Shown here: positions 1 to 64,000 of the stretch, one piece after another
Position numbering within the stretch: position 1 is the stretch's first letter
How the letters are laid out: each line of letters starts with the position of its first letter
Source of the DNA: Escherichia coli
GTDB lineage: Bacteria > Pseudomonadota > Gammaproteobacteria > Enterobacterales > Enterobacteriaceae
NCBI RefSeq assembly: GCF_003991155.1
Contig: NZ_CP031295.1
DNA: 64,000 bases
Direction: 5' to 3' (one strand)
Notes under the pieces: generated by a model
Database searches by the model: none
What the model was told of the DNA's origin: nothing
The model's input: only the letters and a program-made list of their open reading frames with translations
Position numbers and translations under genes: made by a program

Positions 1-1
1 T

Positions 2-328
2 GCGGACTACTTAATCCATGATTTGCAGACGGGTCACTTCGTGACAGTACTGCGTTTTATTTCGCCACTGATGGTTCGTCTTGGCGTACCTGAAAGGCGA
101 TTTTATCAACTGCTGGCAGCAGTGTTGAGTGATTACATGAAAAAACATCCACAAATGTCAGAGCGTTTTGCGCTTTTCTCACTTTTCAGGCCACAAATCA
201 TTCGCGTGGTGCTGAACCCGGTAAAACTGACCTGGCCTGATCTGGATGGCGGCAGCCGCATGCTGCCGAATTACCTTGAGGATCTGCAAAATCCGCTGTG
301 GCTGGTAACTCAGGAATATGAATCATGA
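2..328 (+). CDS. iucC: aerobactin synthase IucC, C-terminal fragment (5' end lies outside the window)
   Basis: ORF runs in from the window edge and its stop overlaps the iucD start by 4 bp; identity inferred from position upstream of iucD-iutA, not from a recognised motif. Confidence 0.6.
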   Translation, partial: ADYLIHDLQTGHFVTVLRFISPLMVRLGVPERRFYQLLAAVLSDYMKKHPQMSERFALFSLFRPQIIRVVLNPVKLTWPDLDGGSRMLPNYLEDLQNPLWLVTQEYES

Positions 329-1602
329 AAAAAAGTGTCGATTTTATTGGTGTAGGGACAGGGCCATTTAATCTCAGCATTGCTGCGTTGTCACATCAGA
401 TCGAAGAACTGGACTGTCTCTTCTTTGATGAACATCCTCATTTTTCCTGGCATCCGGGTATGCTGGTACCGGATTGTCATATGCAGACCGTCTTTCTGAA
501 AGATCTGGTCAGTGCTGTTGCACCTACAAATCCCTACAGTTTTGTTAACTATCTGGTGAAGCACAAAAAGTTCTATCGCTTCCTTACAAGCAGACTACGT
601 ACAGTATCCCGTGAAGAGTTTTCTGACTACCTCCGCTGGGCTGCTGAAGATATGAATAACCTGTATTTCAGTCATACCGTTGAAAACATTGATTTCGATA
701 AAAAACGTCGATTGTTTCTGGTGCAAACCAGCCAGGGAGAATATTTTGCCCGCAATATCTGCCTTGGTACAGGAAAACAACCTTATTTACCACCCTGTGT
801 GAAGCATATGACACAATCCTGTTTCCATGCCAGTGAAATGAATCTTCGTCGGCCGGACCTTAGTGGAAAACGGATAACCGTGGTTGGTGGAGGACAGAGT
901 GGTGCAGACCTGTTCCTTAATGCATTACGCGGGGAATGGGGAGAAGCGGCGGAAATAAACTGGGTCTCCCGGCGTAATAATTTTAACGCACTGGATGAGG
1001 CTGCTTTTGCTGATGAGTATTTTACACCTGAATATATTTCAGGCTTCTCCGGACTGGAGGAAGATATTCGCCATCAGTTACTGGATGAGCAGAAAATGAC
1101 ATCGGATGGCATCACTGCCGATTCTTTACTGACCATTTATCGTGAGTTGTACCACCGTTTTGAAGTTCTGAGAAAACCAAGAAATATCCGTCTGCTACCC
1201 AGCCGCTCGGTAACAACTCTGGAAAGTAGTGGTCCTGGCTGGAAGTTGCTGATGGAGCATCATCTGGATCAGGGCAGGGAGAGCCTGGAAAGTGATGTGG
1301 TGATTTTCGCCACAGGTTACCGTTCTGCGTTGCCACAAATACTTCCCTCACTGATGCCCCTGATCACCATGCACGATAAGAACACCTTTAAAGTGCGTGA
1401 TGACTTCACTCTGGAATGGAGTGGCCCGAAAGAGAACAACATCTTCGTGGTCAACGCCAGTATGCAAACCCATGGCATCGCCGAACCCCAGCTCAGCCTG
1501 ATGGCATGGAGATCTGCACGTATTCTTAATCGCGTAATGGGACGTGATTTATTCGATCTCAGTATGCCGCCCGCCCTGATTCAGTGGCGCAGCGGCACCT
1601 AG
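325..1602 (+). CDS. iucD: L-lysine N6-monooxygenase IucD (aerobactin biosynthesis)
   Basis: 425 aa ORF; N-terminal dinucleotide-binding motif GVGTGPFN and second GGGQSG motif typical of this flavin monooxygenase; immediately upstream of iutA. Confidence 0.9.
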   Translation: MKKSVDFIGVGTGPFNLSIAALSHQIEELDCLFFDEHPHFSWHPGMLVPDCHMQTVFLKDLVSAVAPTNPYSFVNYLVKHKKFYRFLTSRLRTVSREEFSDYLRWAAEDMNNLYFSHTVENIDFDKKRRLFLVQTSQGEYFARNICLGTGKQPYLPPCVKHMTQSCFHASEMNLRRPDLSGKRITVVGGGQSGADLFLNALRGEWGEAAEINWVSRRNNFNALDEAAFADEYFTPEYISGFSGLEEDIRHQLLDEQKMTSDGITADSLLTIYRELYHRFEVLRKPRNIRLLPSRSVTTLESSGPGWKLLMEHHLDQGRESLESDVVIFATGYRSALPQILPSLMPLITMHDKNTFKVRDDFTLEWSGPKENNIFVVNASMQTHGIAEPQLSLMAWRSARILNRVMGRDLFDLSMPPALIQWRSGT

Positions 1603-1683
1603 GGAAAACGCAGCCGGAGGCTGCTTCTTTAACTCGCTACACAGCATCTTTGGGCTGATTTTTTCCGCCCGTATGGAGGAATA

Positions 1684-3885
1684 ATGATGATAAGCAAAAA
1701 GTATACGCTTTGGGCTCTCAACCCACTGCTTCTTACCATGATGGCGCCAGCAGTCGCTCAACAAACCGATGATGAAACGTTCGTGGTGTCTGCCAACCGC
1801 AGCAATCGCACCGTAGCGGAGATGGCGCAAACCACCTGGGTTATCGAAAACGCCGAACTGGAACAGCAGATTCAGGGCGGCAAAGAGCTTAAAGACGCAC
1901 TGGCTCAGCTGATCCCTGGCCTTGACGTCAGCAGCCGGAGCCGCACCAACTACGGTATGAATGTGCGTGGCCGCCCGCTGGTCGTGCTGGTTGACGGCGT
2001 GCGTCTCAACTCTTCACGTACCGACAGCCGACAACTGGACTCTATAGATCCTTTTAATATCGACCATATTGAAGTGATCTCCGGTGCGACGTCCCTGTAC
2101 GGCGGCGGCAGTACCGGTGGCCTGATCAACATCGTGACCAAAAAAGGCCAGCCGGAAACCATGATGGAGTTTGAGGCTGGCACCAAAAGTGGCTTTAGCA
2201 GCAGTAAAGATCACGATGAACGCATTGCCGGAGCTGTCTCCGGCGGAAATGAGCATATCTCCGGACGTCTTTCCGTGGCATATCAGAAATTTGGCGGCTG
2301 GTTTGACGGTAACGGCGATGCCACCTTGCTTGATAACACCCAGACCGGCCTGCAGTACTCCGATCGGCTGGACATCATGGGAACTGGTACGCTGAACATC
2401 GATGAATCCCGGCAGCTTCAGTTGATCACACAGTACTATAAAAGCCAGGGCGACGACGATTACGGGCTTAATCTCGGGAAAGGCTTCTCTGCCATCAGAG
2501 GGACCAGCACGCCATTCGTCAGTAACGGGCTGAATTCCGACCGTATTCCCGGCACTGAGCGGCATTTGATCAGCCTGCAGTACTCTGACAGCGCTTTTCT
2601 GGGACAGGAGCTGGTCGGTCAGGTTTACTACCGCGATGAGTCGTTGCGATTCTACCCGTTCCCGACGGTAAATGCGAACAAACAGGTGACGGCTTTCTCT
2701 TCGTCACAGCAGGACACCGACCAGTACGGCATGAAACTGACTCTGAACAGCAAACCGATGGACGGCTGGCAAATCACCTGGGGGCTGGATGCTGATCATG
2801 AGCGCTTTACCTCCAACCAGATGTTCTTCGACCTGGCTCAGGCAAGCGCTTCCGGAGGGCTGAACAACAAGAAGATTTACACCACCGGGCGCTATCCGTC
2901 GTATGACATCACCAACCTGGCGGTCTTCCTGCAATCAGGCTATGACATCAATAATCTCTTTACCCTCAACGGTGGCGTACGCTATCAGTACACTGAAAAC
3001 AAGATTGATGATTTCATCGGCTACGCGCAGCAACGGCAGATTGCCGCCGGGAAGGCTACATCCGCCGACGCCATTCCTGGCGGCTCAGTCGATTACGACA
3101 ACTTCCTGTTCAACGCCGGTCTGCTGATGCACATCACCGAACGCCAGCAGGCATGGCTCAACTTCTCCCAGGGCGTGGAGCTGCCGGACCCGGGTAAATA
3201 CTATGGTCGCGGCATCTATGGTGCTGCAGTGAACGGCCATCTTCCTCTAACAAAGAGTGTGAACGTCAGCGACAGCAAGCTGGAAGGCGTGAAAGTCGAT
3301 TCTTATGAGCTGGGCTGGCGCTTTACTGGCAATAATCTGCGTACCCAAATCGCGGCCTACTATTCGATTTCTGATAAGAGCGTGGTGGCGAATAAAGATC
3401 TGACCATCAGCGTGGTGGACGACAAACGCCGTATTTACGGCGTGGAAGGTGCGGTGGACTACCTGATTCCTGATACTGACTGGAGTACCGGAGTGAACTT
3501 CAACGTGCTGAAAACTGAGTCGAAAGTGAACGGTACCTGGCAGAAATACGATGTGAAGACAGCAAGCCCATCAAAAGCGACAGCCTACATTGGCTGGGCA
3601 CCGGACCCGTGGAGTCTGCGCGTGCAGAGCACCACCTCCTTTGACGTGAGCGACGCGCAGGGCTACAAGGTCGATGGCTATACCACCGTGGATCTGCTCG
3701 GCAGTTATCAGCTTCCGGTGGGTACACTCAGCTTCAGCATTGAAAACCTCTTCGACCGTGACTACACCACTGTCTGGGGGCAGCGTGCACCACTGTACTA
3801 CAGCCCGGGTTACGGCCCAGCGTCACTGTACGACTACAAAGGCAGGGGCCGAACCTTTGGTCTGAACTACTCTGTGCTGTTCTGA
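1684..3885 (+). CDS. iutA: ferric aerobactin outer-membrane receptor IutA (TonB-dependent)
   Basis: 733 aa ORF; signal peptide, TonB box ETFVVSA near N-terminus, C-terminal aromatic residue; RBS GGAGG upstream. Confidence 0.9.
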   Translation: MMISKKYTLWALNPLLLTMMAPAVAQQTDDETFVVSANRSNRTVAEMAQTTWVIENAELEQQIQGGKELKDALAQLIPGLDVSSRSRTNYGMNVRGRPLVVLVDGVRLNSSRTDSRQLDSIDPFNIDHIEVISGATSLYGGGSTGGLINIVTKKGQPETMMEFEAGTKSGFSSSKDHDERIAGAVSGGNEHISGRLSVAYQKFGGWFDGNGDATLLDNTQTGLQYSDRLDIMGTGTLNIDESRQLQLITQYYKSQGDDDYGLNLGKGFSAIRGTSTPFVSNGLNSDRIPGTERHLISLQYSDSAFLGQELVGQVYYRDESLRFYPFPTVNANKQVTAFSSSQQDTDQYGMKLTLNSKPMDGWQITWGLDADHERFTSNQMFFDLAQASASGGLNNKKIYTTGRYPSYDITNLAVFLQSGYDINNLFTLNGGVRYQYTENKIDDFIGYAQQRQIAAGKATSADAIPGGSVDYDNFLFNAGLLMHITERQQAWLNFSQGVELPDPGKYYGRGIYGAAVNGHLPLTKSVNVSDSKLEGVKVDSYELGWRFTGNNLRTQIAAYYSISDKSVVANKDLTISVVDDKRRIYGVEGAVDYLIPDTDWSTGVNFNVLKTESKVNGTWQKYDVKTASPSKATAYIGWAPDPWSLRVQSTTSFDVSDAQGYKVDGYTTVDLLGSYQLPVGTLSFSIENLFDRDYTTVWGQRAPLYYSPGYGPASLYDYKGRGRTFGLNYSVLF

Positions 3886-3957
3886 CCGGTATTCCTTTAC
3901 AACAAAGGTACGCTGATATCAACATGGCCGCTGACAGCCAAGTTGATATCATATAAT

Positions 3958-4018
3958 ACACGACATAATCTGTAGTCAGGGAGGATAGACTCTTTACTGA
4001 CTACAGATTATGTCGTGT
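3958..4018. repeat. perfect 22-bp inverted repeat (arms 3958-3979 and 3997-4018, 17-bp spacer) downstream of iutA
   Basis: read directly: acacgacataatctgtagtcag ... ctgactacagattatgtcgtgt; a second 10-bp inverted repeat tgatatcaac/gttgatatca lies at 3914-3951. Confidence 0.8.
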
Positions 4019-4369
4019 TCCGTGCTCATTTCCTCAAAAAAATACAAGAAAAGAATTAGTATTCTAACAAAAAGTGAAATAAATTGTATCAAACTCCCTC
4101 TTTTAATCCTGTTGAGTAAATCAGCTTTTGCAATAGGATTGAAAGAGTGTAAGTGGAATCTCTTCCGGATACTCGTTACCACCGTGGCTAGAATATCTAC
4201 GGCTGCGGGCCAGTAATAGATTAAGTGATAACAGCTGTCTGGAAATGTAGGGGCGTATCCACTAATCATAATCATTGTGAGATAAATATTACGGGGCATT
4301 TTATAATGAATAAAGGTGATGCTGCCAACTTACTGATTTAGTGTATGATGGTGTTTTTGAGGTGCTCCA

Positions 4370-4645
4370 GTGGCTTCTGTTTCTATCAGCTGTCCCTCCT
4401 GTTCAGCTACTGACGGGGTGGTGCGTAACGGCAAAAGCACCGCCGGACATCAGCGCTATCTCTGCTCTCACTGCCGTAAAACATGGCAACTGCAGTTCAC
4501 TTACACCGCTTCTCAACCCGGTACGCACCAGAAAATCATTGATATGGCCATGAATGGCGTTGGATGCCGGGCAACTGCACGCATTATGGGCGTTAGCCTC
4601 AACACGATTTTACGTCACTTAAAAAACTCAGGCCGCAGTCGGTAA
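4370..4645 (+). CDS. insA: IS1 InsA
   Basis: 91 aa [17 protein letters not shown]... with zinc-finger-like CxxC pairs; starts at nt 56 of the element as in IS1. Confidence 0.9.
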
Positions 4646-4689
4646 CCTCGCGCATACAGCCGGGCAGTGACGTCATCGTCTGCGCGGAA

Positions 4690-5067
4690 ATGGACGAACA
4701 GTGGGGATACGTCGGGGCTAAATCGCGCCAGCGCTGGCTGTTTTACGCGTATGACAGGCTCCGGAAGACGGTTGTTGCGCACGTATTCGGTGAACGCACT
4801 ATGGCGACGCTGGGGCGTCTTATGAGCCTGCTGTCACCCTTTGACGTGGTGATATGGATGACGGATGGCTGGCCGCTGTATGAATCCCGCCTGAAGGGAA
4901 AGCTGCACGTAATCAGCAAGCGATATACGCAGCGAATTGAGCGGCATAACCTGAATCTGAGGCAGCACCTGGCACGGCTGGGACGGAAGTCGCTGTCGTT
5001 CTCAAAATCGGTGGAGCTGCATGACAAAGTCATCGGGCATTATCTGAACATAAAACACTATCAATAA
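4690..5067 (+). CDS. insB: IS1 InsB (made as InsAB' transposase by -1 frameshift from insA)
   Basis: 125 aa ORF in the -1 frame relative to insA, ending just inside the right IR. Confidence 0.85.
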
Positions 5068-5264
5068 GTTGGAGTCATTACCGCCTTGACCATCAGATAG
5101 TTATTTTGGTGCTAGGGATACTGAGTGTGAACAGTTAGCGCGCGTCCTCGCCAGTTAGCTCGCTACGCTCGGTTACACGACGGCTACGAGTACTAGTGAT
5201 AATTATTGACTGAGGTATGTGCTCTTCCTGTTTCCTTTTTTGATGTGTTGCTCTCATTTTAAAC

Positions 5265-5357
5265 AACTTTGCGGTTTTTTGACTACTTTGCAATTTTGTT
5301 GTTGCTTTGCAATAAAATGCAAGATTAAATGAAAATATGCAAAGCAATGATTAAAGG
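5265..5357 (+). promoter_or_regulatory. sopA promoter/operator region
   Basis: AT-rich stretch upstream of sopA with repeated CTTTGC/GCAAAG hexamers (ctttgcaat, gctttgcaat, gcaaagcaat); F SopA autorepresses via such repeats. Confidence 0.5.
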
Positions 5358-6533
5358 ATGTTCAGAATGAGACTCATGGAAACACTTAACCAGTGCATAA
5401 ACGCTGGTCATGAAATGACGAAGGCTATCGCCATTGCACAGTTTAATGATGACAGCCCGGAAGCGAGGAAAATCACCCGACGCTGGAGAATAGGTGAAGC
5501 AGCGGATTTAGTTGGAGTATCTTCTCAGGCTATCAGGGATGCCGAGAAAGCAGGCCGGCTACCGCACCCGGATATGGAAATACGAGGACGGGTTGAGCAA
5601 CGTGTTGGTTATACAATTGAACAAATTAATCATATGCGTGACGTGTTTGGTACGAGACTACGACGTGCTGAAGACGTATTTCCGCCGGTGATTGGAGTTG
5701 CTGCTCATAAAGGGGGCGTTTACAAAACCTCTGTTTCTGTTCATCTTGCTCAGGATCTGGCTCTGAAGGGATTACGTGTTCTGCTCGTGGAAGGTAACGA
5801 CCCCCAGGGAACAGCATCGATGTATCACGGCTGGGTGCCAGATCTTCATATTCATGCAGAGGATACTCTCCTTCCCTTCTATCTTGGGGAAAAGGACGAT
5901 GTCACTTATGCAATAAAGCCTACTTGCTGGCCTGGGCTTGACATTATTCCTTCCTGTTTGGCTCTGCACCGCATTGAAACTGAGCTAATGGGCAAATTTG
6001 ATGAAGGTAAATTGCCCACCGATCCACACCTGATGCTCCGACTGGCCATTGAAACCGTCGCTCATGACTATGATGTCATTGTCATTGACAGCGCGCCTAA
6101 CCTAGGTATCGGCACGATTAATGTTGTATGTGCTGCTGATGTGTTGATTGTCCCCACGCCTGCTGAGTTGTTCGACTACACTTCCGCTCTGCAGTTTTTC
6201 GATATGCTTCGTGATCTGCTCAAAAACGTAGATCTTAAAGGATTCGAGCCTGATGTACGTATTTTGCTTACCAAATACAGTAATAGTAATGGTTCTCAGT
6301 CCCCGTGGATGGAGGAGCAAATTCGGGACGCCTGGGGAAGCATGGTCCTAAAAAATGTTGTGCGTGAAACGGATGAAGTTGGTAAAGGTCAGATCCGGAT
6401 GAGAACTGTTTTTGAACAGGCTATTGATCAACGCTCTTCAACAGGTGCCTGGAGAAATGCCCTTTCTATTTGGGAACCTGTCTGCAATGAAATTTTCGAT
6501 CGTTTGATTAAACCACGCTGGGAGATTAGATAA
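5358..6533 (+). CDS. sopA: plasmid partition ATPase SopA (ParA family, F type)
   Basis: 391 aa ORF; deviant Walker A KGGVYKTS; matches F SopA as I remember it. Confidence 0.95.
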
Positions 6534-7504
6534 TGAAGCGTGCGCCTGTCATTCCAAAACATACGATTAAGACTCAACCGCTTGAAGATACTCCGTCATC
6601 GGCACCAGCTGCACCGATGGTGGATTCGTTAATTGCGCGCGTAGGAGCTATGGCTCGTGGCAATGCTATTACTTTGCCTGTATGTGGTAGGGACGTGAAA
6701 TTTACCCTTGAGGTGCTCCGGGGAGATAGTGTTGAGAAGACCTCTCGGGTATGGTCAGGTAATGAACGTGACCAGGAACTGCTTACCGAAGACGCCCTGG
6801 ATGATCTTATCCCTTCTTTTCTACTGACAGGTCAGCAGACACCAGCATTCGGTCGAAGAGTGTCTGGGGTCATAGAAATTGCCGATGGGAGCCGCCGTCG
6901 TAAAGCTGCTGCACTTACAGAAAGTGATTATCGAGTTCTGGTTGGTGAGCTGGATGATGAGCAGATGGCTGCATTGTCCAGATTGGGTAACGATTATAGG
7001 CCAACAAGTGCTTATGAACGTGGTCAGCGTTATGCAAGCCGATTGCAGAATGAATTTGCTGGAAATATTTCTGCGCTGGCTGATGCAGAAAATATTTCAC
7101 GTAAGATTATTACCCGCTGTATCAACACAGCTAAACTGCCTAAATCAGTTGTTGCTCTTTTTTCTCATCCCGGTGAACTATCTGCCCGGTCAGGTGATGC
7201 ACTTCAAAGAGCTTTTACAGATAAAGAAGAATTACTTAAGCAGCAGGCATCTAACCTTCACGAGCAGAAAAAAGCAGGAGTGATATTTGAAGCTGAAGAA
7301 GTCATCACTCTTTTAACGTCTGTGCTTAAAACGTCATCTGCCTCAAGAACTAGCTTAAGCTCACGACATCAGTTTGCTCCTGGAGCGACAGTGTTGTACA
7401 AGGGCGATAAAATGGTGTTAAACCTAGATAGATCTCGTATTCCAACTGAGTGTATAGAGAGAATTGAAGCCATTCTTAAGGAACTTGAAAAAGCGGCACT
7501 TTGA
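6533..7504 (+). CDS. sopB: plasmid partition protein SopB (ParB family, F type)
   Basis: 323 aa ORF overlapping the sopA stop; matches F SopB; followed by sopC repeats. Confidence 0.95.
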
Positions 7505-7583
7505 TGCGGCACGTTTTAGTCTACATTTATCTGTCTTTACTTAATTTCCTTTAGCACAGGCTAGAAAACATAACTAACTGGCC

Positions 7584-8100
7584 TGAATATTATATCTGGG
7601 ACCACGGTCCCAGTTGTATTGTCGGTCTGATAATCAGTCTGGGACCACGGTCCCACTCATATTGTCGGTCTGATAATCAGTCTGGGACCACGGTCCCACT
7701 CATATTGTCGGTCTGATTATCGGTCTGGGACCACGGGCCCACTCATATTGTTAGTCTGCTAATCAGTCTGGGACCGCGGTCCCACTCGTATTGTTGGTCT
7801 GCTAATCAGTCTGGGACCACGGTCCCACTCATATTGTCGGTCTGCTAATCAGTCTGGGACCACGGTCCCACTCATATTGTCGGTCTGCTAATCAGTCTGG
7901 GACCACGGTCCCACTCATATTGTCGGTCTGCTAATCAGTCTGGGACCACGGTCCCACTCATATTGTTGGTCTGATTATCGGTCTGCGACCACGGTCCCAC
8001 TCATATTGTTAGTCTGATAATCAGTCTGGGACCGCGGTCCCACTCGTATTGTTGGTCTGCTAATCAGTCTGGGACCACGGTCTCACTTGTATTGTCGATC
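7584..8100 (+). repeat. sopC: sopC centromere: 12 tandem 43-bp repeats
   Basis: 12 copies of a 43-bp unit each containing the palindrome TGGGACCACGGTCCCA, with a few point variants. Confidence 0.9.
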
Positions 8101-8499
8101 TGATTATCAGCGTGAGACTACGATTCCATTAATGCCTGCCAGTGAGTGTGTGGAACATATCTTGGCCAGTGGCTTGGTCTGTGATGTGCTGCGTATACCG
8201 GGTGAACCGCCCCGCCGCTTGTTTGACCGCTATATTCTGCGGGAGTTTTCTTGGAGGCACGGGATGAAATCCGCAGCATGGCGGATGCCCTGGCAAAAAT
8301 CCGGAAATGATGACGATGGCGGGGAAAATCCCCGCCTTTTTCCTGCCGGTCCCCGGACAGAGCACAAAGGAAGTCGCCGCCGGCTCCGCTTTACCCGGCC
8401 ATGCGGGGCATGGCCTTGTGGGGGTTCAGTTATGTGGACGTCGAGTCGTGTGCGGGCTGTGCCGTGCCTCCATCTTAGCCGGGCTGGCGTTGATGCAAG

Positions 8500-8860
8500 G
8501 GGCAACGCCGTTTCGCAAACCGCGCTTCACGTCGTTGCGGCGGGTCCCTGCCCGTTGTTCTGTCCGGTGCCATTCACCTGTTTAAGCCCCTGTCGCCGGG
8601 GGCTGATACAGCCACAACCGTCTCCGCCAGTCCAGGGGTGAAATGTACATCCCGCAAAACTTTTTGCCCAAAAGCAGGCAAAAACTTTTGCGGGATGTAC
8701 ATTTCACCCCCGGACAGTCGTTTCCGTCCGTGGCAGTGATGCCCCTTGCGGCGAAGGTTCTCAAAAAGGTGATGGTGAATACCGGAGGGAACAAAAGGCA
8801 GGTCCCCGCAAAACGTCAAAACCGCGGCTCCCGAAACTCAAAAGATGATGGGGGCTGAAA
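8500..8860 (+). promoter_or_regulatory. Frpo/ssi-like leading-region element, copy 1 (single-strand promoter/priming signal)
   Basis: ~360 bp highly structured non-coding DNA directly upstream of ssb, containing a 60-bp perfect palindrome (8643-8702); repeated at 12125-12478; F leading regions carry such ssDNA promoter elements. Confidence 0.55.
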
Positions 8861-8883
8861 ACATCAACAGAAGGAGGCACATC

Positions 8884-9423
8884 ATGGCAGTTCGTGGCAT
8901 TAACAAGGTCATTCTCGTAGGACGCCTGGGAAAAGATCCGGAAGTCCGTTACATCCCCAACGGGGGCGCAGTGGCAAACCTGCAGGTGGCCACATCAGAA
9001 AGCTGGCGTGACAAACAGACGGGGGAGATGCGGGAGCAGACAGAATGGCATCGTGTGGTGCTGTTCGGCAAGCTCGCGGAAGTGGCAGGTGAATATCTGC
9101 GCAAGGGCGCGCAGGTCTACATCGAAGGTCAGCTTCGCACCCGTAGCTGGGAGGATAACGGTATCACCCGTTACGTCACCGAAATTCTTGTTAAGACCAC
9201 GGGCACCATGCAGATGCTGGGACGTGCCGCAGGTGCTCAGACTCAGCCGGAAGAGGGGCAACAGTTCAGCGGTCAGTATCAGCCGGAACCACAGGCGGAG
9301 GCCGGTACGAAAAAAGGAGGCGCAAAAACGAAAGGCCGTGGACGTAAGGCCACGCAGCCGGAGTCGCAGCCGCAACCGCCGGAGAGTGACGATTACGGGT
9401 TTTCAGATGATATCCCGTTCTGA
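8884..9423 (+). CDS. ssb: plasmid single-stranded DNA-binding protein
   Basis: 179 aa from MAVRGINKV; OB-fold N-terminal region, Gly/Gln/Pro-rich linker, acidic C-terminus DDIPF; RBS AGGAGG. Confidence 0.9.
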
Positions 9424-9437
9424 ACGACTGACTGTGA

Positions 9438-9713
<276 letters not shown>

Positions 9714-9992
9714 GAGAGGTGCCCGACGCGCGAACGTCCGCCGCAGATTATCGCAGCCCTGAATAAGGCAGGGCTGTCCGGTGCCGCACGGGACGCGGAG
9801 AAGATGAAGAAAGGTGATGCGGCTGAACATGCAGAGCACCATATGAAAGACAACCGCTGGGTGCCTGGCTGGATGTGTGCACCACATCCACAGACGGATA
9901 CCACTGAACGCACCGATAACCTGGCTGATGCCGCCTGATAAACAACCACACCGCCCCGCCGGAGACGGGGCGGCAGCAAGGGAGATACCGTG

Positions 9993-10427
9993 ATGAAAAC
10001 TGAACTGACCCTGAATGTATTACAGACCATGAGCGCACAGGAATATGAAGATATCCGGGCAGCCGGAAGTGATGAACGTCGTGAGCTGACACACGCCGTG
10101 ATGCGGGAACTGGATGCGCCGGACAACTGGACGATGAACGGCGAGTACGGCAGCGAGTTTGGCGGATTTTTCCCCGTCCAGGTCCGTTTCACGCCTGCCC
10201 ACGAACGTTTCCACCTGGCGTTATGTTCACCGGGCGATGTCTCTCAGGTCTGGGTGCTGGTTCTGGTGAATGCCGGTGGTGAGCCGTTTGCGGTGGTTCA
10301 GGTACAGCGGCGGTTTGCACCGGAAGCCGTCAGCCATTCACTGGCACTGGCGGCGTCACTGGACGCGCAGGGGTACAGCGTCAGTGACATCATCCATATC
10401 CTGATGGCGGAAGGAGGTCAGGCATGA
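9993..10427 (+). CDS. psiB: PsiB, plasmid SOS inhibition protein (anti-RecA)
   Basis: 144 aa from [13 protein letters not shown]...; matches F/R100 PsiB. Confidence 0.9.
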
Positions 10428-11140
10428 GCGCACGTTCACAGGCACTGGTTCCTCTCAGCACAGAGCAACAGGCCGCATGGCGGGCGGTGGCGGAGACCGA
10501 AAAACGCCGCCATCAGGGTAACACGCTGGCTGAATATCCGTATGCGGGGGCGTTTTTCCGCTGTCTGAACGGAAGCCGCAGGATATCGCTGTCTGACCTG
10601 CGATTTTTCATGCCGTCCCTGACCGCAGAAGAACTGCACGGCAACCGTCTTCAGTGGCTGTATGCCATCGATGTGCTGATTGAAACACAGGGCGAGGTTG
10701 CCTCCTTCCCCTCCGGTGATGCAGCAGAGCGCTTGTTCCCGTCGGTGCGGTTTCGTGTCAGGGAACGCAGTCGCCATAAATCCGCGCTGGTCATGCAGAA
10801 GTACAGCCGCCAGCAGGCGAGGGAGGCAGAGCAGAAAGCCCGTGCGTACCAGGCGCTGGTCGCTCAGGCTGAAATCGAACTGGCATTCCATTCGCCGGAA
10901 ACAGTCGGAAGCTGGCATGCACGCTGGAGTGACCGGGTGGCAGAGCATGACCTGGAAACCCTGTTCTGGCAGTGGGGCGAGCGTTTTCCGTCACTGGCCG
11001 GAATGGAACGCTGGCAGTGGCAGGATATGCCATTCTGGCAGGTCATCGCAGAGGCTGGTATGGCGGCAAGGGTGGTCGGTCATGCTGTTCGTGAGATGGA
11101 GCGGTGGATGGTGCCGAACAAACTCCGGGAGGCAGCGTGA
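10424..11140 (+). CDS. psiA: PsiA, plasmid SOS inhibition protein A
   Basis: 238 aa ORF overlapping the psiB stop; matches F PsiA. Confidence 0.9.
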
Positions 11141-11334
11141 TGCGGCAACAATCACACGGATTTCCCGTGAACGGTCTGAATGAGCGGATTATTTTCAGGG
11201 AAAGTGAGTGTGGTCAGCGTGCAGGTATATGGGCTATGATGTGCCCGGCGCTTGAGGCTTTCTGCCTCATGACGTGAAGGTGGTTTGTTGCCGTGTTGTG
11301 TGGCAGAAAGAAGATAGCCCCGTAGTAAGTTAAT

Positions 11335-11400
11335 TTTCATTAACCACCACGAGGCATCCCTATGTCTAGTCCACATCAGGATAGCCTCTTACCGCGCTTT
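11335..11400 (-). ncRNA. sok: putative Sok/FlmB antisense RNA of the hok/mok module
   Basis: inferred by position: antisense to the mok start/hok leader; exact ends not determined. Confidence 0.35.
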
Positions 11401-11574
11401 GCGCAAGGAGAAGAAGGCCATGAAACTACCACGAAGTTCCCTTGTCTGGTGTGTGTTGATCGTGTGTCTCACACTGTTGATATTCACTTATCTGACACGA
11501 AAATCGCTGTGCGAGATTCGTTACAGAGACGGACACAGGGAGGTGGCGGCTTTCATGGCTTACGAATCCGGTAA
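11362..11574 (+). CDS. mok: Mok (modulation of killing), overlapping reading frame of the hok module
   Basis: 70 aa ORF in a different frame, covering almost all of hok. Confidence 0.7.
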
Positions 11575-11578
11575 GTAG
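11420..11578 (+). CDS. hok: Hok/FlmA family type I toxin (52 aa)
   Basis: [52 protein letters not shown]: single transmembrane helix plus conserved C-terminus of Hok; below the ORF-track size cut-off, found by reading the sequence. Confidence 0.85.
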
Positions 11579-11585
11579 CAACCTG

Positions 11586-11610
11586 GAGGCGGGCGCAGGC
11601 CCGCCTTTTC
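11586..11610 (+). terminator. rho-independent terminator after hok
   Basis: GC hairpin ggcgggcgcaggcccgcc followed by TTTT. Confidence 0.6.
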
Positions 11611-12124
11611 AGGACTGATGCTGGTCTGACTACTGAAGCGCCTTTATAAAGGGGCTGCTGGTTCGCCGGTAGCCCCTTTCTCCTTGCTGATGTTGTACGG
11701 GCATGAACAACCTGACTTCAGGAAGGTCGTTTCCCTTCAGGAACGGGGATGAACGCGCGCCTGCGGCGCCCGTTCTTTTCCCCCGCCTTCTCTGGTTATG
11801 GCCTGTCAGAAATCACATCACCTTCCCTGTGATTATTCTCTTTTTCTTCCTGCTCTGATTCTGACTACTGCAGTGTTGTCCTGTCTGCCGGGCGTACCTT
11901 CGGCTCCCGGCTGCCTGGCGGCATCCGGTCGTCAGGCCCGACTCCGACAGGCAGCTGCTGGCGCACCTGCCAGTCTCCGCCGAACCCGCTGGCGCGGTTT
12001 CGGGCTGTCGCTACGGTCCGATGCGTGAAAACCCCTGGCTTGCAGCGACCGTTCCGGTCGCGCCGCCTCTGTCGCGCCGTGACCTGCGCTCCCGGCATCC
12101 CGGCAAAAGGCGCCGGGATGTAAG

Positions 12125-12478
12125 GCGCAACGCCGTTTCGCAAACCGCGCTTCACGTCGTTGCGGCGGGTCCCTGCCCGTTGTTGTGTCCGGTGCCATTC
12201 ACCAGTTTAAGCCCCTGTCGCCGGGGGCATAGACAGCCACAACCGTCTCCGCCAGTCCAGGGGTGAAATGCACATCCCGCAAAACTTTTTGCCCAGAAGC
12301 AGGCAAAAACTTTTGCGGTCTGCCCCCGGACAGTCGTTTCCGGCCGTGGCAGTGATGCCCCATGCGGCGAAGGTTCTCAAACAGGTGATGGTGAATACCG
12401 GAGGGAACAAAAGGCAGGTCCCCGCAAAACGTCAAAACCGCGGCTCCCGAAACTCAACAGATGATGGGGGCTGAAAAC
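12125..12478 (+). promoter_or_regulatory. Frpo/ssi-like leading-region element, copy 2
   Basis: ~90% identical direct repeat of 8500-8860, directly upstream of the 95-aa ORF; lacks ~20 bp of the distal palindrome arm. Confidence 0.55.
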
Positions 12479-12498
12479 CAGAGAGAGGAGAAAGCAGG

Positions 12499-12786
12499 AT
12501 GAGTACCCGAAATATCCACGTTAACACCGCGTCGTACACGCTTCTTGTTGCCGGGAAGAAAAAAAACACCGGGGAAGAGTGGGACGTCCTGGAATTCAGC
12601 AGCCTGACTGAGCTGAAAAAATATCGCAAAAGCCACCCGGAAAAGATGGCCTTCAGTTATAGCTACGCGCTCAGTCAGGGTGTGGATAAGCAGTTCCGCC
12701 ATATCAACATTGCGGAAGCCGATCACTTCAAACAGTTCCTGCGTCAGATTAAGCGTGCCGGCCTCGATATCCGGGCGATCTGCTGA
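12499..12786 (+). CDS. hypothetical leading-region protein (95 aa)
   Basis: ORF with RBS GGAGAGGAG, directly downstream of the second Frpo-like element; no motif recognised. Confidence 0.5.
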   Translation: MSTRNIHVNTASYTLLVAGKKKNTGEEWDVLEFSSLTELKKYRKSHPEKMAFSYSYALSQGVDKQFRHINIAEADHFKQFLRQIKRAGLDIRAIC

Positions 12787-12903
12787 CCGGATGTGATGAA
12801 TATCCCTCCTGATTGTTGCAATCTTGTTAATGGAGATCGGGGGGATGATATTAAGCGGAAAAATTTTTTATTAAATTTATTCTTTCATAAAGGAGTAGCT
12901 GTT

Positions 12904-13725
12904 ATGCGATTAGCTTCCCGTTTTGGTCGGTATAATTCCATCCGCCGTGAACGTCCTTTAACGGATGATGAATTAATGCAGTTCGTGCCTTCGGTATTTT
13001 CCGGTGATAAACATGAGTCCCGGAGTGAACGTTATACGTATATTCCAACAATCAATATCATCAATAAGTTACGTGATGAAGGTTTCCAGCCATTCTTTGC
13101 CTGTCAGAGTCGGATTCGTGATTTGGGACGTCGCGAATACAGTAAACATATGTTACGTCTTCGCAGGGAAGGGCATATTAACGGACAGGAAGTTCCTGAA
13201 ATTATCCTGCTTAATTCACATGATGGTTCATCCAGTTATCAGATGATCCCCGGAATTTTTCGTTTTGTCTGCACAAATGGCCTGGTGTGCGGAAATAATT
13301 TTGGCGAAATCCGCGTTCCACATAAAGGTGATATTGTCGGGCAGGTTATCGAGGGAGCGTATGAAGTGCTCGGTGTCTTTGATAAGGTCACTGATAATAT
13401 GGAGGCGATGAAAGAAATTCATCTTAACAGTGACGAGCAACATTTATTTGGCAGAGCTGCACTGATGGTCAGGTATGAAGATGAAAATAAAACGCCAGTG
13501 ACACCTGAACAGATAATTACTCCCCGTCGTCGGGAAGACAAACAGAACGATCTCTGGACAACCTGGCAGCGGGTTCAGGAGAATATGATAAAAGGTGGAT
13601 TATCGGGGCGAAGTGCCTCCGGGAAAAATACCAGGACAAGAGCCATTACAGGTATTGATGGTGATATAAGAATCAACAAGGCGTTATGGGTGATTGCCGA
13701 ACAGTTCAGAAAGTGGAAGTCATGA
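12904..13725 (+). CDS. orf273-like leading-region protein
   Basis: 273 aa from MRLASRFGRY... with RBS AAAGGAG; size and position match F orf273; the ORF-track 5' extension rejected for lack of RBS. Confidence 0.7.
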   Translation: MRLASRFGRYNSIRRERPLTDDELMQFVPSVFSGDKHESRSERYTYIPTINIINKLRDEGFQPFFACQSRIRDLGRREYSKHMLRLRREGHINGQEVPEIILLNSHDGSSSYQMIPGIFRFVCTNGLVCGNNFGEIRVPHKGDIVGQVIEGAYEVLGVFDKVTDNMEAMKEIHLNSDEQHLFGRAALMVRYEDENKTPVTPEQIITPRRREDKQNDLWTTWQRVQENMIKGGLSGRSASGKNTRTRAITGIDGDIRINKALWVIAEQFRKWKS

Positions 13726-13778
13726 TAATATAAGTAAAGCCCCGAAAAAATTTTCGGGGCTTTACTTATATTATCATT
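13723..13778. terminator. long palindromic hairpin between convergent orf273 and orf169 (bidirectional terminator)
   Basis: perfect inverted repeat atgataatataagtaaagccccgaaaa / ttttcggggctttacttatattatcat. Confidence 0.6.
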
Positions 13779-14021
13779 TTTCGGCATTGCTGTGTCGTCT
13801 GATATACCTCAATTTCATCAACCGGATTTCCGGTTGTCTGTAAATATTGTGCCCGCGAAAAATGGTCTGGCAGGAGGCTGCACAGTTACCGGGTATATAT
13901 AAGATGGGTTCCCGCTTCGCGGGGCTTCGGCCAGTCAGTATTGTCACTCATATGATATTTTTGTGTGTGGCCTTCCATGCCGCTTTTGCGGCATAACCGG
14001 TATCTGACAATGTCTGTAAGA

Positions 14022-14531
14022 TTAATTGTTCTGCACGCTGTTAATTTCCGGAAGTGATTTCTTCGTGGCCGGAAGTCGGATACCTTTACTGCTTTTTATC
14101 CCAGTATAAATCCGGTAAACATCTGATGCGTAGGCAAGACGTCTCTGGTTCTGGCGTTCGGTTTTCCTGAATCCGGCATTGTATGCACCAACGGCCTCCC
14201 AGGTGACGCCCCATTTTTTAAATGCTATTGCCAGATAATAAGCACCGGTATAAATGTTCATGCAGGGATCTGTTGTCAGATGTTCTGGCTTAATTCCGTA
14301 GCGGGCCAGTTCGTTAAAATGCTGGGAATCTACCTGCATCAGTCCGCTGCCATATCCCGTTACCGGATTAATACCGATGGCATTAACCCGGTAACGGGAT
14401 TCTTGCCATGATATTGCTCTCAGTAAATCAGGATCTATTTTGTAATCCCGGCCTGCAAGATCAAAGCAATCAGTGGCCTGGCAGATCTCATTTATAAACA
14501 TCAGGCAGATGGCTAACATCCATTTTTTCAT
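14022..14531 (-). CDS. lytic transglycosylase (F orf169 / gene X type)
   Basis: 169 aa from [10 protein letters not shown]; signal peptide and Slt-like catalytic region (...[13 protein letters not shown]...GLMQV...); adjacent to oriT as in F. Confidence 0.85.
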
Positions 14532-14589
14532 TTTTCCACCTCTGGTGACTTTATCCGTAAATAATTTAACCCACTCCACAAAAAGGCTC

Positions 14590-14930
14590 AACAGGTTGGT
14601 GGTTCTCACCACCAAAAGCACCACACCCCACGCAAAAACAAGTTTTTGCTGATTTTTCTTTATAAATAGAGAGTTATGACAAATTAGTTCTTCTTGCTCT
14701 CTTTGTGATATTTAAAAAAGCGGTGTTGGCGCAGCTACAACACCGCGCCGACACCGCTTTTTAGGGGTGGTACTGACTATTTTCATAAAAAACATCATCT
14801 TATATTAGGGGTGCTGCTAGCGGCGCGGTGTGTTTTTTTACAGGACGCCCCTGGGGGCGCTGCTAGCGGTGCGTCCCTGTTTGCATTATGAATTTTAGTG
14901 TTTCGAAATTAACTTTATTTTATGTTCAAA
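14590..14930. other. oriT: origin of transfer oriT (F type), nick site and TraY/TraM/IHF binding region
   Basis: F-type nick motif as reverse complement (ggtggttctcaccaccaaaagcaccacaccccacgc), placing nic on the minus strand near 14622/14623; AT-rich repeats up to traM; nick strand and direction agree with the leading region at lower coordinates. Confidence 0.8.
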
Positions 14931-14944
14931 AAAGGTAATCTCTA

Positions 14945-15328
14945 ATGGCTAAGGTGAACCTGTATATCAGCAATGATGCCTATGAAAAAATAAATGCGAT
15001 TATTGAGAAGCGTCGACAGGAAGGGGCAAGGGAAAAAGATGTCAGTTTTTCAGCAACAGCTTCAATGCTTCTTGAACTGGGGCTTCGTGTACATGAGGCT
15101 CAGATGGAGCGTAAAGAGTCTGCATTTAATCAGACTGAGTTTAATAAATTGCTTCTTGAATGCGTTGTAAAAACACAATCATCAGTAGCGAAAATTTTGG
15201 GTATTGAGTCTCTCAGTCCTCATGTCTCCGGAAATCCAAAGTTTGAATATGCCAATATGGTTGAAGATATCAGGGAGAAGGTATCATCTGAGATGGAACG
15301 ATTTTTTCCAAAAAATGATGATGAATAA
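14945..15328 (+). CDS. traM: TraM, relaxosome accessory protein
   Basis: 127 aa, MAKVNLYISNDAYEKINAIIEKRRQEGAREKDVSFSATASMLLELGL..., matches F TraM. Confidence 0.95.
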   Translation: MAKVNLYISNDAYEKINAIIEKRRQEGAREKDVSFSATASMLLELGLRVHEAQMERKESAFNQTEFNKLLLECVVKTQSSVAKILGIESLSPHVSGNPKFEYANMVEDIREKVSSEMERFFPKNDDE

Positions 15329-15436
15329 AAGAAATTTGACTTCGTTCAAATATCAGAGTTTTTATGATTTAAAAAGGTGACAGTACGAAAGATAATTAGT
15401 ATATTAATTACGTGGTTAATGCCACGTTAAAATTTG

Positions 15437-15515
15437 AATTTGAAAATCGCCGATGCAGGGAGTTCTCTCCTCCCTGCATCGACTGTCCATAGAATCCTTT
15501 GTGAGGAGGTTCCTA
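15437..15515 (-). ncRNA. finP: putative FinP antisense RNA
   Basis: inferred by position antisense to the traJ 5' UTR, which has stem-loops (ccgatgcagggag...ctccctgcatcg); ends not determined. Confidence 0.5.
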
Positions 15516-16204
15516 TGTATCCGATGGATCGTATTCAACAAAAACATGCTCGTCAAATAGATCTGCTGGAAAATCTGACGGCAGTTATTCAGGATTATCC
15601 AAATCCAGCCTGTATCAGGGACGAAACTGGAAAATTTATTTTTTGCAATACGCTGTTTCATGAGTCATTTCTTACACAAGATCAAAGTGCTGAAAAATGG
15701 CTTCTGTCGCAGAGAGATTTTTGTGAATTGATCTCTGTCACAGAGATGGAAGCATACAGGAATGAGCATACGCATCTTAATCTTGTAGAGGATGTTTTTA
15801 TTCAGAACAGATTCTGGACAATATCTGTCCAGTCATTTCTTAATGGACACAGAAATATTATTCTGTGGCAATTTTATGATGCTGCTCATGTTCGTCATAA
15901 AGACAGTTATAATCAAAAAACGATTGTCAGTGATGATATCAGAAATATAATCAGAAGAATGAGTGATGATTCTTCTGTATCATCATATGTAAATGATGTC
16001 TTTTACTTATATAGCACCGGAATCAGTCATAATGCTATAGCAAGAATATTAAATATATCCATCTCCACATCAAAGAAACACGCATCTCTGATATGCGACT
16101 ACTTCTCTGTTTCTAATAAAGATGAGTTAATTATCTTACTCTACAATAAAAAGTTTATTTATTATTTATACGAGAAGGCTATGTGTATCATAAATACGCG
16201 TTAA
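15515..16204 (+). CDS. traJ: TraJ, transfer operon activator
   Basis: 229 aa from MYPMDRIQQKH...; ORF-track upstream extension rejected. Confidence 0.9.
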   Translation: MYPMDRIQQKHARQIDLLENLTAVIQDYPNPACIRDETGKFIFCNTLFHESFLTQDQSAEKWLLSQRDFCELISVTEMEAYRNEHTHLNLVEDVFIQNRFWTISVQSFLNGHRNIILWQFYDAAHVRHKDSYNQKTIVSDDIRNIIRRMSDDSSVSSYVNDVFYLYSTGISHNAIARILNISISTSKKHASLICDYFSVSNKDELIILLYNKKFIYYLYEKAMCIINTR

Positions 16205-16302
16205 TAAGGTGTTAATAAAATATAGACTTTCCGTCTATTTACCTTTTCTGATTATTCTGTAAACATAAGTGGTAACCAGAAGATAAACAGCGGGAGGTGT
16301 TA

Positions 16303-16698
16303 TTGAAAAGATTTGGTACACGTTCTGCAACAGGTAAGATGGTAAAACTAAAATTACCTGTAGATGTGGAAAGTCTATTAATTGAGGCAAGTAACAGAAG
16401 CGGAAGAAGTCGATCGTTTGAGGCAGTAATAAGACTTAAAGATCATCTTCACCGCTATCCAAAGTTTAACAGGGCAGGGAATATCTATGGTAAGTCGCTG
16501 GTTAAGTATCTGACAATGCGTCTGGATGATGAAACTAACCAGCTACTTATTGCAGCCAAAAATCGTAGTGGATGGTGTAAAACAGATGAGGCTGCAGACA
16601 GAGTTATTGATCATTTGATCAAGTTTCCTGATTTTTATAACTCGGAGATATTCAGGGAGGCAGATAAAGAGGAAGATATAACATTTAATACACTCTAG
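16303..16698 (+). CDS. traY: TraY, relaxosome accessory protein (ribbon-helix-helix)
   Basis: 131 aa if started at TTG 16303 (MKRFGTRSATGK...), as I recall for F TraY; the ORF track starts at GTG 16297. Confidence 0.85.
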   Translation: MKRFGTRSATGKMVKLKLPVDVESLLIEASNRSGRSRSFEAVIRLKDHLHRYPKFNRAGNIYGKSLVKYLTMRLDDETNQLLIAAKNRSGWCKTDEAADRVIDHLIKFPDFYNSEIFREADKEEDITFNTL

Positions 16699-16730
16699 TT
16701 TTATTCATTTATCCGAAATTGAGGTAACTT

Positions 16731-17099
16731 ATGAATGCTGTTTTAAGTGTTCAGGGTGCTTCTGCGCCCGTCAAAAAGAAGTCGTTTTTTTCTAAATTCA
16801 CTCGTCTGAATATGCTTCGCCTGGCTCGCGCAGTGATCCCGGCTGCTGTTCTGATGATGTTCTTCCCGCAGCTGGCGATGGCCGCCGGCAGCAGTGGTCA
16901 GGACCTGATGGCAAGCGGTAACACCACGGTTAAGGCGACCTTCGGTAAGGACTCCAGTGTTGTTAAATGGGTTGTTCTGGCTGAAGTTCTGGTCGGTGCT
17001 GTCATGTACATGATGACCAAAAACGTCAAGTTCCTGGCCGGTTTTGCCATCATCTCTGTATTTATTGCTGTGGGTATGGCCGTCGTTGGCCTGAAATAA
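16731..17099 (+). CDS. traA: TraA propilin
   Basis: 122 aa with long leader and hydrophobic mature pilin ...[71 protein letters not shown]. Confidence 0.95.
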
Positions 17100-17103
17100 A
17101 ACG

Positions 17104-17415
17104 ATGTCGGGAGACGAGAATAAACTTAAGAAATATCGTTTCCCGGAAACACTGACCAACCAGAGCCGCTGGTTTGGCCTGCCACTGGATGAACTGATCC
17201 CCGCAGCAATCTGTATTGGCTGGGGTATCACAACATCGAAATATCTGTTCGGTATTGGTGCAGCGGTTCTGGTTTATTTCGGGATTAAAAAACTGAAAAA
17301 AGGGCGGGGCAGTTCCTGGTTACGTGACCTGATTTACTGGTATATGCCAACAGCCCTGCTGCGCGGTATTTTTCATAATGTTCCCGATTCGTGTTTCCGG
17401 CAGTGGATTAAATAG
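17104..17415 (+). CDS. traL: TraL pilus assembly protein
   Basis: positional and sequence match to F TraL; precise start uncertain. Confidence 0.85.
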
Positions 17416-17436
17416 AACTGATACCAGGATTGTTAT

Positions 17437-18003
17437 ATGGAACACGGTGCCCGTTTAAGTACCAGTCGTGTAATGGCCATCGCCTTTATATTTATGTCAG
17501 TGCTTATTGTTCTCAGCCTCTCTGTTAACGTCATTCAGGGGGTGAATAACTACCGTCTTCAGAATGAGCAACGCACTGCCGTGACGCCAATGGCATTTAA
17601 TGCCCCCTTTGCCGTGTCACAGAACAGTGCCGACGCCTCTTATTTACAGCAGATGGCGCTGTCATTTATTGCCCTCCGTCTGAATGTTTCATCAGAAACC
17701 GTCGATGCCTCACATCAGGCGCTTCTGCAATATATCCGCCCGGGCGCACAGAACCAGATGAAAGTTATTCTGGCTGAAGAAGCGAAGCGTATTAAAAACG
17801 ATAACGTGAACTCAGCCTTTTTCCAGACCAGTGTTCGTGTCTGGCCTCAGTATGGCCGTGTGGAAATTCGAGGTGTGCTTAAAACCTGGATTGGTGATTC
17901 AAAACCTTTCACTGATATCAAACATTACATCCTTATTCTGAAGCGGGAAAACGGGGTGACCTGGCTGGATAATTTCGGGGAAACAGACGATGAGAAAAAA
18001 TAA
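17437..18003 (+). CDS. traE: TraE pilus assembly protein
   Basis: 188 aa, N-terminal membrane anchor; conserved order. Confidence 0.9.
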
Positions 18004-18718
18004 TACGGCAATAATATTCGGCAGCCTGTTTTTTTCCTGCAGCGTGATGGCCGCAAACGGTACGCTGGCCCCCACCGTGGTGCCAATGGTGAACGGTGGT
18101 CAGGCCAGTATTGCCATCAGCAATACCAGCCCGAATCTGTTTACCGTTCCCGGTGACCGGATTATCGCCGTGAACAGTCTGGATGGTGCCCTGACCAATA
18201 ATGAGCAGACCGCCTCCGGCGGTGTGGTGGTTGCCACCGTCAACAAAAAGCCCTTTACGTTCATTCTGGAAACAGAACGTGGTCTGAATCTTTCCATTCA
18301 GGCCGTTCCCCGTGAAGGCGCGGGGCGTACCATTCAGCTGGTCAGTGACCTGCGCGGAACCGGAGAAGAAGCCGGTGCGTGGGAAACGTCCACGCCTTAC
18401 GAATCCCTGCTTGTGACCATCAGCCAGGCCGTCCGTGGCGGAAAATTACCCGCAGGCTGGTATCAGGTCCCAGTGACAAAGGAAACCCTGCAGGCCCCGG
18501 CGGGGCTGTCTTCAGTGGCAGATGCCGTATGGACGGGGAATCACCTGAAGATGGTCCGCTTTGCCGTGGAAAATAAAACGCTGTCTGCCCTGAATATCCG
18601 GGAAAGTGACTTCTGGCAGCCGGGAACCCGTGCCGTGATGTTCAGCCAGCCTGCCAGCCAGTTACTGGCAGGTGCGCGCATGGATGTGTATGTCATCCGT
18701 GACGGGGAGGGCAACTGA
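17990..18718 (+). CDS. traK: TraK pilus assembly protein
   Basis: 242 aa, signal peptide; conserved order. Confidence 0.9.
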
Positions 18719-20145
18719 TGGCCAGTATCAATACCATTGTGAAACGCAAGCAGTACCTGTGGCTGGGGATTGTGGTTGTCGGTACAGCCTCCGCGATTGG
18801 TGGGGCACTGTATCTGTCTGATGTGGACATGTCCGGTAACGGTGAAACCGTGGCTGAACAGGAGCCTGTGCCGGATATGACCGGTGTGGTGGATACGACC
18901 TTTGATGACAAGGTGCGTCAGCATGCCACCACCGAGATGCAGGTGACGGCAGCGCAGATGCAGAAGCAGTATGAGGAAATCCGTCGTGAGCTGGATGTTC
19001 TGAACAAACAGCGCGGTGATGACCAGCGTCGTATTGAAAAGTTGGGACAGGACAATGCCGCCCTGGCAGAGCAGGTAAAAGCCCTGGGTGCTAATCCCGT
19101 CACGGCGACCGGTGAGCCTGTACCGCAGATGCCTGCCTCACCGCCCGGCCCGGAAGGCGAACCACAGCCAGGAAACACCCCCGTATCCTTCCCGCCGCAG
19201 GGCAGCGTTGCTGTTCCACCGCCGACGGCGTTTTATCCCGGGAATGGTGTCACGCCACCACCACAGGTGACGTACCAGTCTGTGCCGGTGCCTAACCGGA
19301 TACAGCGTAAGGTGTTTACCCGTAATGAGGGAAAACAGGGACCATCACTGCCGTACATTCCGTCAGGAAGTTTTGCGAAAGCCATGCTGATTGAAGGGGC
19401 GGATGCCAATGCCTCTGTCACCGGTAATGAATCCACGGTGCCGATGCAGCTGCGTATCACCGGCCTGGTGGAAATGCCGAACAGCAAGACGTATGACGCA
19501 ACGGGATGTTTTGTTGGTCTGGAAGCCTGGGGGGATGTGTCCAGTGAGCGTGCCATTGTACGTACCCGCAATATCAGCTGCCTGAAGGACGGCAAAACTA
19601 TTGATATGCCGATTAAGGGGCATGTCAGCTTCCGGGGTAAAAACGGTATCAAGGGCGAAGTGGTGATGCGTAACGGCAAAATCCTCGGCTGGGCATGGGG
19701 CGCGGGATTTGTTGACGGTATCGGTCAGGGAATGGAGCGCGCCTCCCAGCCGGCTGTCGGGCTGGGTGCCACTGCTGCTTACGGGGCCGGCGATGTCCTT
19801 AAAATGGGTATCGGTGGCGGCGCATCGAAAGCCGCACAGACGCTCAGTGACTACTACATCAAACGTGCCGAACAGTATCACCCGGTGATACCGATTGGTG
19901 CGGGCAACGAAGTGACCGTGGTGTTCCAGGACGGCTTCCAGCTGAAAACCGTGGAAGAGATGGCGCTGGAACGCACGCAGAGCAGAGCGGAAGAAGACAA
20001 TCCGGAAAGTCCGGTTCCTGTTCCGCCATCAGCTGAAAGTCATCTTAACGGCTTTAATACTGACCAGATGCTGAAGCAGCTGGGCAACCTGAATCCGCAG
20101 CAGTTTATGTCCGGCAGTCAGGGAGGGGGCAATGATGGCAAATAA
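18718..20145 (+). CDS. traB: TraB T4SS channel protein
   Basis: 475 aa; coiled-coil then Pro-rich region then VirB10-like domain. Confidence 0.9.
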   Translation: MASINTIVKRKQYLWLGIVVVGTASAIGGALYLSDVDMSGNGETVAEQEPVPDMTGVVDTTFDDKVRQHATTEMQVTAAQMQKQYEEIRRELDVLNKQRGDDQRRIEKLGQDNAALAEQVKALGANPVTATGEPVPQMPASPPGPEGEPQPGNTPVSFPPQGSVAVPPPTAFYPGNGVTPPPQVTYQSVPVPNRIQRKVFTRNEGKQGPSLPYIPSGSFAKAMLIEGADANASVTGNESTVPMQLRITGLVEMPNSKTYDATGCFVGLEAWGDVSSERAIVRTRNISCLKDGKTIDMPIKGHVSFRGKNGIKGEVVMRNGKILGWAWGAGFVDGIGQGMERASQPAVGLGATAAYGAGDVLKMGIGGGASKAAQTLSDYYIKRAEQYHPVIPIGAGNEVTVVFQDGFQLKTVEEMALERTQSRAEEDNPESPVPVPPSAESHLNGFNTDQMLKQLGNLNPQQFMSGSQGGGNDGK

Positions 20146-20725
20146 TACGTCGTCCCGTCAGGCGGGCCATGCCGCCCGGTATGTTGTCGCCCGGGTTCTG
20201 CGAGGACTGTTCTGGTGTCTGAAGTACACCGTCATTCTGCCACTGGCCACAATGGCCCTGATGGCTCTGTTTGTTTTATGGAAGGACAACACCACGCCGG
20301 GGAAATTACTGGTTAAGGAGATTAACTTCGTAAGACAAACAGCACCTGCCGGACAGTTCCCGGTCAGTGAATGCTGGTTTTCTTCCTCTGATTCTTCAGG
20401 CAGATCAGAAATACAGGATATCTGCCATTACCGCGCGGCTGATGCTGCAGATTATGTCAGGGAGACTGACCGGTCACTGATGCAACTGGTCACCGCATTA
20501 TGGGCAACACTGGCACTGATGTATGTCTCGCTGGCAGCGATCACCGGGAAATATCCGGTGCGACCCGGAAAAATGAAATGTATCCGGGTGGTAACCGCAG
20601 ATGAACATCTGAAGGAAGTTTATACGGAAGACGCTTCCCTGCCGGGAAAAATCAGGAAATGCCCTGTTTATCTTCCTGATGACAGAACAAACAGAAACAA
20701 CGGAGATAAAAATGAACATGCGTAA
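20132..20725 (+). CDS. traP: TraP
   Basis: 196-197 aa membrane protein in the conserved position after traB. Confidence 0.85.
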   Translation: MMANNTSSRQAGHAARYVVARVLRGLFWCLKYTVILPLATMALMALFVLWKDNTTPGKLLVKEINFVRQTAPAGQFPVSECWFSSSDSSGRSEIQDICHYRAADAADYVRETDRSLMQLVTALWATLALMYVSLAAITGKYPVRPGKMKCIRVVTADEHLKEVYTEDASLPGKIRKCPVYLPDDRTNRNNGDKNEHA

Positions 20726-20909
20726 TATTAATGTTATTACAGCCCTCTCTGTGCCGGGTAAAACCGTGTCAGATGATTTTATGCATGCTGTTCTCAGTAA
20801 CTGCGCCACAAGAATCGTACTTCCTGCACCGGAGAAATTCGGTTCTGAGTCATTGCCGGACAATTTTAATATGACTGCTGTCGGTGTGATGAAGAATTCA
20901 GAAATATAA
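20712..20909 (+). CDS. trbD: TrbD
   Basis: 65 aa from MNMRNINVITALS...; positional assignment. Confidence 0.7.
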   Translation: MNMRNINVITALSVPGKTVSDDFMHAVLSNCATRIVLPAPEKFGSESLPDNFNMTAVGVMKNSEI

Positions 20910-20920
20910 GGAACCCTTCG

Positions 20921-21172
20921 ATGAATAAGCTGGTTTCTGATGGCAGCGTCAAAAAAATAAATTATCCGGTGCTGTATGAGTCCGGAATAACACCTCCGTT
21001 ATGTGAAGTCAGTGCACCAGAACCTGATGCGGGTGGGAAACGCATTGTGGCATATGTTTATAAATCATCACGGAGTACGGTTTTTGAAAATCCTGACATT
21101 GTAAAAACCTGTACGGTCAGGGATTTGAAGAAGGATTTTGTGAACTGCGATGAGAAAGGTGAGGGACAATGA
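20921..21172 (+). CDS. trbG: TrbG
   Basis: 83 aa, positional assignment between trbD and traV. Confidence 0.75.
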   Translation: MNKLVSDGSVKKINYPVLYESGITPPLCEVSAPEPDAGGKRIVAYVYKSSRSTVFENPDIVKTCTVRDLKKDFVNCDEKGEGQ

Positions 21173-21684
21173 AACAGATTTCTTTCTTTATTCCTCTGCT
21201 GGGGACCTTATTACTTTCCGGCTGTGCCGGAACCAGTACGGAATTTGAGTGTAACGCCACCACATCCGATACCTGTATGACGATGGAGCAGGCCAATGAG
21301 AAGGCCAAAAAACTGGAGCAGTCCTCAGAAGCAAAGCCGGTTGCGGCATCACTGCCGCGCCTGGCTGAAGGGAACTTCCGGACAATGCCGGTGCAGACCG
21401 TCACCGCGACCACTCCGTCCGGCAGCAGACCTGCGGTGACAGCACATCCGGAGCAGAAACTGCTGGCACCTCGCCCGCTGTTTACCGCTGCCCGGGAAGT
21501 GAAAACGGTTGTTCCGGTCAGTTCAGTTACGCCGGTAACACCTCCTCGTCCGCTAAGAACGGGTGAGCAGACGGCAGCATTATGGATAGCGCCTTATATT
21601 GATAACCAGGATGTTTATCATCAGCCATCCAGCGTGTTTTTTGTTATTAAACCGTCTGCGTGGGGAAAACCACGTATTAATTAA
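21169..21684 (+). CDS. traV: TraV outer-membrane lipoprotein
   Basis: 171 aa, lipobox LLLSGCAG. Confidence 0.9.
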   Translation: MKQISFFIPLLGTLLLSGCAGTSTEFECNATTSDTCMTMEQANEKAKKLEQSSEAKPVAASLPRLAEGNFRTMPVQTVTATTPSGSRPAVTAHPEQKLLAPRPLFTAAREVKTVVPVSSVTPVTPPRPLRTGEQTAALWIAPYIDNQDVYHQPSSVFFVIKPSAWGKPRIN

Positions 21685-21818
21685 CTGGCCCTGAAGTTGT
21701 ATATCAGCCGGCAATGCCGGCGGGCTTTCTGTATTCAAAATCTGCCTGTAAAACGAGTGCCCTGTGCGTGAAAAGGGATGGGCGGTAGCGTGTCAGAACA
21801 TGTCGGGAGGAATATTCC

Positions 21819-22040
21819 GTGAGTGATGAAGCCGATGAAGCATATTCAGTGACAGAACAACTGACCATGACAGGAATAAACCGGATACGCCAGAAAATAA
21901 ATGCTCATGGTATTCCTGTTTATCTCTGTGAAGCATGCGGAAATCCTATTCCGGAAGCCCGGCGGAAAATATTTCCCGGTGTGACGTTGTGCGTTGAATG
22001 TCAGGCGTATCAGGAAAGACAGAGAAAACATTATGCATAA
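21819..22040 (+). CDS. traR: TraR (DksA/TraR-family zinc-finger protein)
   Basis: 73 aa with CEACGNPIPEARRKIFPGVTLCVECQ four-Cys zinc finger. Confidence 0.9.
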   Translation: MSDEADEAYSVTEQLTMTGINRIRQKINAHGIPVYLCEACGNPIPEARRKIFPGVTLCVECQAYQERQRKHYA

Positions 22041-22199
22041 GTCAGTCGCAGAACATAGTGATTTAATTCCGGATGAACATGAGTGGATATTCAGAAAACA
22101 GAAATCTTTGTATATGCGCCGGGAAATGGCGCGTTAATTACAGGTATTCCCTTCATGGCTACCGCATTTCTCGCTTTATTTTTCAACTAAGGAATTCAT

Positions 22200-24784
22200 G
22201 TGAATAACCCACTTGAGGCCGTCACTCAGGCGGTTAACTCCCTCGTCACAGCACTGAAACTGCCTGACGAATCCGCAAAGGCCAATGAAGTTCTGGGCGA
22301 AATGAGCTTCCCGCAGTTCAGCCGTCTGCTGCCGTACCGTGATTACAACCAGGAATCCGGTCTGTTCATGAATGACACCACGATGGGCTTTATGCTGGAA
22401 GCCATCCCCATCAATGGGGCGAATGAGTCCATTGTGGAGGCCCTCGATCACATGCTGCGCACCAAACTGCCGCGCGGTATTCCGTTGTGTATCCATCTGA
22501 TGTCCAGTCAGCTGGTTGGTGACAGGATTGAATACGGGCTGCGTGAGTTCTCTGGTCAGGTGAACAGGCTGAACGGTTTAACGCCATTACCCGGGCCTAT
22601 TATATGAAAGCGGCAGCGACACAGTTTCCGCTGCCGGAGGATGAATCTGCCCGACCCTGCGCCATTACCGGTGTTTATCTCGTACTGTTCTCCTCGAAGA
22701 AAAAAGCCGGGCCGACATTCTGGAAATGGAAAACCGGTGAAAATCATCCGGGCGTCGTTACAGGGGCCAGTATCACCACACAGACGGTGGATGCACAGGC
22801 CTTTATCGATATTGTCGGGGAGATGATTAACCATAACCCGGACTCCTGTACCCGAAAAGACGTCAGCTGGACCCGTATTCTGATCTGAATTATCAGTGTG
22901 TGGAGGACAGTTTTGATCTGAAAGTCCGGGCTGATTACCTGACGCTGGGCCTGCGTGAGAACGGCAGGAACAGCACGGCCCGCATCCTGAATTTCCATCT
23001 GGCCCGTAACCCGGAAATCGCCTTCCTGTGGAACATGGCCGACAACTACAGCAACCTGCTGAACCCGGAACTGTCCATCTCCTGTCCGTTCATCCTGACG
23101 CTGACTCTGGTGGTGGAAGACCGGTGAAACCCACAGCGAAGCCAACCTGAAGTACATGGACTCGAGAAAAGTCGAAGACCTCCTATGCCAAATGGTTTCC
23201 GTCCGTGGAGAAAGAGGCGAAGGAGTGGGGAACTGCGTCAGCGGCTGGGCTCCGGTCAGTCCTCTGTCGTGTCCTACTTCCTCAACATCACAGCATTCTG
23301 CAAGGACAATAATGAAACGGCGCTGGAAGTGGAGCAGGACATCCTGAACAGCTTCCGTAAAACGGTTTTGAGCTGATTTCACCGCGCTTTAACCACATGC
23401 GCAATTTCCTGACCTGCCTTCCCTTTATGGCCGGGAAAGGGCTGTTTAAACAGCTGAAAGAGGCCGGTGTGGTTCAGCGCGCAGAGAGCTTTAATGTGGC
23501 CAACCTGATGCCGTTAGTGGCGGATAACCCCGACACCGGCAGGTCTGCTGGCACCCACCTACCGTAACCAGCTGGCGTTTATCGATATTTTCTTCCGGGG
23601 ATGAATAACACCAACTACAACATGGCGGTCTGTGGCACCTCCGGCCGGTAAAACCGGGCTGATACAGCCACTTATCCGCAGCGTGCTGGACTCCGGGGCT
23701 TTGCCGTGGTGTTTGACATGGGGATGGATATAAGTCCCTGTGTGAGAACATGGGCGGGTGTATCTGGACGGTGAAACCCTGCGTTTTAACCCGTTTGCGA
23801 ACATCACCGATATTGACCAGTCAGCGGAGCGTGTCCGTGACCAGTTGTCGGTGATGGCCAGCCCCAACGGTAACCGGATGAAGTGCATGAAGGTCTGCTG
23901 CTGCAGGCGGTCAGGCCTCTCTGGCTAAAAAGAACACAGGCGCGCATCGATGATGGTGGATTTCCTGAAAACGCCCGTGATAACGACCAGTATGCGAGTC
24001 ACCGACCATCCGCAGCCGTCTGGATGAAATGATTGTCCTGCTGGATCATATACGCCGGCGGCACTTACGGCCAGTATTTTAACTCTGATGAGCCGTCCCT
24101 GCGGGATGACGCAAAAATGGTGGTGCTGGAGCTGGGCGGACTGGAAGACCGTCCGTCACTGCTGGTTGCGGTGATGTTCTCCCTGATTATCTACATCGAG
24201 AACAGGATGTACCGCACGCCGCGTAACCTCAAGAAACTGAACGTTATTGATGAAGGCTGGCGTCTGCTGGACTTCAAAAATCACAAGGTCGGTGAATTTA
24301 TTGAGAAAGGCTACCGTACGGCCCGCCGTCATACCGGTGCCTATATCACCATCACACAGAACATCGTCGACTTTGACTCTGATAAGGCCTCCAGTGCTGC
24401 CCGCGCGGCATGGGGTAACTCCTCCTACAAAATTATCCTCAAACAGAGTGCGAAGGAGTTCGCGAAATACAACCAGCTGTATCCGGACCAGTTCCTGCCA
24501 CTGCAGCGTGACATGATTGGTAAGTTCGGTGCGGCCAAAGATCAGTGGTTCAGTTCCTGCTGCAGGTGGAAAACCATTCCCCGCACCGTCTGTTTGTGGA
24601 CCCGTTAAGCCGCGCCATGTACAGCTCTGACGGCCCGGATTTTGAGTTTGTGCAGCAGAAGCGTAAAGAGGGGCTGAGTATTCATGAGGCGGTATGGCAG
24701 CTGGCGTGGAAGAAGTCAGGGCCGGAGATGGCTTCGCTGGAAGCCCGGCTGGAAGAACATGAGAAATACAGGAGTGTGGCATGA
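22200..24784 (+). pseudogene. traC: traC (T4SS ATPase) disrupted by multiple frameshifts
   Basis: N-terminal 120 aa intact (22200-22560), then the TraC peptide continues through many short pieces in changing frames (e.g. 22900-23127, 23185-23376, 24033-24608, 24545-24784); overall length fits traC. Confidence 0.8.
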
Positions 24785-25162
24785 GTTCAACGCAGAAACC
24801 CGCCGACGTCACGGCAGAACAACGCATCCACTGGTGGTGGATGGTGCCGGATGCCCGGCAATGGTGTTACTGAACGCAGCCGTCAGTTACGGCATTGTCA
24901 GACTGAACGCACCGGTGACTGTCGCCTTCAACATGAAACAGACCGTGGATGCGTTTTTGACAGCGCCAGTCAGAAACAACTGTCAGAAGCACAGTCAAAA
25001 GCCCTTTCAGCGCGTTTAACACGGCACTGGAAGCCAGCCTGCAGGCGTGGCAGCAGAAACACCACGCGGTCATTCTGGTGTCGCCTGCTGTGGTACAGGG
25101 GCACCGGATATCACCGGGAAATCCAGCAGGATATTGCCCGGCGAATGAGGGCGGAACCATGA
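24781..25162 (+). pseudogene. trbI: trbI disrupted by frameshifts
   Basis: starts MSSTQKPADVTAE... at 24781; frame lost repeatedly; C-terminal ...IARRMRAEP readable in another frame. Confidence 0.65.
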
Positions 25163-25777
25163 GATGCCGGGGCTGATTGCCCTGCTGATATGGGGCAGAG
25201 GCCGCCGCCGATCTTGGTACCTGGGGCGATCTGTGGCCGGTAAAGGAGCCGGACATGCTGACGGTGATCATGCAGCGCCTGACGGCACTGGAGCAGTCCG
25301 GTGAGATGGGCCGGAAAATGGATGCCTTTAAGGAGCGGGTGATCCGCAACAGTCTGCGGCCCCTGCCGTGCCCGGTATCGGACGCACGGAGAAATACGGC
25401 AGCCGGTTGTTTGACCCGTCCGTCAGACTGGCTGCGGATATCCGGGATAACGAAGGGCGGGTGTTTGCCCGTCAGGGTGAAGTGATGAATCCGCTGCAGT
25501 ATGTTCCTTTAACCAGACGCTGTATTTCATCAATGGCGATGATCCGGCGCAGGTGGCCCGATGAAACGCCAGACGCCGCCCACACTGGAGAGCAAAATTA
25601 TCCTCGTGCAGGGCAGTATCCGGAGATGCAGAAAGCGCTGGACAGCCGTATTTACTTTGACCAGAACGGTGTGCTCTGCCAGCGCCTCGGCATTGATCAG
25701 GTCCCGGCACGGGTGCGCCGTTCCCGGCGATCGCTTCCTGAAGGTGGAATTTATTCCGGCAGGAGGGCAGAAAATGA
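25159..25777 (+). pseudogene. traW: traW disrupted by frameshifts
   Basis: MRCRGLIALLIWGQ... start at 25159; TraW-like pieces appear in several frames (25255-25485, 25368-25937). Confidence 0.65.
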
Positions 25778-26758
25778 AGCGAGGCCTGTGGCTGCTGATG
25801 TTCTTCCTTTCGCCGGTCATGTCCCTGCGGCGTCTGCGGATTCTGCCTGTGAGGGGCGTTTTGTAAACCCGATCACGGATATCTGCTGGAGCTGTATTTT
25901 CCCGCCTCGCTGGGCAGTATCAAAGTCAGTCAGGTAAGGTCCCCGACACGGCGAACCCGTCGATGCCCATTCAGATTTGTCCGGCACCGCCGCCGCTGTT
26001 CAGGCGTATCGGGCTGGCCATTGGTTACTGGGAGCCGATGGCGCTGACGGACGTCACCCGGTCACCGGGATGCATGGTTAACTGGGCTTCAGCCTGCCGG
26101 CTTTGGTAAAACGGCACAGGAACGGCGAAAAGGATGAGAAGCAGGTGAACGGGCGTTCTATCACGTTCACTGGTACAAATACCCGCTGACGTACTGGCTG
26201 AACATCATCACATCGCTGGGCTGTCTGGAAGGTGGTGACCTGGATATCGCTTATCTTTCTGAAATTGACCCCACCTGGACGGACAGCAGCCTGACCACCA
26301 TTCTCAATCCGGAAGCTGTCATCTTTGCCAATCCGATAGCACAGGGGGCCTGTGCAGCAGATGCCATTGCCAGCGCCTTTAATATGCCTCTCGATGTTCT
26401 GTTCTGGTGTGCCGGTTCGCAGGGCAGTATGTACCCGTTCAATGGCTGGGTGAGTAATGAGTCCAGTCCGTTGCAGTCCTCCCTGCTGGTCAGTGAACGC
26501 ATGGCGTTCAAGCTGCACCGTCAGGGCATGATTATGGAAACCATCGGGAAAAATAACGCCGTCTGTAATGAATATCCGTCCCCAATCCTGCCCAAAGAAC
26601 GCTGGCGTTACCAGATGGTGAATATGTACCCGGACAGCAGACAGTGCCACCCGTTCGGGCGCAGTGTGACCCGCTGGGAAACCGGGAAAAATCCGCCCAA
26701 TACAAAGAAAAACTTCGGCTACCTGATGTGGCGTAAACGTAACTGTGTCTTCCTGTGA
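25774..26758 (+). pseudogene. traU: traU disrupted by frameshifts (last 124 codons intact)
   Basis: MKRGLWLLMF... start at 25774; frame lost by ~25900 and regained by 26384 (ORF 26384-26758 is the TraU C-terminus). Confidence 0.7.
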
Positions 26759-26763
26759 GGTGA

Positions 26764-27405
26764 ATGATGAAGCTGAGTATGAAATCTCTGGCAGCACTGC
26801 TGATGATGCTGAACGGGGCGGTTATGGCGTCAGAAAACGTGAACACTCCTGAAAACCGCCAGTTCCTGAAGCAGCAGGAAAATTTAAGCAGACAACTGCG
26901 TGAAAAACCTGACCATCAGCTGAAAGCCTGGGCGGAGAAGCAGGTGCTGGAAAACCCCCTTCAGCGTTCAGATAACCATTTCCTGGATGAGCTGGTTCGT
27001 AAACAGCAGGCTTCGCAGGACGGGAAACCCCGGCAGGGTGCTCTGTATTTTGTGTCGTTTTCCATTCCCGAAGAGGGGCTGAAACGAATGCTGGGCGAAA
27101 CCCGGCACTACGGTATTCCGGCCACACTGCGGGGCATGGTGAACAATGACCTGAAGACCACCGCTGAAGCTGTGTTGTCCCTGGTGAAAGACGGAGCGAC
27201 TGATGGTGTTCAGATCGACCCGACGCTGTTTTCACAGTACGGCATTCGCACTGTACCGGCACTGGTGGTGTTCTGCAGTCATGGATACGACATCATCCGG
27301 GGAAACCTGCGGGTCGGCCAGGCGCTGGAGAAAGTGGCCGCCACGGGTGACTGCCGGCAGGTGGCTCATGATTTACTGGCAGGGAAAGGAGATTCCGGGA
27401 AATGA
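26764..27405 (+). CDS. trbC: TrbC pilus assembly protein
   Basis: 213 aa with signal peptide; conserved order. Confidence 0.85.
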   Translation: MMKLSMKSLAALLMMLNGAVMASENVNTPENRQFLKQQENLSRQLREKPDHQLKAWAEKQVLENPLQRSDNHFLDELVRKQQASQDGKPRQGALYFVSFSIPEEGLKRMLGETRHYGIPATLRGMVNNDLKTTAEAVLSLVKDGATDGVQIDPTLFSQYGIRTVPALVVFCSHGYDIIRGNLRVGQALEKVAATGDCRQVAHDLLAGKGDSGK

Positions 27406-29210
27406 AACGTATTTTACCTCTGATACTGGCTCTGGTTGCCGGCATGGCACAGGCTGACAGCAACAGTGATTACCGGGCCGGCTCTGATTTTGCTCACCAG
27501 ATCAAAGGACAGGGAAGCAGCAGTATTCAGGGCTTTAAGCCACAGGAGAGTATCCCCGGCTATAACGCGAATCCGGACGAGACAAAATATTACGGTGGCG
27601 TGACTGCCGGCGGGGATGGCGGCCTGAAAAATGACGGCACCACGGAATGGGCGACCGGTGAAACCGGAAAAACCATCACAGAGTCATTCATGAACAAGCC
27701 GAAAGACATTCTTTCACCGGATGCACCGTTTATCCAGACCGGCAGGGATGTGGTGAACCGGGCTGACAGCATTGTGGGAAACACCGGGCAGCAGTGCAGT
27801 GCGCAGGAGATTAGCCGGAGTGAATACACGAATTACACCTGTGAGCGGGATTTACAGGTGGAGCAGTACTGCACACGAACTGCCCGTATGGAGCTGCAGG
27901 GGAGTACCACATGGGAAACCCGGACGCTGGAGTATGAAATGAGTCAGCTACCTGCACGTGAAGTGAATGGTCAGTATGTTGTCTCCATTACCTCTCCCGT
28001 TACCGGTGAAATTGTCGATGCGCATTACAGCTGGAGTCGTACTTACCTGCAGAAGAGTGTACCTATGACAATTACAGTACTGGGAACCCCACTGAGCTGG
28101 AATGCCAAATACTCAGCAGATGCCTCATTTACACCAGTACAGAAAACACTGACTGCCGGTGTTGCTTTTACGTCATCTCACCCCGTCCGGGTCGGGAATA
28201 CAAAATTCAGACGTCATACGGCAATGAAGCTGCGTCTGGTTGTCAGGGTAAAAAAAGCCTCGTACACCCCGTATGTTGTCTGGTCTGAAAGCTGCCCGTT
28301 CAGCAAGGAGCTGGGGAAACTGACAAAAACAGAATGTACGGAGGCTGGCGGGAACAGGACGCTGGTGAAAGATGGTCAGTCATACAGCATGTACCAGAGC
28401 TGCTGGGCATACCGGGACACGTATGTCACGCAGTCAGCAGACAAGGGAACCTGTCAGACCTACACCGACAATCCTGCCTGTACCCTGGTGTCACACCAGT
28501 GCGCCTTTTACTCCGAAGAAGGTGCCTGTCTGCATGAATATGCCACCTACTCCTGCGAGTCAAAAACATCAGGGAAAGTGATGGTCTGTGGGGGAGACGT
28601 CTTCTGTCTCGATGGCGAATGCGATAAGGCTCAGAGCGGGCAGAGTAATGATTTTGCCGAAGCCGTTTCTCAGCTGGCGGCACTGGCCGCAGCAGGTAAG
28701 GATGTTGCGGCGCTGAACGGGGTGGATGTCCGTGCTTTCACCGGTCAGGCGAAATTTTGTAAGAAGGCTGCAGCCGGATACAGCAACTGCTGTAAGGACA
28801 GCGGCTGGGGACAGGATATCGGGCTGGCCAAATGCAGCAGTGATGAAAAGGCCCTGGCTAAAGCAAAATCAAACAAACTGACCGTCAGTGTCGGAGAGTT
28901 CTGTTCGAAGAAAGTGCTGGGTGTCTGCCTGGAGAAAAAACGCAGTTACTGTCAGTTTGATTCGAAGCTGGCGCAGATAGTCCAGCAGCAGGGGCGCAAC
29001 GGACAGCTGCGTATCAGTTTTGGCAGTGCGAAGCATCCTGACTGTCGGGGGATTACGGTTGATGAGCTGCAGAAAATTCAGTTCGACAGACTGGATTTCA
29101 CTAACTTCTACGAAGACCTGATGAATAACCAGAAAATCCCGGACAGTGGCGTTCTGACGCAGAAAGTGAAAGAGCAGATTGCTGACCAGCTGAAACAGGC
29201 AGGACAGTAA
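27402..29210 (+). CDS. traN: TraN mating-pair stabilisation outer-membrane protein
   Basis: 602 aa, signal peptide, Cys-rich C-terminal half. Confidence 0.9.
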   Translation: MKRILPLILALVAGMAQADSNSDYRAGSDFAHQIKGQGSSSIQGFKPQESIPGYNANPDETKYYGGVTAGGDGGLKNDGTTEWATGETGKTITESFMNKPKDILSPDAPFIQTGRDVVNRADSIVGNTGQQCSAQEISRSEYTNYTCERDLQVEQYCTRTARMELQGSTTWETRTLEYEMSQLPAREVNGQYVVSITSPVTGEIVDAHYSWSRTYLQKSVPMTITVLGTPLSWNAKYSADASFTPVQKTLTAGVAFTSSHPVRVGNTKFRRHTAMKLRLVVRVKKASYTPYVVWSESCPFSKELGKLTKTECTEAGGNRTLVKDGQSYSMYQSCWAYRDTYVTQSADKGTCQTYTDNPACTLVSHQCAFYSEEGACLHEYATYSCESKTSGKVMVCGGDVFCLDGECDKAQSGQSNDFAEAVSQLAALAAAGKDVAALNGVDVRAFTGQAKFCKKAAAGYSNCCKDSGWGQDIGLAKCSSDEKALAKAKSNKLTVSVGEFCSKKVLGVCLEKKRSYCQFDSKLAQIVQQQGRNGQLRISFGSAKHPDCRGITVDELQKIQFDRLDFTNFYEDLMNNQKIPDSGVLTQKVKEQIADQLKQAGQ

Positions 29211-29233
29211 GGTAGGGAAAATAACCGGGGGAA

Positions 29234-29497
29234 ATGATGAAGGTCATATTCACTTCTAATCGTCTTGTTGATTTTCTTATCCGGCTTTTGATTACAGCGA
29301 TTGTCATTTCCCCGGTAATTATCTGGTCGTGGGATACGGTAAAAGAAACCACTGCAGGTGAGATGCTTGCTGCCTGTTTTGTTATTTTTTACTCCGGTGT
29401 GCTCCTGTTTATTCTGTATTTTTGTTTTTCTGCCCTGACTGACCTGCAGAAACCTGATGATGAAAGAAAAAGTGATGAAAGGAATGAAGATGAATAA
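29234..29497 (+). CDS. trbE: TrbE
   Basis: 87 aa small membrane protein, positional. Confidence 0.7.
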   Translation: MMKVIFTSNRLVDFLIRLLITAIVISPVIIWSWDTVKETTAGEMLAACFVIFYSGVLLFILYFCFSALTDLQKPDDERKSDERNEDE

Positions 29498-30233
29498 AGC
29501 ATTACTGCCACTGTTACTCTGCTGCTTTATTTTTCCGGCGTCAGGAAAAGATGCAGGCTGGCAGTGGTATAACGAGAAAATAAATCCGAAGGAAAAAGAA
29601 AATAAACCAGTACCTGCAGCCCCCCGTCAGGAGCCGGACATTATGCAGAAACTGGCCGCACTGCAGACGGCAACAAAGCGGGCGCTGTACGAAGCTATTC
29701 TGTATCCCGGCGTGGATAATTTTGTGAAATATTTCCGGCTGCAGAATTACTGGACTCAGCAGGCCGGGCTTTTCACCATGAGCGCCAAAAAAGCCATGCT
29801 GGCGCATCCCGAACTGGACTATAACCTGCAGTACAGCCATTACAACGGCACGGTCCGGAACCAGCTGGCGGCAGACCAGGTGCAGCAGCGACAGGCCATT
29901 GCGAAACTGGCTGAACACTACGGCATCATGTTCTTTTACCGGGGGCAGGACCCCATCGACGGGCAGCTGGCGCAGGTCATTAATGGCTTCAGGAATACCT
30001 ATGGTCTGAGTGTTATTCCCGTTTCCGTGGATGGCGTGATTAATCCGCTGTTGCCGGATTCCCGGACTGACCAGGGGCAGGCGCAGCGCCTCGGCGTGAA
30101 ATATTTCCCGGCCATGATGCTGGTTGACCCGAAACAGGGCAGTGTTCGTCCGTTATCATACGGTTTTATTTCGCAGGACGACCTGGCAAAACAGTTCCTG
30201 AACGTTTCTGAAGATTTTAAACCGAACTTCTGA
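29490..30233 (+). CDS. traF: TraF pilus assembly protein (thioredoxin-like fold)
   Basis: 247 aa from MNKALLPLLLCCFIFPASG (signal peptide). Confidence 0.9.
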   Translation: MNKALLPLLLCCFIFPASGKDAGWQWYNEKINPKEKENKPVPAAPRQEPDIMQKLAALQTATKRALYEAILYPGVDNFVKYFRLQNYWTQQAGLFTMSAKKAMLAHPELDYNLQYSHYNGTVRNQLAADQVQQRQAIAKLAEHYGIMFFYRGQDPIDGQLAQVINGFRNTYGLSVIPVSVDGVINPLLPDSRTDQGQAQRLGVKYFPAMMLVDPKQGSVRPLSYGFISQDDLAKQFLNVSEDFKPNF

Positions 30234-30348
30234 ATTACGGATATTTTCCGTTCGTCAGTAAATTCCATTAATTCTGAACCTGATAATAATTCACCATTTA
30301 TTCCGGTAGTCCCTTATTTAATTCTCTGTATGACAGGAGAGTTTTACT

Positions 30349-30630
30349 GTGCATAAATATAAATTCTCTTTACCCCGGCTTGATATTACGGGAATGTGGG
30401 TATTTTCCCTGGGTGTCTGGTTTCATATCGTCGCCCGTCTTGTTTACAGCAAACCCTGGATGGCTTTTCTTCTGGCGGAGTTGATTGCGGCCATCCTTGT
30501 GCTGTTCGGCGCATACCAGGTGCTGGATGCATGGATTGCCCGTGTCAGCCGGGAAGAGCGTGAGGCACTGGAAGCCAGGCAACAGGCCATGATGGAAGGG
30601 CAGCAGGAGGGCAGACATGTCTCTCATTAA
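30349..30630 (+). CDS. traQ: TraQ pilin chaperone
   Basis: 93 aa (GTG start) inner-membrane protein; trbA/artA, which I recall between traF and traQ in F, are absent (only ~115 bp spacer). Confidence 0.8.
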   Translation: MHKYKFSLPRLDITGMWVFSLGVWFHIVARLVYSKPWMAFLLAELIAAILVLFGAYQVLDAWIARVSREEREALEARQQAMMEGQQEGRHVSH

Positions 30631-31162
30631 ATCACTGTTGTTCACCCTGTTGCTGGCAGCCGCTGCCGTGCAGGCCTCCACCCGGGATGAAATTGAACGA
30701 CTCTGGAATCCGCAGGGCATGGCCGCGCAGCCTGCACAACCGGCAGCAGACACATCAGCCAGGACAGAAAAGCCGGCTCCCCGCTGGTTCCGCCTCAGCA
30801 ACGGCAGGCAGGTTAACCTGGCCGACTGGAAGGTGGTGCTGTTTATGCAGGGGCATTGCCCTTACTGCCACCAGTTTGACCCGGTACTGAAACAGCTGGC
30901 ACAGCAGTACGGCTTTTCCGTTTTTCCCTACACCCTGGATGGTCAGGGGGATAACGCCTTTCCGGAGGCATTGCCGGTGCCACCGGACGTGATGCAGACC
31001 TTCTTCCCGAATATCCCGGTGGCCACACCGACCACCTTCCTGGTCAACGTCAACACGCTTGAGGCATTACCGCTTTTACAGGGGGCAACGGATGCTGCCG
31101 GTTTTATGGCGCGGATGGATACCGTTCTGCAGATGTACGGAGGGAAAAAAGGTGCGAAATAA
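30617..31162 (+). CDS. trbB: TrbB periplasmic thiol-disulfide isomerase
   Basis: 181 aa, signal peptide, CPYC active-site motif. Confidence 0.85.
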   Translation: MSLIKSLLFTLLLAAAAVQASTRDEIERLWNPQGMAAQPAQPAADTSARTEKPAPRWFRLSNGRQVNLADWKVVLFMQGHCPYCHQFDPVLKQLAQQYGFSVFPYTLDGQGDNAFPEALPVPPDVMQTFFPNIPVATPTTFLVNVNTLEALPLLQGATDAAGFMARMDTVLQMYGGKKGAK

Positions 31163-31454
31163 GCAGGTGGTGTTACTCATTGCCGGAATATCCGGCATCG
31201 CGACGGGAATAATCGTCAGCCTGAATATCCCCTTTATCCATCAGGGGCTTTTTTATCCCGCCAGCCCTGTAGAAATTGTCGTTTCGCTGTGCCTTACCTT
31301 TTCTGTTTCTGTTGTGTTTTTTGTGGGGGCAATTGTGGGATGGATTTCGGTGTCTGAAATATATTACAGCCGCAGGACTGGACGGAAATATCGGGATATA
31401 CCTGCTGAAATGTCGTATGCGCCGGGAGAACAAATTAAGGGAGGGCAAGAATGA
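31152..31454 (+). CDS. trbJ: TrbJ-like small membrane protein
   Basis: 100 aa from GTG 31152 with RBS GGAGGG; two hydrophobic segments; only one ORF fits between trbB and traH, so a separate trbF is absent. Confidence 0.5.
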   Translation: MRNKQVVLLIAGISGIATGIIVSLNIPFIHQGLFYPASPVEIVVSLCLTFSVSVVFFVGAIVGWISVSEIYYSRRTGRKYRDIPAEMSYAPGEQIKGGQE

Positions 31455-32827
31455 TGCCACGCATTAAACCTCTTCTGGTTCTTTGTGCTGCTTTACTGAC
31501 GGTCACACCCGCAGCGTCAGCGGATGTGAACAGCGACATGAATCAGTTCTTTAACAAGCTGGGCTTCGCCTCCAATACCACACAGCCGGGCGTCTGGCAG
31601 GGGCAGGCCGCCGGTTATGCTTACGGTGGCTCCCTGTATGCCCGTACTCAGGTCAAAAATGTTCAGCTGATTTCCATGACGCTGCCGGATATCAATGCCG
31701 GATGTGGCGGCATCGACGCCTATCTCGGCTCGTTCAGCTTTATTAATAGCGAGCAGTTGCAGCGTTTTGTTAAGCAGATTATGAGCAATGCTGCCGGTTA
31801 CTTCTTTGACCTTGCCCTGCAGACAACGGTGCCGGAAATCAAAACCGCAAAAGACTTCCTGCAGAAAATGGCAAGCGACATTAACAGTATGAACCTCAGT
31901 TCCTGCCAGGCGGCGCAGGGGATTATTGGCGGGCTTTTCCCCCGGACGCAGGTGTCCCAGCAAAAAGTCTGTCAGGACATTGCCGGTGAGAGCAATATTT
32001 TTGCTGACTGGGCTGCTTCCCGGCAGGGATGTACCGTTGGCGGGAAATCTGACAGCGTCAGGGATAAAGCCAGCGACAAGGATAAGGAGCGGGTGACCAA
32101 AAACATTAACATCATGTGGAATGCGCTTTCCAAAAACAGAATGTTTGACGGCAACAAAGAGCTGAAAGAGTTTGTGATGACGCTGACCGGCTCACTGGTG
32201 TTTGGTCCCAACGGCGAAATCACACCGCTGTCGGCCAGAACCACTGACCGCTCAATTATCCGGGCCATGATGGAAGGCGGCACAGCAAAAATTTATCACT
32301 GCAACGATTCTGATAAATGCCTGAAAGTGGTGGCAGACACACCGGTGACTATAAGCCGGGATAATGCACTGAAGTCTCAGATTACTAAACTTCTGGCCAG
32401 CATTCAGAACAAGGCGGTCAGTGACACGCCTCTGGATGACAAGGAAAAAGGCTTTATTTCCAGTACCACCATCCCCGTCTTCAAATACCTGGTTGACCCG
32501 CAGATGCTCGGTGTTTCCAACAGCATGATTTACCAGCTGACGGACTATATCGGTTACGACATCCTGCTGCAGTACATTCAGGAGCTGATACAGCAGGCCC
32601 GGGCGATGGTGGCCACGGGAAATTATGACGAAGCAGTTATCGAACATATTAACGACAATATGAATGATGCCACCCGGCAGATTGCGGCGTTTCAGTCACA
32701 GGTGCAGGTACAGCAGGATGCGCTGCTGGTTGTCGATCGTCAGATGAGCTACATGCGTCAGCAGCTTTCCGCCCGCATGCTCAGTCGTTACCAGAACAAC
32801 TATCACTTCGGAGGGAGCACGCTGTGA
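31451..32827 (+). CDS. traH: TraH pilus assembly protein
   Basis: 458 aa, signal peptide, C-terminal coiled coil. Confidence 0.9.
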   Translation: MMPRIKPLLVLCAALLTVTPAASADVNSDMNQFFNKLGFASNTTQPGVWQGQAAGYAYGGSLYARTQVKNVQLISMTLPDINAGCGGIDAYLGSFSFINSEQLQRFVKQIMSNAAGYFFDLALQTTVPEIKTAKDFLQKMASDINSMNLSSCQAAQGIIGGLFPRTQVSQQKVCQDIAGESNIFADWAASRQGCTVGGKSDSVRDKASDKDKERVTKNINIMWNALSKNRMFDGNKELKEFVMTLTGSLVFGPNGEITPLSARTTDRSIIRAMMEGGTAKIYHCNDSDKCLKVVADTPVTISRDNALKSQITKLLASIQNKAVSDTPLDDKEKGFISSTTIPVFKYLVDPQMLGVSNSMIYQLTDYIGYDILLQYIQELIQQARAMVATGNYDEAVIEHINDNMNDATRQIAAFQSQVQVQQDALLVVDRQMSYMRQQLSARMLSRYQNNYHFGGSTL

Positions 32828-35646
32828 ATGAAGTTTATGTGATTGCCGGTGGTGAGTGGTTGCGGAATAACCTGAATGCCATTGCCGCCTTTATGGGAAC
32901 CCGGACGTGGGATTCCATTGAGAAAATTGCTCTCACCCTGTCTGTTGTTGCGGTGGCCTTTATGTGGGTACAGCGCCATAACGTGATGGATTTGCTGGGC
33001 TGGGCGGCGGTGTTTGTACTTATCAGCCTGCTGGTTAATATCCGCACATCGGTGCAGATTATTGATAACAGTGACCTGGTCAAAGTTCACCGGGCGGATA
33101 ATGTGCCGGTCGGACTGGCGATGCCACTTTCACTGACGACCCGTATCGGGCATGCAATGGTGGCCAGTTACGAGATGATCTACACGCAACCGGACAGTTT
33201 CACCTACAGCAAAACGGGGATGCTGTTTGGTGCAGAACTGGTATCAAAAAGCACTGACTTTTTGTCTCGTAATCCGGAAATCGCCAATCTTTTCCAGGAT
33301 TATGTGCAGAACTGCGTGATGGGGGATATTTACCTGAACCACAAATACACGCTGGAGGAGCTGATGGCCTCCTCTGATCCCTACACGCTGATTTTTTCCC
33401 GTCCCAGTCCGCTGCGGGGCGTTTATGACAGCAATAATAATTTCGTAACCTGTAAGGATGCGTCGGTTTCGTTGAAAGACAAGCTGAATCTGGACACACA
33501 GAGTGGCGGAAAAACCTGGCATTATTATGCCCAGCAGTTATTTGGTGGTCGCCCTGATCCGAACCTGTTGTTCAGTACGCTGATTGGCGACAGTTACCGT
33601 TACTTCTATGACTCAAGTAAATCAGCCAGCCAGATCATCCGCCAGAATGTCACCATTAATGCGCTGAAGGAGGGGATCACCAGTTATGCAGCACGTAATG
33701 GTGACTCAGCCAGCCTGGTGAATCTGGCCACCACGTCATCGATGGAGAAGCAACGTCTGGCACATGTCTCCATCGGTCATGTGGCGATGCGGACACTGCC
33801 CATGACGCAGACCATCCTGACGGGGATCGCCATTGGTATTTTCCCGCTTCTGGTACTGGCGGCTGTCTTCAACAAACTGACGCTGTCCGTCCTGAAAGGC
33901 TATGTGTTTGCCCTGATGTGGTTGCAGTCATGGCCAATGTTGTACGCCATTCTGAACAGCGCCATGACATTTTATGCGAAGCAGAATGGTGCACCGGTGG
34001 TGCTCTCGGAAATTTCACAGATACAGCTGAAATACTCCGATCTGGCTTCCACTGCCGGGTATCTTTCCATGATGATCCCGCCATTATCCTGGATGATGGT
34101 CAGGGGACTCGGGGCCGGATTTTCCAGTGTGTACAGCCATTTCGCTTCCTCTGCTATCAGCCCGACTGCCAGTGCGGCAGGTAGTGTGGTTGACGGTAAT
34201 TACTCCTACGGCAACATGCAGACGGAAAACGTGAACGGATTCAGCTGGAGCACCAACAGCACCACGTCGTTTGGTCAGATGATGTACCAGACCGGCAGTG
34301 GCGCAACCGCTACACAGACCCGTGACGGTAATATGGTGATGGATGCAAGCGGAGCGATGTCCCGGTTACCGGTCGGCATCAATGCAACGCGTCAGATTGC
34401 GGCGGCACAACAGGAAATGGCCCGGGAAGCATCGAACAGAGCAGAAAGTGCCCTGCATGGGTTCAGCAGCAGTATTGCCAGTGCCTGGAACTCGCTCAGT
34501 CAGTTTGGTTCTAACCGGGGGAGCAGTGATTCTGTCACCGGTGGTGCTGACAGCACGATGAGCGCACAGGACTCCATGATGGCCAGCCGTATGCGCAGCG
34601 CAGTGGAAAGCTATGCGAAGGCGCATAATATCAGTAATGAGCAGGCGACAAGAGAACTGGCATCAAGAAGTACGAGAGGTTCTGCGGGGATGTATGGCGA
34701 TGCTCATGCTGAATGGGGGGTTAAACCTAAAATTCTTGGTGTTGGTGGTGGCGTAGGTGTTAGAGGTGGTGGTCGGGCAAGTATTGACTGGAGTGATGAG
34801 GATGCGCATCAGGCCAGCAGTGGTTCACGGGCCAGCCATGATGCTCGCCATGATATCGATGCCAGGGCTACACAAGACTTTAAAGAGGCCAGCGATTACT
34901 TTACCAGTCGCAAGGTCAGTGAATCCGGCAGCCATACGGACAATAATGCCGATTCCCGTGTGGACCAGCTGTCTGCAGCCCTGAACTCAGCAAAACAGAG
35001 TTACGACCAGTACACGACGAATATGACCCGCAGCCATGAATATGCTGAAATGGCATCCCGTACTGAAAGCATGAGTGGGCAGATGAGTGAAGACCTGTCG
35101 CAACAGTTTGCACAGTATGTGATGAAACACGCGCCGCAGGATGCCGAAGCTATTCTGACAAACACCAGTTCACCGGAGATTGCAGAACGCCGTCGGGCTA
35201 TGGCGTGGTCTTTTGTTCAGGAACAGGTGCAGCCTGGTGTTGATAATGCCTGGCGTGAATCCCGTGGGGACATCGGTAAAGGAATGGAGAGCGTACCTTC
35301 GGGTGGTGGCAGCCAGGATATTATTGCTGATCATCAGGGGCATCAGGCCATTATTGAGCAAAGAACGCAGGACAGTAATATCCGTAATGATGTAAAACAT
35401 CAGGTTGATAATATGGTCACAGAATACCGAGGCAATATCGGAGATACTCAGAGCAGCATACGTGGCGAAGAAAATATTGTAGGAAGACAGTATTCTGAAC
35501 TACAAAATCACCATAAAACAGAGGCATTATCTCAGAATAATAAATATAATGAAGAAAAATCGGGTCAGGAAAGAATGCCCGGGGCTGACAGTCCACAGGA
35601 ACTGATGAAAAGAGCAAAGGAGTATCAGGATAAGCACAAGCAATAA
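32824..35646 (+). CDS. traG: TraG mating-pair stabilisation / entry-exclusion determinant
   Basis: 940 aa, polytopic N-terminal membrane domain plus large periplasmic C-terminal domain. Confidence 0.9.
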   Translation: MNEVYVIAGGEWLRNNLNAIAAFMGTRTWDSIEKIALTLSVVAVAFMWVQRHNVMDLLGWAAVFVLISLLVNIRTSVQIIDNSDLVKVHRADNVPVGLAMPLSLTTRIGHAMVASYEMIYTQPDSFTYSKTGMLFGAELVSKSTDFLSRNPEIANLFQDYVQNCVMGDIYLNHKYTLEELMASSDPYTLIFSRPSPLRGVYDSNNNFVTCKDASVSLKDKLNLDTQSGGKTWHYYAQQLFGGRPDPNLLFSTLIGDSYRYFYDSSKSASQIIRQNVTINALKEGITSYAARNGDSASLVNLATTSSMEKQRLAHVSIGHVAMRTLPMTQTILTGIAIGIFPLLVLAAVFNKLTLSVLKGYVFALMWLQSWPMLYAILNSAMTFYAKQNGAPVVLSEISQIQLKYSDLASTAGYLSMMIPPLSWMMVRGLGAGFSSVYSHFASSAISPTASAAGSVVDGNYSYGNMQTENVNGFSWSTNSTTSFGQMMYQTGSGATATQTRDGNMVMDASGAMSRLPVGINATRQIAAAQQEMAREASNRAESALHGFSSSIASAWNSLSQFGSNRGSSDSVTGGADSTMSAQDSMMASRMRSAVESYAKAHNISNEQATRELASRSTRGSAGMYGDAHAEWGVKPKILGVGGGVGVRGGGRASIDWSDEDAHQASSGSRASHDARHDIDARATQDFKEASDYFTSRKVSESGSHTDNNADSRVDQLSAALNSAKQSYDQYTTNMTRSHEYAEMASRTESMSGQMSEDLSQQFAQYVMKHAPQDAEAILTNTSSPEIAERRRAMAWSFVQEQVQPGVDNAWRESRGDIGKGMESVPSGGGSQDIIADHQGHQAIIEQRTQDSNIRNDVKHQVDNMVTEYRGNIGDTQSSIRGEENIVGRQYSELQNHHKTEALSQNNKYNEEKSGQERMPGADSPQELMKRAKEYQDKHKQ

Positions 35647-35648
35647 TA

Positions 35649-36164
35649 TTGTATGGGGAGATGATAATGAAAAATTTAGCTCATATTGCTCTGGTGACGG
35701 TGATACAGTTCATTGCCTGTTATCTGGCTGATTGGGGGAGTGCCGAAACAGTTTTTATCCTGTGCTTTATTGTACTATGGCAGGGATTGTTTATATGGTT
35801 ATTTTCTCAAATACGAAAAAAACGGCATGTGTCGGATGAGTTTAAATTCAGTAAAGGCGTTTGGTATATACTGATGCCAGTATCTTCCTTACTCTCTCCG
35901 TTATTAAGCCTGATGGTTTTTATCATTGGTACACTATACGAATTAAGGCGAATTAGTGGTTGTGTAAGTGTAAGAGAATGGATGCAATCTCAGGTAAATG
36001 AACAAACTAATGAAGATTTGCATCTGGATTTTGATGATGTGAATTTTGATTATGTGGATTTTTATCGTACTAATCCGGCAACAGGATTAGCTATGCATGG
36101 AGGATTTGATTCAGCAGGAAATACTTTTGGGACTTGTTGGCAGGACTATGATGACAGGCGATAA
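35649..36164 (+). CDS. traS: TraS entry-exclusion inner-membrane protein
   Basis: hydrophobic ORF in the traG-traT position; TraS is the variable specificity protein, so assignment is positional. Confidence 0.65.
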
Positions 36165-36195
36165 GAAAACTGTGGTTTGTAATAAAGGTAATTTG

Positions 36196-36927
36196 ATGAA
36201 AACAAAAAAATTGATGATGGTTGCACTGGTCAGTTCCACTCTGGCCCTTTCAGGGTGTGGTGCGATGAGCACAGCAATCAAGAAGCGTAACCTTGAGGTG
36301 AAGACTCAGATGAGTGAGACCATCTGGCTTGAACCCGCCAGCGAACGCACGGTATTTCTGCAGATCAAAAACACGTCTGATAAAGACATGAGTGGGCTGC
36401 AGGGCAAAATTGCTGATGCTGTGAAAGCAAAAGGATATCAGGTGGTGACTTCTCCGGATAAAGCCTACTACTGGATTCAGGCGAATGTGCTGAAGGCCGA
36501 TAAGATGGATCTGCGGGAATCTCAGGGATGGCTGAACCGTGGTTATGAAGGCGCAGCAGTTGGTGCAGCGTTAGGTGCCGGTATCACCGGATATAATTCC
36601 AGTTCTGCCGGTGCCACACTCGGTGTGGGCCTTGCTGCCGGTCTGGTGGGTATGGCTGCAGATGCGATGGTGGAAGATGTGAACTATACCATGATCACGG
36701 ATGTGCAGATTGCAGAGCGTACTAAGGCAACGGTGACAACGGATAATGTTGCCGCCCTGCGTCAGGGCACATCAGGTGCGAAAATTCAGACCAGTACTGA
36801 AACAGGTAACCAGCATAAATACCAGACCCGTGTGGTCTCAAATGCAAACAAGGTTAACCTGAAATTTGAAGAGGCGAAGCCTGTTCTCGAAGACCAGCTG
36901 GCCAAATCAATTGCAAATATTCTCTGA
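36196..36927 (+). CDS. traT: TraT surface-exclusion lipoprotein (also confers serum resistance)
   Basis: 243 aa from [25 protein letters not shown] (lipobox). Confidence 0.9.
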
Positions 36928-36938
36928 TTATCTTCCGG

Positions 36939-36961
36939 AGGCTGGTCTGACCGGCCTCCTG
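36939..36961 (+). terminator. hairpin after traT
   Basis: ggaggctggtctgaccggcctcc inverted repeat. Confidence 0.5.
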
Positions 36962-37179
36962 ACTGACGCCTCGCTTTGCTCGTTGTCCAACCCCGGAAAG
37001 AAATAAAATAAATTTTATTTCTCCCCGGCGTTTCCGAAATAAATATGAAAACAATGAGCGGTTGTGCAAATTCTTTGTGCGACCGTGAAGTGTTGCCGGC
37101 GAAGCCGGAATTTAACGGTTATTAATCTTTTCATCATTAATAATCAGTCCGACTGACTTTCTTTCTTCGGAATATCATC

Positions 37180-39387
37180 ATGAGTTTTAACGCAAAGGAT
37201 ATGACCCAGGGCGGTCAGATTGCGTCCATGCGTATCCGCATGTTCAGCCAGATCGCCAATATCATGCTTTACTGCCTGTTTATTTTTTTCTGGATACTCG
37301 TTGGTCTGGTTTTATGGGTAAAAATAAGCTGGCAGACGTTTGTGAACGGCTGTATTTACTGGTGGTGTACCACGCTGGAAGGTATGCGGGATTTAATCAG
37401 GTCCCAGCCGGTCTATGAGATCCAGTATTACGGCAAAACCTTCCGGATGAACGCTGCTCAGGTACTGCATGATAAATATATGATCTGGTGCGGAGAGCAG
37501 CTATGGTCCGCATTCGTTCTGGCCACAGTTGTGGCACTGGTTATTTGCCTGATTACCTTCTTTGTTGTCTCCTGGATTCTGGGGCGTCAGGGTAAACAAC
37601 AGAGCGAAAATGAAGTCACAGGTGGTCGTCAGCTGACAGACAATCCGAAAGACGTTGCCCGGATGCTGAAAAAAGACGGCAAGGACTCCGATATACGGAT
37701 TGGCGACCTGCCGATTATCCGGGATTCCGAAATCCAGAACTTCTGTCTGCACGGCACGGTCGGGGCCGGTAAGTCGGAAGTTATCCGTCGTCTGGCCAAC
37801 TACGCCCGTCAGCGTGGAGATATGGTGGTGATTTATGACCGTTCAGGGGAATTTGTTAAAAGTTACTATGATCCCTCCATCGATAAAATCCTGAATCCGC
37901 TGGATGCCCGCTGTGCCGCCTGGGATTTGTGGAAGGAGTGCCTGACACAGCCGGATTTTGATAATACCGCGAACACGCTGATCCCGATGGGCACAAAAGA
38001 GGACCCGTTCTGGCAGGGTTCAGGACGTACCATTTTTGCGGAAGCGGCGTACCTGATGCGTAATGACCCCAACCGCAGCTACAGCAAACTGGTGGACACA
38101 CTGCTTTCCATCAAAATCGAAAAACTGCGTACCTTCCTGCGTAATTCACCGGCGGCCAACCTGGTGGAAGAGAAAATTGAGAAAACGGCGATTTCCATCC
38201 GTGCTGTGCTGACCAACTACGTGAAAGCCATCCGTTACCTGCAGGGGATTGAGCATAACGGTGAGTCTTTTACCATCCGTGACTGGATGCGTGGTGTCCG
38301 GGAAGATCAGAAAAACGGCTGGCTGTTTATCTCGTCGAATGCCGACACCCATGCCTCCCTGAAGCCGGTGATCTCCATGTGGCTGTCCATTGCCATTCGT
38401 GGTCTGCTGGCAATGGGAGAAAACCGTAACCGTCGTGTGTGGTTTTTCTGTGATGAGCTACCCACGTTACACAAACTGCCGGACCTGGTGGAGATCCTGC
38501 CGGAAGCCCGTAAGTTCGGTGGCTGTTATGTGTTTGGTATCCAGTCCTATGCCCAGCTGGAAGATATCTACGGTGAGAAAGCGGCTGCCACGCTGTTTGA
38601 CGTCATGAACACCCGTGCCTTTTTCCGTTCTCCCAGCCATAAGATTGCAGAGTTCGCTGCCGGTGAGATTGGTGAGAAAGAGCACCTGAAAGCCAGCGAG
38701 CAGTATTCCTACGGTGCTGATCCGGTACGTGACGGGGTATCGACCGGTAAGGATATGGAGCGCCAGACGCTGGTCAGTTATTCCGACATTCAGTCTCTGC
38801 CGGATCTGACCTGTTATGTCACCCTGCCCGGACCGTATCCGGCAGTAAAACTCTCTCTGAAATATCAGACACGACCGAAGGTCGCTCCGGAGTTTATTCC
38901 GCGTGACATCAACCCGGAAATGGAGAACCGTCTGAGTGCCGTACTTGCCGCAAGGGAAGCAGAAGGTCGTCAGATGGCCAGCCTCTTCGAACCGGATGTG
39001 CCGGAAGTTGTTTCCGGAGAAGACGTGACTCAGGCTGAACAGCCGCAACAGCCGCAACAGCCGCAACAGCCGCAACAGCCGCAACAGCCGCAACAGCCGC
39101 AACAGCCGGTGTCTTCTGCCATCAACGATAAGAAGTCAGATTCAGGTGTGAATGTTCCGGCAGGGGGGATCGAGCAGGAGCTGAAAATGAAACCGGAAGA
39201 AGAGATGGAACAGCAACTGCCACCCGGGATCAGTGAATCCGGTGAAGTGGTGGATATGGCCGCTTATGAGGCATGGCAACAGGAAAATCATCCGGACATC
39301 CAGCAGCAGATGCAGCGTCGTGAAGAGGTGAACATTAATGTGCACCGGGAGCGTGGGGAGGATGTTGAGCCGGGAGATGATTTCTGA
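37180..39387 (+). CDS. traD: TraD type IV coupling protein
   Basis: 735 aa; N-terminal transmembrane segments, Walker [10 protein letters not shown]-terminal (QQP)n repeat tract and acidic tail. Confidence 0.9.
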
Positions 39388-42300
39388 TGATGAGTATCGC
39401 GCAGGTCAGATCGGCCGGAAGTGCCGGTAACTATTATACCGACAAGGATAATTACTATGTGCTGGGCAGCATGGGAGAACGCTGGGCCGGCAGGGGGGCT
39501 GAACAGCTGGGACTGCAGGGCAGTGTCGATAAGGATGTTTTTACCCGTCTTCTGGAGGGAAGGCTGCCGGACGGAGCGGATCTAAGCCGCATGCAGGATG
39601 GCAGTAATAAGCATCGTCCCGGCTACGACCTGACCTTCTCCGCCCCCAAAAGTGTCTCCATGATGGCCATGTTAGGTGGCGATAAGCGCCTGATTGATGC
39701 ACATAACCAGGCCGTGGACTTTGCTGTTCGTCAGGTGGAGGCGCTGGCCTCCACACGGGTTATGACGGACGGACAGTCAGAAACGGTGCTGACCGGTAAT
39801 CTGGTGATGGCACTGTTTAACCACGACACCAGTCGCGATCAGGAACCACAGCTACACACGCATACGGTGGTGGCTAATGTCACGCAGCATAACGGCGAAT
39901 GGAAGACACTGAGCAGTGACAAAGTGGGGAAAACGGGGTTCATTGAGAATGTGTACGCTAATCAGATTGCCTTTGGCAGGCTCTACCGGGAAAAACTGAA
40001 AGAGCAGGTTGAGGCGCTGGGCTATGAAACCGAAGTGGTGGGTAAGCACGGTATGTGGGAGATGCCGGGCGTACCGGTGGAGGCCTTTTCCGGACGCTCA
40101 CAGGCTATCCGGGAGGCCGTCGGGGAAGATGCCTCGCTGAAATCCCGGGATGTGGCGGCACTGGATACGCGAAAATCCAAACAGCACGTCGATCCTGAAG
40201 TCAGAATGGCTGAATGGATGCAGACGCTGAAGGAAACCGGGTTCGACATCCGGGCATATCGTGACGCGGCGGATCAGCGTGCGGAGACCCGCACGCAGGC
40301 GCCCGGGGCTGTTTCACAGGAGGGGCCGGATGTGCAGCAGGCGGTGACACAGGCGATTGCCGGATTAAGTGAACGAAAAGTGCAGTTTACGTACACGGAC
40401 GTGCTGGCCAGAACGGTCGGTATACTGCCGCCGGAAAATGGTGTGATTGAACGGGCACGCGCCGGTATCGATGAGGCCATCAGTCGTGAGCAGCTTATCC
40501 CCCTCGATCGTGAGAAGGGGCTGTTCACATCAGGAATTCATGTGCTCGATGAGCTGTCCGTCCGGGCACTCAGTCGTGACATCATGAAACAGAACCGGGT
40601 GACCGTACATCCGGAGAAAAGTGTCCCCCGGACGGCTGGTTACAGCGATGCGGTCAGTGTTCTGGCACAGGACCGTCCGTCGCTGGCCATTGTGTCCGGG
40701 CAGGGCGGTGCAGCCGGGCAGCGTGAGCGGGTGGCTGAACTGGTCATGATGGCCCGGGAGCAGGGGCGGGAAGTGCAGATTATCGCTGCTGACCGTCGCT
40801 CGCAGATGAACCTGAAGCAGGATGAACGGCTGTCCGGTGAGCTGATAACCGGACGTCGTCAGCTGCTGGAAGGCATGGCTTTCACGCCGGGCAGTACCGT
40901 TATCGTTGACCAGGGCGAAAAACTCTCCCTGAAAGAGACATTAACCCTGCTGGACGGTGCCGCACGTCATAACGTACAGGTCCTGATAACCGACAGTGGG
41001 CAGCGAACCGGTACAGGCAGTGCGCTGATGGCCATGAAGGATGCCGGGGTGAACTCATATCGCTGGCAGGGGGGAGAACAGCGACCGGCCACCATCATCA
41101 GTGAACCGGACCGTAATGTCCGCTATGCCCGGCTGGCCGGAGATTTTGCGGCCAGCGTGAAAGCCGGAGAAGAGAGCGTGGCACAGGTCAGCGGAGTACG
41201 GGAACAGGCCATACTGACACAGGCCATTCGCAGTGAGCTGAAAACACAGGGCGTGCTCGGACACCCGGAGGTAACCATGACCGCCCTGTCACCGGTCTGG
41301 CTGGACAGCCGGAGCCGTTACCTGCGGGATATGTACCGCCCGGGGATGGTGATGGAGCAGTGGAACCCGGAGACACGCAGTCATGACCGCTATGTGATAG
41401 ACCGGGTGACGGCGCAGAGTCACAGCCTGACCCTGCGGGATGCGCAGGGTGAAACGCAGGTGGTGCGTATTTCTTCTCTGGACAGCAGCTGGTCGCTGTT
41501 CCGGCCGGAGAAAATGCCGGTGGCAGACGGCGAGCGTCTGAGGGTGACAGGGAAAATTCCCGGACTCCGCGTCTCCGGCGGTGACCGCCTGCAGGTGACA
41601 TCCGTCAGTGAAGATGCGATGACGGTTGTTGTGCCGGGACGTGCTGAACCGGCCTCCCTGCCTGTGGCTGATTCACCGTTCACGGCACTGAAGCTGGAGA
41701 ACGGCTGGGTGGAAACGCCCGGGCATTCCGTCAGCGACAGTGCGACGGTTTTTGCCTCCGTCACACAGATGGCAATGGACAACGCCACCCTGAACGGTCT
41801 GGCCCGCAGCGGTCGTGATGTCCGGCTGTATTCATCGCTGGATGAAACCCGTACTGCGGAAAAACTTGCCCGCCATCCCTCCTTTACGGTGGTTTCTGAG
41901 CAGATAAAGGCGCGTGCCGGTGAGATATTGCTGGAAACCGCTATCAGTCTGCAGAAAGCAGGGCTTCACACGCCGGCACAGCAGGCCATTCATCTGGCCC
42001 TTCCTGTGCTGGAAAGTAAAAACCTGGCCTTCAGCATGGTGGACCTGCTGACAGAGGCGAAGTCGTTTGCTGCAGAAGGAACCAGTTTTACTGACCTGGG
42101 AGGGGAAATCAATGCGCAGATAAAACGCGGTGATTTACTGTATGTGGATGTGGCAAAAGGCTATGGCACAGGCCTGCTGGTTTCCCGTGCGTCGTATGAG
42201 GCTGAAAAAAGCATTCTTCGCCATATTCTCGAAGGTAAGGAGGCGGTCACGCCGCTGATGGAGAGAGTACCTGGCGAACTCATGGAGAAACTGACATCAG

Positions 42301-44657
42301 GACAGCGCGCCGCCACCCGCATGATACTGGAAACGTCCGACCGTTTCACGGTGGTGCAGGGCTATGCCGGTGTGGGGAAGACCACACAGTTCCGGGCGGT
42401 GATGTCAGCCGTGAACATGCTGCCGGAGAGTGGGCGTCCCCGTGTCGTGGGGCTGGGTCCCACGCACCGCGCGGTCGGGGAGATGCGCAGCGCCGGCGTG
42501 GATGCACAGACACTGGCGTCATTTCTGCATGACACGCAGCTGCAGCAGCGCAGCGGAGAAACACCGGATTTCAGCAACACGCTGTTCCTGCTCGATGAGA
42601 GCTCAATGGTGGGCAATACCGACATGGCACGGGCATACGCCCTGATTGCGGCCGGTGGTGGTCGTGCCGTGGCCAGCGGTGACACGGACCAGCTGCAGGC
42701 CATCGCGCCCGGTCAGCCTTTCCGTCTCCAGCAGACGCGCAGTGCTGCCGATGTGGCTATCATGAAAGAGATTGTGCGTCAGACGCCGGAACTGCGGGAG
42801 GCGGTATACAGCCTGATTAACCGGGATGTGGAAAGGGCATTGTCCGGGCTTGAGAGTGTGAAACCGTCTCAGGTGCCTCGTCAGGAGGGCGCATGGGCAC
42901 CGGAGCACTCTGTGACGGAGTTCAGTCACAGCCAGGAAGCGAAACTGGCAGAAGCGCAGCAGAAGGCGATGCTGAAAGGCGAGGCTTTCCCGGATGTCCC
43001 CATGACACTGTATGAAGCCATTGTCCGCGACTATACCGGCAGAACACCGGAAGCACGGGAGCAGACGCTGATTGTCACGCACCTGAATGAGGACCGGCGC
43101 GTACTGAACAGCATGATTCATGATGCACGGGAAAAGGCCGGTGAGCTGGGGAAAGAGCAGGTCATGGTGCCTGTCCTGAACACAGCGAATATACGCGACG
43201 GAGAGCTGCGTCGTCTCTCCACCTGGGAGACACATCGGGACGCACTTGTCCTGGTGGATAATGTGTATCACCGGATTGCCGGTATCAGTAAGGATGACGG
43301 GCTGATAACCCTGCAGGATGCGGAAGGTAACACGCGGCTGATTTCGCCCCGGGAGGCGGTGGCTGAAGGCGTCACACTGTACACCCCGGACACCATCCGG
43401 GTAGGGGCCGGTGACCGGATGCGCTTCACGAAGAGTGACCGGGAGCGTGGTTATGTGGCCAACAGCGTCTGGACGGTGACAGCGGTTTCCGGTGACAGTG
43501 TCACGCTGTCGGGCAGACAGCAGACCCGGGTGATTCGCCCCGCCCAGGAGCGGGCAGAGCAACATATTGACCTGGCCTATGCCATCACCGCTCACGGTGC
43601 GCAGGGGGCAAGTGAAACCTTTGCCATCGCGCTTGAAGGTACGGAAGGCAGCCGGAAACTGATGGCTGGCTTTGAGTCAGCCTACGTGGCCCTGTCGCGT
43701 ATGAAGCAGCATGTGCAGGTGTACACCGATAACCGTCAGGGCTGGACGGATGCCATTAACAATGCCGTACAGAAAGGAACAGCCCACGATGTGTTTGAAC
43801 CGAAACCGGACCGGGAGGTCATGAATGCAGAGCGGCTGTTCAGTACGGCGCGGGAGCTGCGGGACGTGGCGGCAGGGCGTGCCGTTCTTCGTCAGGCGGG
43901 GCTTGCCGGGGGAGACAGTCCTGCACGGTTTATTGCTCCGGGACGTAAATATCCACAGCCGTATGTGGCACTGCCGGCGTTTGACCGTAACGGCAAGTCT
44001 GCCGGTATCTGGCTGAACCCGCTGACCACGGATGACGGAAACGGGCTGCGGGGATTCAGTGGTGAAGGCCGTGTGAAAGGCAGCGGGGATGCGCAGTTCG
44101 TGGCCCTGCAGGGCAGCCGTAACGGCGAGAGCCTGCTGGCTGATAATATGCAGGATGGTGTCCGGATTGCCCGTGATAACCCCGACAGCGGTGTGGTGGT
44201 GAGAATCGCCGGTGAAGGTCGTCCGTGGAATCCCGGTGCCATCACCGGTGGCCGCGTGTGGGGGGATATCCCGGACAACAGCGTCCAGCCGGGAGCCGGA
44301 AATGGCGAGCCGGTCACGGCAGAGGTACTGGCACAGCGGCAGGCTGAAGAGGCCATCCGCCGTGAAACGGTACGCCGCGCAGATGAAATTGTCCGTAAAA
44401 TGGCAGAGAACAAACCTGACCTGCCGGACAGCAAAACAGAGCAGGCTGTCAGGGAGATTGCCGGGCAGGAGCGTGACCGGTCTGCCATATCTGAACGGGA
44501 AGCCGCGCTGCCGGAGAGTGTGCTGCGTGAATCACAACGGGAGCGGGAAGCTGTCAGGGAAATTGCCCGGGAAAATCTGCTGCAGGAGCGTCTGCAGCAG
44601 ATGGAACGGGATATGGTTCGTGACCTGCAGAAAGAGAAAACCCTGGGCGGAGACTGA
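39387..44657 (+). CDS. traI: TraI relaxase-helicase
   Basis: 1756 aa; N-terminal relaxase with catalytic tyrosines (..GNYYTDKDNYYVLG..) and HTH..H motif, central and C-terminal helicase domains (GYAGVGKT Walker A). Confidence 0.95.
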   Translation: MMSIAQVRSAGSAGNYYTDKDNYYVLGSMGERWAGRGAEQLGLQGSVDKDVFTRLLEGRLPDGADLSRMQDGSNKHRPGYDLTFSAPKSVSMMAMLGGDKRLIDAHNQAVDFAVRQVEALASTRVMTDGQSETVLTGNLVMALFNHDTSRDQEPQLHTHTVVANVTQHNGEWKTLSSDKVGKTGFIENVYANQIAFGRLYREKLKEQVEALGYETEVVGKHGMWEMPGVPVEAFSGRSQAIREAVGEDASLKSRDVAALDTRKSKQHVDPEVRMAEWMQTLKETGFDIRAYRDAADQRAETRTQAPGAVSQEGPDVQQAVTQAIAGLSERKVQFTYTDVLARTVGILPPENGVIERARAGIDEAISREQLIPLDREKGLFTSGIHVLDELSVRALSRDIMKQNRVTVHPEKSVPRTAGYSDAVSVLAQDRPSLAIVSGQGGAAGQRERVAELVMMAREQGREVQIIAADRRSQMNLKQDERLSGELITGRRQLLEGMAFTPGSTVIVDQGEKLSLKETLTLLDGAARHNVQVLITDSGQRTGTGSALMAMKDAGVNSYRWQGGEQRPATIISEPDRNVRYARLAGDFAASVKAGEESVAQVSGVREQAILTQAIRSELKTQGVLGHPEVTMTALSPVWLDSRSRYLRDMYRPGMVMEQWNPETRSHDRYVIDRVTAQSHSLTLRDAQGETQVVRISSLDSSWSLFRPEKMPVADGERLRVTGKIPGLRVSGGDRLQVTSVSEDAMTVVVPGRAEPASLPVADSPFTALKLENGWVETPGHSVSDSATVFASVTQMAMDNATLNGLARSGRDVRLYSSLDETRTAEKLARHPSFTVVSEQIKARAGEILLETAISLQKAGLHTPAQQAIHLALPVLESKNLAFSMVDLLTEAKSFAAEGTSFTDLGGEINAQIKRGDLLYVDVAKGYGTGLLVSRASYEAEKSILRHILEGKEAVTPLMERVPGELMEKLTSGQRAATRMILETSDRFTVVQGYAGVGKTTQFRAVMSAVNMLPESGRPRVVGLGPTHRAVGEMRSAGVDAQTLASFLHDTQLQQRSGETPDFSNTLFLLDESSMVGNTDMARAYALIAAGGGRAVASGDTDQLQAIAPGQPFRLQQTRSAADVAIMKEIVRQTPELREAVYSLINRDVERALSGLESVKPSQVPRQEGAWAPEHSVTEFSHSQEAKLAEAQQKAMLKGEAFPDVPMTLYEAIVRDYTGRTPEAREQTLIVTHLNEDRRVLNSMIHDAREKAGELGKEQVMVPVLNTANIRDGELRRLSTWETHRDALVLVDNVYHRIAGISKDDGLITLQDAEGNTRLISPREAVAEGVTLYTPDTIRVGAGDRMRFTKSDRERGYVANSVWTVTAVSGDSVTLSGRQQTRVIRPAQERAEQHIDLAYAITAHGAQGASETFAIALEGTEGSRKLMAGFESAYVALSRMKQHVQVYTDNRQGWTDAINNAVQKGTAHDVFEPKPDREVMNAERLFSTARELRDVAAGRAVLRQAGLAGGDSPARFIAPGRKYPQPYVALPAFDRNGKSAGIWLNPLTTDDGNGLRGFSGEGRVKGSGDAQFVALQGSRNGESLLADNMQDGVRIARDNPDSGVVVRIAGEGRPWNPGAITGGRVWGDIPDNSVQPGAGNGEPVTAEVLAQRQAEEAIRRETVRRADEIVRKMAENKPDLPDSKTEQAVREIAGQERDRSAISEREAALPESVLRESQREREAVREIARENLLQERLQQMERDMVRDLQKEKTLGGD

Positions 44658-44676
44658 TACAGGAAGACAAACGCTG

Positions 44677-45420
44677 ATGACAACGGATAACACGAACACA
44701 CGTAACGATTCACTGGCTGCCCGGACCGATACCTGGTTGCAGTCGTTGCTGGTCTGGTCACCCGGACAGCGGGATATCATCAAAACGGTGGCACTGGTGC
44801 TGATGGTACTGGACCATGCAAACCGCATTCTGCATCTGGACCAGACGTGGATGTTTCTGGCCGGGCGTGGGGCCTTTCCGTTGTTTGCCCTTGTGTGGGG
44901 ACTGAATCTGTCCCGTCATGCGCATATCCAGCAGGTGGCCATTAACCGGCTGTGGGGATGGGCAGTGATTGCTCAGTTCGCATATTATCTGGCCGACTTT
45001 CCCTGGTATGAGGGGAATATCCTGTTTGCCTTTGCAGTTGCGGCTCAGGTGCTGACATGGTGTGAAACGCGCAGTGGGTGGCGTACTGCAGCGGCCATAC
45101 TCCTGATGGCACTGTGGGGGCCTTTGTCCGGCACCAGTTACGGCATTGCCGGGTTGCTGATGCTGGCAGTCAGCCACCGGCTGTACCGGGCGGAAGACAG
45201 AGCGGAACGTCTGGCGCTGGTCGCCTGCCTGCTGGCTGTTATTCCGGCGCTTAATCTTGCCACCAGTGATGCCGCGGCGGTGGCCGGCCTTGTGATGACG
45301 GTGCTGACTGTTGGCCTGGTGTCCTGTGCAGGGAAATCATTACCCCGTTTCTGGCCCGGAGACTTTTTCCCGACGTTCTATGCCTGTCATCTGGCTGTGC
45401 TGGGCGTTCTGGCGCTGTGA
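44677..45420 (+). CDS. traX: TraX pilin N-acetylase
   Basis: 247 aa polytopic membrane protein from MTTDNTNTRNDSL...; 5' extension of the track ORF into traI rejected. Confidence 0.85.
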   Translation: MTTDNTNTRNDSLAARTDTWLQSLLVWSPGQRDIIKTVALVLMVLDHANRILHLDQTWMFLAGRGAFPLFALVWGLNLSRHAHIQQVAINRLWGWAVIAQFAYYLADFPWYEGNILFAFAVAAQVLTWCETRSGWRTAAAILLMALWGPLSGTSYGIAGLLMLAVSHRLYRAEDRAERLALVACLLAVIPALNLATSDAAAVAGLVMTVLTVGLVSCAGKSLPRFWPGDFFPTFYACHLAVLGVLAL

Positions 45421-45474
45421 CGGGTGTGGTATCTTTGGCCGCAAGAGGATGATTCGTCAGAGGCAGAACACAGC

Positions 45475-46035
45475 ATGACAGAGCAGAAGCGACCGGTACT
45501 GACACTGAAGCGGAAGACAGAAGGGGAGACGCTTGTCCGCAGCCGGAAAACCATCATCAATGTCACCACGCCACCAAAGTGGAAGGTGAAAAAGCAGAAG
45601 CTGGCCGAGAAAGCAGCCCGGGAAGCAGAGCTGGCGGCAAAAAAAGCGCAGGCCAGACAGGCGCTGTCCATTTATCTGAATCTGCCCACGCTGGATGATG
45701 CCGTGAACACCCTGAAGCCCTGGTGGCCGGGATTATTTGACGGTGACACGCCCCGGCTTCTGGCCTGCGGTATCCGGGACGTGTTACTGGAAGACGTGGC
45801 GCAGCGGAATATCCCGCTCTCGCATAAAAAACTGCGCAGGGCGCTGAAGGCCATCACCCGTTCAGAAAGCTATCTGTGTGCCATGAAAGCCGGTGCCTGC
45901 CGGTATGACACGGAAGGGTATGTGACGGAGCATATTTCTCAGGAGGAGGAAGCGTATGCGGCAGAGCGTCTGGATAAAATCCGCCGCCAGAACCGGATAA
46001 AGGCAGAACTTCAGGCCGTGCTTGATGAGAAATAA
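45475..46035 (+). CDS. finO: FinO fertility-inhibition RNA chaperone (intact)
   Basis: 186 aa from [14 protein letters not shown]...; basic N-terminus; not interrupted by an IS, unlike F as I recall it. Confidence 0.9.
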
Positions 46036-46169
46036 AAAAAAGCCTCCATCAGAGAGAGGAGGCAGGGAAATAAGGCTTAAAAGGAAATAACTTCCGTACC
46101 CGAAAGGAAGCCAGTCCACTGAATTATTTACCACAATAATACTGACGACTAAAAGGGAGGGGCAGAAAA

Positions 46170-46382
46170 ATGAATGGATTCAGAAACAGTTCACGGAACG
46201 GTCAGGTCTGGCGTTACCAGCGTGCCGGCGGGCGGGCCGTTATTCTGGAGGTCAGTGGACGCTGGATGGAAGCGGCAGAAGCATGGCGACGGGCTGCCTG
46301 TGTTACGCCCCGGACAGACTGGCAGCAGTTTGCCCAAAAAAGGGCTGAACACTGCCACCGGCGCTGCCGGGGAAGGGGGTAA
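46170..46382 (+). CDS. hypothetical protein (70 aa, Cys/His-rich C-terminus)
   Basis: ORF with strong RBS AAGGGAGGGG 8 bp upstream; no family recognised; an overlapping 87-aa ORF in another frame (46174-46437) is the alternative. Confidence 0.35.
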   Translation: MNGFRNSSRNGQVWRYQRAGGRAVILEVSGRWMEAAEAWRRAACVTPRTDWQQFAQKRAEHCHRRCRGRG

Positions 46383-46771
46383 CGAAAAAAGCAGCCTTCA
46401 TTACACCAGAAGTCAGAAGGCTGAAAGGAGTTTATGAGATTTGCTTTTTTTAGTTTCATCTTCATACCTTATTGGGTGTATTAAAAACAGTAGGCTGCCA
46501 AAGTTTTAAACAAGTTTCAATTCTCCATGACTGCTCAGCATCAGCCAGAGGGAATTCCCATTCTGGACCAGCGGGAGCATACGAATAATAATTTACGGGT
46601 TTCCCCGCTCCCGGCGTTTTTGTAACAAAAACAGGCAAATGGGGGTAATAGTCAGCAACAGGGAATGTGGTATTATCGCGGCGGGTGTCTGAGCCTTTCT
46701 GGTTCAGGCAAGACGCAGGTACCAGAAATGCGAAGACCCCACTCGTTAATCCATTAACTCGTGAGGTCTGC

Positions 46772-46978
46772 ATGAAGTACCTTAACACTACTGATTGTAG
46801 CCTCTTCTTTGCAGAGAGGTCAAAGTTTATGACGAAATATGCCCTTATCGGGTTGCTCGCCGTGTGCGCCACTGTGTTGTGTTTTTCACTGATATTCAGG
46901 GAACGGTTATGTGAGCTGAATATTCACAGAGGAAATACAGTGGTGCAGGTAACTCTGGCCTACGAAGCACGGAAGTAA
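46772..46978 (+). CDS. srnB: SrnB/PndA-type Hok-family type I toxin
   Basis: 68 aa MKYLNTTDCSLFFAERSKFMTKYALIGLLAVCATVLCFSLIFRERLCELNIHRGNTVVQVTLAYEARK; antisense RNA expected on the opposite strand around 46700-46780 (not delimited). Confidence 0.8.
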   Translation: MKYLNTTDCSLFFAERSKFMTKYALIGLLAVCATVLCFSLIFRERLCELNIHRGNTVVQVTLAYEARK

Positions 46979-46986
46979 GCTGCCGG

Positions 46987-47010
46987 GCGGGGACGGAAGT
47001 CCCCGCTTTC
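46987..47010 (+). terminator. rho-independent terminator after srnB
   Basis: cggggacggaagtccccg hairpin followed by CTTTCC. Confidence 0.5.
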
Positions 47011-47245
47011 CGGAAGTGCGAGGTATTTCAGGGGCAGACACCCTATATACCAGAAACAGCCGGTCCCCTGGCTAAGGCATTTCCAGCTTTTCAGTCATTT
47101 CATTATCAAAATCACATTAAACGGTCGTAATCAGACATGATTTGTGCGCCAACACAGATCATCGTCACAACTTTCAAGTCGCTGATTTCAAAAAACTGTA
47201 GTATTCTCTGCGAAACGATCCCTGTTTGAGAATTGAGGAGGCGAG

Positions 47246-47503
47246 ATGTCGCAGAAAGAAAATGCAGTGACTTCCTCATCAGGCACCAAGCGTACATACC
47301 GGAAAGGTAACCCTGTTCCGGCTAGAGAGAGGCAAAGAGCTTCTCTGGCTCGCAGAAGCAACACTCATAAGGCTTTTCATGCGGTTATTCAGGCCCGGTT
47401 AAAAGACAGGCTGAGTGAACTGGCGGATGAGGAAGGTATTACTCAGGCGCAGATGCTTGAAAAACTGATTGAATCAGAGCTGAAACGCAGAGCGACTTCG
47501 TAA
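47246..47503 (+). CDS. repA2: RepA2/CopB replication copy-number repressor (IncFII)
   Basis: 85 aa basic protein in the canonical position upstream of copA/tap/repA1; C-terminal ...[19 protein letters not shown] matches the CopB family. Confidence 0.85.
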
Positions 47504-47589
47504 ATATTCACATTCTTGCTTATCTCAGGAGTGAGTGGTAGATTACTGATCGTTTAAGGAATTTTGTGGCTGGCCACGCCGTAAGGTGG

Positions 47590-47690
47590 CAGGGAACTGG
47601 TTCTGATGTGGATTTACAGGAGCCAGGAAAGTGAAAACCCCGATAATCTTCTTCAAGTTTGGCGACTAGAAAGATTATCGGGGCCCCATA
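47590..47690 (-). ncRNA. copA: putative CopA antisense RNA
   Basis: inferred by position in the repA1 leader; contains an inverted repeat ccccgataatcttc...gaagattatcgggg that could form the major stem-loop; ends not determined. Confidence 0.45.
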
Positions 47691-47734
47691 AAACCACATA
47701 GCCAACAATTCAGCTATGTGGGGAGTATAGTTAT

Positions 47735-47809
47735 ATGCCCGGAAAAATTCAAGACATCTTTCTGTGCTCACTCCTTCTGTGCATTGTAAGTGCAGGATGG
47801 TGTGACTGA
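47735..47809 (+). CDS. repA6: Tap/RepA6 leader peptide (translationally coupled to repA1)
   Basis: 24-codon [27 protein letters not shown] whose TGA overlaps the GTG start of repA1. Confidence 0.7.
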
Positions 47810-48659
47810 TCTTCAACAAACGTATTACCGCCAGGTAAAGAACCCGAATCCGGTGTTTACACCCCGTGAAGGTGCCGGAACGCTGAAGTTCTGCGAAAAA
47901 CTGATGGAAAAGGCGGTGGGCTTCACTTCCCGTTTTGATTTCGCCATTCATGTGGCGCATGCCCGTTCGCGTGGTCTGCGTCGACGCATGCCACCGGTAC
48001 TGCGTCGCCGGGCCATTGATGCGCTGCTGCAGGGGCTGTGTTTTCACTATGACCCGCTGGCCAACCGCGTCCAGTGCTCCATCACCACACTGGCCATTGA
48101 GTGCGGACTGGCGACGGAGTCTGCTGCTGGAACACTCTCCATCACCCGAGCCACTCGTGCCCTGACATTCCTGTCAGAGCTGGGACTGATTACCTACCAG
48201 ACGGAATATGACCCGCTTATTGGCTGCTATATTCCGACCGACATCACGTTCACACCGGCGCTGTTTGCTGCTCTCGATATCTCAGAAGAGGCGGTGGCTT
48301 CCGCACGCCGCAGCCGTGTGGAATGGGAAAACAGACAGCGCAAAAAGCAGGGGCTGGATACCCTGGGTATGGATGAGCTGATAGCGAAAGCCTGGCGTTT
48401 TGTGCGTGAGCGTTTCCGCAGTTACCAGACAGAGCTTAAGTCCCGTGGAATAAAACGTGCCCGTGCGCGTCGTGATGCGAACAGGGAACGTCAGGATATC
48501 GTCACCCTGGTGAAACGGCAGCTGACGCGTGAAATCTCGGAAGGGCGCTTCTCTGCCTGTCGTGAGGCGGTAAAACGTGAAGTGGAGCGTCGTGTGAAGG
48601 AGCGCATGATTCTGTCACGTAACCGCAATTACAGCCGGCTGGCCACCGCTTCCCCCTGA
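47802..48659 (+). CDS. repA1: RepA1 replication initiator (IncFII)
   Basis: 285 aa from GTG ([24 protein letters not shown]...); the track ORF starts 4 codons earlier at 47790. Confidence 0.9.
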
Positions 48660-48829
48660 AAGTGACCTCCTCAGAATAATCCGGCCTGCGCCGGAGGAAT
48701 CCGCACGTCTGAAGCCCGCCAGTACAGAAAAAACAGCACCACATACAAAAAACAACCTCACCATCCACCTTCTGGAGCATCCGGTTCCCCCTGTTTTTAA
48801 TACAAAATACGCCTCAGCGACGGGGAATT

Positions 48830-49020
48830 TTGCTTATCCACATTAAACTGCAAGGGACTTCCCCATAAGGTTACAACCGTTCATGTCATAAAGCGCCAGC
48901 CGCCAGTCTTACAGGGTGCAATGTATCTTTTAAACACCTGTTTATATCTCCTTTAAACTACTTAATTACATTCATTTAAAAAGAAAACCTGTTCACTGCC
49001 TGTCCTGTGGACAGGCAGAT
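48830..49020 (+). other. putative oriR (IncFII vegetative origin)
   Basis: DnaA box TTATCCACA ~170 bp downstream of repA1, followed by an AT-rich segment. Confidence 0.6.
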
Positions 49021-49215
49021 ATGCGGCGCCCACCGCAAGCAGCGGGCCCCGACCGGAGCCACTTTAGTTACAACACACAAAGACAACCTCCGGAAAAACC
49101 CCGGTCCAGCGTAGAACCGAAACCACAAAGCCCCTCCCTCATAACTGAAAAGCGAGGCCGCCCCCGCCCGAAGGGCGGGAACAACATCGCTTTTAATTAT
49201 GAATGTTGTAACTAA
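49021..49215 (+). CDS. small ORF in the RepA4 position (doubtful)
   Basis: 64 aa Pro/Arg-rich ORF downstream of the origin; low-complexity, may be non-coding. Confidence 0.3.
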   Translation: MRRPPQAAGPDRSHFSYNTQRQPPEKPRSSVEPKPQSPSLITEKRGRPRPKGGNNIAFNYECCN

Positions 49216-49624
49216 GAATCCTCATCGCTGTCAGTCTTCTGGCTGGAAGTATTGAGTACACGCTCGTAAGCGGCCCTCACGGCCCGCTAACGCGGAGATA
49301 CGCCCCGACTTCGGGTAAACCCTCGTCGGGACCACTCCGACCGCGCACAGAAGCTCTGTTGTGGCTGAAAGCGGATATGGCTTAGCAGGACTGAGGATGG
49401 GTAAGGTGATATCTATCAATCCGTACCGGCTTACGCCGGGCTTCGGCGGTTTTACTCCGGTATCATATGCAACAACGGAGTACCGCCTTCCATGCCGCTG
49501 ACGCGGCATCAGAATAATACAAACAGCATTTAATGCATTTGCAAAAGTGTGAGTAATAAAGACTTGTTAAGTGGTCGTTTCAGGGATATCGTTAAGACTT
49601 GTTAAACAGTCTCAAAGGTGCGTT

Positions 49625-49876
49625 ATGCCTAACATCATTCTGTCTGACACCAGTGCAAGTGTCAGTGAACTGAAAAAAAATCCTATGGCTACAGTCAGTG
49701 CCGGAGATGGTTACCCTGTCGCCATTCTTAACCGGAATCAGCCGGCATTCTACTGTGTGCCTGCTGAACTGTATGAAAGGATGCTTGATGCTCTGGATGA
49801 CCAGGAACTGGTGAAACTGGTTACTGAACGCAGCAATCAGCCACTGCATGATGTGGACCTAGACAGTTATTTATGA
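49625..49876 (+). CDS. Phd/YefM-family antitoxin
   Basis: 83 aa from MPNIILSDTSASVSELKKNPMATV...; overlaps the downstream toxin start by 4 bp; direct repeats agacttgttaa in the promoter. Confidence 0.8.
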   Translation: MPNIILSDTSASVSELKKNPMATVSAGDGYPVAILNRNQPAFYCVPAELYERMLDALDDQELVKLVTERSNQPLHDVDLDSYL

Positions 49877-50160
49877 CTTATACGGTAAAATTCAGGGATG
49901 ATGCGCTCAAGGAATGGCTGAAACTGGATAAGACCATTCAACAACAGTTTGTGAAAAAACTAAAAAAATGCAGCGAAAATCCTCATATACCGTCAGCAAA
50001 ACTAAGAGGGCTAAAGGATTGCTACAAAATTAAACTACGTGCATCGGGATTTCGTCTGGTTTATCAGGTGATTGACGATATGTTAATTATTGCGGTTGTT
50101 GCGGTAGGAAAACGAGAACGTAGTAACGTTTATAATCTCGCCAGTGAGAGAATGAGATAG
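49873..50160 (+). CDS. RelE/ParE-family toxin
   Basis: 95 aa MTYTVKFRDDALKEWLKLDKTIQQQFVKKLKK...; classic antitoxin-toxin operon arrangement. Confidence 0.8.
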   Translation: MTYTVKFRDDALKEWLKLDKTIQQQFVKKLKKCSENPHIPSAKLRGLKDCYKIKLRASGFRLVYQVIDDMLIIAVVAVGKRERSNVYNLASERMR

Positions 50161-50423
50161 TAACATATAAATAGCCTTTCCCGCAGATAACTCTCAGAAT
50201 TGTTATTTTCTCTGTGGACTCGCTGGATTTGCCCCTATATTTCCAGACATCTGTTATCACTTAACCCATTACAAGCCCGCTGCCGCAGATATTCCCGTGG
50301 CGAGCGATAACCCAGCGCACTATGCGGATGCCATTCGTTATAATGCTCGAACGCCTCTGCAAGGTTCTTTGCTGCCGTTAACCCGTCTGGTTTGGGCATG
50401 ATACTGATGTAGTCACGCTTTAT

Positions 50424-50461
50424 GGGGAGCCCGCAGAATTCGGAAAAAATCGTACGCTAAG
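50424..50461. repeat. 38-bp terminal inverted repeat of a Tn21-subfamily (Tn1721-like) transposon
   Basis: GGGGAGCCCGCAGAATTCGGAAAAAATCGTACGCTAAG overlapping the 3' end of the tnpA remnant. Confidence 0.7.
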
Positions 50462-50957
50462 GTTTTCCGGGCATCCGTAAGGGCCGAAACTTCCCGTCTT
50501 CCAGTCTGCGGCTCTGCCGCCAGACGTAATCGCCGGTTAGGTTGATGTGCTCCCAGCCCAGCGGCGACAGGAATTGCAGCAGCTCGCCGTCCACCGGCTT
50601 GCCGGCCTCGACCAACCCCTGGGTGGCGCGTTCCAGGTACACCGTGTTCCACAGCACGATAGCCGCCGTCACCAGGTTGAGGCCGCTGGCCCGGTAGCGC
50701 TGCTGCTCGAAGCTCCGATCCCTGATTTCCCCAAGGCGGTTGAAGAACACCGCCCTGGCCAGCGAGTTGCGCGCCTCACCTTTGTTCAGGCCGGCATGCA
50801 CGCGGCGGCGCAGTTCAACACTTTGCAGCCAGTCCAGGATGAACAGCGTGCGCTCGATCCGGCCCAGCTCGCGCAGGGCCACGGCCAGTCCGTTCTGGCG
50901 CGGGTAGCTGCCGAGCTTGCGCAGCATCAGCGAGGCGGTGACGGTGCCCTGCTTGAT
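50457..50957 (-). pseudogene. tnpA: Tn21-subfamily transposase tnpA, C-terminal fragment (cut by the Tn2/Tn3 insertion)
   Basis: translation ...[40 protein letters not shown]...[15 protein letters not shown]... matches Tn3-family TnpA C-termini; reading frame runs straight into the Tn3 IR at 50958. Confidence 0.75.
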
Positions 50958-50990
50958 GGGGTCTGACGCTCAGTGGAACGAAAACTCACG

Positions 50991-53900
50991 TTAAGCAACG
51001 TTTTCTGCCTCTGACGCCTCTTTTAATGGTCTCAGATGTCCTTTGGTCACCAGTTCTGCCAGCGTGAAGGAATAATGGCCGAGCATATTGATATGTCCGT
51101 GGCAAAGCGGGGAGAGGCGTGCGATATCTTCATCATTCAGTGTTTCACCCTGCGCCCGGAGATGATCCAGGGCTGCCTGCATATAAATAGTGTTCCATAA
51201 CACGACGGCGTTAGTGACCAGCCCCAGTGTGCCCAGTTGATCTTCCTGACCGTCGGTATATCGTTTTCTTATCTCACCTTTTTGACCGTGACAGATGGCT
51301 CTGGCAACGGCATGGCGACTTTCTCCCCGATTAAGCTGGGTCAGAATGCGCCGGCGGTAATCTTCATCATCAATATAATTAAGCAGATACAGCGTTTTGT
51401 TGATGCGCCCCACTTCAATGATTGCCTGAGTCAGTCCGGAAGGACGTTCACTTTTCAGCAATGAACGGACCAGCACTGAAACCTGTACTTTGCCCAGCTT
51501 CAGGGAGCCAGCGGTCCGGATCATTTCGTCCCACTGAAGGACTATTTTTCGGGGATCTGATTGCCCTCTGGCAATATCATTCAGCACGCCATAGTCGGCA
51601 TCATGGTCCATTCGCCAGAAAACCGAAGCACCGGCATCAGCCAGGCGTGGAGAAAACTGGTATCCCAGCAGCCAGAAAAGGCCAAAGACAAGTTCGCTGG
51701 CACCTGCTGTATCGGTCATAATTTCGGTTGGATTCAGCCCGGTCTCCTGTTCCAGAAGACCTTCCAGCACAAAGATAGAGTCCCTCAGCGTCCCCGGTAT
51801 AACGATGCCATGAAAGCCGGAATACTGATCGGACACAAAGTTGTACCAGGTGATCCCTCTGTTATTACCAAAGTATTTGCGGTTCGGTCCGGCATTGATT
51901 GTTCTGACTGGCGTAACAAAGCGCATTCCATCTGCAGATGCCACTTCTCCTCCACCCCATATCTGTGCCAGTGGCAGCGTTGCCTGAAAATCAACCAGTC
52001 TGGCATTAGCGCTGGTGATAGTTTCAGCCCGCAGATAGTTCGCTTTTGTCCAGTTCAGCCGGTGTCGGGTCAGTGCAGGAACATTTGATCTGATCAGTGG
52101 TTCCAGACCGATATTGCAGGCTTCAGCCATCAGCACGGCGCTGATGCTGACGGGCAGATCATCAACTCTGGCACTGGCTTCACTAGCATGGAAAAACTCA
52201 TCAGCAAATCCGGTATGGGCGTTAATTTCGAGCAGCAACTCCGTTAAATCCACCGGAGGGAGTAGATCACTGATCATTTTGCTCAGTCGTTTCAGACTGT
52301 CCGGCTCATCAAGACTGGCGAGGGGAGAAATTGTCAACCGGGGCTTCGGGCCAGAAACATCGAGTTCGACAGCCTCATTTTCGCAAAGACGTGCAGCAAC
52401 CTGTCTGTAACGACTATCAAGCTGATGACCCAGAGATTTTATTGCTTCCTGCGGGTCTGTCGGGTGCCCCAAAGAACGATAAACCTTAATCCGGTTTGCC
52501 TGCCAGTCAGCACCCTGTAGTAATCTTGCACGAGGATCTCCCCACCGGTTACTGCCGGTAACGTAGACATCCCTCCGCCTCAGACTATCCTGCAGTTTAC
52601 TGAGAAAGCAGAGCGTGTATCCCCTGCGGGTGATATGTTTTTCCTTGTTAATCACCAGCCGTTTCCATGACCGACTGATAATTTCCGTTGGTGCGTCGTC
52701 AAAAAACTGCCGCCGTGAGCTGAACTCCCGGCTGAGGTAGTCACAGGCATTCAGAGTGGTAACCCCGGCAGGTGCGGATGAAAATTTAACGGTATTCAGC
52801 AGATGGGGCAGGAAACGACGAACGCGCCCGTACTGCTCCACCATTTCTTCATGAAAATTATCGTCTGAGGGCCGGGCAATTTCACGGACAAGCGTGATGA
52901 TTTCAGCCAGCTTTTGCCTTGGGATGTAGCTGAACACCTCAGCACGAATCGATTCGTCCGGTGTTTCTTCTTTCAGCAGGTACGAACATGCGCTGGCGAG
53001 CGCCAATGCAGATTTATCCAGATCCTTCAGCGAGCGGAGCCGTTTTTTCTGCCCAATCTTTCTGGCGTCACGGATGATAACGGCCAGCATGGCGTCCAGA
53101 ACGTCCAATGCATCATCCAGCGCCAGCGTTTCCCATGCAAGGACAAAGGCAACCAGAACCGCCATCCTTTTCTGCGGTGACATCCTGGCAATATTGAACA
53201 CCGAAGTCATACCAGCATAACGTGCGAGATTTTTCAGGCGCACAGCCGGGAGTGTACTCAGGTTTTCAGCATGCAGGCCAAAATCGTTCAGAGTTTTCCA
53301 GCGTTCAATTGCTTCATTAAACGCCGGACCACTGATGGTCACAGGGCCCTTTTTCAGTGATTCCAGTAAAGACAGGCGGCTGCAATCAGTTGGCCCCAGC
53401 AGCATCTCCAGCTGTGAACGCTGTTCGGCTGACGGTATCAGTGCCAGTTTGTTCCACAGGCGCAACGTCGCCTTTTCCCTTACCTCTGAAATCAACCGGG
53501 TCAGCGTAGTGGCTCCGGGGAGAATAATACGATGTTGCATAAGCCACCCTGTCGCCAGATCGAAAAGCAGGCCAGGACGTTCGTTGCTTATCCAGCTCCG
53601 GGTATATAAAAGACGGGTAAGGCGAAATGTCCAGGGCCAGGCAAATTCACGATACTGATAGTGCTGACGTATCAGCGCTGCATGCTCACGGCGGGTATTT
53701 TCCCTCTGACCGTATTCTGCAAGAACGGTGATATCACGAATCCCGAGCTGTCTGGCGGTAAAATGCCGGACGCCGGAAGGAATATGATTCATATCGGTGA
53801 GGAAGGTGCCCAGAAAACGGACACATCCAATTTGCAGGGCAATGCCCAGACGGTTGTGATCACCTCTGCTTTTTCCGATAAATTCCTTGTCTGCTTCATC

Positions 53901-53996
53901 AAGGTGAAAATATCGTGCCAGCTGAAGCTCATCCGGTTCACCGGTGAATCTGCCATAGCTTTCAGTCTGCTCAGTGGTCAGAAAGTCAACGGGCAT
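50991..53996 (-). CDS. tnpA: Tn3-family transposase TnpA
   Basis: 1001 aa from MPVDFLTTEQTESYGRF...; track ORF 5' extension rejected. Confidence 0.9.
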   Translation of the reverse strand: MPVDFLTTEQTESYGRFTGEPDELQLARYFHLDEADKEFIGKSRGDHNRLGIALQIGCVRFLGTFLTDMNHIPSGVRHFTARQLGIRDITVLAEYGQRENTRREHAALIRQHYQYREFAWPWTFRLTRLLYTRSWISNERPGLLFDLATGWLMQHRIILPGATTLTRLISEVREKATLRLWNKLALIPSAEQRSQLEMLLGPTDCSRLSLLESLKKGPVTISGPAFNEAIERWKTLNDFGLHAENLSTLPAVRLKNLARYAGMTSVFNIARMSPQKRMAVLVAFVLAWETLALDDALDVLDAMLAVIIRDARKIGQKKRLRSLKDLDKSALALASACSYLLKEETPDESIRAEVFSYIPRQKLAEIITLVREIARPSDDNFHEEMVEQYGRVRRFLPHLLNTVKFSSAPAGVTTLNACDYLSREFSSRRQFFDDAPTEIISRSWKRLVINKEKHITRRGYTLCFLSKLQDSLRRRDVYVTGSNRWGDPRARLLQGADWQANRIKVYRSLGHPTDPQEAIKSLGHQLDSRYRQVAARLCENEAVELDVSGPKPRLTISPLASLDEPDSLKRLSKMISDLLPPVDLTELLLEINAHTGFADEFFHASEASARVDDLPVSISAVLMAEACNIGLEPLIRSNVPALTRHRLNWTKANYLRAETITSANARLVDFQATLPLAQIWGGGEVASADGMRFVTPVRTINAGPNRKYFGNNRGITWYNFVSDQYSGFHGIVIPGTLRDSIFVLEGLLEQETGLNPTEIMTDTAGASELVFGLFWLLGYQFSPRLADAGASVFWRMDHDADYGVLNDIARGQSDPRKIVLQWDEMIRTAGSLKLGKVQVSVLVRSLLKSERPSGLTQAIIEVGRINKTLYLLNYIDDEDYRRRILTQLNRGESRHAVARAICHGQKGEIRKRYTDGQEDQLGTLGLVTNAVVLWNTIYMQAALDHLRAQGETLNDEDIARLSPLCHGHINMLGHYSFTLAELVTKGHLRPLKEASEAENVA

Positions 53997-54717
<721 letters not shown>

Positions 54718-54887
54718 TACGCCTATTTTTATAGGTTAATGTCATGATAATAATGGTTTCTTAGACGTCAGGTGGCACTTTTCGGGGAAATGTGCGCGGA
54801 ACCCCTATTTGTTTATTTTTCTAAATACATTCAAATATGTATCCGCTCATGAGACAATAACCCTGGTAAATGCTTCAATAATATTGA

Positions 54888-55760
<873 letters not shown>

Positions 55761-55907
55761 CTGTCAGACCAAGTTTACTCATATATACTTTAGATTGATT
55801 TAAAACTTCATTTTTAATTTAAAAGGATCTAGGTGAAGATCCTTTTTGATAATCTCATGACCAAAATCCCTTAACGTGAGTTTTCGTTCCACTGAGCGTC
55901 AGACCCC

Positions 55908-56815
55908 TTCAAGTGGGTGAAGTGGCGGCTGAAGCCCGTCCAGTCGTCCACGTCCATCAGCAGTTCGGTGATCTTGATGCGCGGCAGTAACTGGCTGGTT
56001 TGGTCGATCAGCGCCTGCGCCCGATCCGGCACCGCCGCATCCAGCGGGGTGATTTTCAGCCCTGACTCGGTGAGGATGGCATCGGGCAGCTCGTTGTCCT
56101 TGGCCAGGCGGGTGACGGTGGCCAACTGCTCGTCCAGCAGCTGCAAACGCTCTTCCAGGTACTGGTCGCTGTTCGGGTTGATCGCCAGGGGCAGGGCCTG
56201 CTCGCGCTTGAGTGCGGCGAACTTCTCGGCCGGCAGCAGGTAGTCGTCGAAGTCGCGGAACTGCCGCGAGCCCTTGACCCAGATGTCGCCGGAGCGCAGG
56301 GCGTTCTTCAGCTCGGACAGGGCGCAGATTTCGTAGAATTTCCGGTCGAGGCCTTCCGGGGTGATCACCAGCGGCTTCCAGCGCGGCTTGATGAAGGCCG
56401 TGGGTGCATCGGCCGGCACCTTGCGCAGGTTGTCGGCGTTCATCTCACGCAGGGTCTGCACGGCTGCCAGCACGCCTTGCGCGGCCGGCGCGGCGCGCAG
56501 TTCCAGCACCTCCAGCAAGGCCGGCGTGTAACGGCGCAGGGTGGCGAAGTTCTCGCCGACCAGGTGCAGGTGGTCGAAGCCTTCCGGCCGGGCCAGCAGC
56601 TCGGCCTCGCTGACGCTCTCGGTGAACTCGTCCCAGGGAATCACCGCCTCGATGGCGGCATAGGGGTCGCTGCCGCTTTCCTTCGCTTCCAGCAGCGCCC
56701 GGCGGCCAGGGTCGCGTAGCGGCGCTGCGGCTCGAACTTACCGAGGTCTTTGGGCGTCATCTGCCCACCCTCGCGGGCCAGCTTGAGCAGGCGGTTCTGG
56801 TGGATGTGCCGGCCC
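55908..56815 (-). pseudogene. tnpA: Tn21-subfamily transposase tnpA, internal fragment (N-terminal ~300 codons missing, internal frameshift/deletion)
   Basis: ORFs 55871-56644 and 56641-56847 on the minus strand translate to mid-TnpA-like sequence (...[40 protein letters not shown]...[10 protein letters not shown]...) in two frames; ends at the integron IRi. Confidence 0.7.
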
Positions 56816-56822
56816 AGGCCTT

Positions 56823-56847
56823 TGTCGTTTTCAGAAGACGGCTGCAC
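56823..56847. repeat. IRi, 25-bp inverted repeat at the intI1 end of a class 1 integron
   Basis: TGTCGTTTTCAGAAGACGGCTGCAC read directly. Confidence 0.7.
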
Positions 56848-57024
56848 TGAACGTCAGAAGCCGACTGCACTATAGCAGCGGAGGGGTTGGATCCATCAGG
56901 CAACGACGGGCTGCTGCCGGCCATCAGCGGACGCAGGGAGGACTTTCCGCAACCGGCCGTTCGATGCGGCACCGATGGCCTTCGCGCAGGGGTAGTGAAT
57001 CCGCCAGGATTGACTTGCGCTGCC

Positions 57025-57248
57025 CTACCTCTCACTAGTGAGGGGCGGCAGCGCATCAAGCGGTGAGCGCACTCCGGCACCGCCAACTTTCAGCACATGC
57101 GTGTAAATCATCGTCGTAGAGACGTCGGAATGGCCGAGCAGATCCTGCACGGTTCGAATGTCGTAACCGCTGCGGAGCAAGGCCGTCGCGAACGAGTGGC
57201 GGAGGGTGTGCGGTGTGGCGGGCTTCGTGATGCCTGCTTGTTCTACGG
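57025..57248 (-). pseudogene. intI1: intI1 (class 1 integron integrase) 3' fragment, truncated by IS26
   Basis: minus-strand translation ...[68 protein letters not shown] is a tyrosine-recombinase C-terminus with the catalytic Tyr; the upstream part is replaced by IS26 at 57249. Confidence 0.8.
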
Positions 57249-58068
57249 GGCACTGTTGCAAATAGTCGGTGGTGATAAACTTATCATCCCCTTTTGCTGA
57301 TGGAGCTGCACATGAACCCATTCAAAGGCCGGCATTTTCAGCGTGACATCATTCTGTGGGCCGTACGCTGGTACTGCAAATACGGCATCAGTTACCGTGA
57401 GCTGCAGGAGATGCTGGCTGAACGCGGAGTGAATGTCGATCACTCCACGATTTACCGCTGGGTTCAGCGTTATGCGCCTGAAATGGAAAAACGGCTGCGC
57501 TGGTACTGGCGTAACCCTTCCGATCTTTGCCCGTGGCACATGGATGAAACCTACGTGAAGGTCAATGGCCGCTGGGCGTATCTGTACCGGGCCGTCGACA
57601 GCCGGGGCCGCACTGTCGATTTTTATCTCTCCTCCCGTCGTAACAGCAAAGCTGCATACCGGTTTCTGGGTAAAATCCTCAACAACGTGAAGAAGTGGCA
57701 GATCCCGCGATTCATCAACACGGATAAAGCGCCCGCCTATGGTCGCGCGCTTGCTCTGCTCAAACGCGAAGGCCGGTGCCCGTCTGACGTTGAACACCGA
57801 CAGATTAAGTACCGGAACAACGTGATTGAATGCGATCATGGCAAACTGAAACGGATAATCGGCGCCACGCTGGGATTTAAATCCATGAAGACGGCTTACG
57901 CCACCATCAAAGGTATTGAGGTGATGCGTGCACTACGCAAAGGCCAGGCCTCAGCATTTTATTATGGTGATCCCCTGGGCGAAATGCGCCTGGTAAGCAG
58001 AGTTTTTGAAATGTAAGGCCTTTGAATAAGACAAAAGGCTGCCTCATCGCTAACTTTGCAACAGTGCC
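57249..58068 (+). mobile_element. IS26 (820 bp)
   Basis: 14-bp terminal IRs GGCACTGTTGCAAA at 57249-57262 and TTTGCAACAGTGCC at 58055-58068. Confidence 0.9.
57312..58016 (+). CDS. tnpA: IS26 transposase
   Basis: 234 aa from [21 protein letters not shown]... Confidence 0.9.
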
Positions 58069-58090
58069 TTTTCATACAACGGAGGGGGTT

Positions 58091-58477
58091 ATGAATAAAC
58101 CAGCAGATCTGAAACCCCGCAACTTATCGGCTGCTGTCAGATTGCGCCTAAATGAAATCGAGAACTGGCTGGACAGAGGGCTAACGCGGCATGAAATTGC
58201 TGAAATCCTCGACAGCGAATACAGCTTTTCGGTAACAGCCAAAGGGCTTGAGATGGCACTGTATAGAACGCGGCAAAACCGAAAAAATGTATTGCACAAT
58301 ACGCATGATAAGAGTAGCGCGAAGGGTGCAGCGGAAAGTGTATTGCACAATACACAACCGTCTGAGCCTGAAGTGCAGGAAAGTAAAAAAGCAGAGAGTC
58401 CCGGCATTATTGATAAAGAATTCTTCAAGAAAATCGGTGAGAATTTCGACCCTAAGAAGTTCAACAAAAAATTCTGA
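58091..58477 (+). CDS. hypothetical protein (128 aa) with possible N-terminal helix-turn-helix
   Basis: first ATG outside IS26 (MNKPADLKPRNL...); segment RGLTRHEIAEIL resembles an HTH; contains two copies of the near-palindrome TGTATTGCACAATAC (about 58279 and 58332); family not recognised. Confidence 0.4.
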   Translation: MNKPADLKPRNLSAAVRLRLNEIENWLDRGLTRHEIAEILDSEYSFSVTAKGLEMALYRTRQNRKNVLHNTHDKSSAKGAAESVLHNTQPSEPEVQESKKAESPGIIDKEFFKKIGENFDPKKFNKKF

Positions 58478-58560
58478 GGTGATTTATGAAAGTAGCGGTA
58501 ATTAATTACAGTGGCAGTGTTCGTAAAACCTTAATTTCATCTTACCTGTTAGCCCCGCGC

Positions 58561-59617
58561 GGCTTTGTTGAATAAATCAGATTTCGGGTAAGTCTCCCCC
58601 GTAGCGGGTTGTGTTTTCAGGCAATACGCACGCTTTCAGGCATACCTGCTTTCGTCATTTTGTTCAGCGCTCGTACCAGGGCCATAGCCTCTGCAACCTG
58701 ACCATCGTAGTCACGCAGTATCAGTGAACCTCCGAACAGCTGTTTTACCCGGTACATCGCCGTTTCCGCTATCGAGCGACGGTTGTAATCTGTTGTCCAT
58801 TTCCACCGCGCATTACTCCCGGTCAGCCGCTGATTCGCAACAGCACGGTTACGGTCTGCATATTCACCGGGCCAGTAACCCGCGCCTTTTCGGGGCGGGA
58901 TAAGCGCGCTGATTTTCTTACGCCGCAGTTCATCGTGACAGAGTTGGGTGTCGTAAGCGCCGTCTGCCGATGCTGCCCTGATTTTTCTGTGAGTCTGCCG
59001 GATAAGACCCGGGAAGGCTTCTGAGTCCGTCACATTGTTCAGCGACAGGTTTGCACAGATGATTTCATGTGTGTTGCTGTCAACTGCCAGATGCAACTTT
59101 CGCCATATACGACGGCGTTCCTGGCCATGCTTTTTGACTTTCCATTCGCCTTCACCAAAGACCTTCAGCCCGGTGGAATCAATCACCAGATGCGCGATTT
59201 CACCCCGGGTGAACGTTTTGAAACTGACATTAACCGACTTTGCGCGCCTGCTGACACTGGTGTAATCCGGGCAGCGCAACGGAACATTCATCAGTGTAAA
59301 AATGGAATCAATAAAACCCTGTGCAGCCCGCAGGGTCAACCTGAACACGCGTTTAATGACCAGAACGGTGGTGATGGCGAGATCAGAATAGCGCTGAGGT
59401 CTTCCCCGTGATGAAGGCGTTGCCGACTCATACCAGGCCTGAATAGCTTCATCATCCAGCCAGAAAGTTATGGAGCCACGGTTGATGAGGGCTTTATTGT
59501 AGGTGGGCCAGTTGGTTATTTTGAACTTTTGCTTTGCCACGGAACGGTCTGCGTTGTCGGGAAGATGCGTGATCTGATCCTTCAACTCAGCAAAAGTTCG
59601 ATTTATTCAACAAAGCC
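58561..59617 (-). mobile_element. IS903-like insertion sequence (IS5 family, 1057 bp)
   Basis: 18-bp terminal IRs GGCTTTGTTGAATAAATC at 58561-58578 and inverted at 59600-59617; flanking 9 bp differ. Confidence 0.8.
58617..59585 (-). CDS. IS903-like transposase (DDE)
   Basis: 322 aa ORF filling the element; recognised as the IS903/IS102 transposase family from memory; true start may be an internal Met. Confidence 0.8.
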   Translation of the reverse strand: MKDQITHLPDNADRSVAKQKFKITNWPTYNKALINRGSITFWLDDEAIQAWYESATPSSRGRPQRYSDLAITTVLVIKRVFRLTLRAAQGFIDSIFTLMNVPLRCPDYTSVSRRAKSVNVSFKTFTRGEIAHLVIDSTGLKVFGEGEWKVKKHGQERRRIWRKLHLAVDSNTHEIICANLSLNNVTDSEAFPGLIRQTHRKIRAASADGAYDTQLCHDELRRKKISALIPPRKGAGYWPGEYADRNRAVANQRLTGSNARWKWTTDYNRRSIAETAMYRVKQLFGGSLILRDYDGQVAEAMALVRALNKMTKAGMPESVRIA

Positions 59618-59989
59618 GTCTGTGTTGTAAAATGGCGCCGAAAGCCCGGCGTAGCCGGTTGCCGGGCTATAAATTCTGCCACCCTACCCCCTGCCCTGAT
59701 TAGCCTTAACTCGCGAACAGCAATGAAGAAGTCAAAGTAATCCCTTTTAACCCCGGTGAGCGGGCTTTACGGCGTTTACGACGTAAAGGGCGTGATTTCC
59801 GGGGCCTAAGCGGCGGCAGCTTGCTGCTGACGCTTAGGGGGATGTTCATCAACTATTTCAGCGACACCAGGGAACTTAACACGGTAGCTGCAAAGCCCTA
59901 ATCCCGCTCACCGCCACGCAGCTGCCGTACGTCCCCCACGGGGGTGCGCAGTGCTGCGCGCGGGAACGGCGGCCCGTCTGCGGGACGCG

Positions 59990-60735
59990 GCGCCGTACTG
60001 CGCGTTAGCGGCCGCACGCGGCCGGTTAACCGTATTGCACGCAAGCTAAATGTGCTGGGCATAAAAACCGCGCTCGATCTGGCTCTGACGAACCCGGCCT
60101 TCATCCGCAAAAATTTTTCTGTCGTCCTTGAGCGAACGGTACGGGAACTGAACGGGGAAAGCTGCCTTTCGCTTGAGGAAGCCCCTCCGACGAAACAGCA
60201 AATTGTCTGCAGCCGCAGTTTTGGCGTGAAGATCACGGAGTACGAGTCACTCCGTCAGGCTATCTGTCAGCACGCAGAGCGGGCCTCTGAAAAACTGCGT
60301 AAAGAGCACCAGTATTGCCGGCATATTTCCGTTTTCATCAAAACGTCTCCGTTCGCCATTAAAGAGCCTTACTACGGCAACGTGGCTACGGAAAAACTTC
60401 TTACACCCACTCAGGACACCAGGGACATCATTGCAGCCGCTACAACGGCTCTGGAGCGTATCTGGAGGGATGGGCACCGGTATGCCAAAGCCGGAGTTAT
60501 GCTGAATGACTTCACCGGCTCCGGAGTTTCGCAGCTGCAACTGTTCGACGAACGCCCGCCACGCCCTCACAGTGCTGAGCTGATGAGGGTTCTGGACGGG
60601 ATCAACAACTCAGGGCTGGGTAAAGTATGGTTTGCGGGGCGGGGTATGGCCCCGGAATGGCAGATGAAACGGGAGATGCTTTCTCCTGCTTATACGACAC
60701 GATGGTCAGATATTCCTGCAGCGAAACTGGCGTGA
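59990..60735 (+). pseudogene. umuC: umuC-like (Y-family DNA polymerase V catalytic subunit), C-terminal fragment
   Basis: translation ...NRIARKLNVLGIKTALDLALTNPAFIRKNFSVVLERTVRELNGESCLSLEE...LSPAYTTRWSDIPAAKLA aligns with the C-terminal half of UmuC/MucB; no N-terminal half and no umuD upstream. Confidence 0.7.
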
Positions 60736-60739
60736 AACT

Positions 60740-60816
60740 ATGGCGATTTCACCGTGAAATTCTCAACCTAAACTGCCTAATTACAATAAGTTAGATGTGA
60801 AATCGCCATGGCGAAA
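60740..60816. repeat. parS: putative P1-type parS centromere
   Basis: immediately downstream of parB; heptamer ATTTCAC/GTGAAAT and hexamer TCGCCA/TGGCGA boxes around an AT-rich core. Confidence 0.5.
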
Positions 60817-61791
60817 TTATTGACTCAAATTTCTGTCAAGGACTTCGTTGATAGCCTTGTCCAGTTCATCCTGAATCACTTTTGACATACGGCTAAACTC
60901 ATAAGTCAGCGTGCGCCCTTTCACACGCTTACGCGCGAACTTGTCCTTTTCTTCAAAAGACCAGAGTGGGGAAACCACTGACTTTTCCTTGGGAGATGGA
61001 TCTATCAATGCCTGAGATGCCTGAGAAATCAGCTTCAGAATACTGGCTTTCTGTTCGTCTTCTGGTCGCTCGCCATCACTCAAAATTGCATCGAGCTGAG
61101 CTGATACAGACTGAATGAGTTCTTCAGGCGTTAATCCCTTTTCACCGAGTTTTTCATTAACTTCTAAAAGAAGTTTATAATCACTAAACGATAGCTCCGA
61201 CTGAACCGGGAACAGAGAAATTAAGTCTTGCGGTACGGCCGCCGCCTGCAGCGCCCTGGTAACTTTAGCCTGAGATAATCCCTCCAGTTCAGCAATTTCC
61301 TTTTGATTAAATCCGGACTCTTTAAGAGCGATCAATCTCAGACCAATCTCCCGAAGATTATGTTCTTTAGCTGTCTGGATATCTTTAGCCAGTTGGCGAG
61401 CTTCATCAGCTGATAAATGTTCTTCGGTAACCATTACATCAAGGCCTGTACGGACAAAAATTGCTGAGGCTCGCCGTCTTGAACCATCCAGTATCTCAAT
61501 CCTTTCACTTTGCTTAATACCAATACAGGGAAAGAACTGCTGAAACTTAATCGTCTGGATAATGGATTTCAGAGACTCCCTGGTCAGTGCAAGTTGATCT
61601 CTTCCATTGTTTTCCTGGTTTACGAAGGTCTTACTTTCAACTTCAGATGCAGGCACCCGAACAAACCTGAACGTTACCTTCCTGCCGGTTTTTAAGGTAA
61701 ATACCTGACTTCTACCGGTGTCAGCCATTTCGAGCATTGACGCCTGAGTATTTAACTGTCTGCCGATGGTTTTTCTTTTCTCATTCGACAT
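60817..61791 (-). CDS. parB: ParB partition protein (P1/P7 type)
   Basis: starts MSNEKRKTIGRQLN...; HTH region ...GLSQAKVTRALQAA...; start overlaps the parA stop. Confidence 0.85.
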   Translation of the reverse strand: MSNEKRKTIGRQLNTQASMLEMADTGRSQVFTLKTGRKVTFRFVRVPASEVESKTFVNQENNGRDQLALTRESLKSIIQTIKFQQFFPCIGIKQSERIEILDGSRRRASAIFVRTGLDVMVTEEHLSADEARQLAKDIQTAKEHNLREIGLRLIALKESGFNQKEIAELEGLSQAKVTRALQAAAVPQDLISLFPVQSELSFSDYKLLLEVNEKLGEKGLTPEELIQSVSAQLDAILSDGERPEDEQKASILKLISQASQALIDPSPKEKSVVSPLWSFEEKDKFARKRVKGRTLTYEFSRMSKVIQDELDKAINEVLDRNLSQ

Positions 61792-62996
61792 CACATACCT
61801 CCGTTAGTACGAATGAACTCGATGCGATCAAAGACTGCCTTCGCAAAGTCTTCCGCTGCTGATTTTGCGCTTTTTAGTGCCTCTGTACTTCCATCATAGG
61901 TTGCTGGATTTGCTGAAATAACTGTGTCAAAAGTCTCCCCACAACGTTCGAAACCATCCAGTCTTGGCAGAACCATGTCTAGCATATCGGCACCGAAAAC
62001 CTCTTTGGCCTGACTATGGCAAATTTTGTGATCAGACTTGTTCAGGATCTTGGACATGAAGCCGACATTACCGATGAGATTGCAGGTGTGCCCATCCATT
62101 TCGATGGAATCTATGAGGGCAGGGAGGCTGGCCACAAACTTCAGGGAAGAATGAAAATCAACCGTCGCCGGTGGAAGAGGGGTCAACATCAGGTCTGCCG
62201 CCCCAATGCAGTTTTTCAGGAACGCATCAAGGTGAGGACCACTATCAAGGAAAATAAAGTCGTAGTCATGCTGGAGCTTGTCGATAATGTTCTCTTTAAG
62301 CACCGCATGAATATTTTTCCCTGGCAGATGTTCTTCACACAATCCCTTCCAGCCTTCAGCAAGGAATGCATCGTCAATGGAAGCGGGGATTACATCAACA
62401 CCAGGGATAATAGACGGTACTATAAAATCGGAAAGTAATTCTTCACGAGACACGTTCTGGAGCATGGCCTGAGCAGCCGTATTTTCAACCAAGCCCACTG
62501 AATTCTCATGGCTCAGGAACATTGTCAGAGATGCCTGCGGATCGAAATCGATGGCCAGAATACGCAGGTCTTCGAACAGAAGCTGAGGATGAGCTCGAAA
62601 AGCATGTGATAATGAAGCGGTAGAAACTGTCTTGGAACCACCACCTTTAAGATTACATACAAAAATCGTAAAGGCTTTATCGAAGCGATCCCTGTACTTC
62701 GGTACTTTACGATGGTTATACAGATCGATGACATTCTGAATCGTCATCGCGTATTTCATCGTATTACCAGAAGGTTTCTTTTTAAAAATGTAGCCACCGG
62801 CTTCCATTTCGGACACAGCATACTCAACACTGCCTTTACTGAGCTTAGGCAGCTTATACAGAGCGGCTTTGCTGTATTCCTGATAGAACTCGGTAAGCTT
62901 CAATTCCTCTTTTTGCTGTCGGATACTTTCGCTCAAAGATGTCAGAAGCTTACCTGCACGTGTAGCGACTTTCCGTAACTGCTCAATATTGTCCAT
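61791..62996 (-). CDS. parA: ParA partition ATPase (P1/P7 type, type Ia with N-terminal regulatory domain)
   Basis: 401 aa; deviant Walker A CNLKGGGSKTVST; ~100-aa N-terminal extension typical of autoregulating type Ia ParA. Confidence 0.9.
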   Translation of the reverse strand: MDNIEQLRKVATRAGKLLTSLSESIRQQKEELKLTEFYQEYSKAALYKLPKLSKGSVEYAVSEMEAGGYIFKKKPSGNTMKYAMTIQNVIDLYNHRKVPKYRDRFDKAFTIFVCNLKGGGSKTVSTASLSHAFRAHPQLLFEDLRILAIDFDPQASLTMFLSHENSVGLVENTAAQAMLQNVSREELLSDFIVPSIIPGVDVIPASIDDAFLAEGWKGLCEEHLPGKNIHAVLKENIIDKLQHDYDFIFLDSGPHLDAFLKNCIGAADLMLTPLPPATVDFHSSLKFVASLPALIDSIEMDGHTCNLIGNVGFMSKILNKSDHKICHSQAKEVFGADMLDMVLPRLDGFERCGETFDTVISANPATYDGSTEALKSAKSAAEDFAKAVFDRIEFIRTNGGM

Positions 62997-63060
62997 TTAT
63001 CACCTCATGACGTTTTTTGTCATTTTGAACAAAAAGTGTCATGTTGCAAGAAAAAAATCA
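62997..63060 (-). promoter_or_regulatory. putative parA promoter/operator
   Basis: AT-rich region with inverted repeats (tgacgttttttgtca, gtgtcatg) directly upstream of parA. Confidence 0.4.
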
Positions 63061-63391
63061 TATTGTTTTGATTTCGCTCTCAACAGAAGGGGGATGAAGC
63101 TCGACGGGCGTGCTACTAAATCACACTGCAGCAACACGCAGACGCACTTTTGACCATCAACAGCAACTCATACAAAAGGGCTTTGAGAAAGGTATTCAAC
63201 TTGCAAGACAGGAGAGTCATTCAGAAGGATTCTGATTTTAGTTACGACCAGTGCAATGCTGAGCCTTATGTATCAGCGCTCGCCGCAGCCATGTAACCGA
63301 GCGTAGCGAGCGAACTGGCGAGGAAGCGAAGAGGAACCGTTCCGGCAGATAGCTCTTACGCTCAGCACAAGAAGAGTTTTCCATCCTCTGT

Positions 63392-63955
63392 GGGAAACAG
63401 GTCAACTTTAATGGACGCTCCGGACTATGGGAAACAGGTCAACTTCGCGGACGGCCCGGACTATGGGAAACAGGTCAACTTCACGGGCGGCCGGGAGTGT
63501 GGGGAACAGGTCAACTTCGCGGACGGCCCGGACTATGGGAAACAGGTCAACTTCGCGGGCGGCCGGGACTGTGGGAAACAGGTCAACTTTGCAGACGGCC
63601 CGGACTGTGGGAAACAGGTCAACTTCGCGGGCGGCCGGGAGTGTGGGGAACAGGTCAACTTCGCGGACGGCCCGGACTAAGGGAAACAGGTCAGCTTCTC
63701 GGACGGCCCGGACTATGGGAAACAGGTCAACTTCTCGGACGGTCGGGAGTGTGGGAAACAGGTCAACTCCGCGTACGGCCCGGACTGTGGGAAACAGGTC
63801 AACTTTGCAGACGGCCGGGACTGTGGGAAACAGGTCAACTTTGCAGACGACCGGGACTGTGGGAAACAGGTCAACTACGCAGACAGCCGCGATTGCGGGA
63901 AACAGGTCAAGTTAGGCAAGCACTATGGGAAACACAGCAAGTTCAGTATCCCCCC
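63392..63955. repeat. tandem array of about 15 iteron-like direct repeats (period 35-37 bp)
   Basis: core GGGAAACAGGTCAACTT every 35-37 bp with a variable GC-rich spacer; the six-frame ORFs across it are 12-residue peptide repeats, i.e. translation artefacts. Confidence 0.85.
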
Positions 63956-64000
63956 ATATGTCAGCAACAAACTAAGGGGGGAGGAAATAAAAATTACAGA

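What the first reader, a model, noticed from the sequence alone, without database searches (positions are those of the whole stretch)
59618..60735. umuC-like gene reduced to its C-terminal half next to IS903
The translation from about 59990 matches only the C-terminal half of UmuC/MucB-type polymerases (from the ...RIARKLNVLGIKTALDLA... region to the C-terminus). The ~370 bp between the IS903 end and this point are GC-rich and do not translate cleanly, and no umuD-like gene precedes it. A plasmid mutagenic-repair operon was therefore destroyed, presumably in connection with the IS903 insertion.
Basis: partly seen in the sequence, partly recalled or inferred. Interest (0 to 1): 0.3.

Follow-up and report, generated by a model that had tools for sequence, protein, structure and literature searches.

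The report
Truncated plasmid umuC pseudogene, deletion remnant
This is the dead C-terminal 55% of an IncR-plasmid error-prone-polymerase gene (umuC), left by an ordinary 4.5-5 kb deletion that began 410 bp away from the neighbouring IS903, and public annotation already marks it as a pseudogene.

Summary
Window 60028-60735 encodes residues 189-423 of the IncR-backbone UmuC, with 235 of 235 residues identical to an intact copy. The catalytic N-terminal domain and umuD are absent from the whole 64-kb window.

The link to IS903 is not supported. IS903 occupies 58561-59617. The 410 bp after it (59618-60027) is non-coding flank of an orphan IncN-type replication origin. Other IncR plasmids have the same IS903|410-bp boundary, followed by IncN 37-bp iterons, a truncated repA, IS1, retA, umuD and an intact umuC. 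The window differs from them by one 4.5-5.0 kb deletion. Its junction is the TA at 60027-60028 (GGTTA against GGGTA), with no insertion-sequence end there. IS903 was therefore present before the deletion, and the deletion did not start from its end.

The same junction occurs in 18 of 72,556 PLSDB plasmids and 15 of 5,426 complete E. coli genomes. In the RefSeq records I read, it is annotated as a 708-bp umuC pseudogene "missing N-terminus". Loss of retA and umuD with truncation of umuC has been published for another IncR plasmid. I found no promoter-like site and no good ribosome-binding site for the chimeric ORF.

Verdict: real, ordinary and already known. Low interest.

The parts
57249..58068 (.). 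IS26 (820 bp). It marks the left boundary of the IncN/IncR-derived block. An intI1 3' fragment lies to its left.
   Evidence: IS26 terminal repeats at 57249 and 58055-58068. Transposase ORF 57294-58016. Homology to IncR plasmids starts at 58069.
58091..58477 (+). IncN-type stbA (intact)
   Evidence: NCBIfam StbA_2 equivalog, E 7.8e-61. The equivalent gene is annotated stbA in relatives.
58487..58560 (+). First 74 bp of the next gene (inferred to be stbB), cut by IS903
   Evidence: An ATG ORF, MKVAVINYSGS..., runs into the IS903 end. The name is inferred from IncN gene order as I recall it.
58561..59617 (-). IS903 (1057 bp), with no 9-bp target duplication
   Evidence: Inverted repeats at both ends. 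Transposase ORF 58617-59585 on the minus strand. Annotated IS903B/IS5 family in relatives. The flanks differ: gccccgcgc on the left, gtctgtgtt on the right.
59618..60027 (.). Non-coding flank of an orphan IncN-type iteron origin. It is itself mosaic: 59618-59908 is IncFII(K)-like and 59888-60028 is an IncN-like GC-rich flank.
   Evidence: 100% identical to IncR plasmids in which it is followed by 22.5 x 37-bp iterons and a truncated Rep_3 repA. 88% identical to the iteron flank in plasmids typed IncN. 95% identical to a stretch downstream of repA in IncFII(K) plasmids.
60027..60028 (.). Deletion junction: the TA shared by both parental sequences (GGTTA against GGGTA)
   Evidence: Three-way alignment of the window, the IncN-flank parent and the umuC parent.
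60028..60735 (+). umuC pseudogene: codons 189-423 plus the stop codon. It keeps part of the thumb, the little finger (IMS_C) and DUF4113.
   Evidence: RefSeq annotation: 708-bp pseudogene, 'missing N-terminus'.
60740..60809 (.). 13-bp perfect inverted repeat with ATTTCAC heptamers, between the convergent umuC and parB genes. Candidate partition site (parS).
   Evidence: Sequence. Three heptamers fall in this 82-bp spacer. The reading as parS rests on my memory of the phage P1 parS box A.
60817..62996 (-). IncR parB (60817-61794) and parA (61791-62996)
   Evidence: Pfam ParB, E 2.1e-50. Annotation of identical genes in relatives.
63388..63910 (.). IncR iterons, 36 bp x 14.5 copies
   Evidence: Tandem Repeats Finder. 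36-bp IncR repB iterons are described in PMC9412624.

Best explanation
Window 60028-60735 is a non-functional remnant (codons 189-423) of the umuC gene of the IncR plasmid backbone.

The ancestral arrangement is still present in many IncR plasmids: IncN stbA, stbB' cut by IS903, a 410-bp IncN-origin flank, IncN 37-bp iterons, a truncated IncN repA, IS1, retA, umuD, umuC, parB, parA and the IncR replicon. A single deletion of about 4.5-5.0 kb removed the iterons, the repA fragment, IS1, retA, umuD and the first 563-565 nt of umuC. It joined the origin flank to umuC codon 189 at a shared TA, which indicates illegitimate, non-homologous recombination.

Shown directly: the structure, the endpoints, and the absence of any IS end at the junction.

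Inferred: that the deletion was a single step, and the recombination mechanism.

The remnant lacks the palm and fingers catalytic domain, the umuD partner gene and its native promoter, so it cannot make polymerase V. It probably persists because it is neutral, and because deletions reaching further right would hit the partition locus that begins 5 bp after the umuC stop codon (candidate parS, then parB).
For: - The window's left arm, 58069-60028, is 99.8% identical to NZ_CP072498.1. Its right arm, 60027-63766, is 98.9% identical to the same record. The two arms lie 5,013 bp apart there. The gap is 4.46-4.50 kb in pCfr-36808cz and NZ_CP124811.1.
- In those records the gap holds the iterons, a Rep_3 fragment, IS1, ltrA/retA, umuD and an intact Y-family polymerase gene.
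- The junction sequence is fully explained by the two parental sequences, with no extra bases.
- The remnant is 235/235 identical to residues 189-423 of an intact IncR UmuC. The IMS domain is absent.
- umuD and the umuC 5' half are absent from the window. They are also absent from a complete 35-kb plasmid with the identical junction.
- The junction occurs in 18 PLSDB records, always with the adjacent IS903, and in 15 of 5,426 E. coli genomes. This fits one inherited event.
- The RefSeq records I read annotate it as a pseudogene.
- There is no promoter-like site in 59500-60030.
- The published IncR backbone is repB, parAB, umuCD, retA, vagCD, resD, and p24150-tet lacks retA and umuD and has a truncated umuC (PMC11783820).
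Against: - No sampled undeleted plasmid matches both arms at 99.9% or better. Their umuC alleles are 98.2-98.9% identical to the window's, so the direct parent was not recovered.
- A 2-bp overlap is too short to identify a mechanism.
- A multi-step history cannot be excluded from the sequence alone.
- Expression of the chimeric ORF 59944-60735 was not tested experimentally.
Confidence: 0.9

Rival explanations
1. One reading: IS903 insertion, or an IS903-mediated adjacent deletion, truncated umuC and removed umuD.
For: IS903 is the nearest mobile element. It has no target-site duplication, so it has taken part in some rearrangement. All 18 PLSDB plasmids with the junction also carry it.
Against: The breakpoint is 410 bp from the IS end. 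The identical IS903|410-bp boundary coexists with intact umuDC in other IncR plasmids. The missing target duplication is explained on the other side of IS903, where it abuts stbB. No IS903 sequence lies at 60027/60028.
Confidence: 0.04
2. The 263-codon chimeric ORF (GTG at 59944 to 60735) is expressed. The resulting little-finger plus C-terminal UmuC fragment would act as a binding decoy for UmuD', RecA or the beta clamp and modulate host SOS mutagenesis.
For: The frame is open from 59944. The IMS_C and DUF4113 domains are intact and 100% conserved. The fragment alone still scores above the NCBIfam UmuC cut-off, 445.9 against 431 bits.
Against: No promoter-like site lies upstream. The GTG has no properly spaced Shine-Dalgarno sequence. 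The same upstream frame is open by chance through the GC-rich iterons in relatives. The 100% identity shows only that the deletion is recent, not that selection has acted. RefSeq calls it a pseudogene.
Confidence: 0.03
3. The deletion was a two-step or IS1-mediated event. For example, an IS1 adjacent deletion into umuC was followed by loss of IS1 and the iterons.
For: IS1 lies inside the deleted segment in all undeleted relatives. The iteron copy number varies between plasmids, at 22.5 and 32.5 copies in the two arrays measured, so the region is unstable.
Against: No IS1 remnant lies at the junction. No intermediate structure appeared among the PLSDB hits: coverage classes fall straight from full junction matches to matches on the umuC side only. 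A one-step deletion is more parsimonious.
Confidence: 0.05

Closest known systems
IncR plasmid backbone umuDC (for example CP026720.1, pHN84KPC-type; backbone repB-parAB-umuCD-retA-vagCD-resD)
   Same: The remnant is 100% identical in protein to residues 189-423 of the IncR UmuC. It has the same neighbours: convergent parB-parA and the 36-bp repB iterons (PMC11783820 and PMC9412624).
   Different: The first 188 codons, umuD and retA are missing. An IncN-origin flank replaces them upstream.
IncR plasmids carrying the IncN remnant stbA-IS903-iterons-truncated repA-IS1 (NZ_CP072498.1, pCfr-36808cz NZ_MG557997.1, NZ_CP124811.1)
   Same: Identical IS903 position and identical 410-bp flank, with the same order of modules.
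   Different: They keep the 4.5-5.0 kb that is deleted here, including intact umuD-umuC.
p24150-tet, a Raoultella IncR plasmid reported to lack retA and umuD and to have a truncated umuC (PMC11783820)
   Same: The same kind of backbone erosion in the same plasmid group.
   Different: I did not compare its sequence, so I do not know whether its breakpoint is the same.
E. coli UmuC, MucB and ImpB (Y-family polymerase V catalytic subunits)
   Same: The fragment matches the family model over positions 189-422 and has the IMS_C and DUF4113 domains.
   Different: There is no catalytic IMS domain, no UmuD/MucA/ImpA partner gene and no native promoter.

Membership tests
UmuC / polymerase V catalytic subunit (functional member) | N-terminal IMS catalytic domain (palm and fingers, PF00817) | tested here: not met
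   Pfam finds only IMS_C and DUF4113 in the window ORF. Intact IncR UmuC has IMS at residues 6-148. The remnant starts at residue 189.
UmuC / polymerase V catalytic subunit (functional member) | Little-finger domain (IMS_C) and UmuC C-terminal domain (DUF4113) | tested here: met
   IMS_C E 9.7e-27 and DUF4113 E 5.8e-20. The NCBIfam UmuC subfamily model scores 445.9 bits against a cut-off of 431, over model positions 189-422.
UmuC / polymerase V catalytic subunit (functional member) | Adjacent upstream umuD (S24 peptidase) partner gene | tested here: not met
   No UmuD hit in the window by tblastn at E<=1, nor in the complete plasmid pECO-a7e8 with the same junction. The intact operon has a Peptidase_S24 gene immediately upstream of umuC.
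UmuC / polymerase V catalytic subunit (functional member) | Native SOS-regulated promoter upstream of the operon | tested here: not met
   The native upstream DNA is replaced by the IncN flank. No sigma-70-like site lies in 59500-60030. I did not search for a LexA box separately.
IS903 (IS5-family) adjacent deletion | The deletion endpoint abuts the IS terminal inverted repeat | tested here: not met
   The IS903 end is at 59617 and the umuC breakpoint is at 60027/60028. The 410 bp between them is shared with undeleted plasmids.
IncR plasmid backbone | parAB plus 36-bp repB iterons next to umuC | tested here: met
   parB and parA match IncR-typed records at up to 99.9% identity. The iterons are 36 bp x 14.5 copies. 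repB itself lies beyond the window end.
IncN replicon remnant (identity of the 410-bp spacer) | Continuity with 37-bp iterons and a Rep_3 repA in relatives, and similarity to plasmids typed IncN | tested here: met
   Iterons of 22.5 x 37 bp and a Rep3_C/RepE-like fragment follow the 410 bp in L002. That repA fragment is 98.6% identical to repA of the IncN plasmid pEcNDM1. 59888-60028 is 88% identical to the iteron flank in IncN plasmids. Only the right-hand ~140 bp is IncN-like; the left ~290 bp is IncFII(K)-like.

The most novel reading that the evidence does not exclude
Two readings are not excluded.

(a) The deletion may have been selected rather than neutral. It removes an orphan array of 22 or more IncN iterons, which could titrate the RepA of a co-resident IncN plasmid or hinder replication. 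On this reading umuDC was collateral loss.

(b) The surviving chimeric ORF may yield a UmuC little-finger and C-terminal fragment that interferes with host polymerase V.

Neither is indicated by more than circumstance.
Probability: 0.08. Interest if true: 0.3.

Novelty: already known. Interest (0 to 1): 0.07.

Why it matters
It matters little. It is a useful lineage marker: one specific junction is shared by 18 PLSDB plasmids and 15 complete E. coli genomes, from pigs, humans and wastewater. It shows that this IncR-derived module has lost its plasmid-borne SOS mutagenesis function. It also corrects a tempting attribution, because the nearest insertion sequence did not cause the truncation. No open question becomes testable because of it.

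Tried and rejected
- **Group II intron or other structured RNA in 59618-60027.** I considered this because retA lies upstream of umuDC in IncR plasmids. An Rfam E-value scan of 58000-61000 found nothing, so I rejected it.
- **Translocation or inversion instead of deletion.** The umuD and umuC 5' sequences are absent from the window and from a complete plasmid with the same junction. Rejected.
- **Hidden promoter for the chimeric ORF.** No promoter-like site was found upstream.
- **Second IS903 copy in the window as a recombination partner.** Each terminal repeat occurs only once.
- **Literature support for reading 59618-59908 as an IncFII G-site (single-strand initiation signal).** The search returned no papers. 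The idea rests on position, a modest single-strand fold z-score and my memory.
- **Exact parent plasmid.** I did not find one. The sampled undeleted relatives have umuC alleles 98.2-98.9% identical to the window's.

Full report
**Anatomy**

IS903 occupies window 58561-59617. It is 1057 bp, has terminal repeats at both ends, and carries its transposase on the minus strand. To its left lie an intact IncN-type stbA (58091-58477; NCBIfam StbA equivalog, E 7.8e-61) and the first 74 bp of the next gene, which run into the IS. Further left is IS26 (57249-58068).

To the right of IS903 come 410 bp with no coding signal (59618-60027). An ORF follows whose UmuC-like part begins at 60028 and ends at the stop codon at 60733-60735. 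Convergent parB (60817-61794) and parA (61791-62996) follow, then a 36-bp x 14.5 iteron array (63388-63910). These are the IncR partition and replication modules.

**Checking the observation**

- The UmuC match is far beyond chance. The NCBIfam UmuC model gives E 1.4e-133 over model positions 189-422 of 422.
- tblastn with an intact IncR UmuC (CP026720.1) gives 235/235 identities for residues 189-423.
- Pfam finds IMS_C and DUF4113 but not the catalytic IMS domain. The intact protein carries that domain at residues 6-148.
- Against solved Y-family polymerases, UmuC 5-206 aligns with Dpo4 6-205. By the Dpo4 domain boundaries as I remember them, residue 189 falls in the thumb. Palm, fingers and the catalytic carboxylates are therefore gone.
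- Neither umuD nor the 5' half of umuC occurs anywhere in the 64-kb window.

Homology starts at 60028 rather than about 59990, and the spacer is 410 bp rather than about 370 bp. G+C of the spacer is 61.5% overall and 75% in its last 140 bp.

**What the 410 bp is**

The 410 bp is not degraded umuC. A megablast search finds it, or part of it, in 3,159 PLSDB plasmids, and 756 of them cover at least 80% of it.

In IncR plasmids such as NZ_CP072498.1, pCfr-36808cz and NZ_CP124811.1, the same IS903 end abuts the same 410 bp at 100% identity. There the sequence continues into the following:

- 22.5 copies of a 37-bp repeat;
- the 3' end of a Rep_3/RepE-like initiator gene cut by IS1;
- then ltrA/retA, umuD and an intact umuC, followed by parB and parA.

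The initiator fragment is 98.6% identical to repA of the IncN-typed plasmid pEcNDM1. In two IncN-typed plasmids, pEC656_KPC and pEcNDM1, an 88% homologue of 59888-60028 lies between the resolvase gene and the rest of the replicon region. In pEC656_KPC a run of 37-bp iterons follows directly.

The left 290 bp (59618-59908) is instead 95% identical to a stretch about 760 bp downstream of repA in IncFII(K) Klebsiella plasmids. The spacer is therefore itself an older mosaic of replicon-flanking DNA. That explains why it is GC-rich and does not translate. Rfam finds nothing in it.

**The breakpoint**

I aligned the window with both parental contexts. The IncN-flank parent matches through 60028 (...GCGGCCGGTTA|CGGGGG). 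The umuC parent matches from 60027 (...GGGTGGGTA ACC GTA...). Both share the TA at 60027-60028, and four of the five bases GGTTA/GGGTA. There are no extra bases and no IS end at the junction.

Relative to undeleted relatives, the missing interval is 5,013 bp in NZ_CP072498.1 and about 4.46-4.50 kb in pCfr-36808cz and NZ_CP124811.1. Part of that difference is a shorter stretch between the flank and IS1, where the iterons lie.

Because an intact gene cannot be rebuilt from the remnant, the direction of change is from undeleted to deleted. A complete 35-kb plasmid with the identical junction (pECO-a7e8) has no umuD and no umuC 5' half anywhere. This is therefore a deletion, not a translocation.

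**Role of IS903**

The identical IS903|410-bp boundary coexists with intact umuDC in the relatives, and the breakpoint is 410 bp away from the IS end. IS903 therefore did not truncate umuC.

IS903 does lack a 9-bp target duplication (gccccgcgc on one side, gtctgtgtt on the other). That reflects an older rearrangement joining IncN stbB to the replicon flank. It is shared by the undeleted plasmids, so it is unrelated to the umuC loss.

**Mechanism and function**

The most likely mechanism is a single illegitimate-recombination deletion. A 2-bp overlap fits this but does not prove it.

The remnant has no catalytic domain, no UmuD partner gene, no native promoter, no promoter-like site upstream and no well-spaced Shine-Dalgarno sequence before the GTG at 59944. 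The N-terminal 28 codons of the 263-codon ORF are an accidental open frame in GC-rich DNA. The same frame stays open through the iterons in relatives. I therefore regard it as an inert pseudogene.

The remnant may be retained because the DNA immediately to its right is essential for partition. The 82-bp spacer before parB carries a 13-bp perfect inverted repeat and three ATTTCAC heptamers. From memory, these resemble box A of the phage P1 parS site. This last point is an inference.

**Prevalence and prior knowledge**

The junction is present in exactly 18 of 72,556 PLSDB records, always with the adjacent IS903. It is also present in 15 of 5,426 complete E. coli genomes, and the listed hits are all plasmid records from pigs, humans, wastewater and sediment. 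This fits a single inherited event.

In the RefSeq records I read, the 708 bp is already annotated as a umuC pseudogene, "incomplete... missing N-terminus". The literature lists umuCD and retA as IncR backbone genes. It also reports an IncR plasmid lacking retA and umuD with a truncated umuC (PMC11783820; PMC9412624).

**Context of the window**

Upstream of IS26 the window matches IncFII conjugative plasmids at 100% identity, with traI, Tn3/TEM-1 and IncFII repA. No PLSDB record covers more than 76% of the window's last 25 kb in one place. The window is therefore an IS26-joined IncFII::IncR(+IncN remnant) cointegrate of a common kind.

**Verdict**

The feature is ordinary and already annotated, and it is of low interest beyond its use as a lineage marker.

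Noticed in passing
window 60740-60809: A 13-bp perfect inverted repeat, ATGGCGATTTCAC...GTGAAATCGCCAT, and three ATTTCAC heptamers lie in the 82-bp spacer between the convergent umuC and parB stop codons. This looks like a phage P1-type parS centromere for the IncR ParAB system. The resemblance is from memory and was not tested.
   Followed up: partly
window 59618-59908: This ~290-bp stretch is 95% identical to a region about 760 bp downstream of repA in IncFII(K) Klebsiella plasmids, and it is unannotated in every PLSDB record I opened. Its + strand folds as single-stranded DNA better than shuffled controls (z -2.63, against -0.70 for the other strand). Its position fits the IncFII G-site, a primase single-strand initiation signal, but that is only a recalled lead.
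   Followed up: partly
window 58552-58560 and 59618-59626: IS903 has no 9-bp target duplication (gccccgcgc against gtctgtgtt). It sits at a recombinant joint between IncN stbB and replicon-flank DNA. In pECO-a7e8 the left neighbour of the same IS903 is different, a fragment of an SOS-response-associated peptidase gene, so the element is a recurrent recombination point.
   Followed up: partly
window 57025-58068: IS26 (57249-58068) cuts a class 1 integron integrase gene: the 3' end of intI1 lies on the minus strand up to 57248. IS26 forms the joint between the IncFII/Tn3 part of the window and the IncN/IncR block. No PLSDB record reproduces this joint.
   Followed up: partly
L002 4491-5322; L006 5439-6640; L004 4234-4442 and 7168-8153: Orphan IncN 37-bp iteron arrays vary widely in copy number between plasmids (5.6, 22.5, 26.6 and 32.5 copies). 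They persist next to a truncated repA in many IncR plasmids, and also occur in an IncFIA/FIB E. coli plasmid.
   Followed up: no
window 63388-63910: The IncR iteron array has 14.5 copies of a 36-bp unit. The count reported for pST1023 in PMC9412624 is 10.4. The array creates long spurious repeat-peptide ORFs on both strands.
   Followed up: no
window 4319-5082: An IS1 copy, 91% identical to the IS1X3-type copy that lies inside the deleted segment of the undeleted IncR relatives. It is the only part of that segment with any match in the window.
   Followed up: no

Follow-up and report, generated by a model that had tools for sequence, protein, structure and literature searches.

In plasmids with an initiator of the Rep_3 family, such as F, pPS10 and R6K, the direct iterons of the origin bind initiator monomers, and an inverted pair of sites at the rep promoter binds dimers. 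P1 incA consists of nine 19-bp iterons located between repA and parA, and F incC is a set of iterons between repE and sopA. Both exert negative control of the copy number and determine incompatibility. In the IncN plasmid pCU1, deletion of the 37-bp repeats reportedly raised the copy number. These repeats are given as a RepA-binding site in the passage of PMC9412624 that cites Papp & Iyer (1995). IncR replicons are common in the multidrug-resistant plasmids of Klebsiella and E. coli (~1500-2200 PLSDB records), where they frequently occur joined to an IncF or IncN replicon. PMC6353027 counts IncR as an iteron-regulated replicon, PMC9412624 describes 'repB and its iterons (36 bp, 10.4 copies)' in IncR, and PMC7707992 reports 10.5-22.5 copies, in IncR plasmids, of a 36-bp repeat identical to the one considered here. 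A search of the accessible literature gave no experiment on binding by the IncR RepB or on deletion of the IncR array. The functional division between the ori-proximal 22-bp repeats and the 36-bp array apparently has no IncR experiment behind it in that literature either.

The DNA analysed here, called the window, is a stretch of 64,000 nucleotides of the E. coli contig NZ_CP031295.1. An earlier note on this DNA had proposed, by analogy with the P1 arrangement repA-incA-parA-parB-parS, that a repeat array close to the window end belongs to the copy control of a second replicon. The order found on the minus strand is indeed ori – rep – array – parA – parB – parS, with a P1-type parS after parB.

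The 36-bp array and its replicon

Tandem Repeats Finder detects one tandem array at positions 63388-63910, with a period of 36, 14.5 copies, 86% matches and a score of 715. When this result is combined with a core search and the register of the repeats, fifteen tandem 36-bp units are delineated at 63389-63913 on the plus strand. The 17-bp core GGGAAACAGGTCAACTT has 15 matches with at most one mismatch, all on the plus strand and extending from 63392 to 63913, and does not occur anywhere else in the 64-kb window. Shuffled sequences contain 0.11 matches on average, and none of 100 shuffles reached 15. The first core-to-core distance is 37 bp and the following thirteen are 36 bp, in agreement with the approximately 15 iteron-like repeats of about 36-bp period that had been noticed earlier. 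Each unit is composed of a conserved block of about 21 bp, TRTGGGAAACAGGTCAACTTC, and a 15-bp GC-rich spacer; the GC content of the spacers is 82% versus 46% in the core. The array had been seen to decay toward 63955, and this decay can now be described: a degenerate core copy, GGGAAACACAGCAAGTT, starts at 63927, just 30 bp past the 15th copy, and the degenerate 16th unit CTATGGGAAACACAGCAAGTT (63924-63944, plus strand) forms the rep-proximal end of the array, which fades out at about 63945. A scan of the window for TATGGG-N7-TCAAC with at most one mismatch gives 13 matches in the array, compared with 1.16 expected in total, and the single match outside the units is a stray one at 63941-63958 on the minus strand.

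The spacers too are well conserved, though less so than the cores. In a pool of 100 units from eight sequences, namely six IncR plasmids, the IncR-like locus L006 and the window itself, the majority-base conservation is 0.93 for the core and 0.87 for the spacer. A CRISPR array was considered and rejected, the spacers being near-identical to each other with a few variants that recur (majority-base fraction 0.87). Unit 4 is identical to unit 8, and units 6, 12 and 13 are nearly identical to one another; a clear multi-unit, higher-order period was sought among the array units and not found. The recurrence of near-identical units is consistent with unequal crossing-over. For the region 62900-64000, a permissive Rfam scan gives no match, and a promoter and terminator scan finds nothing promoter-like and a single weak hairpin of the terminator type, which is no more than expected by chance.

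The replicon type, which the earlier note had left uncertain, is IncR. In a megablast search of PLSDB, positions 62900-64000 match 2178 plasmids, mostly from Klebsiella. The top matches are IncR-typed and 99.9% identical, and they include pCP8-3-IncR, p663Rt_IncR and others assigned to IncR by MOB-suite, so that the replicon DNA of the window is near-identical to that of IncR-typed plasmids. In 1495 PLSDB plasmids, the array is joined without interruption to rep and the origin. Six sampled IncR plasmids contain 11, 11, 15, 16, 17 and 17 good cores in a 36-bp register throughout. Both 17-core arrays have one 71-bp gap each, which probably hides an 18th, degenerate unit. Judged by its sequence, the array is the iteron block of the IncR replicon, a known element that is routinely annotated, with nothing new in kind. 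As both the element and its type have been described before, no new biological question is raised by its presence.

The expectation of a second replicon is borne out, as an IncFII repA is present in the window too, together with tra genes. IncR is therefore the second replicon of an IncFII+IncR cointegrate. The IncR segment runs from 58069, where it adjoins an IS26, to the window end. The IS26 itself (57249-58068) is the left bound of the segment; stbA (~58091-58477) and then an IS903/IS5-family element (ORF 58617-59585) are found ahead of parB. The IncR backbone is here a truncated, IS-shuffled piece within an IncFII conjugative plasmid. Elsewhere in the window, an ORF at 1684-3885 encodes an iutA-like TonB-dependent receptor, as recognised by eye from the translation. 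A SopA/SopB-like pair is located at 5358-7504 with an IS1 fragment upstream in the place of repE/incC, and the plasmid therefore has two partition systems, this pair and the P1-type parAB. An F-type repE-incC-sopA module in the window was rejected: the sopA/sopB-like genes have the IS1 fragment upstream, and neither repE nor an iteron set accompanies them.

The predicted initiator gene and origin beyond the window end

A rep gene had been predicted to lie just beyond the window. In all three of the relatives inspected (L001, L002 and L009, plasmids 99.9% identical to window 62900-64000), a gene annotated as 'replication initiation protein' begins on the minus strand at the equivalent of window position 64001. 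From these near-identical plasmids we infer that rep is also present in the source molecule, where the gene itself would lie past the window end. Positions 63945-64000 form the spacer between the array and the rep stop codon, and L001 8102-8968 (minus strand) adjoins the window end. The gene (RepB, with Rep3_N and Rep3_C domains) would thus occupy ~64001-64867, or ~64001-64723 if it starts at Met49. The initiator adjacent to the array belongs to the Rep_3 family: Pfam gives Rep3_N at 3.6e-31 and Rep3_C at 5.5e-13, the NCBIfam RepE model matches at 4.3e-41, and the F RepE structure (PDB 1rep) at E = 1.4e-33.

The IncR Rep of RefSeq has 288 residues, and the part of its gene before Met49 corresponds to L001 8825-8968, the equivalent of window ~64724-64867. 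These first 48 codons are probably not coding. The Rep starts of IncN, of L006 and of the relative L003 all align with the IncR Met49, and L006 has a stop codon inside the region that matches the extension. The extension also overlaps origin repeat 5, the DnaA-box palindromes (TTATCCAC-TT-GTGGATAA) and an operator-like inverted repeat.

The anatomy of the origin was taken from L001, past the window end, and is described along the rep strand. Two tandem DnaA-box-like TTATCCAC sequences come first (L001 9156-9172) and are followed by an AT-rich block of about 34% GC, a short GC-rich stretch and five repeats spaced by exactly 22 bp (L001 9057-8948) with the consensus TATGGG-N7-T(C/A)A(A/C)(C/G). 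These five sites extend from upstream of the annotated rep start across it and are on the strand opposite to the array, all copies of which are inverted relative to the origin copies. The recognition motif is common to both sets. The fifth origin repeat, TATGGGAAAGAGGTCAAGTT, is alike to the array core in 18 of 20 positions, and the 36-bp unit can be read as a 22-bp iteron followed by 14 bp of GC-rich spacer. Origin repeats 1-4 of IncR are rather degenerate, only TATGGG and a TCAAC-like end being kept, which makes the argument from a shared motif weaker for IncR than for IncN. The GC content of the array is 58-66%, against 34% in the AT-rich block of the origin.

Just 5' of Met49, a TATGGGT/ACCCATA pair of inverted half-sites is found at L001 8834-8859. 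The pair is also present in L006 and L003, and IncN has CTTTGTGG/CCACAAAG at the equivalent place. With direct repeats at the origin and an inverted pair before Met49, the IncR layout is the classic Rep_3 arrangement.

An element of ~55 bp is present in two inverted copies that flank the ori-rep-array region, one at window 63276-63331 (minus strand) and the other at L001 ~9238-9287 (plus strand). Aligned with the pBR322/pUC sequence CTTCCTCGCTCACTGACTCGCTGCGCTCGGTCGTTCGGCTGCGGCGAGCG, the two copies score 51 and 49, compared with a shuffle maximum of 25. The ColE1 region which they resemble presumably holds a PriA (n') primosome assembly site. By this analogy, the flanking elements may be single-strand initiation sites.

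Array, initiator and partition genes in related replicons

A parallel is provided by IncN. In a tblastn search with the IncR Rep, the IncN RepA is ~57% identical and F RepE ~32%. The IncN locus L004 follows the same plan: five 22-bp repeats TATGGGAATTGGCCCACCTTAC lie upstream of rep along with a DnaA box and an AT-rich block. Downstream of rep there is an inverted 37-bp array of 26.9 copies, the reverse complement of which carries TGTGGGAATCCGCCCACCTT. The array core agrees with the origin consensus of its own replicon in 16 of 20 positions in IncR and in 17 of 20 in IncN, versus 13 and 12 of 20, respectively, with the consensus of the other replicon. The half of the core that differs, GGTCAAC in IncR and GCCCACC in IncN, has undergone the same change in the origin repeats and in the array. 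This co-variation is the best evidence available that the cognate Rep would read both sets of sites. Two further loci added nothing to the comparison: in L007, an IncN-like replicon that has decayed, one origin repeat and remnants of the array are left, and L008 is a phage-plasmid-like replicon with a 31% identical Rep and 22-bp repeats only, the array being absent. The IncN 37-bp arrays vary in length, from 26.9 units in L004 (4262-5255) to 5.7 units, with an annotated IS4321 behind them, in L005 (4229-4439). Orphan IncN 37-bp iterons without a rep gene have been described in some IncR plasmids (PMC4048246, PMC9412624); the window contains none.

Other combinations of array and partition genes are also found. 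IncN has the array without parAB nearby. The IncR-like pJF-587 (Rep 94.8% identical by tblastn) has a 36-bp array of 13.6 copies beside an unrelated small ParA. L003 (CP057902.1 186460-194236; rep_cluster_2232), with a 64% identical Rep, has six 22-bp origin repeats and no long array, and its P1-type parAB is placed divergently. Taken together, the IncN, pJF-587 and L003 patterns indicate that the array tracks rep and not par. The array-less L003 suggests, though no more than that since the L003 plasmid carries other replicons, that the array is dispensable for a working origin of this type. A separate full origin, recognised at the sequence level by its DnaA boxes, AT-rich element and in-phase iterons, lies upstream of rep in all four replicons compared, i.e. 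IncR, the IncR-like one, IncN and the 64% identical relative.

In the window, the first gene downstream of the array is parA (61791-62996, minus strand), which codes for a partition ATPase of 401 aa and of the P1 type (type Ia), as had been noted. Its product matches PDB 3ez2 ('Plasmid partition protein A') over residues 3-398 with E = 1.9e-190, and we take this structure to be that of P1 ParA. The gene for the centromere-binding protein, parB, is at 60817-61794 on the minus strand (NCBIfam TIGR00180, 97.5 bits versus a cutoff of 58.45). Directly 3' of the parB stop codon, a P1-type parS candidate was read from the sequence at 60721-60816 (minus strand), with tttcgccatggcgatttcac … atttcacggtgaaatcgccatagtttcacgcc and the motifs TCGCCA and ATTTCAC flanking an AT-rich center. 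These motifs correspond to box B and box A, respectively, of P1 parS. The candidate would be the real centromere, distinct from the array. Window 63010-63060, which precedes the parA start, contains an inverted pair, TTTTTGT…ACAAAAA, as well as a direct repeat of 19 bp (TGTCATGTTGCAACAAAAAG-like), and it is likely the parA promoter/operator for ParA autoregulation.

Genomics papers plainly call the 36-bp array 'the iterons' of repB, and its units are by far the best-conserved Rep-type sites in the replicon. Both points would fit an array that is itself the replication origin, built of essential iterons, and not a control element. Such a role is nevertheless unlikely, given the canonical origin that lies upstream of rep in all four replicons and the 64% identical relative that lacks any array. 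The GC-rich spacers, the absence of an adjoining AT-rich unwinding element or DnaA box, and the 36-bp spacing, which, in contrast to that of typical origin iterons, would turn adjacent sites to different helix faces, all favor a control element over an origin. The position of the array directly upstream of parA might instead point to a partition element that serves the P1-type par operon as a centromere for ParB or as a set of ParA operators. This can hardly be the case: the box A and box B motifs of the separate parS 3' of parB are not present in the array, about 390 bp lie between the array start and the parA start codon, and the array co-occurs with its Rep clade whatever the par neighbour and is missing where a related Rep is paired with P1-type parAB.

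ORFs of 96 and 162 aa stay open across the array and are annotated in many records. RefSeq records also place an 89-aa 'hypothetical protein', WP_000339857.1, wholly within it, at the equivalent of window 63411-63680 (plus strand). It is very improbable that the region is a gene for such a repeat protein or, alternatively, a functionless satellite expansion. The profile search yields no family match for the ORFs, the number of units changes from 11 to 17 (18 with the degenerate one) across near-identical plasmids, and the 37-bp period of the homologous IncN array shifts the reading frame in every unit. The ORFs had already been dismissed as artefacts, and WP_000339857.1 is almost certainly a product of the 36-bp, i.e. 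12-codon, period. A neutral satellite is unlikely too, since position, orientation and core co-variation are kept between replicons with Reps that are 57% identical.

Proposed function and comparison with known systems

By combining these observations, it is possible to propose a role for the array, to which we assign a probability of about 80%: it would be an auxiliary iteron set of the IncR replicon, consisting of RepB monomer sites, that limits the copy number and sets incompatibility. For IncR, Rep binding, negative copy control and handcuffing are all proposed by analogy, with P1 incA, F incC and IncN pCU1 serving as models for the copy control. Each 36-bp unit would contain one predicted RepB monomer site, TATGGG-N7-TCAAC, within its 21-bp core. 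Replication would start at the canonical origin across rep from the array, most likely not in the array, the GC-rich spacers of which would resist melting. The inverted pair of TATGGG half-sites at the rep promoter would function as an autorepression operator. The 15 extra sites may soak up Rep, leaving less free Rep for the origin (titration), and they may also take part in handcuffing, by pairing with the iterons of an origin in cis or on a sister plasmid. The outcome would be a low copy number, and the array would be a strong incompatibility determinant, as are P1 incA and F incC.

The conserved spacers and the strict 36-bp register are not needed for simple titration, and something beyond titration is possibly involved. 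The array spacing corresponds to ~3.4 helical turns, compared with ~2.1 for the 22-bp spacing of the origin repeats. The register, which would place neighbouring Reps on different faces of the helix, together with the constant inverted orientation and the conservation of the GC-rich spacers, leads to a tentative and rather doubtful extension of the proposal. The 36/37-bp arrays of IncR and IncN might form a specialised Rep-DNA scaffold, either a platform for handcuffing or an insulating barrier between rep and parA transcription, and expansion and contraction between ~10 and 27 units might tune copy number and compatibility in fusions. Should this be true, the unit number would tune IncR in its fused state, for example in the present IncFII+IncR cointegrate.

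For annotators, recognition of the array has practical consequences. The array marks a second replicon at the window edge and is a likely determinant of incompatibility and copy number, and the 'hypothetical protein' that it bears is spurious.

The locus shares with P1 and F the order of origin iterons, rep, extra iterons, parA, parB and centromere. The types of ParA and parS are P1-like, and the Rep is F-like, being ~32% identical to RepE. The IncR units differ from the iterons of P1 incA and F incC in their length (36 bp versus ~19-22 bp), and they are far more numerous and regular, in one orientation and with conserved GC-rich spacers. The earlier note had not recognised the repeat as the P1 iteron, and rightly so: the Rep is of the RepE/Rep_3 family and the replicon is IncR. 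Identity with P1 incA was rejected on account of the RepE/Rep_3-type initiator and the 36-bp unit, the likeness to P1 being confined to the par genes and the gene order. A megablast search of a phage collection gives no match, so that at the DNA level the region does not derive from a P1-like phage-plasmid.

IncN (pCU1/R46-type) and IncR have homologous Reps (~57%), five 22-bp origin repeats, then rep, and an inverted 36/37-bp array with GC-rich spacers. They differ in the period (37 bp in IncN versus 36 bp), in the core (GCCCACC versus GGTCAAC) and in the spacers, and IncN has no adjacent parAB. The 'repB iterons' of IncR plasmids of the pK245/pHN84KPC type consist of the same 36-bp unit in the same place between repB and parA. 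From these published IncR arrays, the present one does not differ in substance, as its 15 good units and one degenerate unit fall within the range of 10-22.
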